From Catajapyx aquilonaris (taxonomy: Eukaryota): a stretch of DNA of 64,000 nucleotides. Of this stretch, positions 1 to 64,000 are shown piece after piece. Numbering within the stretch: position 1 is the stretch's first letter; each line of letters opens with the position of its first letter. The DNA lies in assembly GCA_000934665.2 (NCBI GenBank), contig KZ538094.1:62001-126000 (forward strand). Direction: 5' to 3'. Under the pieces are notes generated by a model, which saw only the letters and a list, made by a program, of their open reading frames with translations, was not told the origin of the DNA and made no database searches. A program made the translations under genes and the position numbers.

Positions 1-1449
1 GTTAGATTTTCATCTTTCCTTTAAGGGTAATTTGAAATGGGCATTGCATCTGCGGGTTGGAACTATCAGTTATCTCAGTTATCTGGCCAAAATAATATTG
101 GTGTCCTGCACGCACCATGTACAGGTGGGATCAAGAGGGGTTGGAATGCCCGCTCTGCTGGAGGAGGTGTGTAGTGGAGAGATATGATAACACATCATTG
201 GTTACAACGCATTGAACGCAAGTATTGTATGCGTCATAGATTTATTGGGATTCAAGGAACTCGCATCTTCAAAAAACATTGGATCATTAAAGCGTACACA
301 ATCGTCGTATATATACAGTACCGATATTATTTTGTATGCAGAATAATGCCTCAGCTATACCGTATAAGTCATATGAGTGATCACAACAACGACATTCCAA
401 ATGGGGTGAAATTGAACACGCAAGTTAAATCATTCACAAGATAGTCTGAAACAGCTTTATAAATATCTATAAAAGTGATCAAATTGCCACTCTATAGTAT
501 AATTGCAATCAACTTATCAAAGCCCCCATACAGCCAGATGTCATACTTCCATTTTTATATTGTTTAGCAATATACTAAAGTATAGGGCCAAAATTATCTT
601 GGATCCGAATCAGTAGAAAAAGCATTGTTTTTTCCTCTCCATCCAGTCGGAATTTTTATTCCAATAATAAATGAATTGCCACCTAGGGCGTGACAAAAAT
701 TATGAATGGCTGGAAAATTGTTTTCGCCCCTTTTATGGTCACTTGAAGCCTAAGGTAGTATTATGCCTGATTTCCAGCAAGGCTGATGCCACATTGCCAC
801 TCTGTGCAAAAACTGTTGAAGTTTTCATCCAAAATTGCAATTTGTGACATTTAGTTCAATATTGTACTCCATAAGTCACTGAAGTCTGCGAAGTTCACAG
901 CTGACCTGTGTTATCTTGTGCACATTCAGTATACGTAAATGAATCACATCAGCTCACTTGTCAGATGTACAGGGCTTGAATGCATATGTTATTTTGAACC
1001 ATGGCCTCGCACTTTGGTCGACTGTTAGATAATCACCTCGGACACTGGACCTAGTAGAGGAATTAATTTTTAGATGTCCCTTCCTTATCACCCCTGTCAA
1101 AGTGAGGTATTCTTTGCACGTATGGAGGTACTCTCTGTTTTTAAAAAAAAGTTATGGCGTGATACATCCATCAGCACTAGCCCAAGCTGAAGTCTGTGGT
1201 TTAAAAACACAAGAGTTCTGGTGGTTTTATAGCGGCGGGGTACATCTGGCAGTAACATTTTCTGACAGATAGTGCAGTATACACATAACAGACATTTTGA
1301 AGGCACTATATCATGCAATTTTCTTTCACTTCAATTTTGATCCAAATGACCAGCTATAAGCCAGTGAAAAACGCTGCGTAAGGCTCTTATTAACCACTAA
1401 ACTAGCTGTACAAATTTATCTCCTAAAATGTAGGCGAACCGTAAAAATC

Positions 1450-1990
1450 GGTCAGTCAGGCTCAGTGAAGTGGGTGAGTTGACTGATTCCTATCTGAAGA
1501 GGCCCTTCTTCTGGAGGATGAACCTCAGTTCTGCTTCAGTCACCTCCCTTGCCCACTCTACAATTACGCCATTAGGACAACCAGTTATTATATTCATAAT
1601 TCGATTTTTTAACCTTATCGGGCACCGCATCCACCCAAAGTTTCGTGGGAAATGTGGCCACACAAGAATGTGTCCAATGACAAGGGGGGACTCCCTCCAA
1701 GTTTGACATCCCTCGATTTCTCACGTTCCTCGCTTGGGCTACTCGACTTATTCGTCGGCGTGACCTCTGCCCTCCGAAGTACCTGGACACCAGTGATTCT
1801 TCCCTGCAAGGAGAGTCAGAGACATAAAAAAGGAGAGAGAAGAGTGCCGGCTCCAACAATCCTGAGAAGGTGGGGGCCATTCATCAGGATAGTGCTGGGT
1901 GTGACCTCAGACCAAGGACACGGATTATTGCCCCGACCAAGGTAGATCCCCACCATGACAAGTGGAAATGGAGGTGATTCTCTGGCGCTT
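1450..1990 (-). mobile_element. 3' end of a decayed LINE ORF2 (I-group-like)
   Basis: Minus-strand remnants REESLVSRYFGG (cf. REEVVLTRLRIGH), GHILVW (cf. HILxxC) and terminal ELRFILQKKGLFR* (cf. FLxxxGL); boundaries approximate. Confidence 0.45.
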
Positions 1991-4900
1991 TCTCACTGCC
2001 ACTTTTGTCCAGGACCAGACCAAAAAAAATTAGAGAGGAGCATCCCACTAACACTTCTAATCAATCAATGGAATCGCTTTGGGCTATCGTCTCTGTCTTG
2101 ATTTTCCTATAACAATGATTGAAGTCACGGTTCTCATAAATCCACCAGTTCTTACTAGAGGCTTTGGGTGCACAGTGACACCTATACCGACTCTCCAAGT
2201 TGCATTTACATGCGAATCATTTCGAAGAGATCTGCAATAGGCTAGTTTTTTTTTGGCTGAAAAGCAATCGAGCATGTTTGTTTGCCTGTGTACAGTTCTT
2301 AGTTGGAGGAGCCTGCATTTTGCATGCACAAGTAGCGACTGGCTTGAGAGGCGATTTCCTGGGCTTACAGAAGAGAGTTTGAGGGGCATCATTCCGTTGT
2401 CTAAATCACTCGAAGCATCTGACTACATTTGCATACTGATCGTTCTTAAGTACAAGGCTCAGGATGTAATGTATAAGAGAGCGCCAGTGGACACGAAGAC
2501 CGAGAGGGGATTGAATAATCATAATAAAAAAAAGTTAATCGGATTGAGGGTGGACAAAAACCAAACGATCGGCGATTACTTAGCCTTAAGGCAGCTAAGT
2601 GATTATCGGTGAAAACGCCGTTCACATTAATTTCTTTGCCCATCAATATTCCGGCCATGATTAAGTCGTGGAATAACAAGGTGTGACAAGAGAATAAGTT
2701 ACCTATCAATAATGCGATGACATTTGTGGGAAGTACCATGTTCACCATATATGACACATCATGGAATATATGGTTGACGTCATTAATAATCCCATATACC
2801 TGCATGGTTGCAACACTATATTTGCAGAATTGCATTACATGCTTACATGTGAAGGGGGAAAATCTGTGCTAAATTGTGAGTAACGTTATAAATTTATAGT
2901 GATTGAACCTACGCCCTCTGTGTTACGAAATATGTCACAAAGCCACATTGCGTTTCGCCATTTATGAACATCGATTGCATCTATGCTGCTTTGGTATTAA
3001 TTGGATACAACGAAATGGTCTAGAAACAAGAAAAGTAGATACTCCCAGGGCAATTCTAAAGCGTGATAAGGCAGACTGGTTTCACAGACAATCTTTCCAG
3101 GTGACACTCGCAATAACATTACGTACAGTTACGTCACAATGAAATCGAAACAGTACAAATTGACACATCGGATCATTAGCAGAAAAAAGCTAAGTGCACT
3201 AAGCAAGAATCCGAAGATTGCATACCTCGTTGCTATCTGACTTGCACGCGCAACTAATTCCTTATAGAAACATGTCGATGGAACAGTACCTAAAAATAAA
3301 CTAAAAGCATGTAGCGTGCAAGAAAACAGTGCGCGCAGCATGCAACAAGAAAAATTCCGCTTTGCAATCATCAGTATGTCGTTTGGCGCACACCACTTCG
3401 ATTATGTTCTCCAACTACATTCCAACGACTGACTGGTCAGTCATTCCAAGCATGGCCCTGTATTTGCATACCAACTGGCCGCCTTCAAGTATAGGAGGCA
3501 CATTTCAAACGAGCTGTGGGACCATGTCAGTGTCATCCGGAAATCTTGGTATCCGATTGAATCCACGTTCACGTTGGTCCCATTATTTACTGTCAGGTAT
3601 ATATTCTGGCAAACTATAGCCGACACTCGACACATGCCTTTTCTATTATCTGGGTGTAGTGTAGGTTTTATCTTTGAAACCTATAGGTCGAGGATATGTA
3701 TCATAATTGTCACTTTATTTTTTGTGATCATATGCGGCATTGCATTATTTTGTCCTAGGTAGCTGCATTGGTCACATGCTGACTGTCTTTTCCAGGTAAC
3801 ATTCTCATATGCCACAACACGTGACTAAGCATTAGAAATTGCAGCTTCGAGTAGTGTAAAAAATACATACATATGTAAATAGCTTTTTTGAATGATTTCA
3901 GAGAATAATCCTTGGTCATAAAATCCAAAGCTCTTATCGCATACCGGTGAAAAGCTTCCTAATATGGCAATGACCTCCCCTTTCAGCTTGGTTTATACAG
4001 TATAAGGGTGCTTCTGACAGATTATAAATGCTTTTCACTTTCTATTGAACATCAATTTTATCTGGAATGTGAATGGCACGATAATATAGCTATCATAAAA
4101 TATTTGATTGCTTTCTGATAACTTCGTATTCTTGAAAACTACTTTATTGCTAGCCAAGGTTTAATAAAAACATTTATCACTTATTCACTTATTGCATCTG
4201 AGAGGAACTTTCTTTTGCATTCTTTTATTACAAAACGGGCCCAATCATTTGCCCTCAATTATTCTGGATGCATTTGCTCTCGTTCAGCCTTTCACTATTT
4301 TATCTTCGAAAGTCCTCTTTTTTTTGTCATATCAAACGGGAAAAATTATCTACATTGCAAAAGCTATCATTTGGAATTCCGATATTTCCGTGACTTGAGG
4401 CATCAAATGCGAAAGGAAAATCGTGATTGTCCGAGCAATACAGGCACAAGCTCTTTCTCTTTCCCGCTAACCTCTAACGGGACGAATTTATCTCTTGACA
4501 AAAGGAGCTTTTACGGCCCTCTTGTTCTACAGTTTTATCAGCCGCCTGTCACTCTTCAGCGTTTTGTTTTGTTCCATCTGATTGGCACACCGGCCCAAGA
4601 ACTTACGAATCTACAGAAATACAGACCAGCAGGTCTCACTGAGCTTATTGCTCCACCAAGTTCTATAGGATCTAGGTTAAGCATCGTACCGTTTCCACTG
4701 TCAAAGTGTCAAACCCAATCTCATCTTGCCCTTGGTGTCCCCTCTCAAGCAGCATATGGAAACCATGTGGAACGAATGGACAACCGATATGCTAATCAGA
4801 CTGGAAGCAGATCTGATTCCATATTAAACAAGGCGAATGGTTGCAGGCTTAGGTTGGGTCAGTTTTGTTGTGCAAGCTCCACACTTAGCCATCCTCATGT

Positions 4901-6149
4901 TTGCAAATTACAATTGCAGAACTTTCGGCAAATGTCACTTCAGTCAGGCTTTAGTAAAAAAAAAAAAGGAAGACATCCCCACGTGGAAGACACCAACTGC
5001 CGGGGTCAACAGACTGGATGCAGGAAGGGTCTTCAAAGAAGAAGGCTCTCATTATGCAAATGAATCAATTCTAAGCACCTGGAAAGCACTGATCTCAATC
5101 AAATGCATCGTACAGGAATAGTTGTCCACTTCGATAGGTGCTGGAAGAGAAGATTCCTTGGTATGCACGAGCAGGTGATGCCTATTTTTTTCGCCCATTC
5201 GCTTTCAGTATGGAGAAGACGATCCCCGACCATTTTTTTATTCCCTTTTAACAGGCTCCACGGCCACTTGGGTAGTTGGGTGGGTAATAGCTCGAAAAAA
5301 AACTTTCTAGAAATGTGCAAAAAAAGGAATCCATTTTTTGTACTAATTCAGGTAAACTGTCTCGAATACCGAAATCGAGCTTAAAGCAGCATAATTTTGG
5401 TATCACAGGATTTAAAGCGTGATAATACCTCGGGATGGAATCCAGCTAGCTGTGTAATGTAGTTATTAACCCTGCTAAAATATGAATTTATGTTAATAAA
5501 AATATTAATATGAAACATAAAGTATATTTTTGACGTTTACAACAAGAATAAGGTGATAATGGTCACCCAATAATTTAAGCAGAATTCCAACACTCATGCA
5601 CCAAGTGAGACCTAAAATGTGACTCATGAGAATGAGTAAGCGTAACATATGTTGTTACATTTTGTAAAGCTGCCGGATGGTTGCCTTTTTTAAGGACAGC
5701 CTGAACTTTACACACCTCGGTCATTCGGAAACATGTAGTTTGTTGTAACTTACTGGTTTTCTGTTGCATTTTGAAAACTATTTCAGATCATTGATAGTCC
5801 ATTTTACACCATTTTACCAAGCTACACTACATGTCGGTCGTACGTACAGTACCTACAGATAATATTGAGACTGATATATATTAACCACACCCTCATTAGT
5901 CACTGCAGTGATTACTGTAGTGTCTTGACATCCCTGCTTTCTCGCATAAATAACTAAGAGACACCGTAAAATGCTCATACTTATACCCTACAAACTGGCC
6001 TATAACCTCTCACATCAAAACATTAAACTGATGCCCTTTTGCTGTTATTTTTAGACATGGGATGAACCTATTGGGCCAATTTATGGGCTATTTTGCATAA
6101 CGTAATATACATACTAGAGAAACGGTAACGAGTTATGTCAGACCCCAAA

Positions 6150-9100
6150 ATCCATTGGGGTAACTTACCATCCGTAATATATGCAGGATCTCAAAAAAGT
6201 AATCAGTGTCAATGGCAGTACCCAAATAACGAGCACGTCCCACGCTCCTCCAAGTGCGATAAAGCTTGAACGACAGTGCACGCACCCACCCAAAAAGCCG
6301 TAATGTCCCTTTGGTATAGGCGGAAGCGTTTTATATCGCCGACCTTCTCGAAGGAGTTCCATTAAAATGTTGGCGAGTAATTCATCGGTGCAACCTTTTC
6401 TGTCCTATTCGGTGGTGGCCGGACCCGTCTGGATGGCGCCATTACCACCACCTTATACACCTTGACAACCCCCAAAAACGACCTACACCCACCCCCACTG
6501 AATATGGCAACGGAGACCCCCTGAGCCAATACACACTTCTCGCCGACGTAAAAACTCTGCTGTTGAGATAAGTGCTCAGATAAGACCAGAGCTGCCTCCC
6601 TTCTCTTCGGGGGAACTTTGTTTCCAGCCGACGCAAAATATGGGCCCTGAGACGCCATCTTTGGTGACGCCATCTTGGGACGGCACGACTTGTGATAAGA
6701 TGGTGTTTTGCACGATTGTTCAGTCAAAAGTACGGACTTGCTAATCTGCATTTAGATGGAACTGCAGTCATTGTCAGGTTGAAGGACAGCTTGTTTATCA
6801 CAGGTCACAAAGAGGGGAACGAAAACTAGCAGGTACCGGGTTTTATATTTATAGCACTAAAACCTAGGGTAGATGCGACCTTGGTTTAACATGTATTTCT
6901 GGTATGGGAAAGGAGTTCATCCCACGAGATATCAGAATCTGCATGGGGTGGGGTTATAAAATATCCTGCGAAGTAAATGCATGACGAAAGAAGAAAGACA
7001 ACTGTTACAATTATCAAGGTGACACACCCAGGTGGATCTAGTGCAGGTGATATGGCTGGTCCTGTAAACGAGTGCACATGTTAAGAAGTATGAGAATGGT
7101 CAAGGAAAGCTATTCCCACATTGAGAGGTGGGAGTTGAAAATACCAGCGGATAAAACATACGTGGGCACATAACCTGTTGGCAGCCGAAAATGAATTGTA
7201 TTAAAATATTTATGGGGGCAAGAAATGCATTTGGTATGTGAGAGTAAATACCCTTCCTTGCCGCATTCGTCTAATAAACGTTTAAAAAAGCGAAGACAAA
7301 AAGTGTCGCACACCTTGAGAAAGATTAAACGATCCTTCTCACGCTACGTTTCATCCCCATCAGACATACATCTTGAGCCTTTCATTTTTTTGGTTTTTAG
7401 AAAACAATGTGATTCCAAATCACAACATGTCAGTGACCACCTGTTGGAACCCCCAAATCCTGCAAGGACACAGATCCTTTTTCACATGGGAACAAAGCAC
7501 CGAATTGCCATGATAATGACGAAGAGTGCATGTACAAAATGTCCACCGGAAGGAGCCCAAGATTAAAACCTGGACTAATTTTACTAACCATATTCCCTTT
7601 CCCCCACCTGTTCAACGGTCTGCCATCCACTTGCAAGGGTTCCCGCATGTCGATCCCGTTCCTAACCACAAACGACGGAACTTGACCAACGGTACACAGG
7701 GTTTCTTTTTCTGGAACTGCCAATTGCTTAGACAACGGGGAATGTTTTATTTCGACTTGTATGCACATAGTCGAAGTCCTAATTGCAGGAATGCGGCAAT
7801 CGCAACACGCCACTGAATATTCAGACACGAAGATTTTCAGGGAACTTCGCTTCCTTTGTCGTGTTTTTTTTGTACTTTTTTTAACGTCTGGCTAACCTAC
7901 TTCAATGCGTAAATTTGAGAAAATTGACATCGGCTCGTGTAAACAGAGGCACTCTGTCAGCCTGGCTGAGTCGGATTTAGAAAAAATAAACATCCAATAT
8001 GTGATTGAGACCAGCTGCACTTCCCCCTACTGGTCCCGTGACAGGTAAGCCAAACAGGGTCCTTTTTGCAGAAGCAAGGAAACTCCATCTTCTATATAGG
8101 GGTCTCTGCCACGGACACTAGATAAATATTTCCCTTTTCCTCGTGCTTGGAATGTCAAGTGCTCCTTCCATATCCCACCTCCTTCTCAAGAGGGTTGAAT
8201 TGTGACCTCGACCCTTCAACCCTTGGCCGCGTCTTCAGCAGCATTAGCAATCCACTTGACATTTAGGCTGCGACATGATCTGTCATCCCCTCACGAAGAT
8301 TCGCCTCACTTTTGGACTAAGGGCCCCTGTTGTCGAGAGGCCTATGCAAATTTCAGCATCCATTTTTTTTTCATGTTTGTAAGAAAGGCATCCCTGACCC
8401 CTCATCTGAGGTGGCTCCACACCCAAGCCATCTACCAGTCAGATAGTGTCTCTTTTGTTATCTGGCCGAGTAAGAAATCGTTGGCTTCATCTTTGGAACT
8501 CTCCATCCCACCTCTTACTATATGTACAAAAAAAAGGGTCCCCTTTTCAAGTCACGTTTCCCCCCTTGGGCATAGTGTGCACCTCCACCTTCGCTGTTTG
8601 GTCGTGTCGTCTTCCCACAAAAGCCACCGTGACCCCCAAGGATTCTGCGGGGGATAATGGAAGGATTTTTACTTGCTGTGCGCATCGCATTGGGCCTGAC
8701 GACAAACCGGATGGATTTGCAAGTTTGAAGAAGCTGCTCCTGGTGTCACCGTCACACCTGATGGGTATCGACTAGCCAGCGATGACATGCAAGTGGACAA
8801 CTGGTGAAAACTGAAAAGCGATGTGACTTGAAAAACTTTGAAGGTTTGGACACTTTTATCAGAAGTAATCTGTTCAAACTGGACGACAACTGGTCAAAAA
8901 GCAGGCACGAGTTGGCTTCCCTGTACAACTAGGAAGTAGACTGCACGTAATCGGTACCATCGTAGGCATCGTGCGAATCCAAAATCAGCACAATGCACGT
9001 AAAGACACACTCGAGCGTCACTAACCAACATGTTTCAACAAAGTTGGTTCTGCAAGAGGATCAGCCCAGTCGGTCAGTCATGCATGGAAGCTTTTCTTTC

Positions 9101-9250
9101 CAGAGGTCAAAGGTGAAGAAGTCAAAAATTGTTGGTCCTGTATTGGCCAATTCATCCGTAGACTACACCCGTTCTAATGACAGCGGTCACCTGGCAAATT
9201 GGTGGCCCCTGGGGCAACCCGAGGGCATGATCAGGGGTTGAAGCCATGCG
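6150..9250 (-). mobile_element. Decayed non-LTR retrotransposon (LINE): ORF1-, endonuclease- and RT-like remnants
   Basis: In order on minus: Cys/His-rich gag-knuckle-like remnant (about 8110-7920), AGIFNSHLSMW resembling APE GDFNxHHxxW (about 7145-7113), then PMNYSPTF*WNSFEKV resembling NYRPISL..K and HYGF resembling QxGF (about 6385-6295). Many frameshifts; boundaries approximate. Confidence 0.5.
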
Positions 9251-9835
9251 TGAGGTCACTTGCTCAAACTGTGCCTACACCCACCCCGCGCATCATGGGT
9301 CACGATTTTCGTGCACTCCTCCCTTGCGCCACCCCCCACTCTCTCTACCTGGTCTCCCCAACCCTCTTCTACCCATTTTTTATGGCCCTGGGCCAAAAAC
9401 CGCTTTTTCCCAATACGGAACACTGATTCTTTCCCACGCCGTCTGTCGCCAATCCAATGTGAAGCAAGCACTGGACATCTTCCGGAATCTTGGCATGATC
9501 ACTCATCCACGAATTGTCTACTTTTCCGGGTCATTTGAAAGAAAAAAAAAGCCAAAGTCAGCTAATTGAATTAGTACCAGTGGTCAGTCGAAAATCAACA
9601 GAATGGTTATTCAATTGGTCGTGAAACGTGAAGATTTGCTCTAAAAGGTGTCATGTCGCAGATCCTATAGTAGCTCTAACGTCTAAACCATCCAATATCA
9701 AAGAACTAGCTGGCATATTTTGTTCCTAAATTTTATGGTTAATCCTATACAAACAATAGCAGAATATATAGGACATCTGGCTATACGTATATTCTCTTCA
9801 GTACAGTGTTGGACATGAATCGCGTCATATTGCTT

Positions 9836-10049
9836 GCGACATTTTCTGATGCGGCAAAAGTGCAAATCTAAGTGTGAGCCGTGCGAGTAAGAAATGGTAG
9901 TCCTTGGCTGACGTCACTGGCTGAGGGGCAATGGAGAAAAGGCTTGTCCCCAGCCAGTGACGTCACCGAAGGGCTACCATTTCTTACTCGCACTTCACTT
10001 CGATTACTATCACTTCGATTTGCATGTCTGCCGCATCAGAAAATGTCGC
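9836..10049. mobile_element. Palindromic MITE / fold-back element
   Basis: Terminal inverted repeat GCGACATTTTCTGATGCGGCA...TGCCGCATCAGAAAATGTCGC, plus internal arms GTGCGAGTAAGAAATGGTAG/CTACCATTTCTTACTCGCAC and TGACGTCACTGGCTG/CAGCCAGTGACGTCA. Confidence 0.85.
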
Positions 10050-12218
10050 TAGTAGTATGACGGAATTAATTTCCAGCACTGTACATGCGTATCATACAAT
10101 AATAGAGACTGTGAATACAAGATGGTTGGAAAATATAATATCAATGTAATACCGCAGGTAAAGGACACCTTCACAAATAGAAAAGTCGTGTGGCATTTTG
10201 CTGAGGTGCTACAGCCATGCAACAAGTGGTCGAACAATCAGATGAATCTTGGGTAATAAATCTCGTATACGGTTTTGTTCGGGATGTCCGACCTCTCGGG
10301 TAAACAATGTACACAACTTCTCCCCTCTGTCCATTGCTGTACTCTAGACCTGGGAAGTGCACCATCCTGTATAATTATTGGTATAAATGGCTATATGATG
10401 TCCTAATGCCTGTTTACCGCTAGGTTGATGAAAGCTGGGCAACATTAGGTAAGTTAATATATTTACGATCCTCAACGGAAAAGCTGGACGGATTGACCTC
10501 GTGACATGGACACATAATAGTAATATTTCATAATAGCCTATCATACCTTGTCATATTACAAGGTGCAGGCAATCCAGTCCTAGGCCAACGAGAAGCCTCT
10601 ATTTCAGTCCTGGATTGTCATCTTGATATCAAAAACGTCCGGACTTCCACCAGAAAAATGGTCTTCATTGCGCAGGTATGCATCAAAAGATGCCGCTGTG
10701 ACCTCGCTGATGAATAGCCCATCAGTCTCAACATCTCTTCCAGCAGTCCTCCGCTTTGTCACCGCCCATTTGACCAGAAATTATTGCACCAGATTAGGCC
10801 TGAAAACGTGTTCCCAGCATTTCAGGTAGTATACATGCTCCGGAAAACTGCTCTCACGGTCACCCTAATCTCTCCAACCTTTTTATTACATACGCACCCT
10901 TCTCATTCTGGGAATGTGACATAGATGATCTTTGTGAAAGTGCCTCCGATCCACCCCCACGTTTCTCACTGCGTCTAACCTTGATCTGAAGCGTGATGTA
11001 ATATTAGTTGTTTGATTACAGACGAGCGCATCTTCTCTTTTGTTCCCCGGAAAATCATGTGGTTAATTAAATAGATAACTTGCACGAATCTACGTTTTGA
11101 GGAGGGCCACTTGTGGGGTTTATTCTTCACGCGACCAATTTGGTGAGTAAGTCGGGGGGGATTGTTTTTTTTGTTTTTTTCGGTGTGCGTGAATGAAGTG
11201 AGAGTGGTCTTAATGTCTTTAGTCACCATGTTCGAAGGGAATAACGACTGCGTGCATTTAGGTTTGGGAGGAAAACGTCATTAAGGCTTGGTTTCAAATG
11301 GTTGGGGCAGGTGCAAAGTCGTTGGTTTTTTCGGCGGGATAGATATTTAAAAATTGGGATGTTTAAAAAAAAATTGTGGGAGATAGACAGGCGGAATATT
11401 AAAAGAGGGGTGGAAATTGTTCTAGCCAGAAAATAAAATCCACTTTTTGCACCTCCCACAATTCATCAAGTGGAGTTCAACTCGTCAAGGGCGCTCTCGC
11501 TTACCGTTTTTGTGTTGTTTTTTTCAAAAACAAACACTTCTCCGCCAACCAGATATGGACGCGCATTTTAATTATAAGCTTTTATCCTGTCACAAAGCAG
11601 CAAAAACAACCAGTATGAAAGTCTCAACTGGACGTTTACATATGATCTGAAGAGGACATGTCTTTGATAACAAACCAAATGAGATCTTTTTGCATCGTCT
11701 CCCATGAAATTCACCAGGCTTGACAATGAGTGAAATGATTACATATTTGGGTTTTGGTGACATGACTAGAACGGTTTTTTTTTGTCTTACAGGTACAAAA
11801 CTGCACAATGAAATATTTTGATAATGTTAAATCTATAAGGCCCCCTCCTCTTCTTCATGAGTCGATTATTGATTTTGGGAAAAATTGGAAAAGGTGTGGG
11901 TCTGATGCTGAGCTCATCTTCCTCCATCTTCTTTCAGGCCTCTTAAGATTGTTGTTTCTGGAATGTATCGGTGAAAATGTCTATTATAACCGAGGTATGT
12001 TATAGCCAAATCGTCACCTTTGCAACGAATACACAAAGTTTTCTGTTTTCTATATGCCTGTAATGCACACTACTACATACTGATTAATGAAATCCATCAA
12101 AAATTATATATTAGCTCACCCGAAAATTATGCAGGACCAAAAAAAAATCGCAGGCTCCCTTTGCCAATTTTATACCCCCCCCCCCAAAAAAAAACACACA
12201 CACACACACACACACACA

Positions 12219-12289
12219 NNNNNNNNNNNNNNNNNNNNNNNNNNNNNNNNNNNNNNNNNNNNNNNNNNNNNNNNNNNNNNNNNNNNNNN
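12219..12289. other. Assembly gap (71 N)
   Basis: Run of N adjacent to a (CA)n microsatellite. Confidence 1.
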
Positions 12290-12540
12290 CCTACCTAACC
12301 TACCCTACCCTAAGTAACCTAGGCTGAGAAAAATGGACTTTTGTGAAAACCTACAAATGAAAATAGTGGGGACATGTCCCCACTAATTTACACATGTCCC
12401 CACTGTAATGGTACACTTCGCGTGTGTGAGACTGTGGGGACCGACAAATGTCCCCACAATTGGAACTGGTCCCCACAGCTACAGTAAAACCACAGACTTC
12501 CGTCCCCAGACCTTAGTCAAGACCTGATCACGCACGCACA
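12290..12540. repeat. Repeat with GTGGGGAC/GTCCCCAC inverted motifs and CCTAAC-like units, embedded in (CA)n-like sequence
   Basis: Multiple GTGGGGAC and GTCCCCAC copies at about 12366-12510; (CA)n at about 12194-12218 before the gap and CACGCACGCACA at about 12528-12540. Confidence 0.5.
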
Positions 12541-12599
12541 TTTTTCCTTCAAGGGGATGGTCTGTTGTACCATCCATAGGTGAGGTGAAAATGAGTCTG

Positions 12600-12714
12600 T
12601 TACATCAAGAGTAAATATACACGCCTTATGGAAGTATGCCGGGACCAGCCTTTCGAGTCTGTTATAATCGAAAGTCTGTTATAGCCGAGACTGTTATACC
12701 TTGATTCAACTGTA
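12600..12714. mobile_element. End of a Tc1/pogo-like MITE
   Basis: Repeated CTGTTATA..CGA units ending in TTCAACTGTA (reverse complement TACAGTTGAA, a TA + CAGT type terminus). Confidence 0.45.
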
Positions 12715-12783
12715 GACCTTCTGTTTATCATTCTTTTTACTGAAAAGCAAATCATTCCTGAATACCTTTCCTCTAACTGTCTA

Positions 12784-13125
12784 TTTTTTTATATACCCCG
12801 TGATAGGGCCATAGGCCCTTATAGGGGAGTGGAATACCACCATTTTTCCTTCAATTTTCTATTTTTCTTCTAACTCCGGTGCAAGGATGAAAGGACATGG
12901 GGTAAGGGTAGGGATTTTTTTGGGGAGGGAACATAGGTGCAAGTGCAATGTCTACAAATGGGTCATGTGCTGTTCCCCAGGAGGTTAGGTTGCCAGACAC
13001 CTCCTTGGTGCAGGTCAGAGACCCTCCTGACGCAGGTGAAAGGAAAGTTCCCCAGGCTGGGATCGAACCTGGGGCCTTTCACTCAGCAAGCCGAGACGTT
13101 ACCATCTCGGCCACCACACCTCCCC
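12784..13125 (-). mobile_element. tRNA-derived SINE, head family A, tail type X
   Basis: Minus strand has A-box-like TGGCCGAGATGG and B-box GGTTCGATCC, an A-rich tail, and a 15-bp TSD TCCTCTAACTGTCTA at 12769-12783 and 13126-13140. Head and body are nearly identical to the copy at 52917. Confidence 0.9.
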
Positions 13126-14749
13126 TCCTCTAACTGTCTAACACACTTGTTCCCTAGTGATCTCAACTCACACGAGTCTTCAGATCGAAGAATAAATTGT
13201 TTGAGTAAAGATCACTAATCGTGGTTACCAGTAGCAACCATCCTTCACAACCTAACCTTAGGGACTCCTCTCCACCTAAATATCATCATGATTTCCTGAT
13301 ATATGCCTACCTTTAACATCAGGGTGACGGAAGAGTGTAGATCAGGTCAATCCATGTGGACGAACTCGAACAAATGCAACGGCACAAATCCAAAGCAACG
13401 TAATTCCCAGAAAAAGTATTACAGGATTAGGGTATTCATCACTGCTGTCTACGCCTAACTTCCACATCCCAGGCATTTCGTAAGTCTTGAGCTTCGCAAG
13501 GAGATATTATAATATCCTGTGACGCTTATGCAGAAGCACTTGGAACGAAACAATATGGCAGCCAGCAATCAGGGTGGCCAGATCCAAACGTCAATTGCCC
13601 CACGACATAATTTTAGAAGCATTTTTAGTCTACGCTGTCCATATTTTAGCGTCAAAAATTAATTTGGTTAATGTCGGTGACGGTGGACAATATTCTGAGG
13701 AGAGAAATATAGGTACGGTAGTTTTGCCCTCCACCAATTAACGCAGAAAGTCAGCCATCTTGGATTGGCGGTGGATTCGAATGTTTCACTTTCACTCATT
13801 TATTGGAACATGCGATATTCTGGCCAACAGATTGTCCAGAAACTCATTTTAATACCAGTGATTACAATTTTTCCAACCACAACGAAACTGATTCCGGGTG
13901 CAACTTCACTGCACACAATGGTTACAATGTAAATTGAAGAATGAATGAAGGGGCAACCTTGTTTACACAATGTGGCAACCTTTCACTTGAAAAAATACAA
14001 TGGGAAAGCAGTAATTGACACATTTATTTCATTAATGTAAATTTTAGAAAATTGATTCTTTTCTTTTTCGATTTTTTGACCACATTCTTGTGACCATGGT
14101 CATGGCATCAACAATATACAGGAGGCCTATATTCAGAAACAAATATCCCCTGCTCTTTAGCGATATGACGTTCTAGTTCAAATTCAAACTCCCAACTACA
14201 GTGAACATTGGCAAGTTCATCCCACCCAATCAGTATATTCCGAATTGTCCATGTACTGCAGTATGGTATATTTATTGTACAGTACTATCAACAGAGAAAA
14301 GTTTCTAATACATTTTGTGTCCTGTCTTGCTCATTTGTACAGACACCTGCTTCGTTGTAACGGCATGCCCACCGTGTTATTTATTCCCCCAATGAAGTCC
14401 GAAGTGAGTTTTAGTGTCACTTAGAAGTGAATATCGAGTCCACTGCCTCATTCCTTGTATCCATCACATCCCCCCAATAAATTCTCAGGTCCTGGAGCTT
14501 TTAAATATGCCACTGAGAAAGCGAGTCTCGCCCCTTTCAATCGACACTATCAGGGGACCACGCCATGGTGTAAATCACACCCATCGCTTTCCCTCTCTAC
14601 TTCTAAAAAAAATGACACTTATAAAGGCCCATTCGTTCTCAGAATATCTTTTTTGTTAAAATGAGGTAACAGATCGATCTGCATCTACAAATCCGAATGG
14701 TACCTGTCATATGATTGATACTATCGGTTCTGGTATGGAAGGGGCCTGA

Positions 14750-16010
14750 GGAGTCGCCCTGTTTCCACCTGTGCGCTGTCGGTGGCTCAATTAGTATTCA
14801 GGTAGCGGGTTTCCAGTAGCTGGAATGCCCTGCAGCACAGGGGGGCAAGGGACCAAATAGCCTGAAGGAAGTCCCCTTCTTTCCCGCATGGAAAGTCATC
14901 TGCAGTGCGCAATACAATCGTTGAGGACACTGGCCATCACATCAGTCGGACCCATCCAAAAACCGCTCTTGACTTTAAACAATGGGAAAAGAGGGCCTTT
15001 GGCTGATACCCTTTTGTGTCACAAATTGCCTGAGAGTTGGCCCTAAATTAGCGATGATTGTAGATTGGTTGGGAGATATACCAATTAATCTGGTAATTCA
15101 TGGCAGGTTGGGGATAATTTGTCACATTAGTGGATTCTGGTTTCCATGCGTTGCAAGAGGAAGGTGGGCGCAAGTGATAGTGGACATGTGAGTCACATAT
15201 GCATTATCTTGAGGGATCAACTTTCTGGACCATGCAACGAATTATATAATCGTGTGTACATTACGCGCTGTAAATATTAGCTATTATGGGACTTGCAGCA
15301 TATTCATTTCTGCATACAAAGAGTTGCTGATTGAACGGTTTCATATTTTTTATGTTGCATTATCATCTTTAGTACTAAAACCAAAAGGTAAAGCAGAAAT
15401 TTCAAGAAAATCAATCACTTCTCTTATGGCTGGTTTCCTGATCAATCCAGAAATGTTTCATTCAATGGGAATAATCTGTATCAACCACTTGTTTTGGATT
15501 TACCATAGACCACATCACCGGCCTCAAAGAAATCATTTATTCAATTGTAGAAAGTAGGTCTAATTAGATAGGCAGCGGTCTCTCCCACCTCTCAATGACT
15601 GCGGGTTTCTTTGACGATTGTTTTGGGTGTTTGGCATTCAGCTAGCAGAACAGGACGCATTTTGCAATTATAATGATGCCTCACGTCATTTGCCGCCACC
15701 GGTATTCTCGTCCTGAGCATTGCAATGCAATGGCATTAAAAAATCCGACCTGCTTCATAATGAAGGAAGAGGTACGCCCATTTGGACCAAGCAAGGTGGC
15801 CCACCCAAGTGGCAAACTTTTCTAATCAGAGTGGCCTCAAGCTAGAATGCATGCATCATCTTCACAAGATTATTGATGCATCAATTCCCGCTACATCCTA
15901 CAGGCTAATTTCACTTTTCCTGGTCCTGCTGGGTATGAATCCCAGAAAACTATCAGCATACGACGGCCTTCGAAACAGCCCCATTCACACTACCAGACTG
16001 CCCATGTCAC
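14750..16010. mobile_element. Decayed LINE RT fragments (two orientations)
   Basis: Minus strand TADDF (cf. Y/FADD) near 14900 preceded by an SP.LF-like remnant; plus strand PATSYRLISLFLVL (cf. SYRPISLL) near 15890-15930. Confidence 0.35.
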
Positions 16011-19000
16011 ACACACACACGTAACATGTGAATTAAGTGGAAAGGACGTGAGTTATACAATTTGACACCAATATTACTAGTTTCACCCAGCAGACACATG
16101 CATATAGTCTTTGTTAATGAATTACCCTGCCCTTTTTACCACGCACAGCCTTGGAACTGTCCAAGTTGTCCTGACAAGTAGCTCAAGATATCAATTATCC
16201 AGACCGTTATTGCAAACAAAACTCGGTCATTAATTATTATGGCTTAGGAATCCAGGACATTTAACAGTATCATTGCTCTATACTAAATAGGAACGAAAGA
16301 CTAATAGGTATACTAAATAAAATAGGTACTAAACTGATATAATAGAATAGGCTGTGTTACTCGTCAAGATTTGTGATTGTGTACTATTGTAGTGTACAGT
16401 ACTGTATACTATCTAGTATTAGCAGCTAATATTTCTGATATAGCTCACTTCGAAAGAAAGTGCTTCATAATAATCAAATTAGTGCAAAAAACCGCGAACT
16501 AAAACAGACACCTCAGTTTGAAGACAATGACTGCACTTGTGTGGAAAAGTCCTGTCACGGTTTTATAAAAGTATAGGAAGTATTTTCTGGCTTCGCTTTA
16601 AAGTTTTACACCACTAAAAGAGATGATAACTCTCAGGGTTTAAACCATATTTAACTAAACATTTTTCTGTTATGAGAGGGAATTCCAAACAACAATAATT
16701 GTCGAGCGTGTATGAAAACGCTGAAAAATATTGGGAAATGGAGTCTTATTTTAATGCGCTTAAATCTGGGTGACGTCAGTAAAAACCACATAGTTTTGTG
16801 GGCATAATTGACGTCATCGGATTAAAAAGCCGCGTCTCCCAATTACTCCCCTCACGTGTACGAATCATACTGATCTGCCCAGTGTCTATTGTAAGGTCTA
16901 GCCTTTCGAAGATGAATTTTGGTGGGTGAGAATCAGAGATGTGCGATGTGCCTGACCTGCTACTGGCCTTAATAGCCTATTAATTATTGCAACAATAATA
17001 TATGGTATCCTACCAGTACTGCTACATTGGAACGGATGTTTACTCATTGTTCATGCTGCTTGTAACTTAAAAACCTGTGAGCTGTGCTAGCTATAATTAA
17101 GCCAGCAAAAAATTTACTCCTTCAATAAGTAGTCAATCAGTATGATCAAGCTCAACAGATTTTGTCAACCATGCCCAACTCTATGGACTTCCCCATGTTA
17201 CAATGCTCATCTGCAGTTGCATGCGCGTAACTGGCTCGATCCCTCTGACATGAGACCTAGCTTCAATGATGTGGCCTTCACAGGATCTTGCATGCTGAGG
17301 GACAAGTATGTACACTGCGACCCTAATCTGCATACCCAGAAACCACTTTTTTGGTGCTTTATTGCGCCGAAGACCTTGAGAGACAATTGGGCTCGATGGA
17401 AGCGTGCTGGTGTGTCAGAAAAGGGTTGGAACGCGATCCTTACACCACTGCTGTACAGTATCCAACCGTCAAAGGCAGCAATTGTTTACTTATTTCGTCA
17501 TAGGCATGACCATTATTTAAGTTCCGTCTAGCTGATACTGGAGAAATAAAGCTGAATGCTTTAATTACATCGTTGTATGCGACCTTTTTGACCTTTGAGA
17601 AAACGCCTTTTTGCTGTTCGGAATACACGGCATGCAATCTGATGAAATTCCTGCTGCAAAAAAAGACTCCGGGGATTTGCAAGACACAGCGCTAAATGTA
17701 TTTCACCATACCTTATTCGTAATATGATGTTCAAGAGGCTTCAGTTGATTTAAAAGGGAGAGTCATTTCTACCGGTACTATTGTAGCCTACTTGATCTTC
17801 GCAGCCATAGGATCAAAATTCAAAACCTGCCTGTACTGTACTGTACAGTACTAGTATGTAGACATCACTGTTGCCATTTATGACTTAATTCAAACTTTTA
17901 AAATACATCTTAGTATGCCCTATAGCCATGTTCTTTGTAAAACTTGCATCTGGACTTACATGCAATAAACACCATTTATGCCTCCATTGGATCAACTTAC
18001 GACTTGATCAAACTAAGTCTGTATTTACTAAAAACATGGCCGCCGTTCTCACATTCTATCACATTGTCAGCATTCGCAGCAGTCGTGCCCAATGCCTTGT
18101 AAGGACACAAGAGGTCAAGTCTTACCTGACCGGGTCCACCAAAGCTCCAGCTCGCCTATAACTTGCACTGAAAAAGCGACCTTGCGAAAGCGGTCCCCAA
18201 CCTGTCCAGAATGAAGACGTGATGCGATGTGTTACCACCTACGTTGCCAAAATTATATTTTTTTAAATAAAAAAGGAAGTAAAATGTCACTGTGTGGAAA
18301 ACAAAATGGCATCCATGATTCAAAAATTTATTCACAATTTTATTTTGCATATCACAGGCAGTAGCATTACTCAATGTTTAATACAGAGATCAAAGCAATG
18401 CTGCAGATATTGCCCATGTAGAAGTGTTCAGGTTACAAGTTGCAAACTCGGAAATAAAAGCAAACATAAGTGCTGTTGTAATGCAGCAGTATACTGATTA
18501 CAACACGGTACAAAAAAAATTATGCTGTAAGAACTTGAAATGGTCTGTCTATTTTTAAATGTACTAAACAGACATGTTGCCTGGTTGCAACTTGTCAGTT
18601 CAGGCACTTGCCATCTGAATATTCAAGTGAGATGGATCGGTGTGGAAAACAGTATCTTTTTCCCTAAAATAAAACTATCAGCTCCCATATGGCACACAAA
18701 GCAAGCCTGTTCACATTTCCTGCCATTTCACCCACATATATTATGTAACATTTCTTTACACATGAAAATGCTGTACACATTATTTTGGCACGGCGAATTC
18801 ACGGTTTTCTTTGCTCCGAACCACCGGTGGGAGTTAGCCGTGTCTTCTGAAGGAACTCACACCAGCCACAATATTATTGTTGGCAGCTTTCTCTTCCAAT
18901 TATATGGCCAATTCTAGGGAATGTGGGCTTCTTCATACCCTACGCATTGCACTTTCCACCTGACATCATCACGGTCTTATATCCTGACATTATGACATTT

Positions 19001-20037
19001 GTGGCAGGTCAACAACTAGCTTTATCTTCGAAATCGGGTAGAAGTCGCCAACTAAGTTTCAATGCATAGTGCCATTTAAGTAAAAATTATATTCCAAGTT
19101 TTACCGCAGAACAATGGTGAATTCAGCATAAGGCCCTGTCCAAAAAAGAATGGCAAATATCAAGCAGCTTGTGCAACAACTTACCCAGTCCCTCTGCTGG
19201 GAGTCGAACCCAGTTCCATGCCTTGTGAGCCAGCCCTGTGTTCTACCCACAGTTCTAAACTTGAACTTCACAGGTCCATGGGCCATATTGCACAAGCCCA
19301 ATCAGAAACATTTCCTTCGTTAAAATTTGGTGACTACAACAGCTGATTACTGATAAATATTACAGGAACCTGCAAGTAAAACTAGCTAGGTCTATCTGAA
19401 TCAAGTCATGTACAAACACTGGGAATGTAAAATTCGGATTCATCTCCGCCAAGTTTAGCTCTTCAAGTACAACCTGCCAAATGCACCATTGTTGTGCAGC
19501 GAAACTTGCAATAGCTTTTTTTTCCTGAATAACGCAAAATTTCAAATATCAAAAGTTTAAGTCTCTTCTGCACATGTTACCAAGTAAAGTGTAAGTTAAT
19601 CCTGCAGCTGCCTTACTCTTGAATAGCCTGACCCATTTGCCACGTAACTAAAAACAGAACTCTGAACACAACGCCTAGACATGTGGGATTCTCCCGTCTG
19701 GATGGCATTCTGCAAAAAATTAACAAAAAAAAAAAGTTTTCAACCCTCAATTTACATCAAAATATACAAATATACATCTGTATACACACACAAAAAAAAG
19801 CGCCAGCATCGACTTTGACCAGCGCTGTGTCACTCCTGCGACCTCCATTGCACTAATAAAACTAGTGGCTCTTAATAACAACAAAAAAAACTTCCTTTTC
19901 TTTTGGCCTACTTGCATACTCCCTCCACAGTTAGAAGGTCGCATCTCTGCACTTCCTACAATCCTTCCAATTACCAACCATCCGGAAGGCATGACACAGG
20001 ACGGAGAAAACGCTAGGACCGGACCAGAATGTCAACG

Positions 20038-23000
20038 TCACGGTTCCACCTCACACTGCAGGCTACCATCGCGCTCTCCTTTGCGCACGACCTCTTCCCA
20101 ATCGTCCAATCGGGGTGCGCACAGCAGCTCAGGTTCGCCCAGACGTAACCGTCCCATGAACACAAACTCTCCGTCGCCATGTTTAGCCCCACAGTGGATG
20201 GGCACGTGGACGGTGCCCTGAAGACCCTCGGACGGTGCCAGGACGCCGTTGTCCAACGGTTCAGACTTTTGGAATACAGGCACTGTCTGGCGCCATAGTT
20301 TCGACACTGATACTGACACCTCAGTGCGATCCAGCTCCTCGTTGTTGCGGATGCCGCTGATGCTGCCTCGGACCGCTGAGGATCAAAGAAATGGTGTAAT
20401 GCAAACGCTGACCCCTTGCATGATCCCTGCCTAATAAAGTGATATTGCTGCCACGCCCGTGTCCTGCTCCGAGGGTTAAAGAACGTAATCTGGGTCGTGC
20501 AACAGGTTCTAGTGCGGCGACCAAAATTGATGTAGTGTCACAAGAATGCAATAGCGTCCCGGATGATTGTACCGAACCTGATTTACCACAGCCTTATGGT
20601 TCTCCAGTTCAGAACTTGCACCAATTAAGACACAATTTGCATTCTTGGAAGAAACTGAGGCGGCAAACTGGTTACCGGTTTTGTACTGCTCGCTAGCTTT
20701 CCGAACTTGGGGGGGAAATTCAAGCTGGCACGTTCCCGAAGAGAAGGAACACAATTTTTTTCTGGGGCAAACAAAAAACCTCAAGGTCTGTAGTTGCAGG
20801 CACGCATGGTCAACACCTTTCTGCGAGTCTCAAAAAATTCAAAATGGCTATTAAGAGGAGGTGTTTGCCGCCCCTATTGAAATTTGATAATGGCCCACCC
20901 AAGCACTGGGCCCTTTAAAAAGTTGCCAAAAAATAATAACACTTACCAAAGTCGCTGGTGCAAAAGACTCGCAGCAACTCGTCGCTGGAACAAGGCCGAC
21001 AATCTATAAAGACAACAATAAAAAAAACACGTCAGTTTGCCATCACGTAAATTGTTTTCGTAAACAACCCATGCCCGACGTAGGTGGAGGATTACTTCAG
21101 ACTTAAGTCCTCATTATACGACTTGCGAAGGCGTTAGCAAGGGCATGAAACTTGTTTGACCTTCAATATTCAGGTGATAAACCAGCGCCGTAAGTCCAGG
21201 CTTGTTTTCCCGTTTCACTGTTTTTATTCAGATAATCCAAAATATGACCGCGCTTTTTTGCTCAGAAATACGTCGTGTGCAGCATGCAACTGTTGCAAAA
21301 CCACCTTGAACTTCCTGACATTTTGCCACGTATTTTTATCAGTTTATAATATCCACTTCCTCAACTTATAAAAATTATCCTGCACTATATGTCGCCCGCA
21401 ATACACCAAGAGTGTCATCGGATACGACATGACATCATGATGCGAGTGTACCACTTTTTCGTTCGTATCAGCTGGGTTTTATCTCAAACTTTCTCACGGG
21501 TTTCCATAGCGACTTGCTATCTATACACCTAAATATTAGCAGACGTTAAAACCGTTATTCTTCAGAAATAATTTGCACTGACTTGTAAGCGGTCATCTCA
21601 GTCCCGGTAACGCAATTCACAAGTGTATATAACGGATTGTGACCATTACAGTTTTTAAAAATCACAATTTGTATTTTTAGCTCTCAATATTGACGCCTGA
21701 AATATAGTAGAAAAATTTGCAATGTTTCAATGCAATATTGCAATATTTCAGGCGTCAATTTTATCGTTTTAAATGGCAACTGATTTCTCGTGGCCATACC
21801 CTGCAATCGACTCTAAGTGAAAGCAATAAAACTGCACCGTGTGAAATGGTCGAACTTCAACCATCGCAAACGTTTAAAAAAAAAAACTTTAGGCTTCAGT
21901 AGCACCAACTCGAGCAAGTAATAACAGCTCCCATTTCGCATACTAATCTGACCGTGTGTGTTGGGATCCTTCTATGGAAGCCGTTACTACACGCCCGGGT
22001 GACCATACATTTGAACCTCTTGAAGAAAGTGGCGAAATAGGCGTATTGCCAACTGTAAGGATGCAACCACCAATGCACGTCACGCCTCTTTTCACCTCGA
22101 TTTCACACCCGCAATTAAATGCATTTTTCAGCCTCCAGGCGGCGACAACGACGCTAAGGTGAATAAACTGCACCTTTTTTTCCGTTTAATAAAACGACTG
22201 ACCCTGGTTGTTCCTCCGAAGTATAGCGTGACAGGCGATGACACGTGAGAGGTGCGGCCCTAACAGGTCCTCCTACATCTCGGCCCGTAAAGGCCAATCA
22301 ACTGCCCAGTGGCCGCCCAATATACGTAAAACACAATCGTAAAATGCATTTTGTAGTATTTTTTAGACGAATAAACAAGGGAGGGTAACGATGCCTCATT
22401 CCGCATTCGGTGAATGTCACTTTCATCCAATTTTCTACATTATCCAGGGCCTGGTAATTCCTGGTCTGGGAGGGTGCAGGGTGTTGTTTTTTGCACGGAC
22501 AAACCAAACTGAAGGGCCAAACACCCCCTCGCCCTTCCTTATGGCCATGGCCAAAAGACGAAAAGCAGGCTCCCGATCACTTGCTCAGATTAGCCCTGGA
22601 TGGCCTGGAAATCCCTCCCTATAATTTGGTTTTTTTTTTGCCCCATTCCCCAGTTATTACACGGAACTGCCAACCTATTTTTTTGTTGTAACAATCCACC
22701 AAATAAGCCGGGTACATAATATGACGCCCCCGTCCTTTTTAAATGCAGGTGTTTATTAGGAAATGGGCTAACGAATATTAATGAAGCGGTTGACCCCCCC
22801 CCCCTTCCCTCCCTCCTACCCCGATGGGGTGCGACAACGAGCGGAACTTGAACTTGATGTGTCACTCCTCCAGCATGGGGTCACTCAATTGACACGCGGG
22901 TCGTCGTGATGTCCGAGCACGCTAGACAGACTGGTGACCACCCCTGATATTGACACTGGATGACTCAACTGGTCCTCAGCATCAGCCTTGAGACCCTTGC

Positions 23001-26000
23001 ACCTCCCCCCTATCCACCCATCAAAAGTGCACAAGTGCAGGCCATCAGCTGCAATCAAAATGGTCTTGTGTACTATAGCCCCCCCTAGTCCTAATCTGTA
23101 CACAAGCCCAAATGAACTTCAGAAGTGTCGGGGTGTCGTCGGTGTTGCATACCGACCAGGAGCGGGATTGTCCCTGCTAAGAGGTTGTTACTCTGATGTG
23201 GGAGTCGCTACCTCTCCGCATTCTTCTCCGTGTCCTCTCACCTATTCGCAACCCTCTTTTTGAGGTGAGTGACCGTCGGTCCTTAGTTCGATGCCAGGCA
23301 CGTACCATAGTAGCACCTATCGGCGACCTCCAGGCTCCCGTACGCGACTGGTCTGGCAATGACACTTCTTTTGCAGTCAAGTGGTTGCATGTATAGGTGA
23401 CTCGATTGTCCTTTGGTGTTTTTGCAGCCTTCTTTTTTTTCCCCTTGTGGCGGCAAGTCATAAAATGCGGTGACGCAGTTTAGTTGCCAATGAATATCGG
23501 TCTATCGGCCTGGTTGCGTTAGACGACCGACTAATCTTATTCAAATATGTGCCGGGTCTTTTCAGCTAATGAGGCGGATTTTAATAAGGTCGACTTCACG
23601 GAGATTTCCAAGTCTGATGGTGATATCATCTGCAATGTCATTGCATTTGAAGTTTTTAAAATGAAGTCATAGCTTTGGGTCGTGTGCACGCAGCAAAAAC
23701 GACTAGAAAAATAACCTATCGTGGGTGTTGCATACTAGGAACGTGATGTGTGGCTGCTTGCACCGATTGGCTATTTGGCAACTAAAGTTTAGGGTCGTCC
23801 ATAAAGTACTGTACATTTTGCTGAAAGGTTGTATGCAATACTACAGCTGTGGTCATCGAAAATACTGTATGGTGGCAATTTTAATAAACTATAACGTCCT
23901 TTCTCCAACCCCTAATTAGTTTCGCACGCTCACAAATATCACTTCTTTTCGGCGTCACTACCGAACTGCCATGAATGTCCAACAGTGAAATCCATGCCTG
24001 CCAACGCAAGTTCCGAACAAAGAAATCCTTGACAATTGAAGTCTATAGTAGGGTATATTAATGCAGCCTAATTAGGTCACGTAGGCTATGGGAAAAATTT
24101 CTAAGTTGGAATTCTGGGCACCATGGGGCCTTTTATCAAAGCAAATATCATTTATACTGTATAACTCTCATTCTGTATTACGGACACGTACCATCACAGC
24201 CAAAGATCCACTGCATGGCTCCAACAAGTCCACTCCGATGATGTCTTTGCTCCAAAGCGACTGTACGGTAGCACAGTCGAGATTATGACGTCCGCTACTG
24301 TATTCGCGTTGGAGTAGACATAACCGGTTATAAAAAAATTGTTGAAGTCTTGCAATACGGATAGTCATCCTTTAGGCGACAGTACCTGCGGGGCGTGTCG
24401 TTAACTATTCTCCGACAACACTACTCGCCCTCGCCACATGCCTCTAAATATGCCCCCCCCAAAAAACAACAGAAGNCCCCCCCCCCCCCCCAAAAAAAAC
24501 AACAGAAGAAATCCTTCCACATATACCAAGCAATGGACCATCCCACCGGTTTAGAAGGTACAAAAAAAAATCCAGTTATGGAAGCAAGTCCCCTCTTTCA
24601 AGGGCAACGGGGCTTCAAAAAGGGATGGAGATGGACCCATTTGCGTTTCCTTTTACGCCCTCTCCTTTGGTCCGCCCCGGTCCGGTCACGAACTTCTTTT
24701 TCAGGCCAAAACTAACCTTGTCGAGAGTCGGTACCATCAGCGGCCAGCGGACTCAGATGGTACTTGAAGGCGGCGACCTGCCTCTGGAGTGGTTGTGGTC
24801 CCGGAGCAGCCTCCACGTACAGTGCGGCATGTGCGTTCCGGGATCGGAAACACCGAGGAAGAAGTGGTGAGCGGCCATCTGCCCGGGAGAACAGGGGCAG
24901 AAGACGGGCCGGTTCCTCCAGGAACACTCGGGCACCAGCAAACCCAGCTTCGGCCTTCAGGCAACCCACGAAATCCCGGGGCGTAGGTCCAGACCCCAGG
25001 CGGAGAACAACCCGGAGGGCACCTCGGGGGTACAGCCACCGGACCGAACCCTGGCTGCACCGTACATACACTGGTTGGACACCACGACCTCCAGGACTTT
25101 CCAGGCCGCTGAAAAGAAACATTGGTCACATATAAGAAAGGCCATATTTTTTTTTACAGGTGTTAACCCCTATTGGTTGTCAAAGACAAATCATCTCATC
25201 GGCAAGGTCATCCCAGGTAACCCCCATTAGTGTGGAATTCTTATCAGGTGGATCCCCCATTTTTTGGGGGCCCCTGACCCACTTTAAGGGAATTAATATT
25301 TTTGAAAGGAACGATACCCCCCCTCCCGCGGTGTAATTTTTTCCGGTTCAGGTAGTTTCCGTGACGGGATCGCCCACTTCCACGATTCGGTTTTCGTGAA
25401 ACGTGAAAATCGCTCTCAGCTTTTTTTTCTTTCTTTCTAATTAGTGCACTGTAAAAGTGCGCTATAACTGTTCCACGCCTGCACCTACGCGGCCTTTATC
25501 AAGATGAGCTGGCAGGTGGTTCGCTCCTCAAGTGTTTACATGCAGTGTAGGAAGTTTTAAGGTCCCACTCAGGTCGTCCAAGTCGACACTTGACAACATT
25601 TCTGATAAGTGTCGTGTGTGGCTTCGACTGATAAAACCTGCCTTATCCTCACTTTAGGAATCGGTCACCTCATAAATTTAAAGAAAGGGAAAAAAATGCA
25701 ACAACTTTCGAAAATTGGGGTCCCGTTGACAAAAATTGGTCAAAGGTTTGCAGGTGAAAGTTTTTTGCCCCAGAATTCCTCGCGTCAAGTGTCAGATTTT
25801 CAAGGAATGTAGGAATACTGCACCTGCCGGTCTCGCCATAACCTGAACGTCAGAAATTTAAGCTAAAGTTGTGAAGTGCACAATTATTTCACATGCTACC
25901 AGGATCTGTCGAGTCTGTCCAAAACTAGCTTTGACAAAATGGGGCTTAACTTCATAATTTATGACGACGTTGGAAATTTCCAACGTCGTCATACATATTG

Positions 26001-27797
26001 TGTTCATCACATGTGTAGCCAATTTCGAGGCGCCAACAATGAGTGCGGCTGGTTTTGACGCATCGGAAACACGTAACCATATGGATGCCTCCTACCCTTT
26101 CAGATTAAATGATTTCCTCCCGCATATGCCAGATAAGAACCACACATGTTTCCAGGTGCGGGTCACACGGTACCGGATGATTATAACGTGTCTTATCAAT
26201 GCAAAAAGACAGGAAGCAATGCCCACATGTTCCGCATCCCATTTGCCCGAATGTCAGGTCAAGGTTGACAATCGTCACGTAACGACTAATTAGTCTGTAC
26301 ATGCCACGACGCACCCAAACAAATTGGCCATACCCGAAAGTGATTGACTACTCTGTCTGACATACCGATAAGATTGCACGTCCATGAAGCTCAGCAAATA
26401 AATGCACAATCTCTGAATCTCCCACCCATTAATCCATCACCTTGAGCTTTTCTATACCCCACATCACTAGTCTCATTGTTACAGGTCACGGCCGCAAAAT
26501 GTCCCAAAAAATGTCCAAATTTACCGCTTGAACCAACTGCAGTCCTCCACCCTCAAAATGGACTTATCCTCCTGTCCCATGGGACACACCTCCCCATCAA
26601 GGGAGTAGTGTCCCGCGCGTGCTGTTCCAACCTGCCTCTTTCATCCGGCGCGGTCACTACAAAGCCCATGCCCATTTTCCACAAGAAGGAACCGACAACG
26701 GCCCCGTGGGCAATTCCTCCACATTCCTTCAGCGACTACAATTTTCGGGGGGCCTTTCAAAAAACCCCCTCCATTTCTACCCACCACAACTGCAGTGGCT
26801 CACAAATCAAGCTCATCTTTTTCCCCCTACATGCAACGTAACGAGGCTCAACTATAATTACAGGGCCAGATTTTTTTTTCTCTCTCTCCAAAACTGTGTA
26901 TAAATCAAGGAAAAAAAAAAAAGTGTGTGAACATTCTTTTGAGATGCATAGCGAAAGGGTTTTTGGAGCCTGTGGCCATCCTTCCAAAATATGAGAGAAA
27001 ATTCGTGGGAAGTAGGTATCTCAATATTTAATCCGGACACGATGAACGGGTTATCTTGGGACGGTATTGCATTGTAATTCAGTGACGCGCACAGCCCCGG
27101 GTAGGCCTAGTCATTCCAAATTACAGATAATGCCTCCAATTGGTTTTTCTTTCGGAGAAGTGGCCAGGCCTCGGGGCCCTGCATTCCTACCAGTACCACA
27201 GGGTGGAAGGTGACCAAGTGAACTTCGTAGAAGCAAAACCGGCTCTGTACAGTATAGTCACTCAGACACTTGTCCAATGATAAAATTGCGCTCTTTTCCA
27301 TGGGTGACACTAACTCGTCTCAAACAGTTGATAAAATGGGACCACTTTCTTGCCAATTACTATAGAAAATGATTGAGCGTACTACTTTCCCAAAGATTCT
27401 AGCTGTTCCTATAGCCAAAGCTTACGTCGACCGCACCTATAAGATTGACACGTTCCGAGTGAAATCCGAACATTTAAATTGGCGCCTTTCGCATGTGTCG
27501 TTTGACACATTTTAGGATTGTCGTTTGACACATAGTTGGTTCCATGGTTGTGAACACTCACCTTCCAACCCAGTCACAGCCGTCTCCGACATGTCCTATA
27601 GCCGCTCCGCACACGGCCGTCGGAATGACACAAGCCATCAACACGACACTGAACCACCGGTACCACCAACACCATGTCCTCGCACAACACTCACTGTCCC
27701 TTTTCTTCTTGCACCTTTTCGGCCTCCACCGCCAGTGACGTCGCTCCAGCAACGTCCAATTGTCCAAAGTGGAGGACGGGTCGCCACCACTGGTCAT
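20038..27797 (-). CDS. METRNL: Meteorin / meteorin-like secreted protein (about 340 aa, 4 coding exons)
   Basis: Exons (minus): 27797-27562, 25108-24717, 21003-20947, 20375-20038. All introns are GT-AG with matching phases (2,1,1); total 1023 nt. Translation has meteorin hallmarks CDWVGSGL, RCSQGSVRWLYPRGALRVVL, DCRPCSSDELLRVFCTSDFAVRGSI, HCGAKHGDGEFVFMG, LCAPR and terminal QCE, with 10 Cys in the predicted mature region. Start codon uncertain (27797 vs 27638). METRN versus METRNL orthology cannot be resolved; probably co-orthologous. Confidence 0.9.
22560..23000 (-). mobile_element. Decayed LINE endonuclease fragment in meteorin intron 2
   Basis: Minus strand VIQC-NIRG with a frameshift (cf. 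APE start IxQWNxRG) near 22960 and IIGRDFQA (cf. GDFNA) near 22615. Confidence 0.45.
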
Positions 27798-29499
27798 AAT
27801 TCTGACTGCTCTAGAGGACACATCCGACCCGATCAGCGGCCCAGACTCGACTGAACTGAGGCGGGCAACCAGCAGGGGTGGGATGGTTCTTCGGCTGGGG
27901 GAGAGGGAAGAGAGAGAGTTCGGCGGTGCTGCCACGTGAACGGGGCACCCTCCGCCTATTGGGGAGCGCACTCCTGCATGTGTGCCGTCACTCACACGTG
28001 AGGATTGAGGCCTTACATGCACTGTCACGTACTAGGGTGGAAGGGGAGGGTGGAAGTTTGGGTGTGTTATTTTTTGAGGGAAGGGAGAGACATGTGTGAC
28101 GATTTGAACTGTTAATGAGTCATCTGGTGGGGCAACATTGCTTCGTGGGAGTCGAAAAAGCGCGGGAAATGGCCCTATGCATTTGTATAGGGGTGGGGGA
28201 GGGAAATGGCGTCAAAACTACCGGGTATCCTATGTCTGAAGGCATGTTCCCAAAGAAACTTTTTTTTAAAATGCTGCAGATGTCACAGTGCTGTTCCCAA
28301 GCTGTATCTGTGGGGCTCCCATATTTTGCCGCTATTTAAATATGAAATATGAAATAACGAGAGGCATATGGCAGTGTTTACAACTTTAAACTTTAAAGAG
28401 GCAAGAGTGAACGAGGCTCAAATGAATCTGATGAGACATATGACAGCATTTTAAATATTAAATGTGACCTTTCCAATGGCCCGATATCAATTCACTCTTA
28501 TAAATCGGTCAACATATAAGAACGCAACCGGAGTGTGGCGCACAGGATGCAATCCTGGAATGAGAATTGATCTGTGCGTAAGTACGATATAGGTTACACT
28601 TATTTCTGACAGTGGCATGGCCATACATATCACTTCTGATATTCCAGTATTGCATACTTTATAATTGATATTAGGGAGGTTGGCCCGGCATTACCTTTCA
28701 ACCTCCTAGGATAGGTAAGGAAGGAAGCGGCTGTGGCCTATTAAGTATTGCATACTGTGCGCCACGGCAATACGGTACACACTCGGTTGCGTTCTTATGT
28801 TGACCGATCTTATAAGACTAGAAAGAATTCTGATAAAAATATTTGAACAAGCGCCTTATCATGGCTGATTAGTGACACTCCACAGTATTTAGTAAAGTGC
28901 GGTTTATCGGTATCGGTATGGAAATTGACTCTGTCATCGAGTGCGACAGACGTAATAATTGGCTGAATAACAGGGCTAGTATTGACCAGTGTTACATAAA
29001 GATGGCGTGAAAAGATAAGGAGCACATGAACATAGTGCATTTGGGGGCATAGACCCAGACGTGTGATTGGACTAGGTGACTGACAGACGACTAGTGACAA
29101 ATGCGCAAGTCGTGACATGAATGTTACCGAGCAACGTGTTCCGACTTGTCAGCCAATCATATGGCATGACCCACTCCAAAATCCGTGTGAGAAAACCCAA
29201 TTCCAAAACATCATCCCACGTGATAACTCATCAGAGCGAGTCAACGCCCGATTTGAGCCCTAGTCATGGAAGGCACGACCGATAACGAGAGGCCATTTCA
29301 TAGCGATACACCATCTATATTTGTCTACCTGTGAAGCTAATTCCACACTAAAACAGTCCCATCCCAAAACTAAGGAATAAACCTGGAATTTATGATCCGC
29401 TCTAATATTAAGCCGCGCATTTCCACAACAATTAAGCCTCTTGTTAGCCTAGCCCTGAAAAATAAAAATGTAGAGTGAGAAAAAAAGGGGGGTGAATAT

Positions 29500-29840
29500 T
29501 ATGCATGTAAATGAGTGGTCAGGGCGTTTTCCCCCCAAGTTCCTCCTCCCCCAATTAATCCGCCCTGGGCAAAGCCCACAAATTCCCTAGAAATCGACAC
29601 CTGCCCGCCATCCCCAATTTCTTCCAGCCAGGTAAGATAAGCCGGATTATCCGGACCCTCATTTGTTGCGAGTTCGGGCTTATTGGTAAAGCTGGAAATT
29701 AATGTGGCAACGTCCTCACGCTGTTTGTCATTATTTGAGCCGGACCTCAAATCCGACCAGACAGACTTGTAGAGTATAGGCGGACCACGGGTGTTATCGC
29801 CCGTCTGGAGGAAGGGCCTCAAAAATTGTTGAAAAACCAT
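29500..29840 (-). mobile_element. Decayed LINE RT fragment (CR1-like)
   Basis: EIGDGGQVSISREFVGFAQ resembles xDxGxQVDxIYxDFxKAFD; weak similarity only. Confidence 0.3.
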
Positions 29841-32800
29841 TTATCATATGTTCCGCTGGAGGAGCAGGTACGAAAAGGCAGGTCTTTTCAAAGCAACCCA
29901 CAATCCTTCCTTCACCCCCTCTTCCGAGTGTCATTTAGGACCATTCAACAACCCCTCATATAAGCGCCCACGAAGGTCTTCAGCAGACCCACTTCTTTCA
30001 AAGACTATTGATGCCAACATTCCATCGGTAGGGCGGAATAACCTGATCGAGTCGACCAATCACAACACGCAAACTCTTGCACCGTACACCGTACGTTTCA
30101 GCACAAATCGTAGGTAATGGACCGTACTACCGGTTTATCTGGCTGACAACAAGTGACAACAAAAAAAACTATAAGCACCGCATGTCATAGCATTTATGTA
30201 ATTTCCATTCTGGTATTACAGCATTGTTTCCTAACAATAAGTCACATGAATATTAGGAGGAAAATATACCGGTAATGTAGCCGGGAGATGGTGGTTGGGT
30301 GGGTGGATATGCCAGACTCCGGTACTGGTTGTTTATATGTGCGTGCGTGAATTCGCAGGTCAGGGTCGGACATTGGCCGGCTCAAGTCGTATTGCACACA
30401 AAAGGGAGGAGGGAAAAAAATCGTGAATTGCACCCCTACCTGGCGAAGAATGCACATTTCCCTGCCTGCAGTATTTTATTGCTGCCTCTTTTCCCTATCC
30501 AAGCTGTAAACAAACAACCAAATTGGGGTCCGTGTATATCCCCCTGTTTTTTTCTAACTTTGGGTGTGAATTCATATCAGAAATTCTCAAGTTGTAAATT
30601 CGGGATGCCGAGGTCTATTATTATCTCGAGTTATACAGTATAGTTGGAATTAGTACCCCGTATTGAAGGGGGCCGACGACCTGCAGTTTATTCCCTTTAA
30701 TGGGGCAATTGATGATATTTTAAAATCGGTTTTGGAGTGATAATTATCTGGTGCTTACGGTTCGGTTCTGATTGGGCACCATATTTTTTTTTTCCTTATC
30801 TTATGGGGGACTGGGTTTGCCCATAGCTCCCAATAATTTACGAGCCCCAAAAAATAAGGAGGGTGTAGCGGTGTTTCCCAATGGTTCAAAATCTTTCAAT
30901 CTTGCCCCAGGTGTTTGCTGGTGCCCTGGCTCATTACTTGAGCTTTCAGATATGTGTTTGGGCCTTATATGCTGGACTTATAACTCTTCTAATAAACGGC
31001 AACCGCAAAAACACAACTAGTGCACGAGGTGTCAGGCCTCACATTTTCGTCGTCGTCTCCAGGGGTGTCAAACCGGATTTGCCCATAGCGTCCAATAAAT
31101 TTACGACATCTGCCAGCCAATATTATTCCCAAAAATCGAGTGAACCAACCATATGCTAAACATTCGCCTTCACTAAATCTGCCAAAGAAGGAGACTGCGG
31201 CGATAATTACAATCATAAAAAAAGAGGGCTACCCCGCTGGGTGCGAATTGAACTCATCAAGCGGTTTTCTAAAGGACCTCTAGAGACGTGCCGACAATAA
31301 TTGGCTGCATTGTACTGCTCGGCTCAACGTCAGGTAAAATAAAAAATAAAAAAAACTGGGATGCTGGACCGGGATGGAGATGGAGGACACGCCCATGTGT
31401 AAGTCACGCCGTTCATGTGTACTGTGGGAAATGAACTTACACTGAATCACCACTGACTCACATGCTTTTTGCTAGAGAGTGACATTAAAAGGATCGGTAG
31501 CATCCGCTGCTCTCTGGACGAAAAACCCCTTCCATATTCGGTTGAGATCCTACAAAAAATGAACCTAATGCGATTTAAAAACTTGTAGCACCGGCGGGCT
31601 TATCACCCCCTGTTTTTTTGTGTCTGCCCAGGTATGAATCTGGACAGAGGAGATGCATCAGACGAGTTCGTGCGAGTTGCAAGTGGACGATAATCACCTT
31701 CGGTCACGGCCGGATGAGCAGGCACCAGGCGCCGCACGTGACGACTATAAGATCACTCAGGACTAAAACTGGCAACAATGAAACTTGCAATATAATCAGA
31801 TCAATTAGAGTTACATTTTGGACCAAACTGTGAAGCAGAAAAATATTTATTATAATATTTCAAGTCCATATATGTTTGGCATATGAGTAACATTATTGTC
31901 ACCGTTTCGTCTGATGCTCTCTTTGTGGGTTTTTAAAAAAATGGTAGCGTACCCCCTTCCAAAATGTGCATCTGCTCATGCAAGATGGTTGGTGAAGAAG
32001 GGGGTAATCCAGGAGTTGTGCTGCTGGACCGCACGTAAGGAGAAAGTTGCACAATGGGCGAGTGAGTAGGGGAGAACACGGCGTTGCCACCACCTTTGTC
32101 GGCGAGAAAAGGTTTCTGCTGCCCGTTTTTTCTCTTTTTGGTCCAGTGGCAAAGGGGAGACGGTTGGTATGAGCAGATGGTGCATCTTCGAGTCCTGTTT
32201 CCTCATGACATAATTAGCTTCCCTATTCTGATGAGGAGACCCTGGTGAGTGACGCAGAAACAAGAAAATGAGACCGTTTCGGAGGGACGATCGTTTTGAG
32301 TGTGGGCAGTTCGTGTACAAAAGGCCGAAAAAGAAGATGCTGAAGATAGGAATCGGAGCAGAAATGTCTGTGAAAAGGGTCCTTTTGTACTTGAAAATCC
32401 CTCGCTTTTTGAAGTTTTGGTTTGCGAGGAATGAGGGACGCGTTGTGTGCAACACAAGATGATCGGGGGGACATGGCGCATGACCATCCTCAAGATCGCG
32501 CCATTAGATTAGGAGGCCCTGCTATCCCAGGTCCAAACCCTACATGTCTTCGTCTACATTTTTCGAACCCCCCATCAAGTGTCTATACCCTACCCAAAAA
32601 ATGGCGTAATGAGGATCCAGTTTGTTATTGTCCCGGATCCAACACGACAACAACACCGTGCACACTTCCTCAATCAAAGGTCAAGGGTGGTTGCTTGCAC
32701 AGCACGTGTTTCGCACAAACAATTATCACCCGCATTTGCTCATCCGGCACATGCATGCCCTTCGGTAAATACGGACAGTGTGCAAACCCTCCGGCCAGTC

Positions 32801-35800
32801 CCAGCATCTTTGGCAAGTCATGGTATCCATTCGCAAGAGCCTTGGGTCTTGGGGCTGTTGAACCTCATGGTAGCGAGGCAAAAGAACTCAGATACAAAGG
32901 AGCCAGAGCACTTTGGGCCCGCTCTTCTTCAGCTAATGGACTATGCAGTCTTCTTGCAGTTTCAACATCAGAATCCTGATTTCTCTCTTGATGGACCACC
33001 CGCCATGTCACTCGCCAATGCGTGTCAGCAAATAAAGCGGATTCTCACTGTGCTAATCTCTAAACCAAAGCAAATTTTACACGGACCGGATTATACTTAA
33101 AACTGACCTGAAAGAATTACAGGTAACTGCCAAGGACGGATGATGTTGACATATTAGTTTACAACAGCGCATGCACAGCACAATGCCTAAAATGAACATT
33201 GCTAGAATAATACCGTCGTAAAATGCCAATAAAGCAGTGAAAGGTAGGCCGATGAAGCTGTGACGAATTTCGCACCGGGCGACGAATTTACACTAGGACA
33301 CTACCTTTCTGTCCCGGATAATAATTATCCTTGCGCTTTTATTACAACCTGTCCTCCCCCGATAAGTCTCGGCAATCCTAACGCCAAACTGGCTCGCAAT
33401 GGTGCCATAAACACTGAATTTGTACACACGCATTGTAAAACTCGCGTTATTTCGCCACATGAAATGATGGTAGAGCCCCACGCGCCTCCAAGCGGGACAG
33501 GTAATCCTGCTAAAAGCTTAATTAATACTCTTTTTTTTGAAACCCTCTAGGGCAGAAAAGACGCAAGAGTAGGTGTCACTCGCGTGTAAAATGCCCGAAA
33601 ATGCTATCAAAAACCGCAAAGTCGAGGGCCGGCCAAGAACTGCCTCTGGCAATGTTTTGCCAATTTCTGGACAAGTAGGCCATTTTCCTTACCCGCCAGT
33701 AAAAAAAACTGGTAAAAAATCCGGTTGCACGACCGCCAAACAAAAAAAAACCAGTAGTGTAGCCGTATAAGACAAGTATTGTCGACGGCCTTCTCCTTTT
33801 TGTGCTCATCCCCCAGCATACCACGCACCTGAGCTGAATATGAGACCGGAACAAACGTTCAGGCCCCATTCAGGTGTCGAAGACTTCAACCTATCACTTG
33901 CGGTCGTCTCTAGTGCCTCTTCTAGTACCGTGAGAATAAAGGCCATATTTCCGAACCGTTCGTCCCTCACGACTTTTACGGTATTAGCCCTAATAAAAAG
34001 GTGCTTTCCCTACCTGAGGGGTACTATAAGGACAATATTATACTGGACACTTTCACCATGCTTTTTTAATGAGAGTGTCCGCAGTACCATATAGCCTGCC
34101 CTTGTTGCTAAGGCTGTCATTACAACATAACCTTTATCGATGTTTGTCACTCACGTGGATGCCACACGCCAATGTCAACAGTGATAAGACTCGAGGAGGC
34201 GCAATTGACGGATTGCAATATATCTATATGAGCCTATAGCAAACTGTGTATTTGCACTATGGAGCTCCCTAAACCTGGGCGTACCCATATTGACGCAAGG
34301 TGCGTCTTTTTGTCAAACTTTACCTGACCCCTGGGCCAGCCCTAGGCGCCATCTTGGTGGGGCCACCGCCTAGGGTGGAGTCAAAATGGGCCCAGTGTTT
34401 GCTCTCCGGTGAGAAGCATTTGCCGCACCCCGTACCTTTTTTTCGGGGAGTGACAATGGCCACCTTTATACCCCAGGCAGGTGTTCCGCTTGGAGAGAAA
34501 CATTCCTTTGGGCGGAGCACGTGGATGGCACGTCACCATCGCCCACTCTTCAGCCTCAAAAGACAAACCGATTCTATTCTGGAAGAGGGAGGATGCTGTG
34601 CATCTTAGGTTGCCGAGTGAAACCCTATCCGGACATCACCCGTTCCCAGATGCCGCTTTTTCACATCCAAAAATATGATGGCTAACGTTCATTGTTTCAT
34701 AGCATGTGGTTTCCTTGTTCCCCAAAGCTGCGCCCACACACATACTGGCGCATGCTAATTCGATTTAGGGCCCAGCAATGGAGGCGAATTAGACGCTCGC
34801 CGGCGCCGCAGTTCATGACACCTATTTAGGAGAATCATAGACATAAAACATGTTCTTTTTTAGCACTTTATAACACGGCTTGCTCAACGTATTAGAGAAT
34901 AAATATACTGTAAGGCGATAAAATTATTGATGATTAGTGCACAAGGTTCAGGGTAGATAGTTGACTCTGATAATTCGAACTAAAATATAGCACAAGGTGT
35001 AACTGCATGGTTTGTTACGGGCCTTGAATTATTAGTGTTATTTTTAGATATGGCCGTATGCATTGTCCTTCCTGGCTAGTAATAATGCAACCTTACAGTA
35101 ATGACACGTATTTATCGCACCGAGCCATATGATTTCCAATCGGTTTTTCCCAAGGACAAGTGTAAGCTAACATTATGGAAGGCACCCACCATGCACACAA
35201 CAGCAGGTTGCCAGCAGCTCAGTATAGAATAAAGATAAACTTATCTAGTAATACAGAAGAAACTGGACCAGTTACGACCAACCTTCGGAAGGTCGATAAT
35301 ATAATAGGATCACTTGCTTTCAATGTCGAGCAAGTGCAGAGGGCCAACAGTATTCCTTATGATTGCTTGGGCAATATAAGGAAAGTTAGTCTTCACACTT
35401 TATCAAGCCTACATATGACATGGTGTCCAATTCTGCACTAGTTCGTCGACGGATTGCTGACGGCACTAGAAAAGACTGATTGTCATGGTCACTTCGAAAC
35501 TGCGCAACCGGCACGGCTGCACGCAAGTGTAAGGAGGGTGTCTAAAAAGTTAACACTCGTAAAACTCCTAAGTACAGCACTGGTGCCGAATTCGTTGCCG
35601 TGTTGATAAAATACCATATAGGCTTAAGCTTATAATAATAAAATCAAGAGACTGTTTTGATATCTGCACACGTTATTAAATACGAAACTGAATTTTTAAA
35701 TTGCACAGAAATGTACACATATCCTGAACTCTGGAACCACCGTTATACTGATCGACTCGTTGAAATACTCAATAACAATCACAGCAAGCAATAAAGCGAT

Positions 35801-38800
35801 AATCTTTAATTGCCAATCAGAAGCTATCCAAGAGTGTAATATTGATTACTCTGCTACATTTGATACCCAACGTCGAAAAGGACATTTTTTTCTACCGTTA
35901 ATTGGTGAAAGTAGGGGCAATGTTAAATAGCCCAAAAAATTATTCTTTCACAGACATGATGCCGCATGTTACTGCAAAGGGCCCTGGTGAGTGAGGAAGA
36001 TGCAATCTATACTCGGGGACAATTTAAGACTTGGCAAGATACGAAGGACGTACCATTTTTTGTGACAATGAGGAAAATCCCTCCGCATTTCTTTTATCTT
36101 TATTACAATATTGTTATATACGGTATGTTTTAAAATCTTACCGGCATCTTGCATCATTTCGCAATCAACGTGCAAATTCCACAGCGTCAAGTCACTCTAT
36201 CTGAAAGGCAGCCGAAGGTCGCTCGTTCCAGATAGACCCCCCAGAATGCATAGGGGGACACGGTTCTCAATAACGCGCTTAATAAGTTTCCACGATTTAT
36301 AGTCGACTTGATTGGTTCATTAGCTTCGTTTCAAACTTCAATAAGCGCGCCGACAGAGTTATTCCCCCCTAGTCATCGTGCAGAGTAGAAAATCGCCAGT
36401 GGTTAATGAATAGGTGTTTATTAGTAATGTTGCAAGGGGTGGATGAACGCCGCATCTTGCAAGCGGGTCGTAAGTGAGCAATGAATTCGCAAGATAAGAT
36501 AAATTGTTAGGAGTGGGTGGAAGCATAAGGCCAAAGATCCCCTCTGCCCCATTCTTATCTCATGAAAGAAGGCGCACGAATGAGGCGAAGATGGACGGGT
36601 CAACTCTATAAGGAAATGCGTGGTCTAACTAATCGCCCACACTCCAAACCCACGGGCAACAATGTTTTCTAATAATTAATGAAGCCTAAAGATGGCTGAC
36701 GGAAATGGACTACCGGAAATGTTCACCAAAATCCATCGCAACATGGTGGTAGCCATGCCTCCAAGGCAAGTGGCTGGAATGCAATTTCTCGACCTGATCA
36801 GGGTCATGGGGATGCATATTATAAGGGCAGGGACAGGCCATATTATATATACCCCTTTGCCAGCTGCGTAGTCTGGCCCAATGCCATCGGCCTGTAAATA
36901 CAATGCACTATGCGCCGACTGCTGCACCGACCTTTTACAAAAGGCGGTCCAGGGGCTTTTAACATGCCCCGCTCGAATTGGATACGCATTCGGTTGTTAA
37001 CAGCCCGTAAATAGGACTTCTTAACTCATAAAATAATTTCGTTCAAACGGGTACTGGGTCCGTGACTAAAGTCCGGGGGCAAAACAGAAGCATGTCGGGG
37101 TACCTGAGCTAGGCCGGACAGTAAAACCAACAAAAGGACCGGCAATAATGTGATCCCGGTGTCAGATTTCTACGATTTCACTTACCGCTTCTGGGACAAG
37201 TTCGGGCTGTAAAATGGTCAATGGCACTGGGGAAAAAATAGCCTTCGGGCGTTTGATGACTTTCAAATGGTCAAAAAAATATACAATGGCTGCCAGAATA
37301 GGGAAATTACCTGGACATCCCCCCTCTTGGATGCCTCCCTCTTACCTTTTTATAGAGTGGACGAAGTGGTAGTACGGTTCTTATAGCACCGATTTCAAAG
37401 TGGAAGCCTCTTACCTCGGGTCCTAAAAAGAGTGACTGGGTTGCGGAAAACCGGTAGTCATACCCTCTGGCGCCCAATGCTGAGCTTATCCCAGGAATAA
37501 TAATACCTGGAGGGAAAAAAACGGACAGTAGAGAGGCTCATAAATTACGGTCAAGGGACGAGCGATACGAATGGGATGGGGAGCCGTGACGATAATAAAA
37601 TTTTTTGTCGGAGACGCAAAGGAACCATATACCTTCAGACACGCCTGATTTTATGCAACCCATGGAGTCAATCTGGTTCTCAGGCTCTCACTTTCCTGCT
37701 TGGATATTTCAAGACCTAATTGCATCTTTGTCAAAATTGTAGAAAATAGTGGCGTAAAGCCGGGTTACTTTTTCGTTTTTTGTTTTTTTTGTTGATCTGA
37801 CTAAATAACTTCCATATTAGTATCGTTCCATTGATAAAACGGGTTATACGTGTAGTTAGGGACTTTTCAGAACTATCACATCTTGCACGCATTCGCAATG
37901 AATACCATGCCTGAAGATGTTAAAGTTACACCGTACGCGAATCAGGTTACTTTGCCTCACTGACAAATGACAGCAAAAAGTATAAGGCCACTTCCTGAAT
38001 GTCCTCTGGTACTTATATAGATCTAAGGCAGCATGCTGACTAACTGTAAATTGTACCCGTGACTTTAAATCTATTTAAAATTAATGTATGTATGGCAAAG
38101 TGTATAATTAGCCCAGGATAAGTAACTTGCCAACATTCGAGACATTTCCTAACTGCTTGGAAGAAGAAAGGTTTTGCTGAGTACATCAGCACGCAAAAAA
38201 TGTCCACACCAATTGCATTCCTGCTGCTGGAAAGGCCGCATGGAGAACATTATCAACAGTCCTACATTGTTCATACCTCGAGAGTCCTTTGTCTGATAAG
38301 GGTAAAATGATGTAGTTCTGATGAGGGAGAATCTATAGTGCATACCTACTAAAGCACGGTGGGCCAATGTTACCTCCTGTGGGACAAAGTAATTATTCAA
38401 CTTTACAGTACTTGAAGCTTACCTCATCAATTTCCTGCGAGTGCAATTTTTACAGTCCCCAGCGGAATATTTTAAAAAAAGAAAACTGGCATCAGAAAAT
38501 AATCGTTCAGAATTCAAGTCGTTTTGACATCAGCACTCAACATCCTCAACAGGCGGTGCATTTCACACGTGGTTCCGATATCATCATTACGTATCAATCT
38601 TATCACAAGAGACGACTCGTGTGCTGCTCCTATAACATTCTTTACGACCGACCCAGATTGATGCGTATCTGCTGACCTTCGGAATTCCGAGACGAAGAAA
38701 CTCGTCTTGATGACATTGTCGTGCGCTCCAACTCGACCATATAACGGAACCCCCATGCTGCCTTCATAATCTTATCACTTAATAACTAGAAAATTGATAG

Positions 38801-41800
38801 CTTTCTGACAACCATAAATTATATCAGTACGGAAATAAACACCTCCAAGACCAAGGCATTGCATCAAAAGGATGCATATCTCCATTTTAGTTCATATACC
38901 TGCCAGGCACAGCTGTGCACCTTCAGAAAACGACTTGGCATTTATAAAGTCAGTAGTTTTTTTTTAGCAACCCGTAATAAAAAGAAGCCTGCTATTAGCA
39001 GGGGGTGCAGGCGTCATTGTCTTAGTCTTAGCATGTACAATTGCTAAAATTTTTACAGCTTACGACGAATGGGCAGGTCCGCCTTTGAATAATAATACCA
39101 GTGCCGGCAGAAGAAATGGCAAATGCTGGCCTTCACCATTTATTTCATCACCTCCCAGACTCACCTGTGCCCAATCAAACCTACACCTGTGCAGCAGCCA
39201 GCAATGCCTTGGGCTACTGTACTTGAGCTCCTGTTCCCAAGCCATGCATGTTTCCAATTAACGCCCTCTTGTCCACCTGACCGAATATTGTTTTATAATG
39301 ACAGGGTGGAAGACGCCTTTTGTCCGAACGAATGTAGGCTCAAGTTTCAGCGACAAGACGAACGTGATCCCAGAATCTCCCTCTTGTCCAGATATGCTAA
39401 ACAGGACGCAAGGTGTAATTAAAATCATTAAATAATAACGCAAACCGCAATTTATGCCCATGGTCCCTCGCCTTTCGCCACAATCAGGAACACCTAATTA
39501 ACAAGGATAAATGATCTGGCTACCACGCAACTTCTGTATTTTGGCACGTCTTTGGTCAATGAAGGTACCAGCATCCATTTTCAATGTTCAGACAAAACCA
39601 CACAAAAGTGTGGAAAGCCTTGAACATACCGGTACGGAACAGGATAAAAATACGTAATATCCCCCCTTTTCTCTTCTGGAAGTATATGTTGGTGGGCAAC
39701 ACGGCAAGCAGGAAGCATACTCGTGTCCCTATATAAGTTATTTCAATACACGAGCATTCATCTTCTGCTTGGTACTTCAAAGTGACATCACACATTCATA
39801 CGCACTCAACTTTCACTCAAAGGACGTGGAGCCAGAAGTAAAAGGGAAGACCGGTGGAGTCCGGCCGTCTTTGACCTTTAGCGCCGAGACCTTGGACCAT
39901 GCTTGCTCAGGATGGAATGTAAGCACGTGCCTGCTCTATAGAAACGATTAGTTTGCCCTATTGTTAAGGATATTGCATTTTCTCTGCATGTGCGGAGCAA
40001 TTATTCACCCAAGGCGGCCATGATGGGTGTTAATATTGAAGCAGGACCACGATCCAGAGTGACCCTTTGAAAAAAAATAGGAAAGTCATCCATCACACCA
40101 TTACCATTCAGTGTCCTTTGTAGACGGTCGTTGCCAACATCTAAAATGCAAAAAAAAAAAAAAAAAAAATGCTGATTGGAGGTTTTGAACAAAACATTGC
40201 CAGGGCATATCGTGTGAATCCATCTTTACACACATACTATTGATGGTCCAATTGCAGGCAATTACACGATTAGGTCTACGTTTCATTCCAGAAGGATTCG
40301 CTCCCGGCTTAGTTCGAATTCTGGATGCCAACACGCATCTGGAGGAACTTGACCACGATTCCTAAAAGTGCCGCAATTAAATTGAGTGAAAGTATACTTT
40401 AGTCTGATTTGCAGCCTCATCATTTTCAATTCGCACAACCGTCTAAAAATGAGGCATCTTTGGCGCACCGTGTATAAGGACCCCAAGATGCCGAGATCTC
40501 AGCTCGGTGAGAATGAAACATGATGGGCCGGGTGATGCATGTTTTCAGTGGCATAAAAACTCTTGTCTCTGGTTCTCGCCTGCGGTCCAAAGTACTCTTG
40601 AGAAGGCCGGAAGTGTATAACTTCAGGTCACTTTCTCACATGACGCATTCACCCGGCCAAGAAGCAGGTGACCTCTGCAGACTATCAGCACTGACAGACA
40701 TAGAAACATTTTCATTGCTCATTTGCAATGGTAACTCTGGAGTATTTGTTACATACCAGTTAGTCCTAAACAATTTGCATCCAGACATCCTGGACTCATG
40801 GTATAGGTGCTGGTCTTTGGACATTTTTTGGGGGACGAATTGTTATGACACAAGTGTACCAAGTACCTCTTGGTTCATTGTCCAATCATGCAAGATGAAG
40901 ACCCCCCCCCCCCCCCCAAAAAAAAAAAATAAATAATAATAATCCTTGCGTGAGAAGATGCGCCGTTTTTTCCTCTCTTCTTACACAACTTTCTCAAAAA
41001 ACCTAATGTGCATGGAATGGTAAAAAGCCATCTTCAAGTCAGCGAAGAGACCCAGAATTTTTTTGTCAGCATGTGGAAACACCTCCGGGAACTAACTGCA
41101 TGCCGGCGCTCTTTTCAGATTTACCTTTGAAAGGGCGGTAAGTGAAATGCCACAAGGGGGGGAGGCCGTATTATAGGGAGATTCTCCTCGGATGGGATGC
41201 AGATAAGACAACAGGTGCAATTACGGAACTGGCTTCAAGCTAAGTACTCAGAAAGGTTGCGAACGTGATTGCCTCGGAAGAGCTTTCTGTATAACACCGT
41301 GTCATTATGTCAGGTGGTAATTATCATAGCCACACTGCAGGGCCTGCCATTCTAGACACTTTCAATCAGCAGAATATGAACATCATGTAGCATCTATTGT
41401 TTCTTTGGTGTGCAGATTCGCCTACACTCTTAAATTGTTATCTTTTTTAATAACAAAAAAGGCACAAAAGTAGGTGTTTTGCACCCTCTCCTAAGAAGGC
41501 ACCAATAAGAAGCACCTCTTGTGCAGACCACTATTCCTTGCGTCCGTCACGAAGGATTTACTCCATGTTTTCAGCATGTTGGGTGGGGTGGGGGTAAGGG
41601 CAGCCCAGGGTTGCATGCTGTGTCAGAAAGGATTTGTTTATTGTCCTGAACCATGCGGTATGGGGCGGGGGGTTTGGCCCAGGAGTAAAATGTACGGATT
41701 GTGTCAGAAGGGATTTATTCAAAAAACGAAAAAACAGTCTTTTCTCCACCAGAAAATATCTTTGAGGAGTAATAAGTGTGGATGCCTTGTTACGTACATA

Positions 41801-43449
41801 ACCCTAAACTGGGGCATTTTAGGGGATCACCTTTCTAATGGTTTAAAAAAATTTCACTGCTCTGCTGATTGATTTTGATTGTGTCAGGAGACAGGACAAC
41901 CCAAAGGCCTGCCAAAGGCATTCCAAGCAAACATAAATGTAAACTCCTTCCACACATGAGAATTTTCCTCTCTTCTATTCCCAGGGATCCAATTCAGGAC
42001 CTCACTGGTAGATGACTGGCCAATAACCACAAGACACTAACTGTGCTGCCATTCTTCAGGTGTAATGTGTTTGTATATCTTGCTATATTTACCATTTTCC
42101 GTTGAATCAACATAATGTTTATGGACAGCAGATATATTTTCAGTGTTTTCTGTATTCGCGATTGTAACCTGCACACATCACAGGATATTCTATACTGTAT
42201 ATAGTCCTCTACTGACTCGTCACATCAGCAAGAAAAAATGAACAACTAATATATAGGTAGGCTATTACAGTATTTGCTCAACCTTCTTTAGTACCCTGAT
42301 ATGAAGCCTCAGTAAGAGCCCGTCACGACGGTGTACCCTTGTAGTGACCACATGTAGTGTAGTGGTTATATAAGGATCAACCTGGTCACAAAGTGACCTG
42401 TACACCGGTTCCACGGAGTGGTTACTCCCTTTGGGTCCGGTTCACGTAGACGTAATGCTAGAAAACACCTAGCAGGGGGCAACAATATAACAGCTGCCTC
42501 GGATTTGTCCCACACGTCAAATGCAATGGCGGCCAATTTTTTTCTCTATTTTTTTCCCCGCCGCCTTTTTTGGGGTCAAGTTTTCGGCAGGGCGTGGGCA
42601 CGAGCAAGTGGGTCTCAAATTCCACTGATTATCGGATTAGAGAGGAATGGTGCAAGGCGAGAGTAATGAGGGGCAAAAAGGGCCAATTTTCTCGCTCTCC
42701 ATCTGCTGATTGGAAATGTTAGGGGGAGGGGGGGGGGGAGCCTCAGGAGCCCTCATTAACAGCAATCGAGCGGTTATTGGACACCATTTTGGAGCACTTC
42801 CGCGAGTCTTCTATACGACCGCGCCCTTGTATGCCAACAATTTCATGGGCGCATCATTTTTCTCGCATCAAAACTGATCATCCTTCACCTGCAATGATGT
42901 AAATCTTCCGTCGTATAATAAAAGAGAGGTGTAAATGACCGTGGAGACTATTACGTGTGTCCCAGTTTGACTTTGGGAATCAAAATTAAATGTAATTCCC
43001 CACCATATTAACGGTTATGAGGCGCCAGAGATCATGTGGAATAATGTATGATTCATAATGGTATAGCTACACCGGTATTCAAAAAAGTAGTCCTGTGAAC
43101 CCTCCAGTGGAAAACCATAAATATGATGGCATATTACATTTTTTAAGCAGATCAGTATAAGGCTTGCGTCATAAAACGTGACTTCGGCAAGTTGTTATAA
43201 GGCTGTGCATTTAGACATATCATAAATTACACATGCAATAAATACAAATGAGTCGCATTGCGATCTCAAAACAACAGTGAAAAGAATGTTAATCCTGGTG
43301 GCTTAAAAAGCAAATAATAGACATATTTTATTTTTTTGTTCGGCTTTGTAATATGCTATTGTGCGATTTTGTTAGACTGTTTCGCACTATATAACTTACA
43401 ACCTATGCATATACAATACGACTGGATATTCACAATATTATATTATTAT

Positions 43450-43497
43450 ACCGATCCCTCAATGTGGTAAAATAAAATAAACAAATAAAATAAAAAA
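43450..43497 (+). mobile_element. Severely 5'-truncated retroelement insertion (48 nt)
   Basis: Short unique sequence plus (AAAAT)n tail between two copies of CAATATTATATTATTAT (43433-43449 and 43498-43514). Confidence 0.6.
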
Positions 43498-43514
43498 CAA
43501 TATTATATTATTAT

Positions 43515-43861
43515 TTTTTATTTTATTTTTACATTACCCCACGGGGGGAGCTATCTACTCCTTAGGGGGGGGGGGGGTGGAATTACCACCATCGGGATTT
43601 GTCGGAGCGAGTTAAGAAGGATCTTATTAGTGTACTCCAAGGGTAGGTGGGAGGGGATGTGCCAAGTGCATGTGCAATGTCTCTAACGGTCATTTTGTGA
43701 ACTCCCCCGGGTGGCTTAGTCTGTCGGAAATTGCCATCCGAAATGAAGCCAGAGATGGCCCAACTCTGCACGGATAAAGGTGGGAACCCCGGGTGGGGAT
43801 TGAACCCGGGACCTTCATATCCGTGGGCGCACGCGTTACCGCGACGCCACTTCATCTCCCC
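43515..43861 (-). mobile_element. tRNA-derived SINE, head family B, tail type X
   Basis: Minus strand reads GTGGCGTCGCGGTAACGCG...GGGTTCAATCCC (A/B boxes), with an (AAAAT)-like tail and a 15-bp TSD ATATTATATTATTAT at 43500-43514 and 43862-43876. Homologous to the copy at 57934-58348. Confidence 0.85.
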
Positions 43862-46800
43862 ATATTATATTATTATAAAATGGTATCTCAAGTTTCAAGT
43901 TATTAGAAATGTAGGGGTTATACGCTATGATTAGTCAGCTATATCCAGCTCAAGAAAGGGCATTCTGCCCAGACTTCTGATTTCCATCCCGGCACCCCCA
44001 CACGTGTAACAATATTAGGCCAAGATTAATATTTGACACCCCGCATAATAAAGATTGGAAGGATCGTTTCAAGCCATTCATAATCTGGCAGCATATAAAA
44101 GCCGACAGCAGGAAGAAGCTTTAGCCCAATAAATTTGATAGCACCATCCATATAATAAAAAAAGAAGAGCTTTAATCCGATTCTAATAATTCGAGCAGTA
44201 AACGGTAGCTCGATTGTGTGATAGGAGGCCATTACACCACCGGAATCTGTAATCGACATATTTCTTAAGCCATAATATGTCCGCCGGTCCTTCTAGAAGA
44301 GGGTATACGGACACCTGCCCATCTTTTCCTTCCACCAACACGGACACCTTTCATCATGGCATTCCAGGGTTGTCACAGGCTGGGATTCTGCTTTGGTAAA
44401 ATGTGACCGCTATCTGTCAGCAACACATGCATCAAAGTTGCAATGACAATCACTGCTACACTTATACCCGGATCACGCCCCAAATTGCTTTCCTCTGGAG
44501 GGTATTGGGACAGGCAATGGTCACTGCAAGATATCTTGGTGACCTTTTTTTTGCTCTTGCTCACGACCTGGCAAATGCTCGAGTGCATTTTGTTGTCGTA
44601 TGATAACACAGGTACTTACAGGAGCCTAATGCAGGCCGGAATGCAATATACCGGTCATGGTGTCAAGTCAGGGGCGTGGGTCAAGCGGTGAAGAGTGTTA
44701 TTTTCGCAACGTGTCTGAAGTTGATGCAGATCACGACAATGGAATCCTCGAACGTCCCATATACTATTCTCGGAGTGAATACAAGTGGATTTACACAGGG
44801 TGGGGACTCACTTGGCTTGCAAACCTGAAGGGGATGGGTTCGACCCCATCTGAAGTGACCGGCCTTCGAATGAGGGAGGGAGTACTTCACTCGATGACTG
44901 TCCCTGCATGTATACACCTTAGAGGGTATAATCAGGATCCTATTAGCTCGTGGCTCTCGTGGGCAGATATCAGTCATATCACATAATGGTCCAGTAGGTC
45001 CACATTATATTCGACTGCTGTTCAACCATAGCACGAAACGATGTTATTATGAGAGTGAATACGTCCGAAAACTTCAAAATGCTCGTACCGGTATATACAT
45101 ATTCCAGAAAAATAATTCAGTATGAGCAGGAGCCAATATATTAATGTAATTTATTAAAAATTAAATACAATATATTGTAGGGCACAGAGCAGTAGCCTTT
45201 CCCTTCTGATAGGAACATCATTGTATAGGATGGCACAGCATGGGCACATTTTTTTATACGACAATTTCAATAACGAAGTAATTGGGTGAGCCACCTGCTG
45301 CACGAAACCAGAGACCGCCACCAACCAAAAAAAAACAAAAAAACTTTGTCCTCTGACCCCAAAAAGGACCTAACCAGACATCAGGAGGATGACAGACGCC
45401 TAATATAGAATTTCGTGCTCCTTTTGTCAAGTGTCTGCTCTCGTCCCCATCCCTTTATTTCATGGCAATCAATGGCACAGAAAAGGCTCTTGCCTGTTCC
45501 ATTCAAACATGGCTTTTAGGCCTATTATATTTTTTACTCAGCCAAGCAACACAGGTCATGTTCCCCTTCACGGTGGACCCAATGCGGAAGGTAGATAAAT
45601 AACTGCTATTTTGAAAATATGGCGGACGACATCACTTTTGACTACACTACCCCGAAGCATCTTTTGGAGCTCACGAACTTTTTAATTACACTCATCTCAG
45701 TACCGTAACTAATCTGGTCGATTTTAATTTGCACGTGCACCGGTGTATCCAAGTATAGCGTCGAGATGACCCATCGTCGCCTGCCCCAGGCCAGTATGTC
45801 AACCTCAACCGGATCATGAACACGTTCATTAACTGCGAATACAAAAAAAAAATGACATATGCCGCCATACGTACAGTACCTGCGTAATTAATAGCCACGT
45901 ACATGAAGGACACGCCGCACTGAAGGGAAAGGACGGCCCCAGGACGATGCAATTACCCTGGAGGGACAAGCGCGAAAAGTGCCATCACTCGTATCTGACA
46001 TGCGGTGAAATAGGAAGCGCCAAAAATAGTCAAGCGGACCGGTGACAATGACAAAGTGCGTCGCTGCCGCCACCAGGACCACGAACTCTTCCTCCTTTGT
46101 CGGCCCTCGAGGTCAGTCGAGGTGTGTGCCGTATTATCAATCGGTGGAAATATTTAACATCAATTTAATTTTTTAACGCTCAAATTGGACCGATCCTACA
46201 TTGCTTGCCTAAAAAAACCGTCCCGGGCAGGTCTCGGGCTACCTGCTTTACGCACTTTTTTGAAACCATTCCAATTAGCAATGGCCCCAAGATATAAAGG
46301 ATGGAAAAGTGTTGGTTCCCTGGGGGCCAATGACCAGCCAGGCTGTCATCCTGGCTGCTGCACGTTGCCATCACAAAAACGGGCATTCATTACTGGCCGG
46401 CGCCCATTTCTTACTGATCAGTCAGCTCTCCAGCTATCTGCAGCCTCTTTTGAGGGGTGGGTGGAGGATGGTGGAGGGGGCACCCTTCTCTGTGCATCGC
46501 CGCCTCCACAAGAAGAAATCAGGAGTCAGTGTCCTCCGCTTGTCATTAGTCCCAATCAAGTGCTTCAAGGCTGTTGTTTCCATTTTTAAACTTAGATGCT
46601 GCCAGGGGGTGTGAAAAATGGTGGAATATTGAGATGGAAGGCAGCACTGGTGCAGATGGAATATGAATAAAAATAACTGGTTTCATTTGGAGAGGAGCCG
46701 AACGAGTTGTTTGCTTTTTACGGCCCAGGAGATCTGAATCACAAATGCGACTAATGGTGGATGGGTATTTATCCTTATATTTATGCCGGATGATAGAGGA

Positions 46801-47999
46801 AGACGTGAGGAGCTTATCTAGCTTTCTAGGATCTATTTTTTTGGGGTGTTGCAGAAGTATGCCACGTAGGCACTATGTAGGTGTTGGAAACCCTACGGGG
46901 GAAAAACGCATGTAAAGTAACAATCATGAACTGTCAAAAATAGTTCAGATCAAAAGGTATCCAGGCGACGCGACGATTTTTCAGTCGCGTTTTAAACGCC
47001 TAGTGTGGCCTTATAGCAACTTCTAATGACACCGGCAGAGAAGAAACAAGGGGTGGATGCGTGGGTGGTAAGTTAGATAATATAATATTTCATAAGAACA
47101 GCTGTACATGCCACTGCAGGCAATGAAAGTTCAAATGACGTGTCCTTGCCCTGGGTACCTAATATTTCAATTAGACATGTCTCTCCACGCCTAATTCAGC
47201 GCTGACGTTTTTCGTGCCCTTAACTTTTGACATCCAGCGATTGCATACTGTTATAATTTATTAATATCAAATACGAGGCACTATCAGGACCACTTGCCCA
47301 TACATTTTCAGCGTCTTTCTAACTGTACAGCGTGACAGCACCTATCGATAAGACATGGAACATATTTTTTAATGCTCCTGACCCGCATGTCGATGCTCCG
47401 ATTAGTTCTCGTTTTCAGGAGGTGGGGGAGGGGGAGGGGTTAGAAAAATGCCATGAGCTACAACTCTTTTCAGGTAGGTGCATCCCCCACCCTCACCAGC
47501 AACCGAGGGCAAAACTCTGGAGCCATCCATCATGAGGCCCTGGGGGCCTCACAGAATGGATACCAAAAGGGATAGGGTAAATTACGCGGAGGACAAGCAG
47601 GGAAGAAGAAAGAAAAAACAAAAAAAAATAGGTGCTGCAGGCATTTCTGAACCAGCACCTGCCCGATTAACAAATCTTTTCGGAATGGAGGAACTCCTAA
47701 CCTGGTTATAATTGCAGCCTCTTGCCAAATGCTCCAGGCCACGTTGGAGTATGGTACGGTCGGGCTTGCATACCGCCAGGTGGATACAAGTTCGCATATT
47801 GGCCACAGGGACGTTCTTTATTTATTTTTTAAATGGCCAATTTGAATTGTTAATACGTCAGAAAATTCATAATTTTATGATGATGGAAGACAAATGTGTA
47901 CTACACAATCTCCAACTAATATTATTAGTCTATATAAAATTGTAATATTTAAAATAATAATAATAAATAGAACAATGGAATCGGAAAATGGGCTATGTT

Positions 48000-49600
48000 A
48001 CACCTAACTGATCTAGCTTCATCTCCCAATGTTTACATACCGATATATAGGGCAGAGGGGAAAAAATTGTCCTGGAATTTGGTGGGATTAGACCGGACAG
48101 CTGAAGAACGTGACTGAATACTAGGGGGACATGCAGGAGGTTGATGGAGTTTGAAAACAGCCCCCAAAAGGGACAAAGGCGGACGGGGTTTTCAAAATTC
48201 TGGAAACCCCGCCCCCCCACCCCCACCCCTCCTCCGGCTTTATTGTTCGCTAGAAAAAGGGAAAGGGGGAAGCCTCGTTAGTTAGGGAGGTTTTAGGGGT
48301 GGGCCCCTTTGCCTTACCTGCCAAAAGGACTCCGGTCAAATGGGTTTACGCCGTGTTTTGCATTTCAACATGCCTCCAGGGGACGGAAAGCCAAGGGGGG
48401 AGACGACAAACATCCATGTTCTACTGTAGACCATCAGGGGATTTGCAGCTGAAACCATTTTTGGAATGTGCCTATATATATAACATCGTATTGCATTCTG
48501 ATCACGCAATTGGGTACCGCTTCTCTAAAAGGTGGGATTGCCCGAATGGCACACTTTATGACAGGTGAGGATGGGAGGGCAGACTGGTCCGTTTGGACTG
48601 AAATGACCACCCATCCAGAAAGGGCTATTTTTGGGCCCGGACTGTTCCCTGGGGCTAAGACGACTACCGTATTGGTCTATCTACCAGGTATAGCAGCCCT
48701 AGGCATCGCAATTACCCCCGGAACAAGGGAAGACAGGGGAGGGCGTGAATGCGGCATTTGCAGGTGATTACAGTTGTCTGGGAGGGCTGCAATTGGGCTC
48801 CTTGCAAAGGAGCGGGGGTCCCAAATGCCCTCCTGAATGGAAATGATAGGGCCAAAGTTGATGGGGGCTCTTGGAAAGGACGCGGGAGTGTCATTTCGGA
48901 GACGATTAACCGGAGCGGTTTCTTTCCCAAATGGCCCCTGGTGTCTTTGCCACTGTTATTAAATGGGAATAGCATTGAGGGGTGAGGTCACGAATTGGAC
49001 CCGACGTTTTGAATGCCCAAGTGCACAGAGGGGGAGGATGGCTGCTGAGATCTTTGGCCCAGGAGGCTCAATTGATCCAGATAAACTCCTTTGGTACACA
49101 AGTAGTGCATCATTTTTTGGACACCAGGTCACCTCCAAGAAGATTAGCAGCTGCTTTTTAACCACTTTTGCAGTTGAACTTCACCAGAAAAGAAGCTACA
49201 AAAAAATAAGGTTGGGGTGAACCCCATGGTATACTATGTTGATGACATGATCTGAATGCGGATCCCCAGATAACATCTCCCCTCAGTTCATTCTAACTTT
49301 CCACGCCACAACATCGCTCCTCGGGAATTTCAAAATCATGGATTTCTTCCTCCTTTCCCCCCCCCCCCCCNNCCCCCCCCCCCCCGTTTGTATGAGGAGG
49401 GGGTAGGGTTCCAATGAGATAAGCTGCAGGGGGATTTTCCTCAAGTAGTGAAAAACTCCACTCGCAAGGGCAGTGTGTTTTCAAAGAGTTTGGGACCCTT
49501 TTCAAAAATGTGACGGGATGTCAAGGAGGGGATCAGGGCGGACCTGGTTCCAAATTTCACGATTTTCGTTACCAAAAAGGAAGTCCTTGTTGGTCTCGGG
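48000..49600 (-). mobile_element. Highly decayed LINE-like region
   Basis: Weak endonuclease-like remnants (LLEENPPAAYLIGTL, followed by a GGG stretch) and GC-richer coding-like composition; no intact frame. Confidence 0.25.
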
Positions 49601-50362
49601 TTCTACTCAAGTAGTCAACACCTGTAATATGTACCACAAGAGGAAGTACTTGTATGCATTTTTTATTGGTACATTTGCAAAATTTTACACGCGTCACTGG
49701 TACTTACATCGTACATAAATTAGGGCGTGAAAATGGAAAACAAATGCTGAACTGGTCTACACACTCAATTTCTGCGCATTCATGTGAAAATATATTTTGT
49801 TGCTTGCCAGGTGGTAGTGAAATATTACCTTCATTAAATTACCCGATGTCTTGTTTGAAATGTAAGCATTGCATGCATACATACACACCAACTACATTTT
49901 ACCAAGCATTACTTCTACTTCTGCATGATTCATCTAGTTGTTCCCAAGAGAGTAGTTATTTCTTAACTAGGGCTATGAGAATTCAAGTACACTCACTGGC
50001 AAGTAAATCAAATAAAAATATATGGGGTATTGGTGGCTACATGGTGGTCTGAAATCGGAGGTACAGTACACCAGTTATCAGATATTGGTAACTTTTTGTA
50101 GCTATTACAAAAATATATTAGCAAACTGCTGAATCTGCAATCGTTGATTAACATGTACATATCATTACAGTCTCGTCCATCATAAAAATGCTTGCTTCAA
50201 TACCAGTTGCTGATATCAATAAAATGTCACAGGTTTAAAAATGCAATGCAATGTAAGATAACAAAACACAACGTACCAGTAGAACTATACATAACAAATA
50301 GAAGATTCGTGAAACAAGGGCAAGATTCATTCACATTGCATGCAAATATTAGTAGGCTAAAT

Positions 50363-50509
50363 CCGAGGGGGTAACCACTTCGTGGAACCGGTGTACAGGG
50401 TCTCACTGGAACCAGCTTGGAACCGGCCTGGAACCGGCTTGGAACCAGGTGGAACCTACTGGTTCCAGGATCTGGCGTACAATTTTTTGGGGAGTGGCTA
50501 CCCCCTTGG
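50363..50509. mobile_element. MITE with internal about 11-bp GGAACC tandem repeats
   Basis: TIR CC(G/A)AGGGGGTA(A/G)CCACT at both ends, internal TGGAACCnGCT-type units, and CTAAAT on both flanks. A related end lies in inverted orientation at about 42392-42436. Confidence 0.75.
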
Positions 50510-51492
50510 CTAAATATCTGGACATACAGTCAAAACATAAATATCGCAACTTCATGAAGTGTCATTTGAACTAGTAAAATATAACCAAATAATGCCTAAC
50601 CCAGTAAATATAAATTAAATAGCTCAAGTTGCTTAATTCCAATTATAACAACCAATTTGATTATTTCATATTTCCCCTTTTCATGGGCATGCAGGACGAT
50701 GGAACCAGAACCTGTGCAATTGTGATGGAAGTTGGATGATTTCACCAATTATGTTCTCCTTCTGTCCCACAGCAAGCCCAAAAAAGGAGTTGCCATTACT
50801 TTTCTCTCAAAATTGTAAATTCAGGTTAAATTACATGTGCTGCCGAATATGGGTCATTCCACGCAGTGTACAAAACAAAGATGTGTGACTACCTTCGATG
50901 TCAGACATTAATTCTTGAGATGATGATTATCAGTAGCATGAGCTCACTGAATGCTAGCAGTTACCCTTGGCATTTAGCAGTCCTTGTATGCTTGCCAATA
51001 CAAAGGGCATTCATAATGTTCTAACCCTGATGACAAAATGAAAAAGGTAAGCAGCAGAAAACATTATATTTCCAACATGGCCCCCTTGAATATCAACACA
51101 GTTGATCCAGTTTCCTACCTGATCCAACCCTACATAACAAACATTTTTTTCCACCCCAGTGCCCAGGAGGTCTACTCTTTTATTGGATGTGCTTAAGACT
51201 TGACGAGTCCAATTCATAAACAAATTGTGTCTTCCAAGAGGAGCAGATTTACAATTTATGGCTTTATGAAAGGAAATTTAGAAAAGTCTCCAATTATGCG
51301 TAAGAATAAATTTTCACACACTACAATAATCCTACAAGTCAAGGTGCCTTCCTTAATATGAGGTGATACAACTGGCCCTTAGAGAAGGGAAGTTACTTCA
51401 TTGATTTGCATCCACTTCATGACCCACTAACAAGCAAGTTTTGCCACTGTTGAAACTGGCGGTAGCCACTTAAATCATAGTAAGCCTTGAAA

Positions 51493-51752
51493 TAATATTA
51501 ATTGGTTACCTTTGATAAGCCCTTGGCCTTTAATGGGTTCCTCTTTTATTAATGACCTGACTTTAATCACTGGCTGCACTGCTGCTGCCGCTTCATTGTG
51601 GGAAGAAACAGAACCCAGAGAAAAACCACGTTAACACAGAGGGAACCACCAAAACTCTGTCCACATGAGAAATTCCTGTCTGACGCAGGGATCAAACTCG
51701 GGACTTGTGTGTGGAAGGCTGTGGCCATAACTACTACATCAATGTGCCATCC
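51493..51752 (-). mobile_element. Older tRNA-derived SINE with a V-domain-like centre
   Basis: Degenerate A/B boxes (GAGTTTGATCCC) on minus, central GTTCCCTCTGTGTTAACGTGGTTTTTCTCTGGGTTCTGTTTCTTCCCACA, and 11-bp TSD AAGCCTTGAAA at 51482-51492 and 51753-51763. Confidence 0.7.
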
Positions 51753-52540
51753 AAGCCTTGAAAGTAGATGGGCATATAAAAAAGGCAGACTTAAATTTAA
51801 ACTACTGCAGTACATACACAATTACACATATTCAAATCTTACTTTTGTTGGCATACAATGTCAACTTACGTATTTGCCACTAAATTCAATCTCATTGCAG
51901 ATCTTCATTCAAAGAGACTACAGGGCTGTCTGGATTTAAATACTGATCCTAATGTTTTCTTTCCAGAACTCTCACAAATTCCTTACACTTTTTAGATTCT
52001 CAAATTAAATGTGCATTAATCATGTTAGGGAAGCAGCTCATTCAGTTCACACAAACGTGACATTAAACATCAGATACTGGTATGTCATCCTGACACACCC
52101 TAATGGAAGTAAAGTTGTATCACCAGTAGGTTCTCCTTTTAATCACTCAACTAAAACTCCATAAATCAAGTTCATGGATACTGTGAATCAATGTTGCACC
52201 AAAGATGGACAGTAGGTTCGCAATAAGCTTTCTTTCATTAAATTTACAACAAATAATTGAGAAGCACAGATAAAAGTTTCAAGAAATTCTCCTGCCACCC
52301 ACTTTAGTTCAAAAGAGATTTGGGCATGGGGAGAGACCCAATCACAAGGATTCATGAGAGCATGCATAGTTGACTTACCCTACCTCCTCAGAGAACTATT
52401 TTTTATACAGAGAGAGTGTTCCAAGTATATTAGTTCTTTCAGTTATAGGAAATTTCGTTTGAAGCTGCTATTTTTTTGTAGCTATGATAGTTGCATGATC
52501 CAGGTGTCATTATCCCCAGGTGCAGCTGGTGATATTAGGT

Positions 52541-52861
52541 TTAGGCCTGAAATAAAGGAGATTCCATACATGATCTGGGTCCTAGAATGTCAAGGATCAT
52601 ATGGGTCATAGCTGTTATCTGACACAAGTCGCAGAGAAGGTCCTCATATGTTGAATATTCATCATTAAGGATACATTCAATGACAGCTTTGCTACGGTAA
52701 ATCTTCTCTAACACCGTTTTCATCTTGGGGGCATACTCCTCACTCGGCTTCAGCAGCTCATAGTGTGCCTGATCTGATGTAAATGTCACTTTGGGGTCAT
52801 CAAGGTCATACTTCGAAATCCACCACCGATGTATGGGTACCATTTTTATTGGCACACCATC
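52541..52861 (-). pseudogene. DNMT1 RFTS (replication-foci-targeting) domain-like fragment
   Basis: GVPIKMVPIHRWWISKYDLDDPKVTFTSDQAHYELLKPSEEYAPKMKTVLEKIYRSKAVIECILNDEYSTYEDLL aligns by eye with recalled DNMT1 [70 protein letters not shown]. No other DNMT1 exons were found in the window. Confidence 0.7.
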
Positions 52862-52916
52862 CTGTGTGTTATCTGACACAAGTCGCAAAGAAAGTCCTCA
52901 TAATTATGTTGCACAT

Positions 52917-53275
52917 GGGGGAGGTGTGGTGGCCGTGATGGTAACGTCACGGCTTGCTGAGTGAAAGGCCCCAGGTTCGATCCCCGCCTGGGGAACTTTC
53001 CTTTCACCTGCGTCGGGAGGGTCTCTGACCTGCACCAAGGAGGTGTCTGGCAACCTAACCTCCTGGGGGACAGCACATGACCCATAACTATGACATTGCA
53101 CCTTGCACCCATGTTCCCTCCCCGTAAAATCCCTATCCTTACCCAAATTCCTTGATTCCTTGCACCGGAGTGGAAGTTAAAAAAGAAAAATTGGAAAATA
53201 AAATAAAGGTTCATGCGATATACCTCGTAAGGGGTGAAAGCATTACCCACAATTATTATTTATTATTATTATTAT
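52917..53275 (+). mobile_element. tRNA-derived SINE, head family A, tail type Y ((ATT)n)
   Basis: A-box-like TGGCCGTGATGG, B-box GGTTCGATCC, (ATT)n tail, and 16-bp TSD TAATTATGTTGCACAT at 52901-52916 and 53276-53291. Confidence 0.9.
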
Positions 53276-53425
53276 TAATTATGTTGCACATTCATCATTA
53301 TCTTTCCAGAAGGGCAGGCAAGCGAATTTTTTTTGGTGGAGGCGATGACGTAATAAAAACCGGGGGTGGTGGTGGTTTCCAAAAATGTCAAAAATGTCAA
53401 AAATGTGATGACGTAATATGTGCCC

Positions 53426-53725
53426 CTAAACCCCTAAGCTGGAATCACAGGCACAGGCTATTGTCCAGATCCCTACATCTGGATGGGCAGCCACATAGGC
53501 CCTGACAGCAACTTCATGCGCCTCGTGCCTCGCAAGGCGCCTATAACGGGGGCGAAGTGATAGAGGAAATGTCCCACGCTGTTGAAGGCACTTCGCCAAA
53601 TGCTGGATGAGCTTAGTGCAGAGATTCCAGGTGTACTCCTTAGCAGCACACACTGCGCTCTCCTGGCTACCACCATACACCATTATTATATCAAACAGCT
53701 GGCCATTTGTGTATGTGGGATACAT
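53426..53725 (-). pseudogene. N-terminal fragment of a Tc1/mariner-like transposase (DUF4817-type HTH)
   Basis: MYPTYTNGQLFDIIMVYGGSQESAVCAAKEY...LQQRGTF...VAAHPDVGIWTIA resembles the recalled pattern YTNxExxDMxxVYGxxxxNAxxAxRxY...LRETGSF...VxxxPxxSxRxIA; truncated. Confidence 0.55.
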
Positions 53726-53860
53726 GGTGATACTCTGCTACTGTGGCAATTAAATGCTAGGTCCTCTATACAGTGCAGTATTTATTCATTACTATGCTGT
53801 GGTCACTGATGGGACTTTTTATCATCAGAAACTGGTCAACCAGGTGATAGGCTAAGACCA

Positions 53861-54187
53861 CAGTCTAGAAGGATAGGTCGGGAAACTCCCCGCCATCTTG
53901 CGATCCGTTACTCAATCCCGCCGTGGCGCTGACTGGAGGTCGCCATGATGTGAACTGGATCGTGAACACATCCATATTGCGGCCATCTTGGTATACGCTA
54001 TCGGTAGTAATCGGGAGGGGGGTCGCTGATAAACCTAGTAATCGGGAGGAGGGTTATGGCGAATGGAGTTGTTATGGCGAATGAACGACACGCACAGCGA
54101 GATTCCATTGTTTTTACTAGCGCCGCTGCAGGAAGGAATAACGGATCGGCCTTTTCTATTGCGCTGGGATAGAAGTGTCTAGGGGCT
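53861..54187. mobile_element. Non-autonomous DNA-transposon-like insertion
   Basis: Flanked by direct repeat GGCTAAGACCA (53850-53860, 54188-54198); imperfect inverted ends CAG..CTAGA and subterminal inverted repeat GATCCGTTA/TAACGGATC. Confidence 0.55.
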
Positions 54188-55790
54188 GGCTAAGACCAAA
54201 TATCACCAGCTGCTACTTTCAATCACACTTGGAAGTAATGGGGCACCTGGATCGCAGCGCAACAAGCTACACAAAAATAACTACTTTGAGATATATTAGT
54301 GATAACTAAAAAAGACCCGGGAACTTGGAACACCATGTATATAAAAGGCAAAGTTTGTTTGGTTGTCAACCTTCACACCCATTTCATGGACACATAATGG
54401 GTATGTAAGGGGAACAGAATGGAAGCTGAATTGGTGTTTCAAGAGTGTAGTTGCCTGGACTCTTGCACAATTTGTTCCCTGGCACTCTGAAAGTGGCTCA
54501 TTTTGAATATGGCATAGCATATGATTTTCCAGTATGCATAGGTAAGACTCATTGGCAGGATTTGGAGACATTATCAGCTTCTCTATTCACCTACTTGTCA
54601 GACAATATTTTCTATCCTTCAGTGCTTTCCAACAACAGCCCTTTTACTTGTGAAAAGATATCAAAGTGACAAAGTAATGGGATGACAATTTGTGGTCTTG
54701 TACCTTTCATCCCACGTTCTGATTTTCTTTGCTTGTTTCCTCATCAATTGGCTCATTATCTCCCTGTCACCCCCTATCACTTGAGCTGAGATTCAAAATG
54801 GGACTGAGTTTACCACTGTAACCAAAAATGTGGCTGTTATACTACACCAAGTCCTCAAAATTTACTGACATATCAGCAAAAATACCCCACTACTTTCTAG
54901 GATACCTTGTGTGATCTTACATTGTCAGAACCGACATTTCTTGCATTCTGGGTTATGTTCTGGAGAAAACAATGGCAACCAATCAACTTTCACTTTTTAG
55001 AATCAAAACAAAAATGGACTGTTGATTTACTTTCTCTCACCTCCATTGCTTCCTCCACAACATAAATGAGAATGCAAGGACTGGAGCAGCATCTTCTGAT
55101 AACTGGTTGTCACAGCAGAATAGCCATTTCTAAATTGTGCAGAATTTGAATTCATAAATGCCAAGACTTATTTCATCCTCTATGATTCAAATCTGGAGAA
55201 TGACACTTTGGATTCCATTAGATGGAAAGTATTATAGCCTAGTGAACTGGGATCATTTACTCCAATAATACTGAAAAAAATACTACTGAGCAATATTACT
55301 CAAGTCTAACCACTTAAAATGAAAAGCCCCTCAAGTATTAAATATGATACATTAATAAAAGTAATTTCAAGGCCCTCATCTGCACAAATTTTAAGATAAA
55401 ATGGAATAGTCGATGAGAAATGACAGGTGCACACACATTCACCAACTTAAGAAGCCATCATATAGCTGCCATACCTAATAAAAACTGCTTCCAACAACTC
55501 AACAAAGAAAATACTACACAGGAAGACACAGCCTAAAGCAAAGCAAGACATTGTTCGAATATGAAATTGCCAGCAACATGTAATTTAAAATTAAGATAAC
55601 ATTATCAGTATGGTAACTTCTCTTGACATGCAAATCGAAAATGGCGCCCTCTTTTACTATGTCTATAAATATCAACATGCAATTTCAACCTGGCTATAAA
55701 ATCGTCTCAAGTAGCAAACAGCGCGCCTGCACTTACAGCAAATAAACCGCAAGGTAAATTTGACAAGACAATTTTCAAATGGGAACAAGT

Positions 55791-57930
55791 TTATGGTACT
55801 GCCTTATCTTCACTCAGCGTTTCCTGACTAGGATGCGGCAGTAGCTGACGAGTAGAGCTGGTGGAACTGAAGCTGTCTCCACTAGATCGTTGGCTCCCTT
55901 GACTGGCTGCACTCTGCGGAGTGCCTGGAAGTGAGCCGCCTTCAGCTGTCAGAGTGGCTTTTGTGCTCATCTGCGTTGATCGAGGCTGGACCGGGACACT
56001 TCACATTAGAGACGTTAACAGGAGCTTGTAGTCACTGCCTTACCTTGCAACGATTAAGAGGTGCAGTGGTTGAGTTCAGAGCCTCTTCTGTTCCAGATCC
56101 ACCACCAGATTCCTCCATCACTGGAGTCATTGCATTTTCCTCTCTTGTTCCTGCACTTTCACCCTGATCATCATTGCTGCAAAGGGCTTCTGGAGATACA
56201 GACACTGATACAGAGCGATGTTCAGGTGAGCTGGCAGGTTGCTCAGAAGTAGATGTGGCTGCATCCAGGAGGGAATGCTCCTCTGCTTCCTCTGCATCAG
56301 CCTCATCTTGATTGTGGCATGGAACAGTCTCACTGATAAGGGTCACAGTGTCCCTCATAATAAACACACTCTTGTCTCGGCCACGTCTCCGTCCTGAGAT
56401 AGGTGGCAATGCTGCAGCAGTGGCACCTCCTTCATCACCACTTTCATGGCCTTCTTTTTCGTCTTCTTCTTGGGATACCATCACAGACATGCAAATCTCA
56501 GGAGTGGTACACCCCATGGCCCCAGCTGTGTTGTGCCCCTGTGCTGCCTCTTCTGACCCAGGTGATATAGTGCGGGGTGGAAATGGTCCAATGCTATTAA
56601 GTACCTCAGCAGCTCGAGCAGGCCCATCGCTGTTAGTTGGAGTTGAGGCATCCAAAGGTGCAGAAGGAATTGCGATAGTGTGAGTTGGGGCCAATGACTG
56701 AGGTTGAAAGGGGCCATTTAGTGCTTCAATCAGTGATATGGCCTCATATCCCACAGGAATGTTATCTGGCACGCCCTCAGGTGGTGGAATTCCCAGTGGC
56801 AGGCTCTGAATCTTCTGCAGGGCACGAACTTGTAGCAGGGCTCGAAAGGGAGCTCGGCATATGGGACAATTGTTAGCCTGCAAACGATGAAATTATTAAG
56901 TGTGCAAGTGACTGACAAGGCATGCACCCACCTGATAACGCAATGAATCTGCACATGAGTTGCACAGACATAAGTGGCGACATGGTAGAATAATCGTGTC
57001 ACGAACATCACACATACATATGACGCATTCGGAACCACTATCTTCTGTATCCTCATCATTAGCAGTCTTGGCAGCATCACTGTTCTTATTTTCAATTCCA
57101 TAAATTTCCTGCAGCAAATAGCAGAGGCCATCCACGAACAGTTTCTGCTTCAGAGCCTTGAGAACGTAGGTGCCATCAGAATGCTTCTCTACTACAGCAA
57201 TAGTAGTATGGGATTGATGGGGATCTAGTGAGAAAAGTAGATATAGTCACACTTGAGCTAAAATAATGCTGAAGATAATTTTAATTACCTTCTCCTTCTT
57301 CTGCCACACACTGAATGGCAATTGGAATTACTTCCTTCTCGGGATTGTAATTCACTTCTTCTTCTGTGTATTGACTTGGATCAAATGTGTGTGAAGACTG
57401 TGAGAACTGTTGATTAACCCCCTTCTTGTAATGATAAGTTTCTGAATTCATTGTGGGATCCCGGGGTATATACCTGCAATGTAACATGAGGTTTGACAAT
57501 GCCATGCCTAACTTTTAACTAATTTAAAACTCACGTGACTCCACTGGAAGTGACTTCCTCTGTGCAAAAGTAATAAACTGTGATGGCACAGTGACAGTCA
57601 CTGTCAAACACAAATTCAATGTTGAAACGTGTTGATTTATCCTCTTCATCCCCATGTCCAGACCCTGTGATGCAACATTTTCACAAGAGTTCAACTAATT
57701 CTCAGAATTTCACTCACATATTTTCCTGTAAACTTTCTATTCAAAATGAGCCAGTATTAATTAAACCTCACTCTCATTTTAGCTAGGTTCCACTCCCACA
57801 CAGATAACATAATGGCCTGTCTCAATCTCCCAAACTGGCATGTACGCACAAAAGAAGTAATTGGCAGCAAGGTAGATATTTGACACTGATCTGGTTAGTG
57901 AACAAGATATTGTAGACTGTTCTTAGTTAT

Positions 57931-58005
<75 letters not shown>

Positions 58006-61000
58006 GGGGTTAGTCCATCACCCATTGATGGGTCTCTGGCAAAGGTACCTTTATTTGCTTAGGTGTACAGCTAGTACATTTTTGGTCCTTTTCCATAACG
58101 CCCGGGTACCGCGAGCGATAGGGGATGACAGGAGGGGATGTGCAAAGTGCAAGTGCAATGTCGAAAGTGGTACATTTTGTGAACGCACCCGGGTGGATTT
58201 GTCAATCGGAGATTCCACCCGAGACGAAGCCAGAGATGACCGCTTAACTCAGAACAAGATGAAGGGGGGAACCCCGGGCTGGGATCAATCCCGGGACCTG
58301 AACATCCGTGGGCGCATACGTTACCACAGCGCCACTCTGCCTCCCTACCTTAGTTATTTACACCACTAAGTAGCACTTTTCCTGCAATTTTGCCTGGTAA
58401 AGACCATTTAGTCTAAAGATTCAGGCATGAGCCAGAAAGCATGTAAGCAAGTACAAGGTAAAATCTTTGCCTTCCATTATCTCGAAACTGGTTTATTTTA
58501 TTTTATTTTAGAACTAAGTGATTTTCACTTGTATGCCCAATGGCAGTCAGGATATTCCTTGGGCTAAAACAAGTCAAAAATGTAGGGGGGAGGAATGACG
58601 AGGGACCAATCAGTAATGAGGTAGATGACCAGAAACCAGAAAGGGGTAATCACTTCTATGAAAGAGGTGATCTCCCAAAATCCCAACAGTCATGATTATC
58701 ACACTCATATCCTGCTCCCTAGGCAACCACTGTAAGGCACACCAGTCCATCTGCCAGGAGATCTCCCTACAAAGAGGCATCGTGTGTTGCCGCATGTGTC
58801 TAGGGGTAGGCCAATGTTCACGGTCCTCTACCTTGTTACAGTTGGTCACTCGAAATTTCTCCTCCCTACATTTCAGACTTATTTTGGCCCAAGGAATATG
58901 CTCACTGCCGTTGGCCATACTAGTAAGAAACTCCATGCATTACATAAGTTTCATAGTCACAACTTGATGGTAATGTTGCAAAAAGGAGTAAGTCATTCCT
59001 GCTGAAATTGGTACTTAATAAGCCAAGTCTTGGGCAAGTGCCACATAGTAGCTACTCTCCCATTATGGTGAATATGTAATCAGCATCTATTACAATGTGC
59101 TGTCACAATCCAGAGATGAAAGCTGCAGTTATTTCCCCAACTGTGAGAGATGTCCAACAAGTCAAATCATTCTGACAACTGACACCTTGCAAACAATATG
59201 TTTTATCAGAATAACGATTCCATATGAGAAGGAACATTCCATTTTCAAGTCTGTGGCATATTGCAATCACATGTAATTTTCATAACACAGTGACACTGCA
59301 TGAGTTGGTTTCACCTATGATAACCAAAACAAATACTGCCTCATAACAATTTGGAAATTGATTTGAACTCTTCTTCCACTACAATCTATATTGTTCCATA
59401 TCATTAATGGTTCACTCACCATCTGAGATCTGGACATCAGAAGTTCTCACAAAGCGTAGGCTCTCCTTCCTAATATTGACCAAACTTTTTAATGTCTTCG
59501 TGGGTTCATTTGCCTGTGGCGCTGGATATGGAAACTACAAGTACAGAAAATTGAGTTATTAAAAGGGAGTATGATATAAAAATCTTGCCACAATCTACAC
59601 TCCTGTCAGACTGTCCTACTCACAGGTGTAGGACGACTCCCCAAAAAATTCAGGTCGGAGTTCTCGCCAAATAAATATGCCTCTGGTTGTGGGGTCTCAA
59701 ATCGCTCACCTCCCATGATGAAATGGCTGCTAAAGTAATTTCCTGTAAAAGACATTTAAAATATGAGCAATGGTATTTAAGGCTTTTAACCCTTCTTCTA
59801 ACATCACCATGACATATTCATAACACCATGACAAGCTAAAATTGGCTGCAGTCAGAGTTGATGGATCAAATGGCCATGGATGTAAGGTTTTTGCAGAATG
59901 TATATCAGAGTACATAAATACAACTTGGTGGTTATTAATGAGAAAGGTTGAAACATTTAACAAAAATATGAATATTGTTTCTTCTATTTCTGGAGCTGGA
60001 AGTTCCGGGCAATTCCAATCAAGTAGTACACTAATTATCATTATTCATATACTTTTCTCGAGCTGTGTGGCACAGTGGCAGTAACAAGCTGTTTGGAACA
60101 CCAACAATGTTTCCAAATGGGATTGGTTGGTGTTGGAACGGGTAACTTGCTTGCTTTGGAACACCAGTTGCCAAGGGAGACGCATCCTATGTGCACCACC
60201 GAATCGTTCACAATGACAGATCGATCAAATGTGAGAGCACAAATAATGATATATCAGCACAAGCTTGGAGCTTTGCAAAGCCACAATAACGTTTGTGGCC
60301 ACAAGGTGGTCAGTAATGTTGTGGATACAACCAACAATAAGCACCCAGCTCGCTACGCTCGCAATTACCTAAAATCATCGGGCAATGTGATGTACAATGC
60401 CTGCCAGAGCCACAAAACGGAATACTGGTTCGGTCACCCCAAAGCCATACAGATGACACCAATAAAACGGGCACACAACACAAAGTGACCACAGCAAATT
60501 GACGAAACAATTCACATTTTTGTTTTATGGTTCAACCTATTCATTTATAAACATCATGTTGTATGTACTCTGATATACACTCTGCAAAAACCATATGTCC
60601 ATACACGCTGTTTAGAATGTAGCCATTTGATCCAGCAACTCTGACCGCAGCCGATTTATGCAGCAACCAAAAGGCAGCAGCTAATTTGACCGCAGCGAAT
60701 TGACTCAGCAGCAAATTGATCCGCAGTCAGTCATCGGGAAAATAAAACTCATAAAAATGCGTTGTCATTACATTTGTGTAAGTCATTTCATGTTACAAAC
60801 ATGGATTTTTCTTGGCTAGATCACAAATATAATGTACTACTGTCAATTAACTATAGAAGGTGTATCAGGATTGCCACATTTGACAGTATGTCATGAGTAC
60901 ATATGCAAAGCATCTGCTTCCCTTGAAACCTTATTTTTGTTGCTTCTGGGCACTGGGCTTGGAAACCCACATTAAATTAACTGTTTAGTTCACCTCAAAT

Positions 61001-61390
61001 TTCACATACTGGCTTCCAGATTCAGGCCTGGTTGTACCTCTGTAGGTAGAGAGTTGACCATGAATTTCCACACACTAATGATTGACATGGATAAACCCTC
61101 GGTCAACACTACACCTGCTGTAGTGTAACTGAGGCTAAAACCACATACTCATCACACATTAATGAAAATATTCAGCATCGAACCATTAGTCCCTTTCCTT
61201 ATTAGGGCATGTAAGCTTCAAGCACCAACTCTCTCTGCCTCCAACTAAAACCAAACTTATTACATGTACCCATGCCATACTTTCAAAAGACCATATTCAT
61301 GCCTGTCTTTGGTGGGTATCGGTATGCATGTGTGGATCCGATGTCCACTTCCTCAACCCCTGCATTTTGCCTGCTTGTTAGGGCCCCCAT
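55791..61390 (-). CDS. MGRN1: E3 ubiquitin-protein ligase MGRN1/RNF157 family (Mahogunin), about 647 aa, 8 coding exons
   Basis: Exons (minus): 61390-61303, 59742-59624, 59534-59420, 57664-57535, 57473-57289, 57224-56932, 56877-56044, 55970-55791; 1944 nt, phases consistent. Protein starts MGALTSRQNAGVEEVDIGSTHAYRYPPKTGNYFSSHFIMGGERFETPQPEAYLFGENSDLNFLG and contains KTLKSLVNIRKESLRFV, LKQKLFVDGLCYLLQEIYGIENK, the C3HC4 RING [40 protein letters not shown], and a PSAP motif. Confidence 0.95.
57934..58348 (-). mobile_element. tRNA-derived SINE, head family B, tail type Y with long (ATT)n; in MGRN1 intron 3
   Basis: Minus strand reads GTGGCGCTGTGGTAACG...GGGATTGATCCC. The (AAT)n run at about 57933-58005 is its tail; 12-bp TSD CTTAGTTATTTA at 57922-57933 and 58349-58360. 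Confidence 0.85.
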
Positions 61391-61973
61391 TGCTGCTGTC
61401 CACACACAAACACACAGGGTGTGTTCGCCTTTTTCCTAGCAAACGCCACAGCTGTCACAGCACACGACGACACAAGTGCGATTAGGCGTGACAGGGCGTG
61501 ACGACACGTTAGGATCTCAAAGTTCCTGAATAATTAGGCCCCCGGCCTATCCGAGTAATTATTAATTAATTAAATTAAGAATCACCACAAGTGGGCACAC
61601 AAGTGCACTTCGGGGCAGGCCAAAGCGTAACCAAAATATGTTGAATTATCAAACCTAAGCGGAATTTCCGAACACACCTCACAGCCCCCCCCCCCTTTTT
61701 TTCAAGTTAATTAATAATTTAAACTCATGTGACATGGCGTGGCATATTTTATGTGTTAACAAGGCTGTTGGGAACTTATGTCGCCTAAATTTGGCTTAAA
61801 ACAGAGGCGCAATCATAAATCGATGATGCGGTTGTTGGCGGTAGAAGCGCCCCTAACGGTCAAATCCCCTTGATTAATTTCATTGAAGATTGGCTAGCGT
61901 TGTTCCATGGCCATTTGAGTTTGTTTCTTGGCTTGAACCTTCTTAATGTGTGCCACAAGATGCGCTGAGAGTC
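61391..61973. promoter_or_regulatory. Putative bidirectional promoter and 5' UTRs of MGRN1 and MED9
   Basis: Divergent start codons 583 nt apart; an imperfect DRE-like AATCGATG lies near 61818. Transcription start sites cannot be seen from sequence. Confidence 0.6.
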
Positions 61974-62737
61974 ATGGCCGCTGAGAAGACTTCGGTGGAG
62001 GATATCGACCTAGAATTTCTGCCACTCATATACGACATATTGCGAAAGTAAGTGGACAGAAATAGCACCTTGGGAAAGCATCCAGTAGAGGTGAACATTG
62101 GCTTATTCTTGACCATTTTGCAGCATAGAGAAGGATCCTTCGGATAATTCGCACAAGAACCGGGACTTCCTCGAGGCCAGCCAGAAGACATTGGAGCTGC
62201 AGAGGAAGTTGGAGCAGGCACGAGAGCAGGTATGTGCCAGTTTTGTTGGAATGATGAAATGGTTGCATGATATTGAGAGGGTTATCTGAAGGAGTGCAGT
62301 TCATACCTATGTTCTAAATGGCAGTGGATGATGCTTCGTAAGGGTATTGGTACTGCCTGACTAACATGTAGTGAGCACTGGTAAAATGGCACTGTATCAC
62401 ATCAGGGCAATCAAAATTGGTTAGTTCTACATTATCTTTGATCTATTACTGTGGATAACATGATTTGTGATGATGTTTTCCCTAATCGCACTAATGCAAG
62501 AGGGTGAGCAGCATTATTGCTTGTAATTAAGATATGACCTAGATGTTATAGTGCAGCCCTAGTCTGATTGGTGCATGTTGCTGATAATTACAGGTGCAAA
62601 AGCTGCCTGGGATTGAGTACAGCAGGGAGCGTCAGCTGAACAGGCTTGATAATTTGCGCAAGCAGCTGGTGGTGAAGCGAGAATTGCTGTTGAAGTACAA
62701 GAACATGTGCAGCTTTGCTCTCCCCAAGCCCAATTAG
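61974..62737 (+). CDS. MED9: Mediator of RNA polymerase II transcription subunit 9 (107 aa, 3 exons)
   Basis: Exons 61974-62047, 62124-62229, 62594-62737 with GTAAGT/CAG and GTATGT/CAG introns; 324 nt. Translation MAAEKTSVEDIDLEFLPLIYDILRNIEKDP...ELQRKLEQAREQVQKLPGIEYSRERQLNRLDNLRKQLVVKRELLLKYKNMC matches the Med9 pattern (FLPLIxDI; LPGIxxS-x-x-Q; KRELLxKY). Not in the ORF track because it is spliced. Confidence 0.92.
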
Positions 62738-62740
62738 AGG

Positions 62741-63001
62741 ATGGTTCTACGCTTTGTCTTGCGCTACTTGTTGAACAACGAGCAGCTGATTGAGCGATTG
62801 TCCCAGTCATACCCAATCAGACGAGCAGCGCAGTTGGTGTTCTACTTTTACTCTAAAGGACGATCTATTGGTGCTGAAGGAATCAGTAAGAGTGCTGAGG
62901 AAAGCAATAGACAGATACAGGACATAGCATCTCGCTTCAAGGAAGAGCTGAAGAAGGGTGTTCAGGAATTCCATGAGGAGATGAAAAAGAAGTCAAAGTA
63001 G
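62741..63001 (+). CDS. NCBP2AS2: NCBP2AS2-like microprotein (86 aa)
   Basis: Single ORF MVLRFVLRYLLNNEQLIERLSQSYPIRRAAQLVFYFY... The N-terminal LRxLxxxLxNNxQLxERLSxSxPIRRAAQL signature is recognised as the NCBP2AS2 family; ATG in strong context (AGGATGG). Confidence 0.85.
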   Translation: MVLRFVLRYLLNNEQLIERLSQSYPIRRAAQLVFYFYSKGRSIGAEGISKSAEESNRQIQDIASRFKEELKKGVQEFHEEMKKKSK

Positions 63002-63003
63002 AC

Positions 63004-63684
63004 ATGGTGGGTCGCAACTCAATGGCCGTGATTTTTGTGGGCGATGAGGGCTACTCTATGCTGGATAATCCAAGGCTGCGCAAATCATGGCGGGGGATTC
63101 TTCGTGCACTTCTCCATGTGCCGATGGAAGATGTTCCAGGCCGCCTTCTTCTCTCGCTGGCCCCACCCGTGGTGAGGCTACGTTTTAAGAAGATTCATGT
63201 TGACTTGGTGGGCCCAATGATAGTCCTCATGTTGCTCGCCACGGTCCTTGCCTTTGGCCAGCTCACTTCTGGGAAGTGCAGGTCTCCCGTGACTGCTTTC
63301 GGAGGGGCGATCATTGTGGGCACGTCCTACCTGACCATTGCTCCCACTGTTGCTTTCGCTGTCTGCAGGCTGTGTAAAACTGCAATCAATTTCCCTCAGC
63401 TCATCTCGCTCTTTGGATATGGCCTGTTTGGTCATGTGCTAAGTCTAGCGTTGGGGCTGGTGTTCCGAGGCGAGGATGACCATGGGTCATTTTTTCTGTT
63501 CATGACCATTTTTGGTGGAGCTGCCACTGCCAGACTGGCTCTTGTGCTCCTGGCTCGAACACCAAAACCAGCTGCCAGACTTCTTTTGTGTGCTTCTGTA
63601 GCAGTAGCACACCTTCTCTTTCTCCTCCATTTGTACATCTCATGTTTGAGACGGACGGTCCGCAAATCGACGATGGAGGAGTAA
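63004..63684 (+). CDS. YIPF3: Yip1-domain protein YIPF3-like (226 aa, intronless)
   Basis: Multi-pass hydrophobic ORF. Segments VPGRLLLSLAP, DLVGPMIVLMLLA, QLISLFGYGLFGHVL, GGAATARLALVLLART and RLLLCASVAVAHLLFLLHLY parallel recalled YIPF3 segments ([54 protein letters not shown]). Confidence 0.85.
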   Translation: MVGRNSMAVIFVGDEGYSMLDNPRLRKSWRGILRALLHVPMEDVPGRLLLSLAPPVVRLRFKKIHVDLVGPMIVLMLLATVLAFGQLTSGKCRSPVTAFGGAIIVGTSYLTIAPTVAFAVCRLCKTAINFPQLISLFGYGLFGHVLSLALGLVFRGEDDHGSFFLFMTIFGGAATARLALVLLARTPKPAARLLLCASVAVAHLLFLLHLYISCLRRTVRKSTMEE

Positions 63685-64000
63685 CCTAGTCATCTTCCTC
63701 ACTTTATTCGCCGGTGTTTTGCAATGGCGGTCTGTAACAATGTTGTCATTCAGCGTGATGTGAGGGTGTTCCAATATGGTAGCGGTTGAAGACCTGAGTT
63801 CCCAAATTTTCTGAAGTTCTCTTGTGCTTGTGATAAGATTACAGCAAAATTTCACCCAAACATCCCTGCACATAATACCTAACAGACATGCCTTGATATG
63901 GTTCATGAAAATGAATTGTACACAGGTTTCTGTAGAATATTCTGGAACTCATGCCTTCAACAGGTGTTTATAAGTGTTACTAGGAAAATAAGTGTTGCCA

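Follow-up and report, generated by a model that had tools for sequence, protein, structure and literature searches.

Three conserved coding frames, MED9, NCBP2AS2 and YIPF3-like, in series on a spliced RNA contig of Catajapyx aquilonaris

How are three coding frames expressed in an animal when only three and two nucleotides separate them? The question is raised by a locus in Catajapyx aquilonaris (assembly GCA_000934665.2, contig KZ538094.1). The stretch of DNA analysed, called the window below, covers positions 62,001-126,000 of that contig (64,000 nt), and all coordinates are counted within it. Three ORFs follow one another on its plus strand: a MED9 gene at 61974-62737, a member of the NCBP2AS2 family at 62741-63001 (ORF2) and a member of the YIPF3 family at 63004-63684 (ORF3). 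The features are the following, where X1 is the public run from which the RNA evidence comes.

61896..61973, plus strand: 5' leader as far as the X1 contig reaches, 78 nt (X1 record 5 ends at 61896)
61946..61984, plus strand: uORF of 12 codons and a stop, from the listing of AUGs; any function is putative
61974..62047, plus strand: MED9 coding exon 1, by ORF reading; the X1 contig joins 62047 to 62124
62048..62123, plus strand: MED9 intron 1, 76 nt, GT..AG, absent from the X1 contig
62124..62229, plus strand: MED9 coding exon 2, Pfam Med9 E 0.015 (profile positions 14-41), with X1 joints
62230..62593, plus strand: MED9 intron 2, 364 nt, GT..AG, absent from the X1 contig (recorded as 'cut +3')
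62594..62737, plus strand: MED9 coding exon 3, Pfam Med9 E 4e-10, with the stop TAG at 62735-62737
62738..62740, plus strand: spacer 1, AGG, 3 nt, with MED9 and ORF2 in the same frame (sequence)
62741..63001, plus strand: ORF2, NCBP2AS2 family, 86 aa, stop TAG at 62999-63001 (homologue alignment, Atlas cluster)
63002..63003, plus strand: spacer 2, AC, 2 nt, with ORF3 in frame -1 relative to ORF2 (sequence)
63004..63684, plus strand: ORF3, short YIPF3-family protein, 226 aa, stop TAA at 63682-63684 (homology, five hydrophobic segments)
63685..64000, plus strand: 3' untranslated region, the part within the window (X1 contig, which runs 661 nt past the window end)

What do the three frames encode? 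When its exons are joined, MED9 is an uninterrupted frame of 107 codons from the ATG at 61974 to the TAG. Exon 3 alone reaches 40.1 bits with Pfam PF07544 (Med9), against a cut-off of 26.9, and it shares 78% identity with a Limulus protein named MED9-like. MED9 is a subunit of the middle module of Mediator. The protein is identical to that of a close relative at 86 of 108 aligned columns (80%).

For ORF2, all 11 candidates were homologues at E<=1e-3, and a core S-Y-x-I-R-R-A-A-Q, in which x is nearly always P, is invariant in 12 of the 12 aligned sequences of the family. The family measures about 80-100 aa, and ORF2 has the N-terminal block MVLR...QL[IV]ERLS[EQ]S[YR]PIRRAAQL, which is found also in a human sORF of 99 aa (PMC11351124). 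The Atlas cluster 'protein NCBP2AS2' was returned for ORF2 with a score of 0.91 (206 of 256 features in common), and a Pfam search with ORF2 gave no family. The human sORF is presumably NCBP2AS2 itself. Identity with the close relative is 66 of 87 columns (76%). A Strigamia homologue of 145 aa has a long tail without match and may be an annotation error, like the Vespula fusion described below.

ORF3 aligns by BLASTP with a snake protein named YIPF3 at 35% identity over 183 aa (E 5e-26). It has 93 relatives at E<=1e-3, with YIPF3 and YIPF3-like among their names, and the Atlas cluster 'protein YIPF3-like' was returned with a score of 0.95. It stays below the gathering score of Pfam Yip1 (PF04893; 18.6 bits versus 28.6, E 0.0018). 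As just 1 of the 25 ORF3 relatives scanned reaches that cut-off, the Yip1 profile covers this subfamily poorly. Proteins of the Yip1 family have five membrane spans, and the Kyte-Doolittle profile of ORF3 shows five peaks of at least 1.6 (residues 66-84, 103-121, 136-154, 165-183 and 194-212). Canonical YIPF3 has about 340-380 aa and a long N-terminal cytoplasmic region (Pfam YIPF3_N). ORF3 is without this region, its alignment to a 344-aa YIPF3 beginning at residue 122 of the latter, and in size it is close to the 'YIPF3-like' proteins from Cephus, Panulirus and Schistocerca, which have about 230 aa. A protein so named is known from Ignelater as well. Between the window and the close relative, 195 of 226 residues are identical (86%) in a gap-free alignment; since the corresponding value for MED9 is 80%, ORF3 is at least as constrained as MED9.

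Are the three frames carried by one RNA? X1, the one run that covers the stretch, has its kind given as '?' on record, and we take it to be cDNA from the removal of introns; gaps in its cover within 58001-61895 carry no information. One of its contigs (record 5, 2,326 nt) aligns to the window with 0 mismatches and 0 gaps, in blocks 61896-62047, 62124-62226 and 62591-64000 plus the 661 nt further on. Its two joints, skipping 76 and 364 nt and both GT..AG, are exactly the MED9 exon borders, and these canonical joints are the sole two reported for the gene in X1. Because this contig, which is without both MED9 introns, spans all three ORFs, a spliced RNA with the three ORFs exists at the level of an assembled contig, although a contig that spans two genes is no proof of a single transcript. 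In the spliced sequence 61896-64000 there is neither AATAAA nor ATTAAA. X1 contigs of low depth were also found inside intron 2 (bin depths 3.2 and 1.23 versus 24.6 for the spliced contig). The original prediction had argued that any MED9 mRNA must run into the downstream ORFs, in agreement with the spliced contig; it had placed the MED9 stop, the AGG, the ORF2 ATG at 62741, the AC and the ORF3 ATG at 63004 correctly to the base, and the homologies described above bear out the names that it gave to the three proteins.

Is the arrangement peculiar to this species? The close relative has the same trio, with a spliced MED9 (P0013, 108 aa), ORF2 (P0002) and ORF3 (P0001) each on a contig of 1,945 nt. 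That the three lie on one contig we infer from this equal size only; it was the sole instance, among the homologues of MED9, ORF2 and YIPF3-like proteins compared, of agreement in contig size. The trio is found again in a distant species, where a contig of 1,390 nt (L001) carries MED9 at 23-343, ORF2 at 363-614 and a YIPF3-like gene at 626-1276, with spacers of 19 nt and 11 nt. Its ORF3 is 36% identical to that of the window, and the same protein is found on a separate contig of 1,414 nt. Instead of cDNA, L001 could be genomic DNA without introns. Judged from the sequences compared, the layout is beyond chance, the identical order of three proteins recurring in the close relative and in distant L001, and the trio is shared by at least two other species; its occurrence in both a close relative and a species with so divergent an ORF3 makes it much older than C. 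aquilonaris.

The original prediction had supposed that this species itself extends a bicistron by a third gene, which does not hold given the three-gene form in these other species. A Drosophila MED9 bicistron, as it supposed, is on record: in the FlyBase list MED9 is 'di/polycistronic only' and lies 28 nt, stop to start, from CG42518, over a span of about 1.15 kb (PMC4528330). The fly and C. aquilonaris are alike in having MED9 as the 5' cistron with a small ORF close behind on the same transcript. The difference is that the fly has two cistrons, 28 nt apart, and here there are three, 3 and 2 nt apart. For FlyBase release 6.04 the survey gives 159 dicistronic, 7 tricistronic and 2 tetracistronic loci (PMC4528330). 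These loci resemble ours in having non-overlapping ORFs for unrelated proteins on one arthropod polymerase II mRNA, but the spacers here stand at the extreme short end. The six supplementary files of the survey, so far as available, list MED9 as a pair only, and the MED9 trio is absent from their polycistronic loci (PMC4528330). Within the collection of papers searched, none deals with the MED9-NCBP2AS2 pair, with YIPF3-MED9, with YIPF3 in a polycistronic mRNA or with the trio.

There is a further question, how would ribosomes reach ORF2 and ORF3? We consider it probable that the locus is one polymerase II unit whose spliced mRNA carries three conserved coding frames, the downstream two being reached by scanning-dependent routes. 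This single RNA polymerase II transcription unit would give a spliced mRNA of at least 2.3 kb with three separate conserved frames in a row. At the contig level, transcripts from the MED9 promoter would contain all three frames, because they would have no room to end between the frames. MED9 would be translated by ordinary cap-dependent scanning, and ORF2 and ORF3 may be reached on the same mRNA in two ways. Ribosomes may pass the upstream AUGs, that is by leaky scanning, possibly aided by the leader uORF that lies over the MED9 AUG; or they may resume after terminating beside the following AUG. The unit would be an extension of the Drosophila MED9 bicistron, in which we take CG42518, the fly partner, to be the NCBP2AS2 homologue.

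The AUGs of the spliced RNA bear on the first of these routes. In the leader there are three, at 61907 (3 codons), 61946 (12 codons) and 61960 (2 codons). The uORF from 61946 (mRNA positions 51-89) runs across the MED9 start in another frame and stops 8 nt past the MED9 AUG. Between the MED9 start and ORF2 there is a single further AUG, at 62705 in exon 3, in frame and 10 codons long. The intervening AUGs number 1 before ORF2 and 2 before ORF3, with frames of at most 10 codons that close at or before the next start. Upstream of ORF3 the window has 3 non-start AUGs in 587 nt, and within ORF3 it has 17 in 678 nt; L001 has no such contrast, with 7 in 600 nt upstream versus 9 in 648 nt of ORF3. 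Against synonymous-codon shuffles, the depletion of out-of-frame AUGs is not significant, either pooled (observed 13, null mean 15.2, P 0.21) or for single ORFs (P from 0.11 to 1.0). All three starts stand in good contexts, with G at -3 and G at +4 for MED9, A at -3 and G at +4 for ORF2, and G at -3 and G at +4 for ORF3. A signature of leaky scanning was therefore not shown: both upstream starts, those of MED9 and ORF2, combine G at +4 with a purine at -3, and the depletion of AUGs is not significant.

Two known systems are close to this route. The silkworm uENF1-uENF2-PP mRNA has three translated ORFs, with an IRES excluded and context-dependent leaky scanning supported (PMC2978622). It shares with the present locus three ORFs on one arthropod cellular mRNA; its products are related cytokine precursors and its mechanism was tested by mutation, whereas the present locus has unrelated products and strong upstream AUGs and is known from sequence. 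In green algae, genes with exclusively polycistronic nuclear transcripts have few AUGs before the downstream ORF (PMC7896298, PMC11291117). The scarcity of AUGs ahead of the downstream ORF is common to both, but in the algal genes the Kozak-like sequences of ORF 1 are weak and start codons are significantly depleted, while the contexts here are strong and the depletion is not significant.

The second route has a parallel in viruses. At the stop-start junctions of caliciviruses and influenza B, termination is followed by reinitiation with the help of a TURBS element, whose motif 1, UGGGA, lies some tens of nt upstream of the restart. The junctions here resemble these in having stop and start within a few nt (3 and 2 nt, and 0 nt in another locus, L009). 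They differ in that UGGGA is not conserved and that the spacers range from 0 to 28 nt among species. The motif occurs before ORF2 in 2 of 4 sequences (the window and L003), at unlike distances, and is absent in L001 and L009; its one occurrence in the window, at 62608, precedes the ORF2 start by 133 nt, and there is none before ORF3. Folds at the junctions are unremarkable against shuffles (z -0.29, +0.42, +1.71 and -1.43), the RNA before the ORF2 start folding no better than its shuffles (z +1.71), and an Rfam search of 61500-64000 on both strands gave 0 matches at E<=1.

Could the downstream proteins come from other RNAs? The tricistronic RNA may be real and ORF2 and ORF3 still be made mainly from shorter isoforms, which either start internally in intron 2 or exon 3 or break the MED9 frame by splicing. 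We regard this account as rather unlikely. Shorter isoforms are plausible here because FlyBase gives CG42518 an 'alternative monocistronic transcript (3')' in which a splice variant disrupts the 5' CDS (PMC4528330), and both genes appear to be exclusively dicistronic in only 45 of 159 fly loci (PMC4528330). The low-depth X1 contigs in intron 2 could be unspliced precursor or internal starts, and the strong upstream Kozak contexts would make access to the downstream frames of the long mRNA inefficient. On the other hand, X1 reports the two canonical joints alone, and with a gap of 2 nt any promoter of ORF3 itself would have to lie in coding sequence. The close relative (1,945 nt) and the distant species (1,390 and 1,414 nt) have contigs as large as all three genes require, although contigs cannot show where RNAs start.

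Another possibility goes beyond the scanning-dependent reading in its scope. MED9 followed by ORF2 occurs also in L003, with a spacer of 25 nt, and in L009, with one of 11 nt. In L009 the third gene is PIG-L with a spacer of 0 nt, the ORF2 stop TGA being followed directly by ATG. The third place is thus held by YIPF3-like genes in the lineage of the window and in L001 (2 and 11 nt) and by PIG-L in L009. Among the 30 metagenome loci, the MED9 HMM matched in 3 (L001, L003 and L009) and the HMM of YIPF3-like proteins in 1 (L001), where L011-L030 match just a stretch of 24-45 residues of ORF2, L002 has 65 nt upstream, L004-L008 have a longer ORF2 relative beside other genes, and many of the 27 other loci are uninformative. 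It is conceivable, but doubtful, that MED9-NCBP2AS2 has been a 'landing pad' in arthropods since ancient times: unrelated endomembrane genes would have been added at its 3' end again and again, each as a third cistron abutting stop to start, and the downstream frames would be translated by a termination-coupled restart that requires no weak upstream AUG and no TURBS. If this were true, it would be an unrecognised expression route by which a cellular animal mRNA yields full-size proteins from its third cistron, and a five-pass membrane protein would be among the proteins so expressed.

Fusion proteins, made by readthrough of the MED9 UAG into ORF2 or by a -1 frameshift near the end of ORF2 into ORF3, are very improbable. 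The reading frames would permit them, for in the spliced RNA the starts of MED9 and ORF2 are offset by 327, a multiple of 3, and those of ORF2 and ORF3 by 263, a -1 relation; no stop interrupts the ORF3 frame from 62977 to its AUG, over 27 nt, and this part contains G-AAA-AAG (62983-62989). But the relation of MED9 to ORF2 is not conserved, the offset being 340 in L001 and 343 in L003 (both 1 mod 3) and the spacer 28 nt in the fly, while the heptamer is not the canonical X-XXY-YYZ and is followed by no stable structure (z -0.29) and no Rfam match. ORF2 and ORF3 each open with a conserved Met of their own in good context, at which their homologues also begin.

A nematode-type operon, in which the precursor is cut, polyadenylated and trans-spliced to a spliced leader to give monocistronic mRNAs, has the general analogy of same-strand clustering in its favour and is hardly credible here: unlike nematode SL operons, the locus has spacers of 3 and 2 nt, too small for a 3'-end signal and a trans-splice acceptor, it has no AATAAA or ATTAAA, and an intron-free mature contig crosses both junctions. 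It is just as improbable that ORF3 or ORF2 is an untranslated relic in the 3' UTR of MED9, for ORF3 aligns to the close relative without a gap and at a higher identity than MED9, has its five hydrophobic segments, is homologous to YIPF3 proteins over its full length and is retained in L001, and the ORF2 core motif is invariant in all the aligned sequences.

If the scanning-dependent reading is right, what would the locus mean? To our knowledge, the existence of polycistronic cellular mRNAs is agreed upon for flies and green algae; we know of few that are conserved over long distances, and of few with a full-size multi-pass membrane protein in third position. The strong start contexts upstream are the setting where simple leaky scanning should work worst. 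With three unrelated conserved genes per RNA, near-nil spacers and strong upstream starts, the unit therefore offers a compact natural test case for how ribosomes gain access to downstream cistrons. There is also an effect on annotation. Standard eukaryotic gene callers assume one protein per mRNA, and they drop downstream genes of this kind or fuse them, as in a Vespula gene prediction of 176 aa in which MED9 is fused to an NCBP2AS2-like exon.

Rereading 61000-64000 of the window for ATG-to-stop frames under the standard code reproduced every coordinate of the original prediction. The features of the locus are as follows.

56032-57246, minus strand: RING-finger gene upstream of MED9 (Pfam zf-C3HC4_3, E 2.3e-10 at 56899-57246)
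61974-62047, 62124-62229 and 62594-62737, plus strand: MED9 exons, by sequence reading, separated by introns of 76 and 364 nt, both GT..AG
Between the MED9 TAG and ATG 62741, plus strand: spacer 1, AGG, 3 nt
ATG 62741 to TAG 62999-63001, plus strand: ORF2, 86 codons
Between the ORF2 TAG and ATG 63004, plus strand: spacer 2, AC, 2 nt
ATG 63004 to 63684, plus strand: ORF3, 226 codons

The joined MED9 frame runs from ATG 61974 through 107 codons with no internal stop to TAG 62735-62737. Are the three frames carried on one RNA? One public sequencing run covers this stretch (X1; its kind is not on record; 85,611 contigs, 31.8 million letters), and its contigs were aligned to 58001-64000. Record 5 of this run, 2,326 nt long, matches the window with 0 other letters and 0 gaps in the blocks 61896-62047, 62124-62226 and 62591-64000, and then continues 661 nt past the window. 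Its joints skip 76 nt (GT..AG) and 364 nt (GT..AG with the cut at +3), and its length is made up of a 78-nt leader, 1,271 nt of frames and spacers, 316 nt of 3' UTR in the window and the 661 nt outside. Since both introns are precisely absent, the contig derives from spliced RNA, and since it is continuous over both junctions, MED9, ORF2 and ORF3 lie on this RNA in one piece at the level of assembly, where a contig is no proof of a single molecule and gives no RNA starts or ends. Neither AATAAA nor ATTAAA occurs in the spliced stretch 61896-64000; therefore a transcript from the MED9 promoter would have no canonical stopping place before the end of ORF3. At this level the predicted tricistronic RNA holds.

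Another X1 contig is spliced, joining 59624-59741 to 61302-61395. It follows that the start of the RING-finger gene may lie no more than about 500 nt from the MED9 leader, in head-to-head orientation, and the two genes, possibly divergent, may share a promoter region of about 500 nt. At 58083-58400 the X1 word depth reaches 2,208 on short mismatched contigs, and this segment is probably an expressed repeat or transposon-derived element. Elsewhere in the window, X appears in the translations at about 24,400-24,480, where there is at least one N.

The gene identities originally proposed are borne out by Pfam for MED9, by homologues and protein Atlas clusters for ORF2, and by YIPF3 homology for ORF3. 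Exon 3 of MED9 alone scores 40.1 bits against Pfam Med9 (E 4e-10, over the curated cut-off), exon 2 aligns with the section of the profile ahead of it, and the nearest named protein is the Limulus 'mediator ... subunit 9-like' with 78% identity over exon 3. ORF2 gave no Pfam family in the Pfam scan. All 11 candidates examined for it are homologues, and the core S-Y-x-I-R-R-A-A-Q, with x almost always P, is invariant in the 12 aligned sequences within a conserved MVLR...QLIERLS block. In the protein Atlas, ORF2 lies next to two clusters, one of arthropods (0.92) and one of chordates that is named 'protein NCBP2AS2' (0.91, 206 of 256 features common). A human sORF of 99 aa, known from a printed appendix, is presumably NCBP2AS2. 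In that appendix the sORF carries the block of ORF2 (PMC11351124), and vertebrate NCBP2-AS2 is a mitochondrial microprotein according to a preprint (10.1101/2025.01.25.634884).

For ORF3, an exhaustive HMMER search gave 93 relatives at E<=1e-3. The named ones include short proteins of 229-232 aa ('protein YIPF3-like' of Cephus, Panulirus and Schistocerca), 'Protein YIPF3' of Ignelater, and long YIPF3 of Octopus and reptiles (344-379 aa). BLASTP matches ORF3 to a snake YIPF3 at E 5e-26, with 35% identity over 183 aa; the snake protein is aligned from residue 122, so ORF3 corresponds to the membrane domain and lacks the long N-terminal region. Its sequence contains five hydrophobic segments. Pfam Yip1 stays under its cut-off on ORF3 (18.6 vs 28.6 bits), as it does in 24 of 25 scanned relatives. 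In a maximum-likelihood tree of 50 rows with several long branches, the window ORF3 falls with that of a close relative, that of metagenome locus L001 and short hexapod proteins in one group of 23 rows with moderate support (89/98, not starred), and the long mollusc and vertebrate YIPF3 lie outside it.

How far does this arrangement extend? In the close relative, MED9 (P0013, 108 aa), ORF2 (P0002, 87 aa) and ORF3 (P0001, 226 aa) are each recorded on one 1,945-nt contig, and from this equal length we infer that they share one and the same contig; P0013 is one uninterrupted frame and hence spliced. Aligned to the window, MED9 is identical in 86 of 108 columns and ORF2 in 66 of 87, and ORF3 aligns without a gap, with 195 of 226 positions identical. 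By this comparison of sequences, ORF3 appears to be under no weaker constraint than the essential MED9, which argues for purifying selection. JGI metagenome contigs were also scanned with the ORF2 alignment, giving 66 pattern matches, of which 31 were confirmed, in 30 loci that were then checked with tblastn and HMMs. One of them, L001, holds the whole trio on 1,390 nt.

23-343: MED9, 106 aa, uninterrupted
363-614: ORF2
626-1276: YIPF3-like ORF

The L001 spacers are 19 and 11 nt, and the contig is cDNA or intron-less DNA. As its ORF3 has only 36% identity to that of the window, L001 comes from a distant species. This ORF3 protein is found again on another contig, of 1,414 nt. In locus L003 the spacing between MED9 and ORF2 is 25 nt, and no third cistron follows ORF2, the next gene being a convergent GTPase gene. 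The pair of MED9 and a small ORF is already known: FlyBase gives MED9 and CG42518 as dicistronic with 28 nt from stop to start, and MED9 itself as 'di/polycistronic only' (PMC4528330, supplementary file 2), and a table in PMC4978919 names one P-element insertion as an allele of both. Two database proteins look like annotation errors from polycistronic loci. In Vespula vulgaris, P0039 (176 aa) carries MED9 and an NCBP2AS2-like exon in one model, and the best reading is that a gene caller bridged two adjacent genes; in Strigamia maritima, the ORF2 homologue P0003 (145 aa) has a tail of about 50 aa matching nothing in the alignment. From the metagenome loci and the fly and wasp annotation, the MED9-NCBP2AS2 pair is thus widespread in arthropods, and at least two distantly related lineages have the trio. 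Of the original interpretation, the tricistronic RNA and the gene identities stand; the origin of the trio in this species does not, as it is also found in the close relative and in the distant L001.

The third gene may also differ. In L009, a genomic locus, the last MED9 exon ends at 1498 and ORF2, which has an intron, starts 11 nt on, at 1511, and stops at TGA 2063-2065. ATG 2066 abuts this stop (0-nt spacer) and begins an exon of 11 codons whose GT donor is at 2100; from the AG acceptor at 2470-2471 the frame continues in phase into 262 codons with a Pfam PIG-L match (GlcNAc-PI de-N-acetylase; E 4.4e-21, region 1496-3250). This large frame has no Met ahead of its catalytic region, so the 11-codon exon is likely its start. 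If the gene model is right, another species would have PIG-L in place of the YIPF3-like gene. In locus L002 (2,207 nt), an NCBP2AS2-like ORF at 66-320 near the 5' end is followed after 64 nt by a 513-aa ORF (to 1926) that encodes a HIT zinc finger (Pfam E 5.1e-08). MED9 is absent from the 65 nt upstream, and the NCBP2AS2-like protein may here have a different bicistronic partner.

There is a further question, how would ORF2 and ORF3 be translated? The MED9 leader (61896-61973) has three AUGs, and the uORF from 61946 (12 codons) overlaps the MED9 AUG and stops 8 nt past it. In L001 two short uORFs run over the MED9 start (AUGs at 6 and 16); L003 has 0 uORFs within 98 nt. The AUGs of MED9, ORF2 and ORF3 are each flanked by a purine at -3 and G at +4. 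A single AUG lies between the MED9 and ORF2 starts (62705, in frame, 10 codons), and two lie between the ORF2 and ORF3 starts (62973, opening 3 codons, and 62981, opening 6 codons in frame); all of these frames close at or before the next start. Internal AUGs number 17 in the 678 nt of ORF3 vs 3 non-start AUGs in the 587 nt upstream. Such a layout would let scanning ribosomes get to the ORF2 and ORF3 starts. When amino-acid sequence and codon usage are kept constant, there is no depletion of out-of-frame AUGs (per-ORF P 0.11 to 1.0; pooled 13 observed vs 15.2 expected, P 0.21), and L001 shows no AUG contrast between the upstream stretch and ORF3. A search for means of stop-start restart found no conserved UGGGA motif and no Rfam element, and the junctions show no unusual RNA structure. 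With low confidence, the most likely route would combine leaky scanning with re-initiation, in a scanning-dependent manner, on the tricistronic mRNA. ORF2 and ORF3 might instead be translated mainly from shorter isoforms, which we consider unlikely; in its favor, FlyBase also lists a monocistronic splice variant for CG42518 (PMC4528330). Fusion proteins are highly improbable: ORF2 of the window is in the frame of MED9, so that readthrough of the MED9 UAG would fuse both, and the ORF3 frame has no stop in the 27 nt before its AUG (62977-63004), -1 relative to ORF2, with G-AAA-AAG at 62983-62989 for a shift at the ORF2 end, but L001, L003 and fly do not share this MED9/ORF2 frame relation.

Polycistronic mRNAs of polymerase II are already established for Drosophila, silkworm and green algae (PMC4528330, PMC2978622, PMC11291117), and the Drosophila annotation counts 159 dicistronic, 7 tricistronic and 2 tetracistronic loci (PMC4528330). 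The form with a YIPF3-like third gene was not found in the literature searched, nor in the searchable part of the FlyBase list. The upstream start contexts are strong in the window, opposite to those described for the algal bicistrons (PMC11291117) and the silkworm tricistron (PMC2978622). The trio stands out by its near-zero spacers, its strong upstream start contexts and its conservation over distant arthropods.
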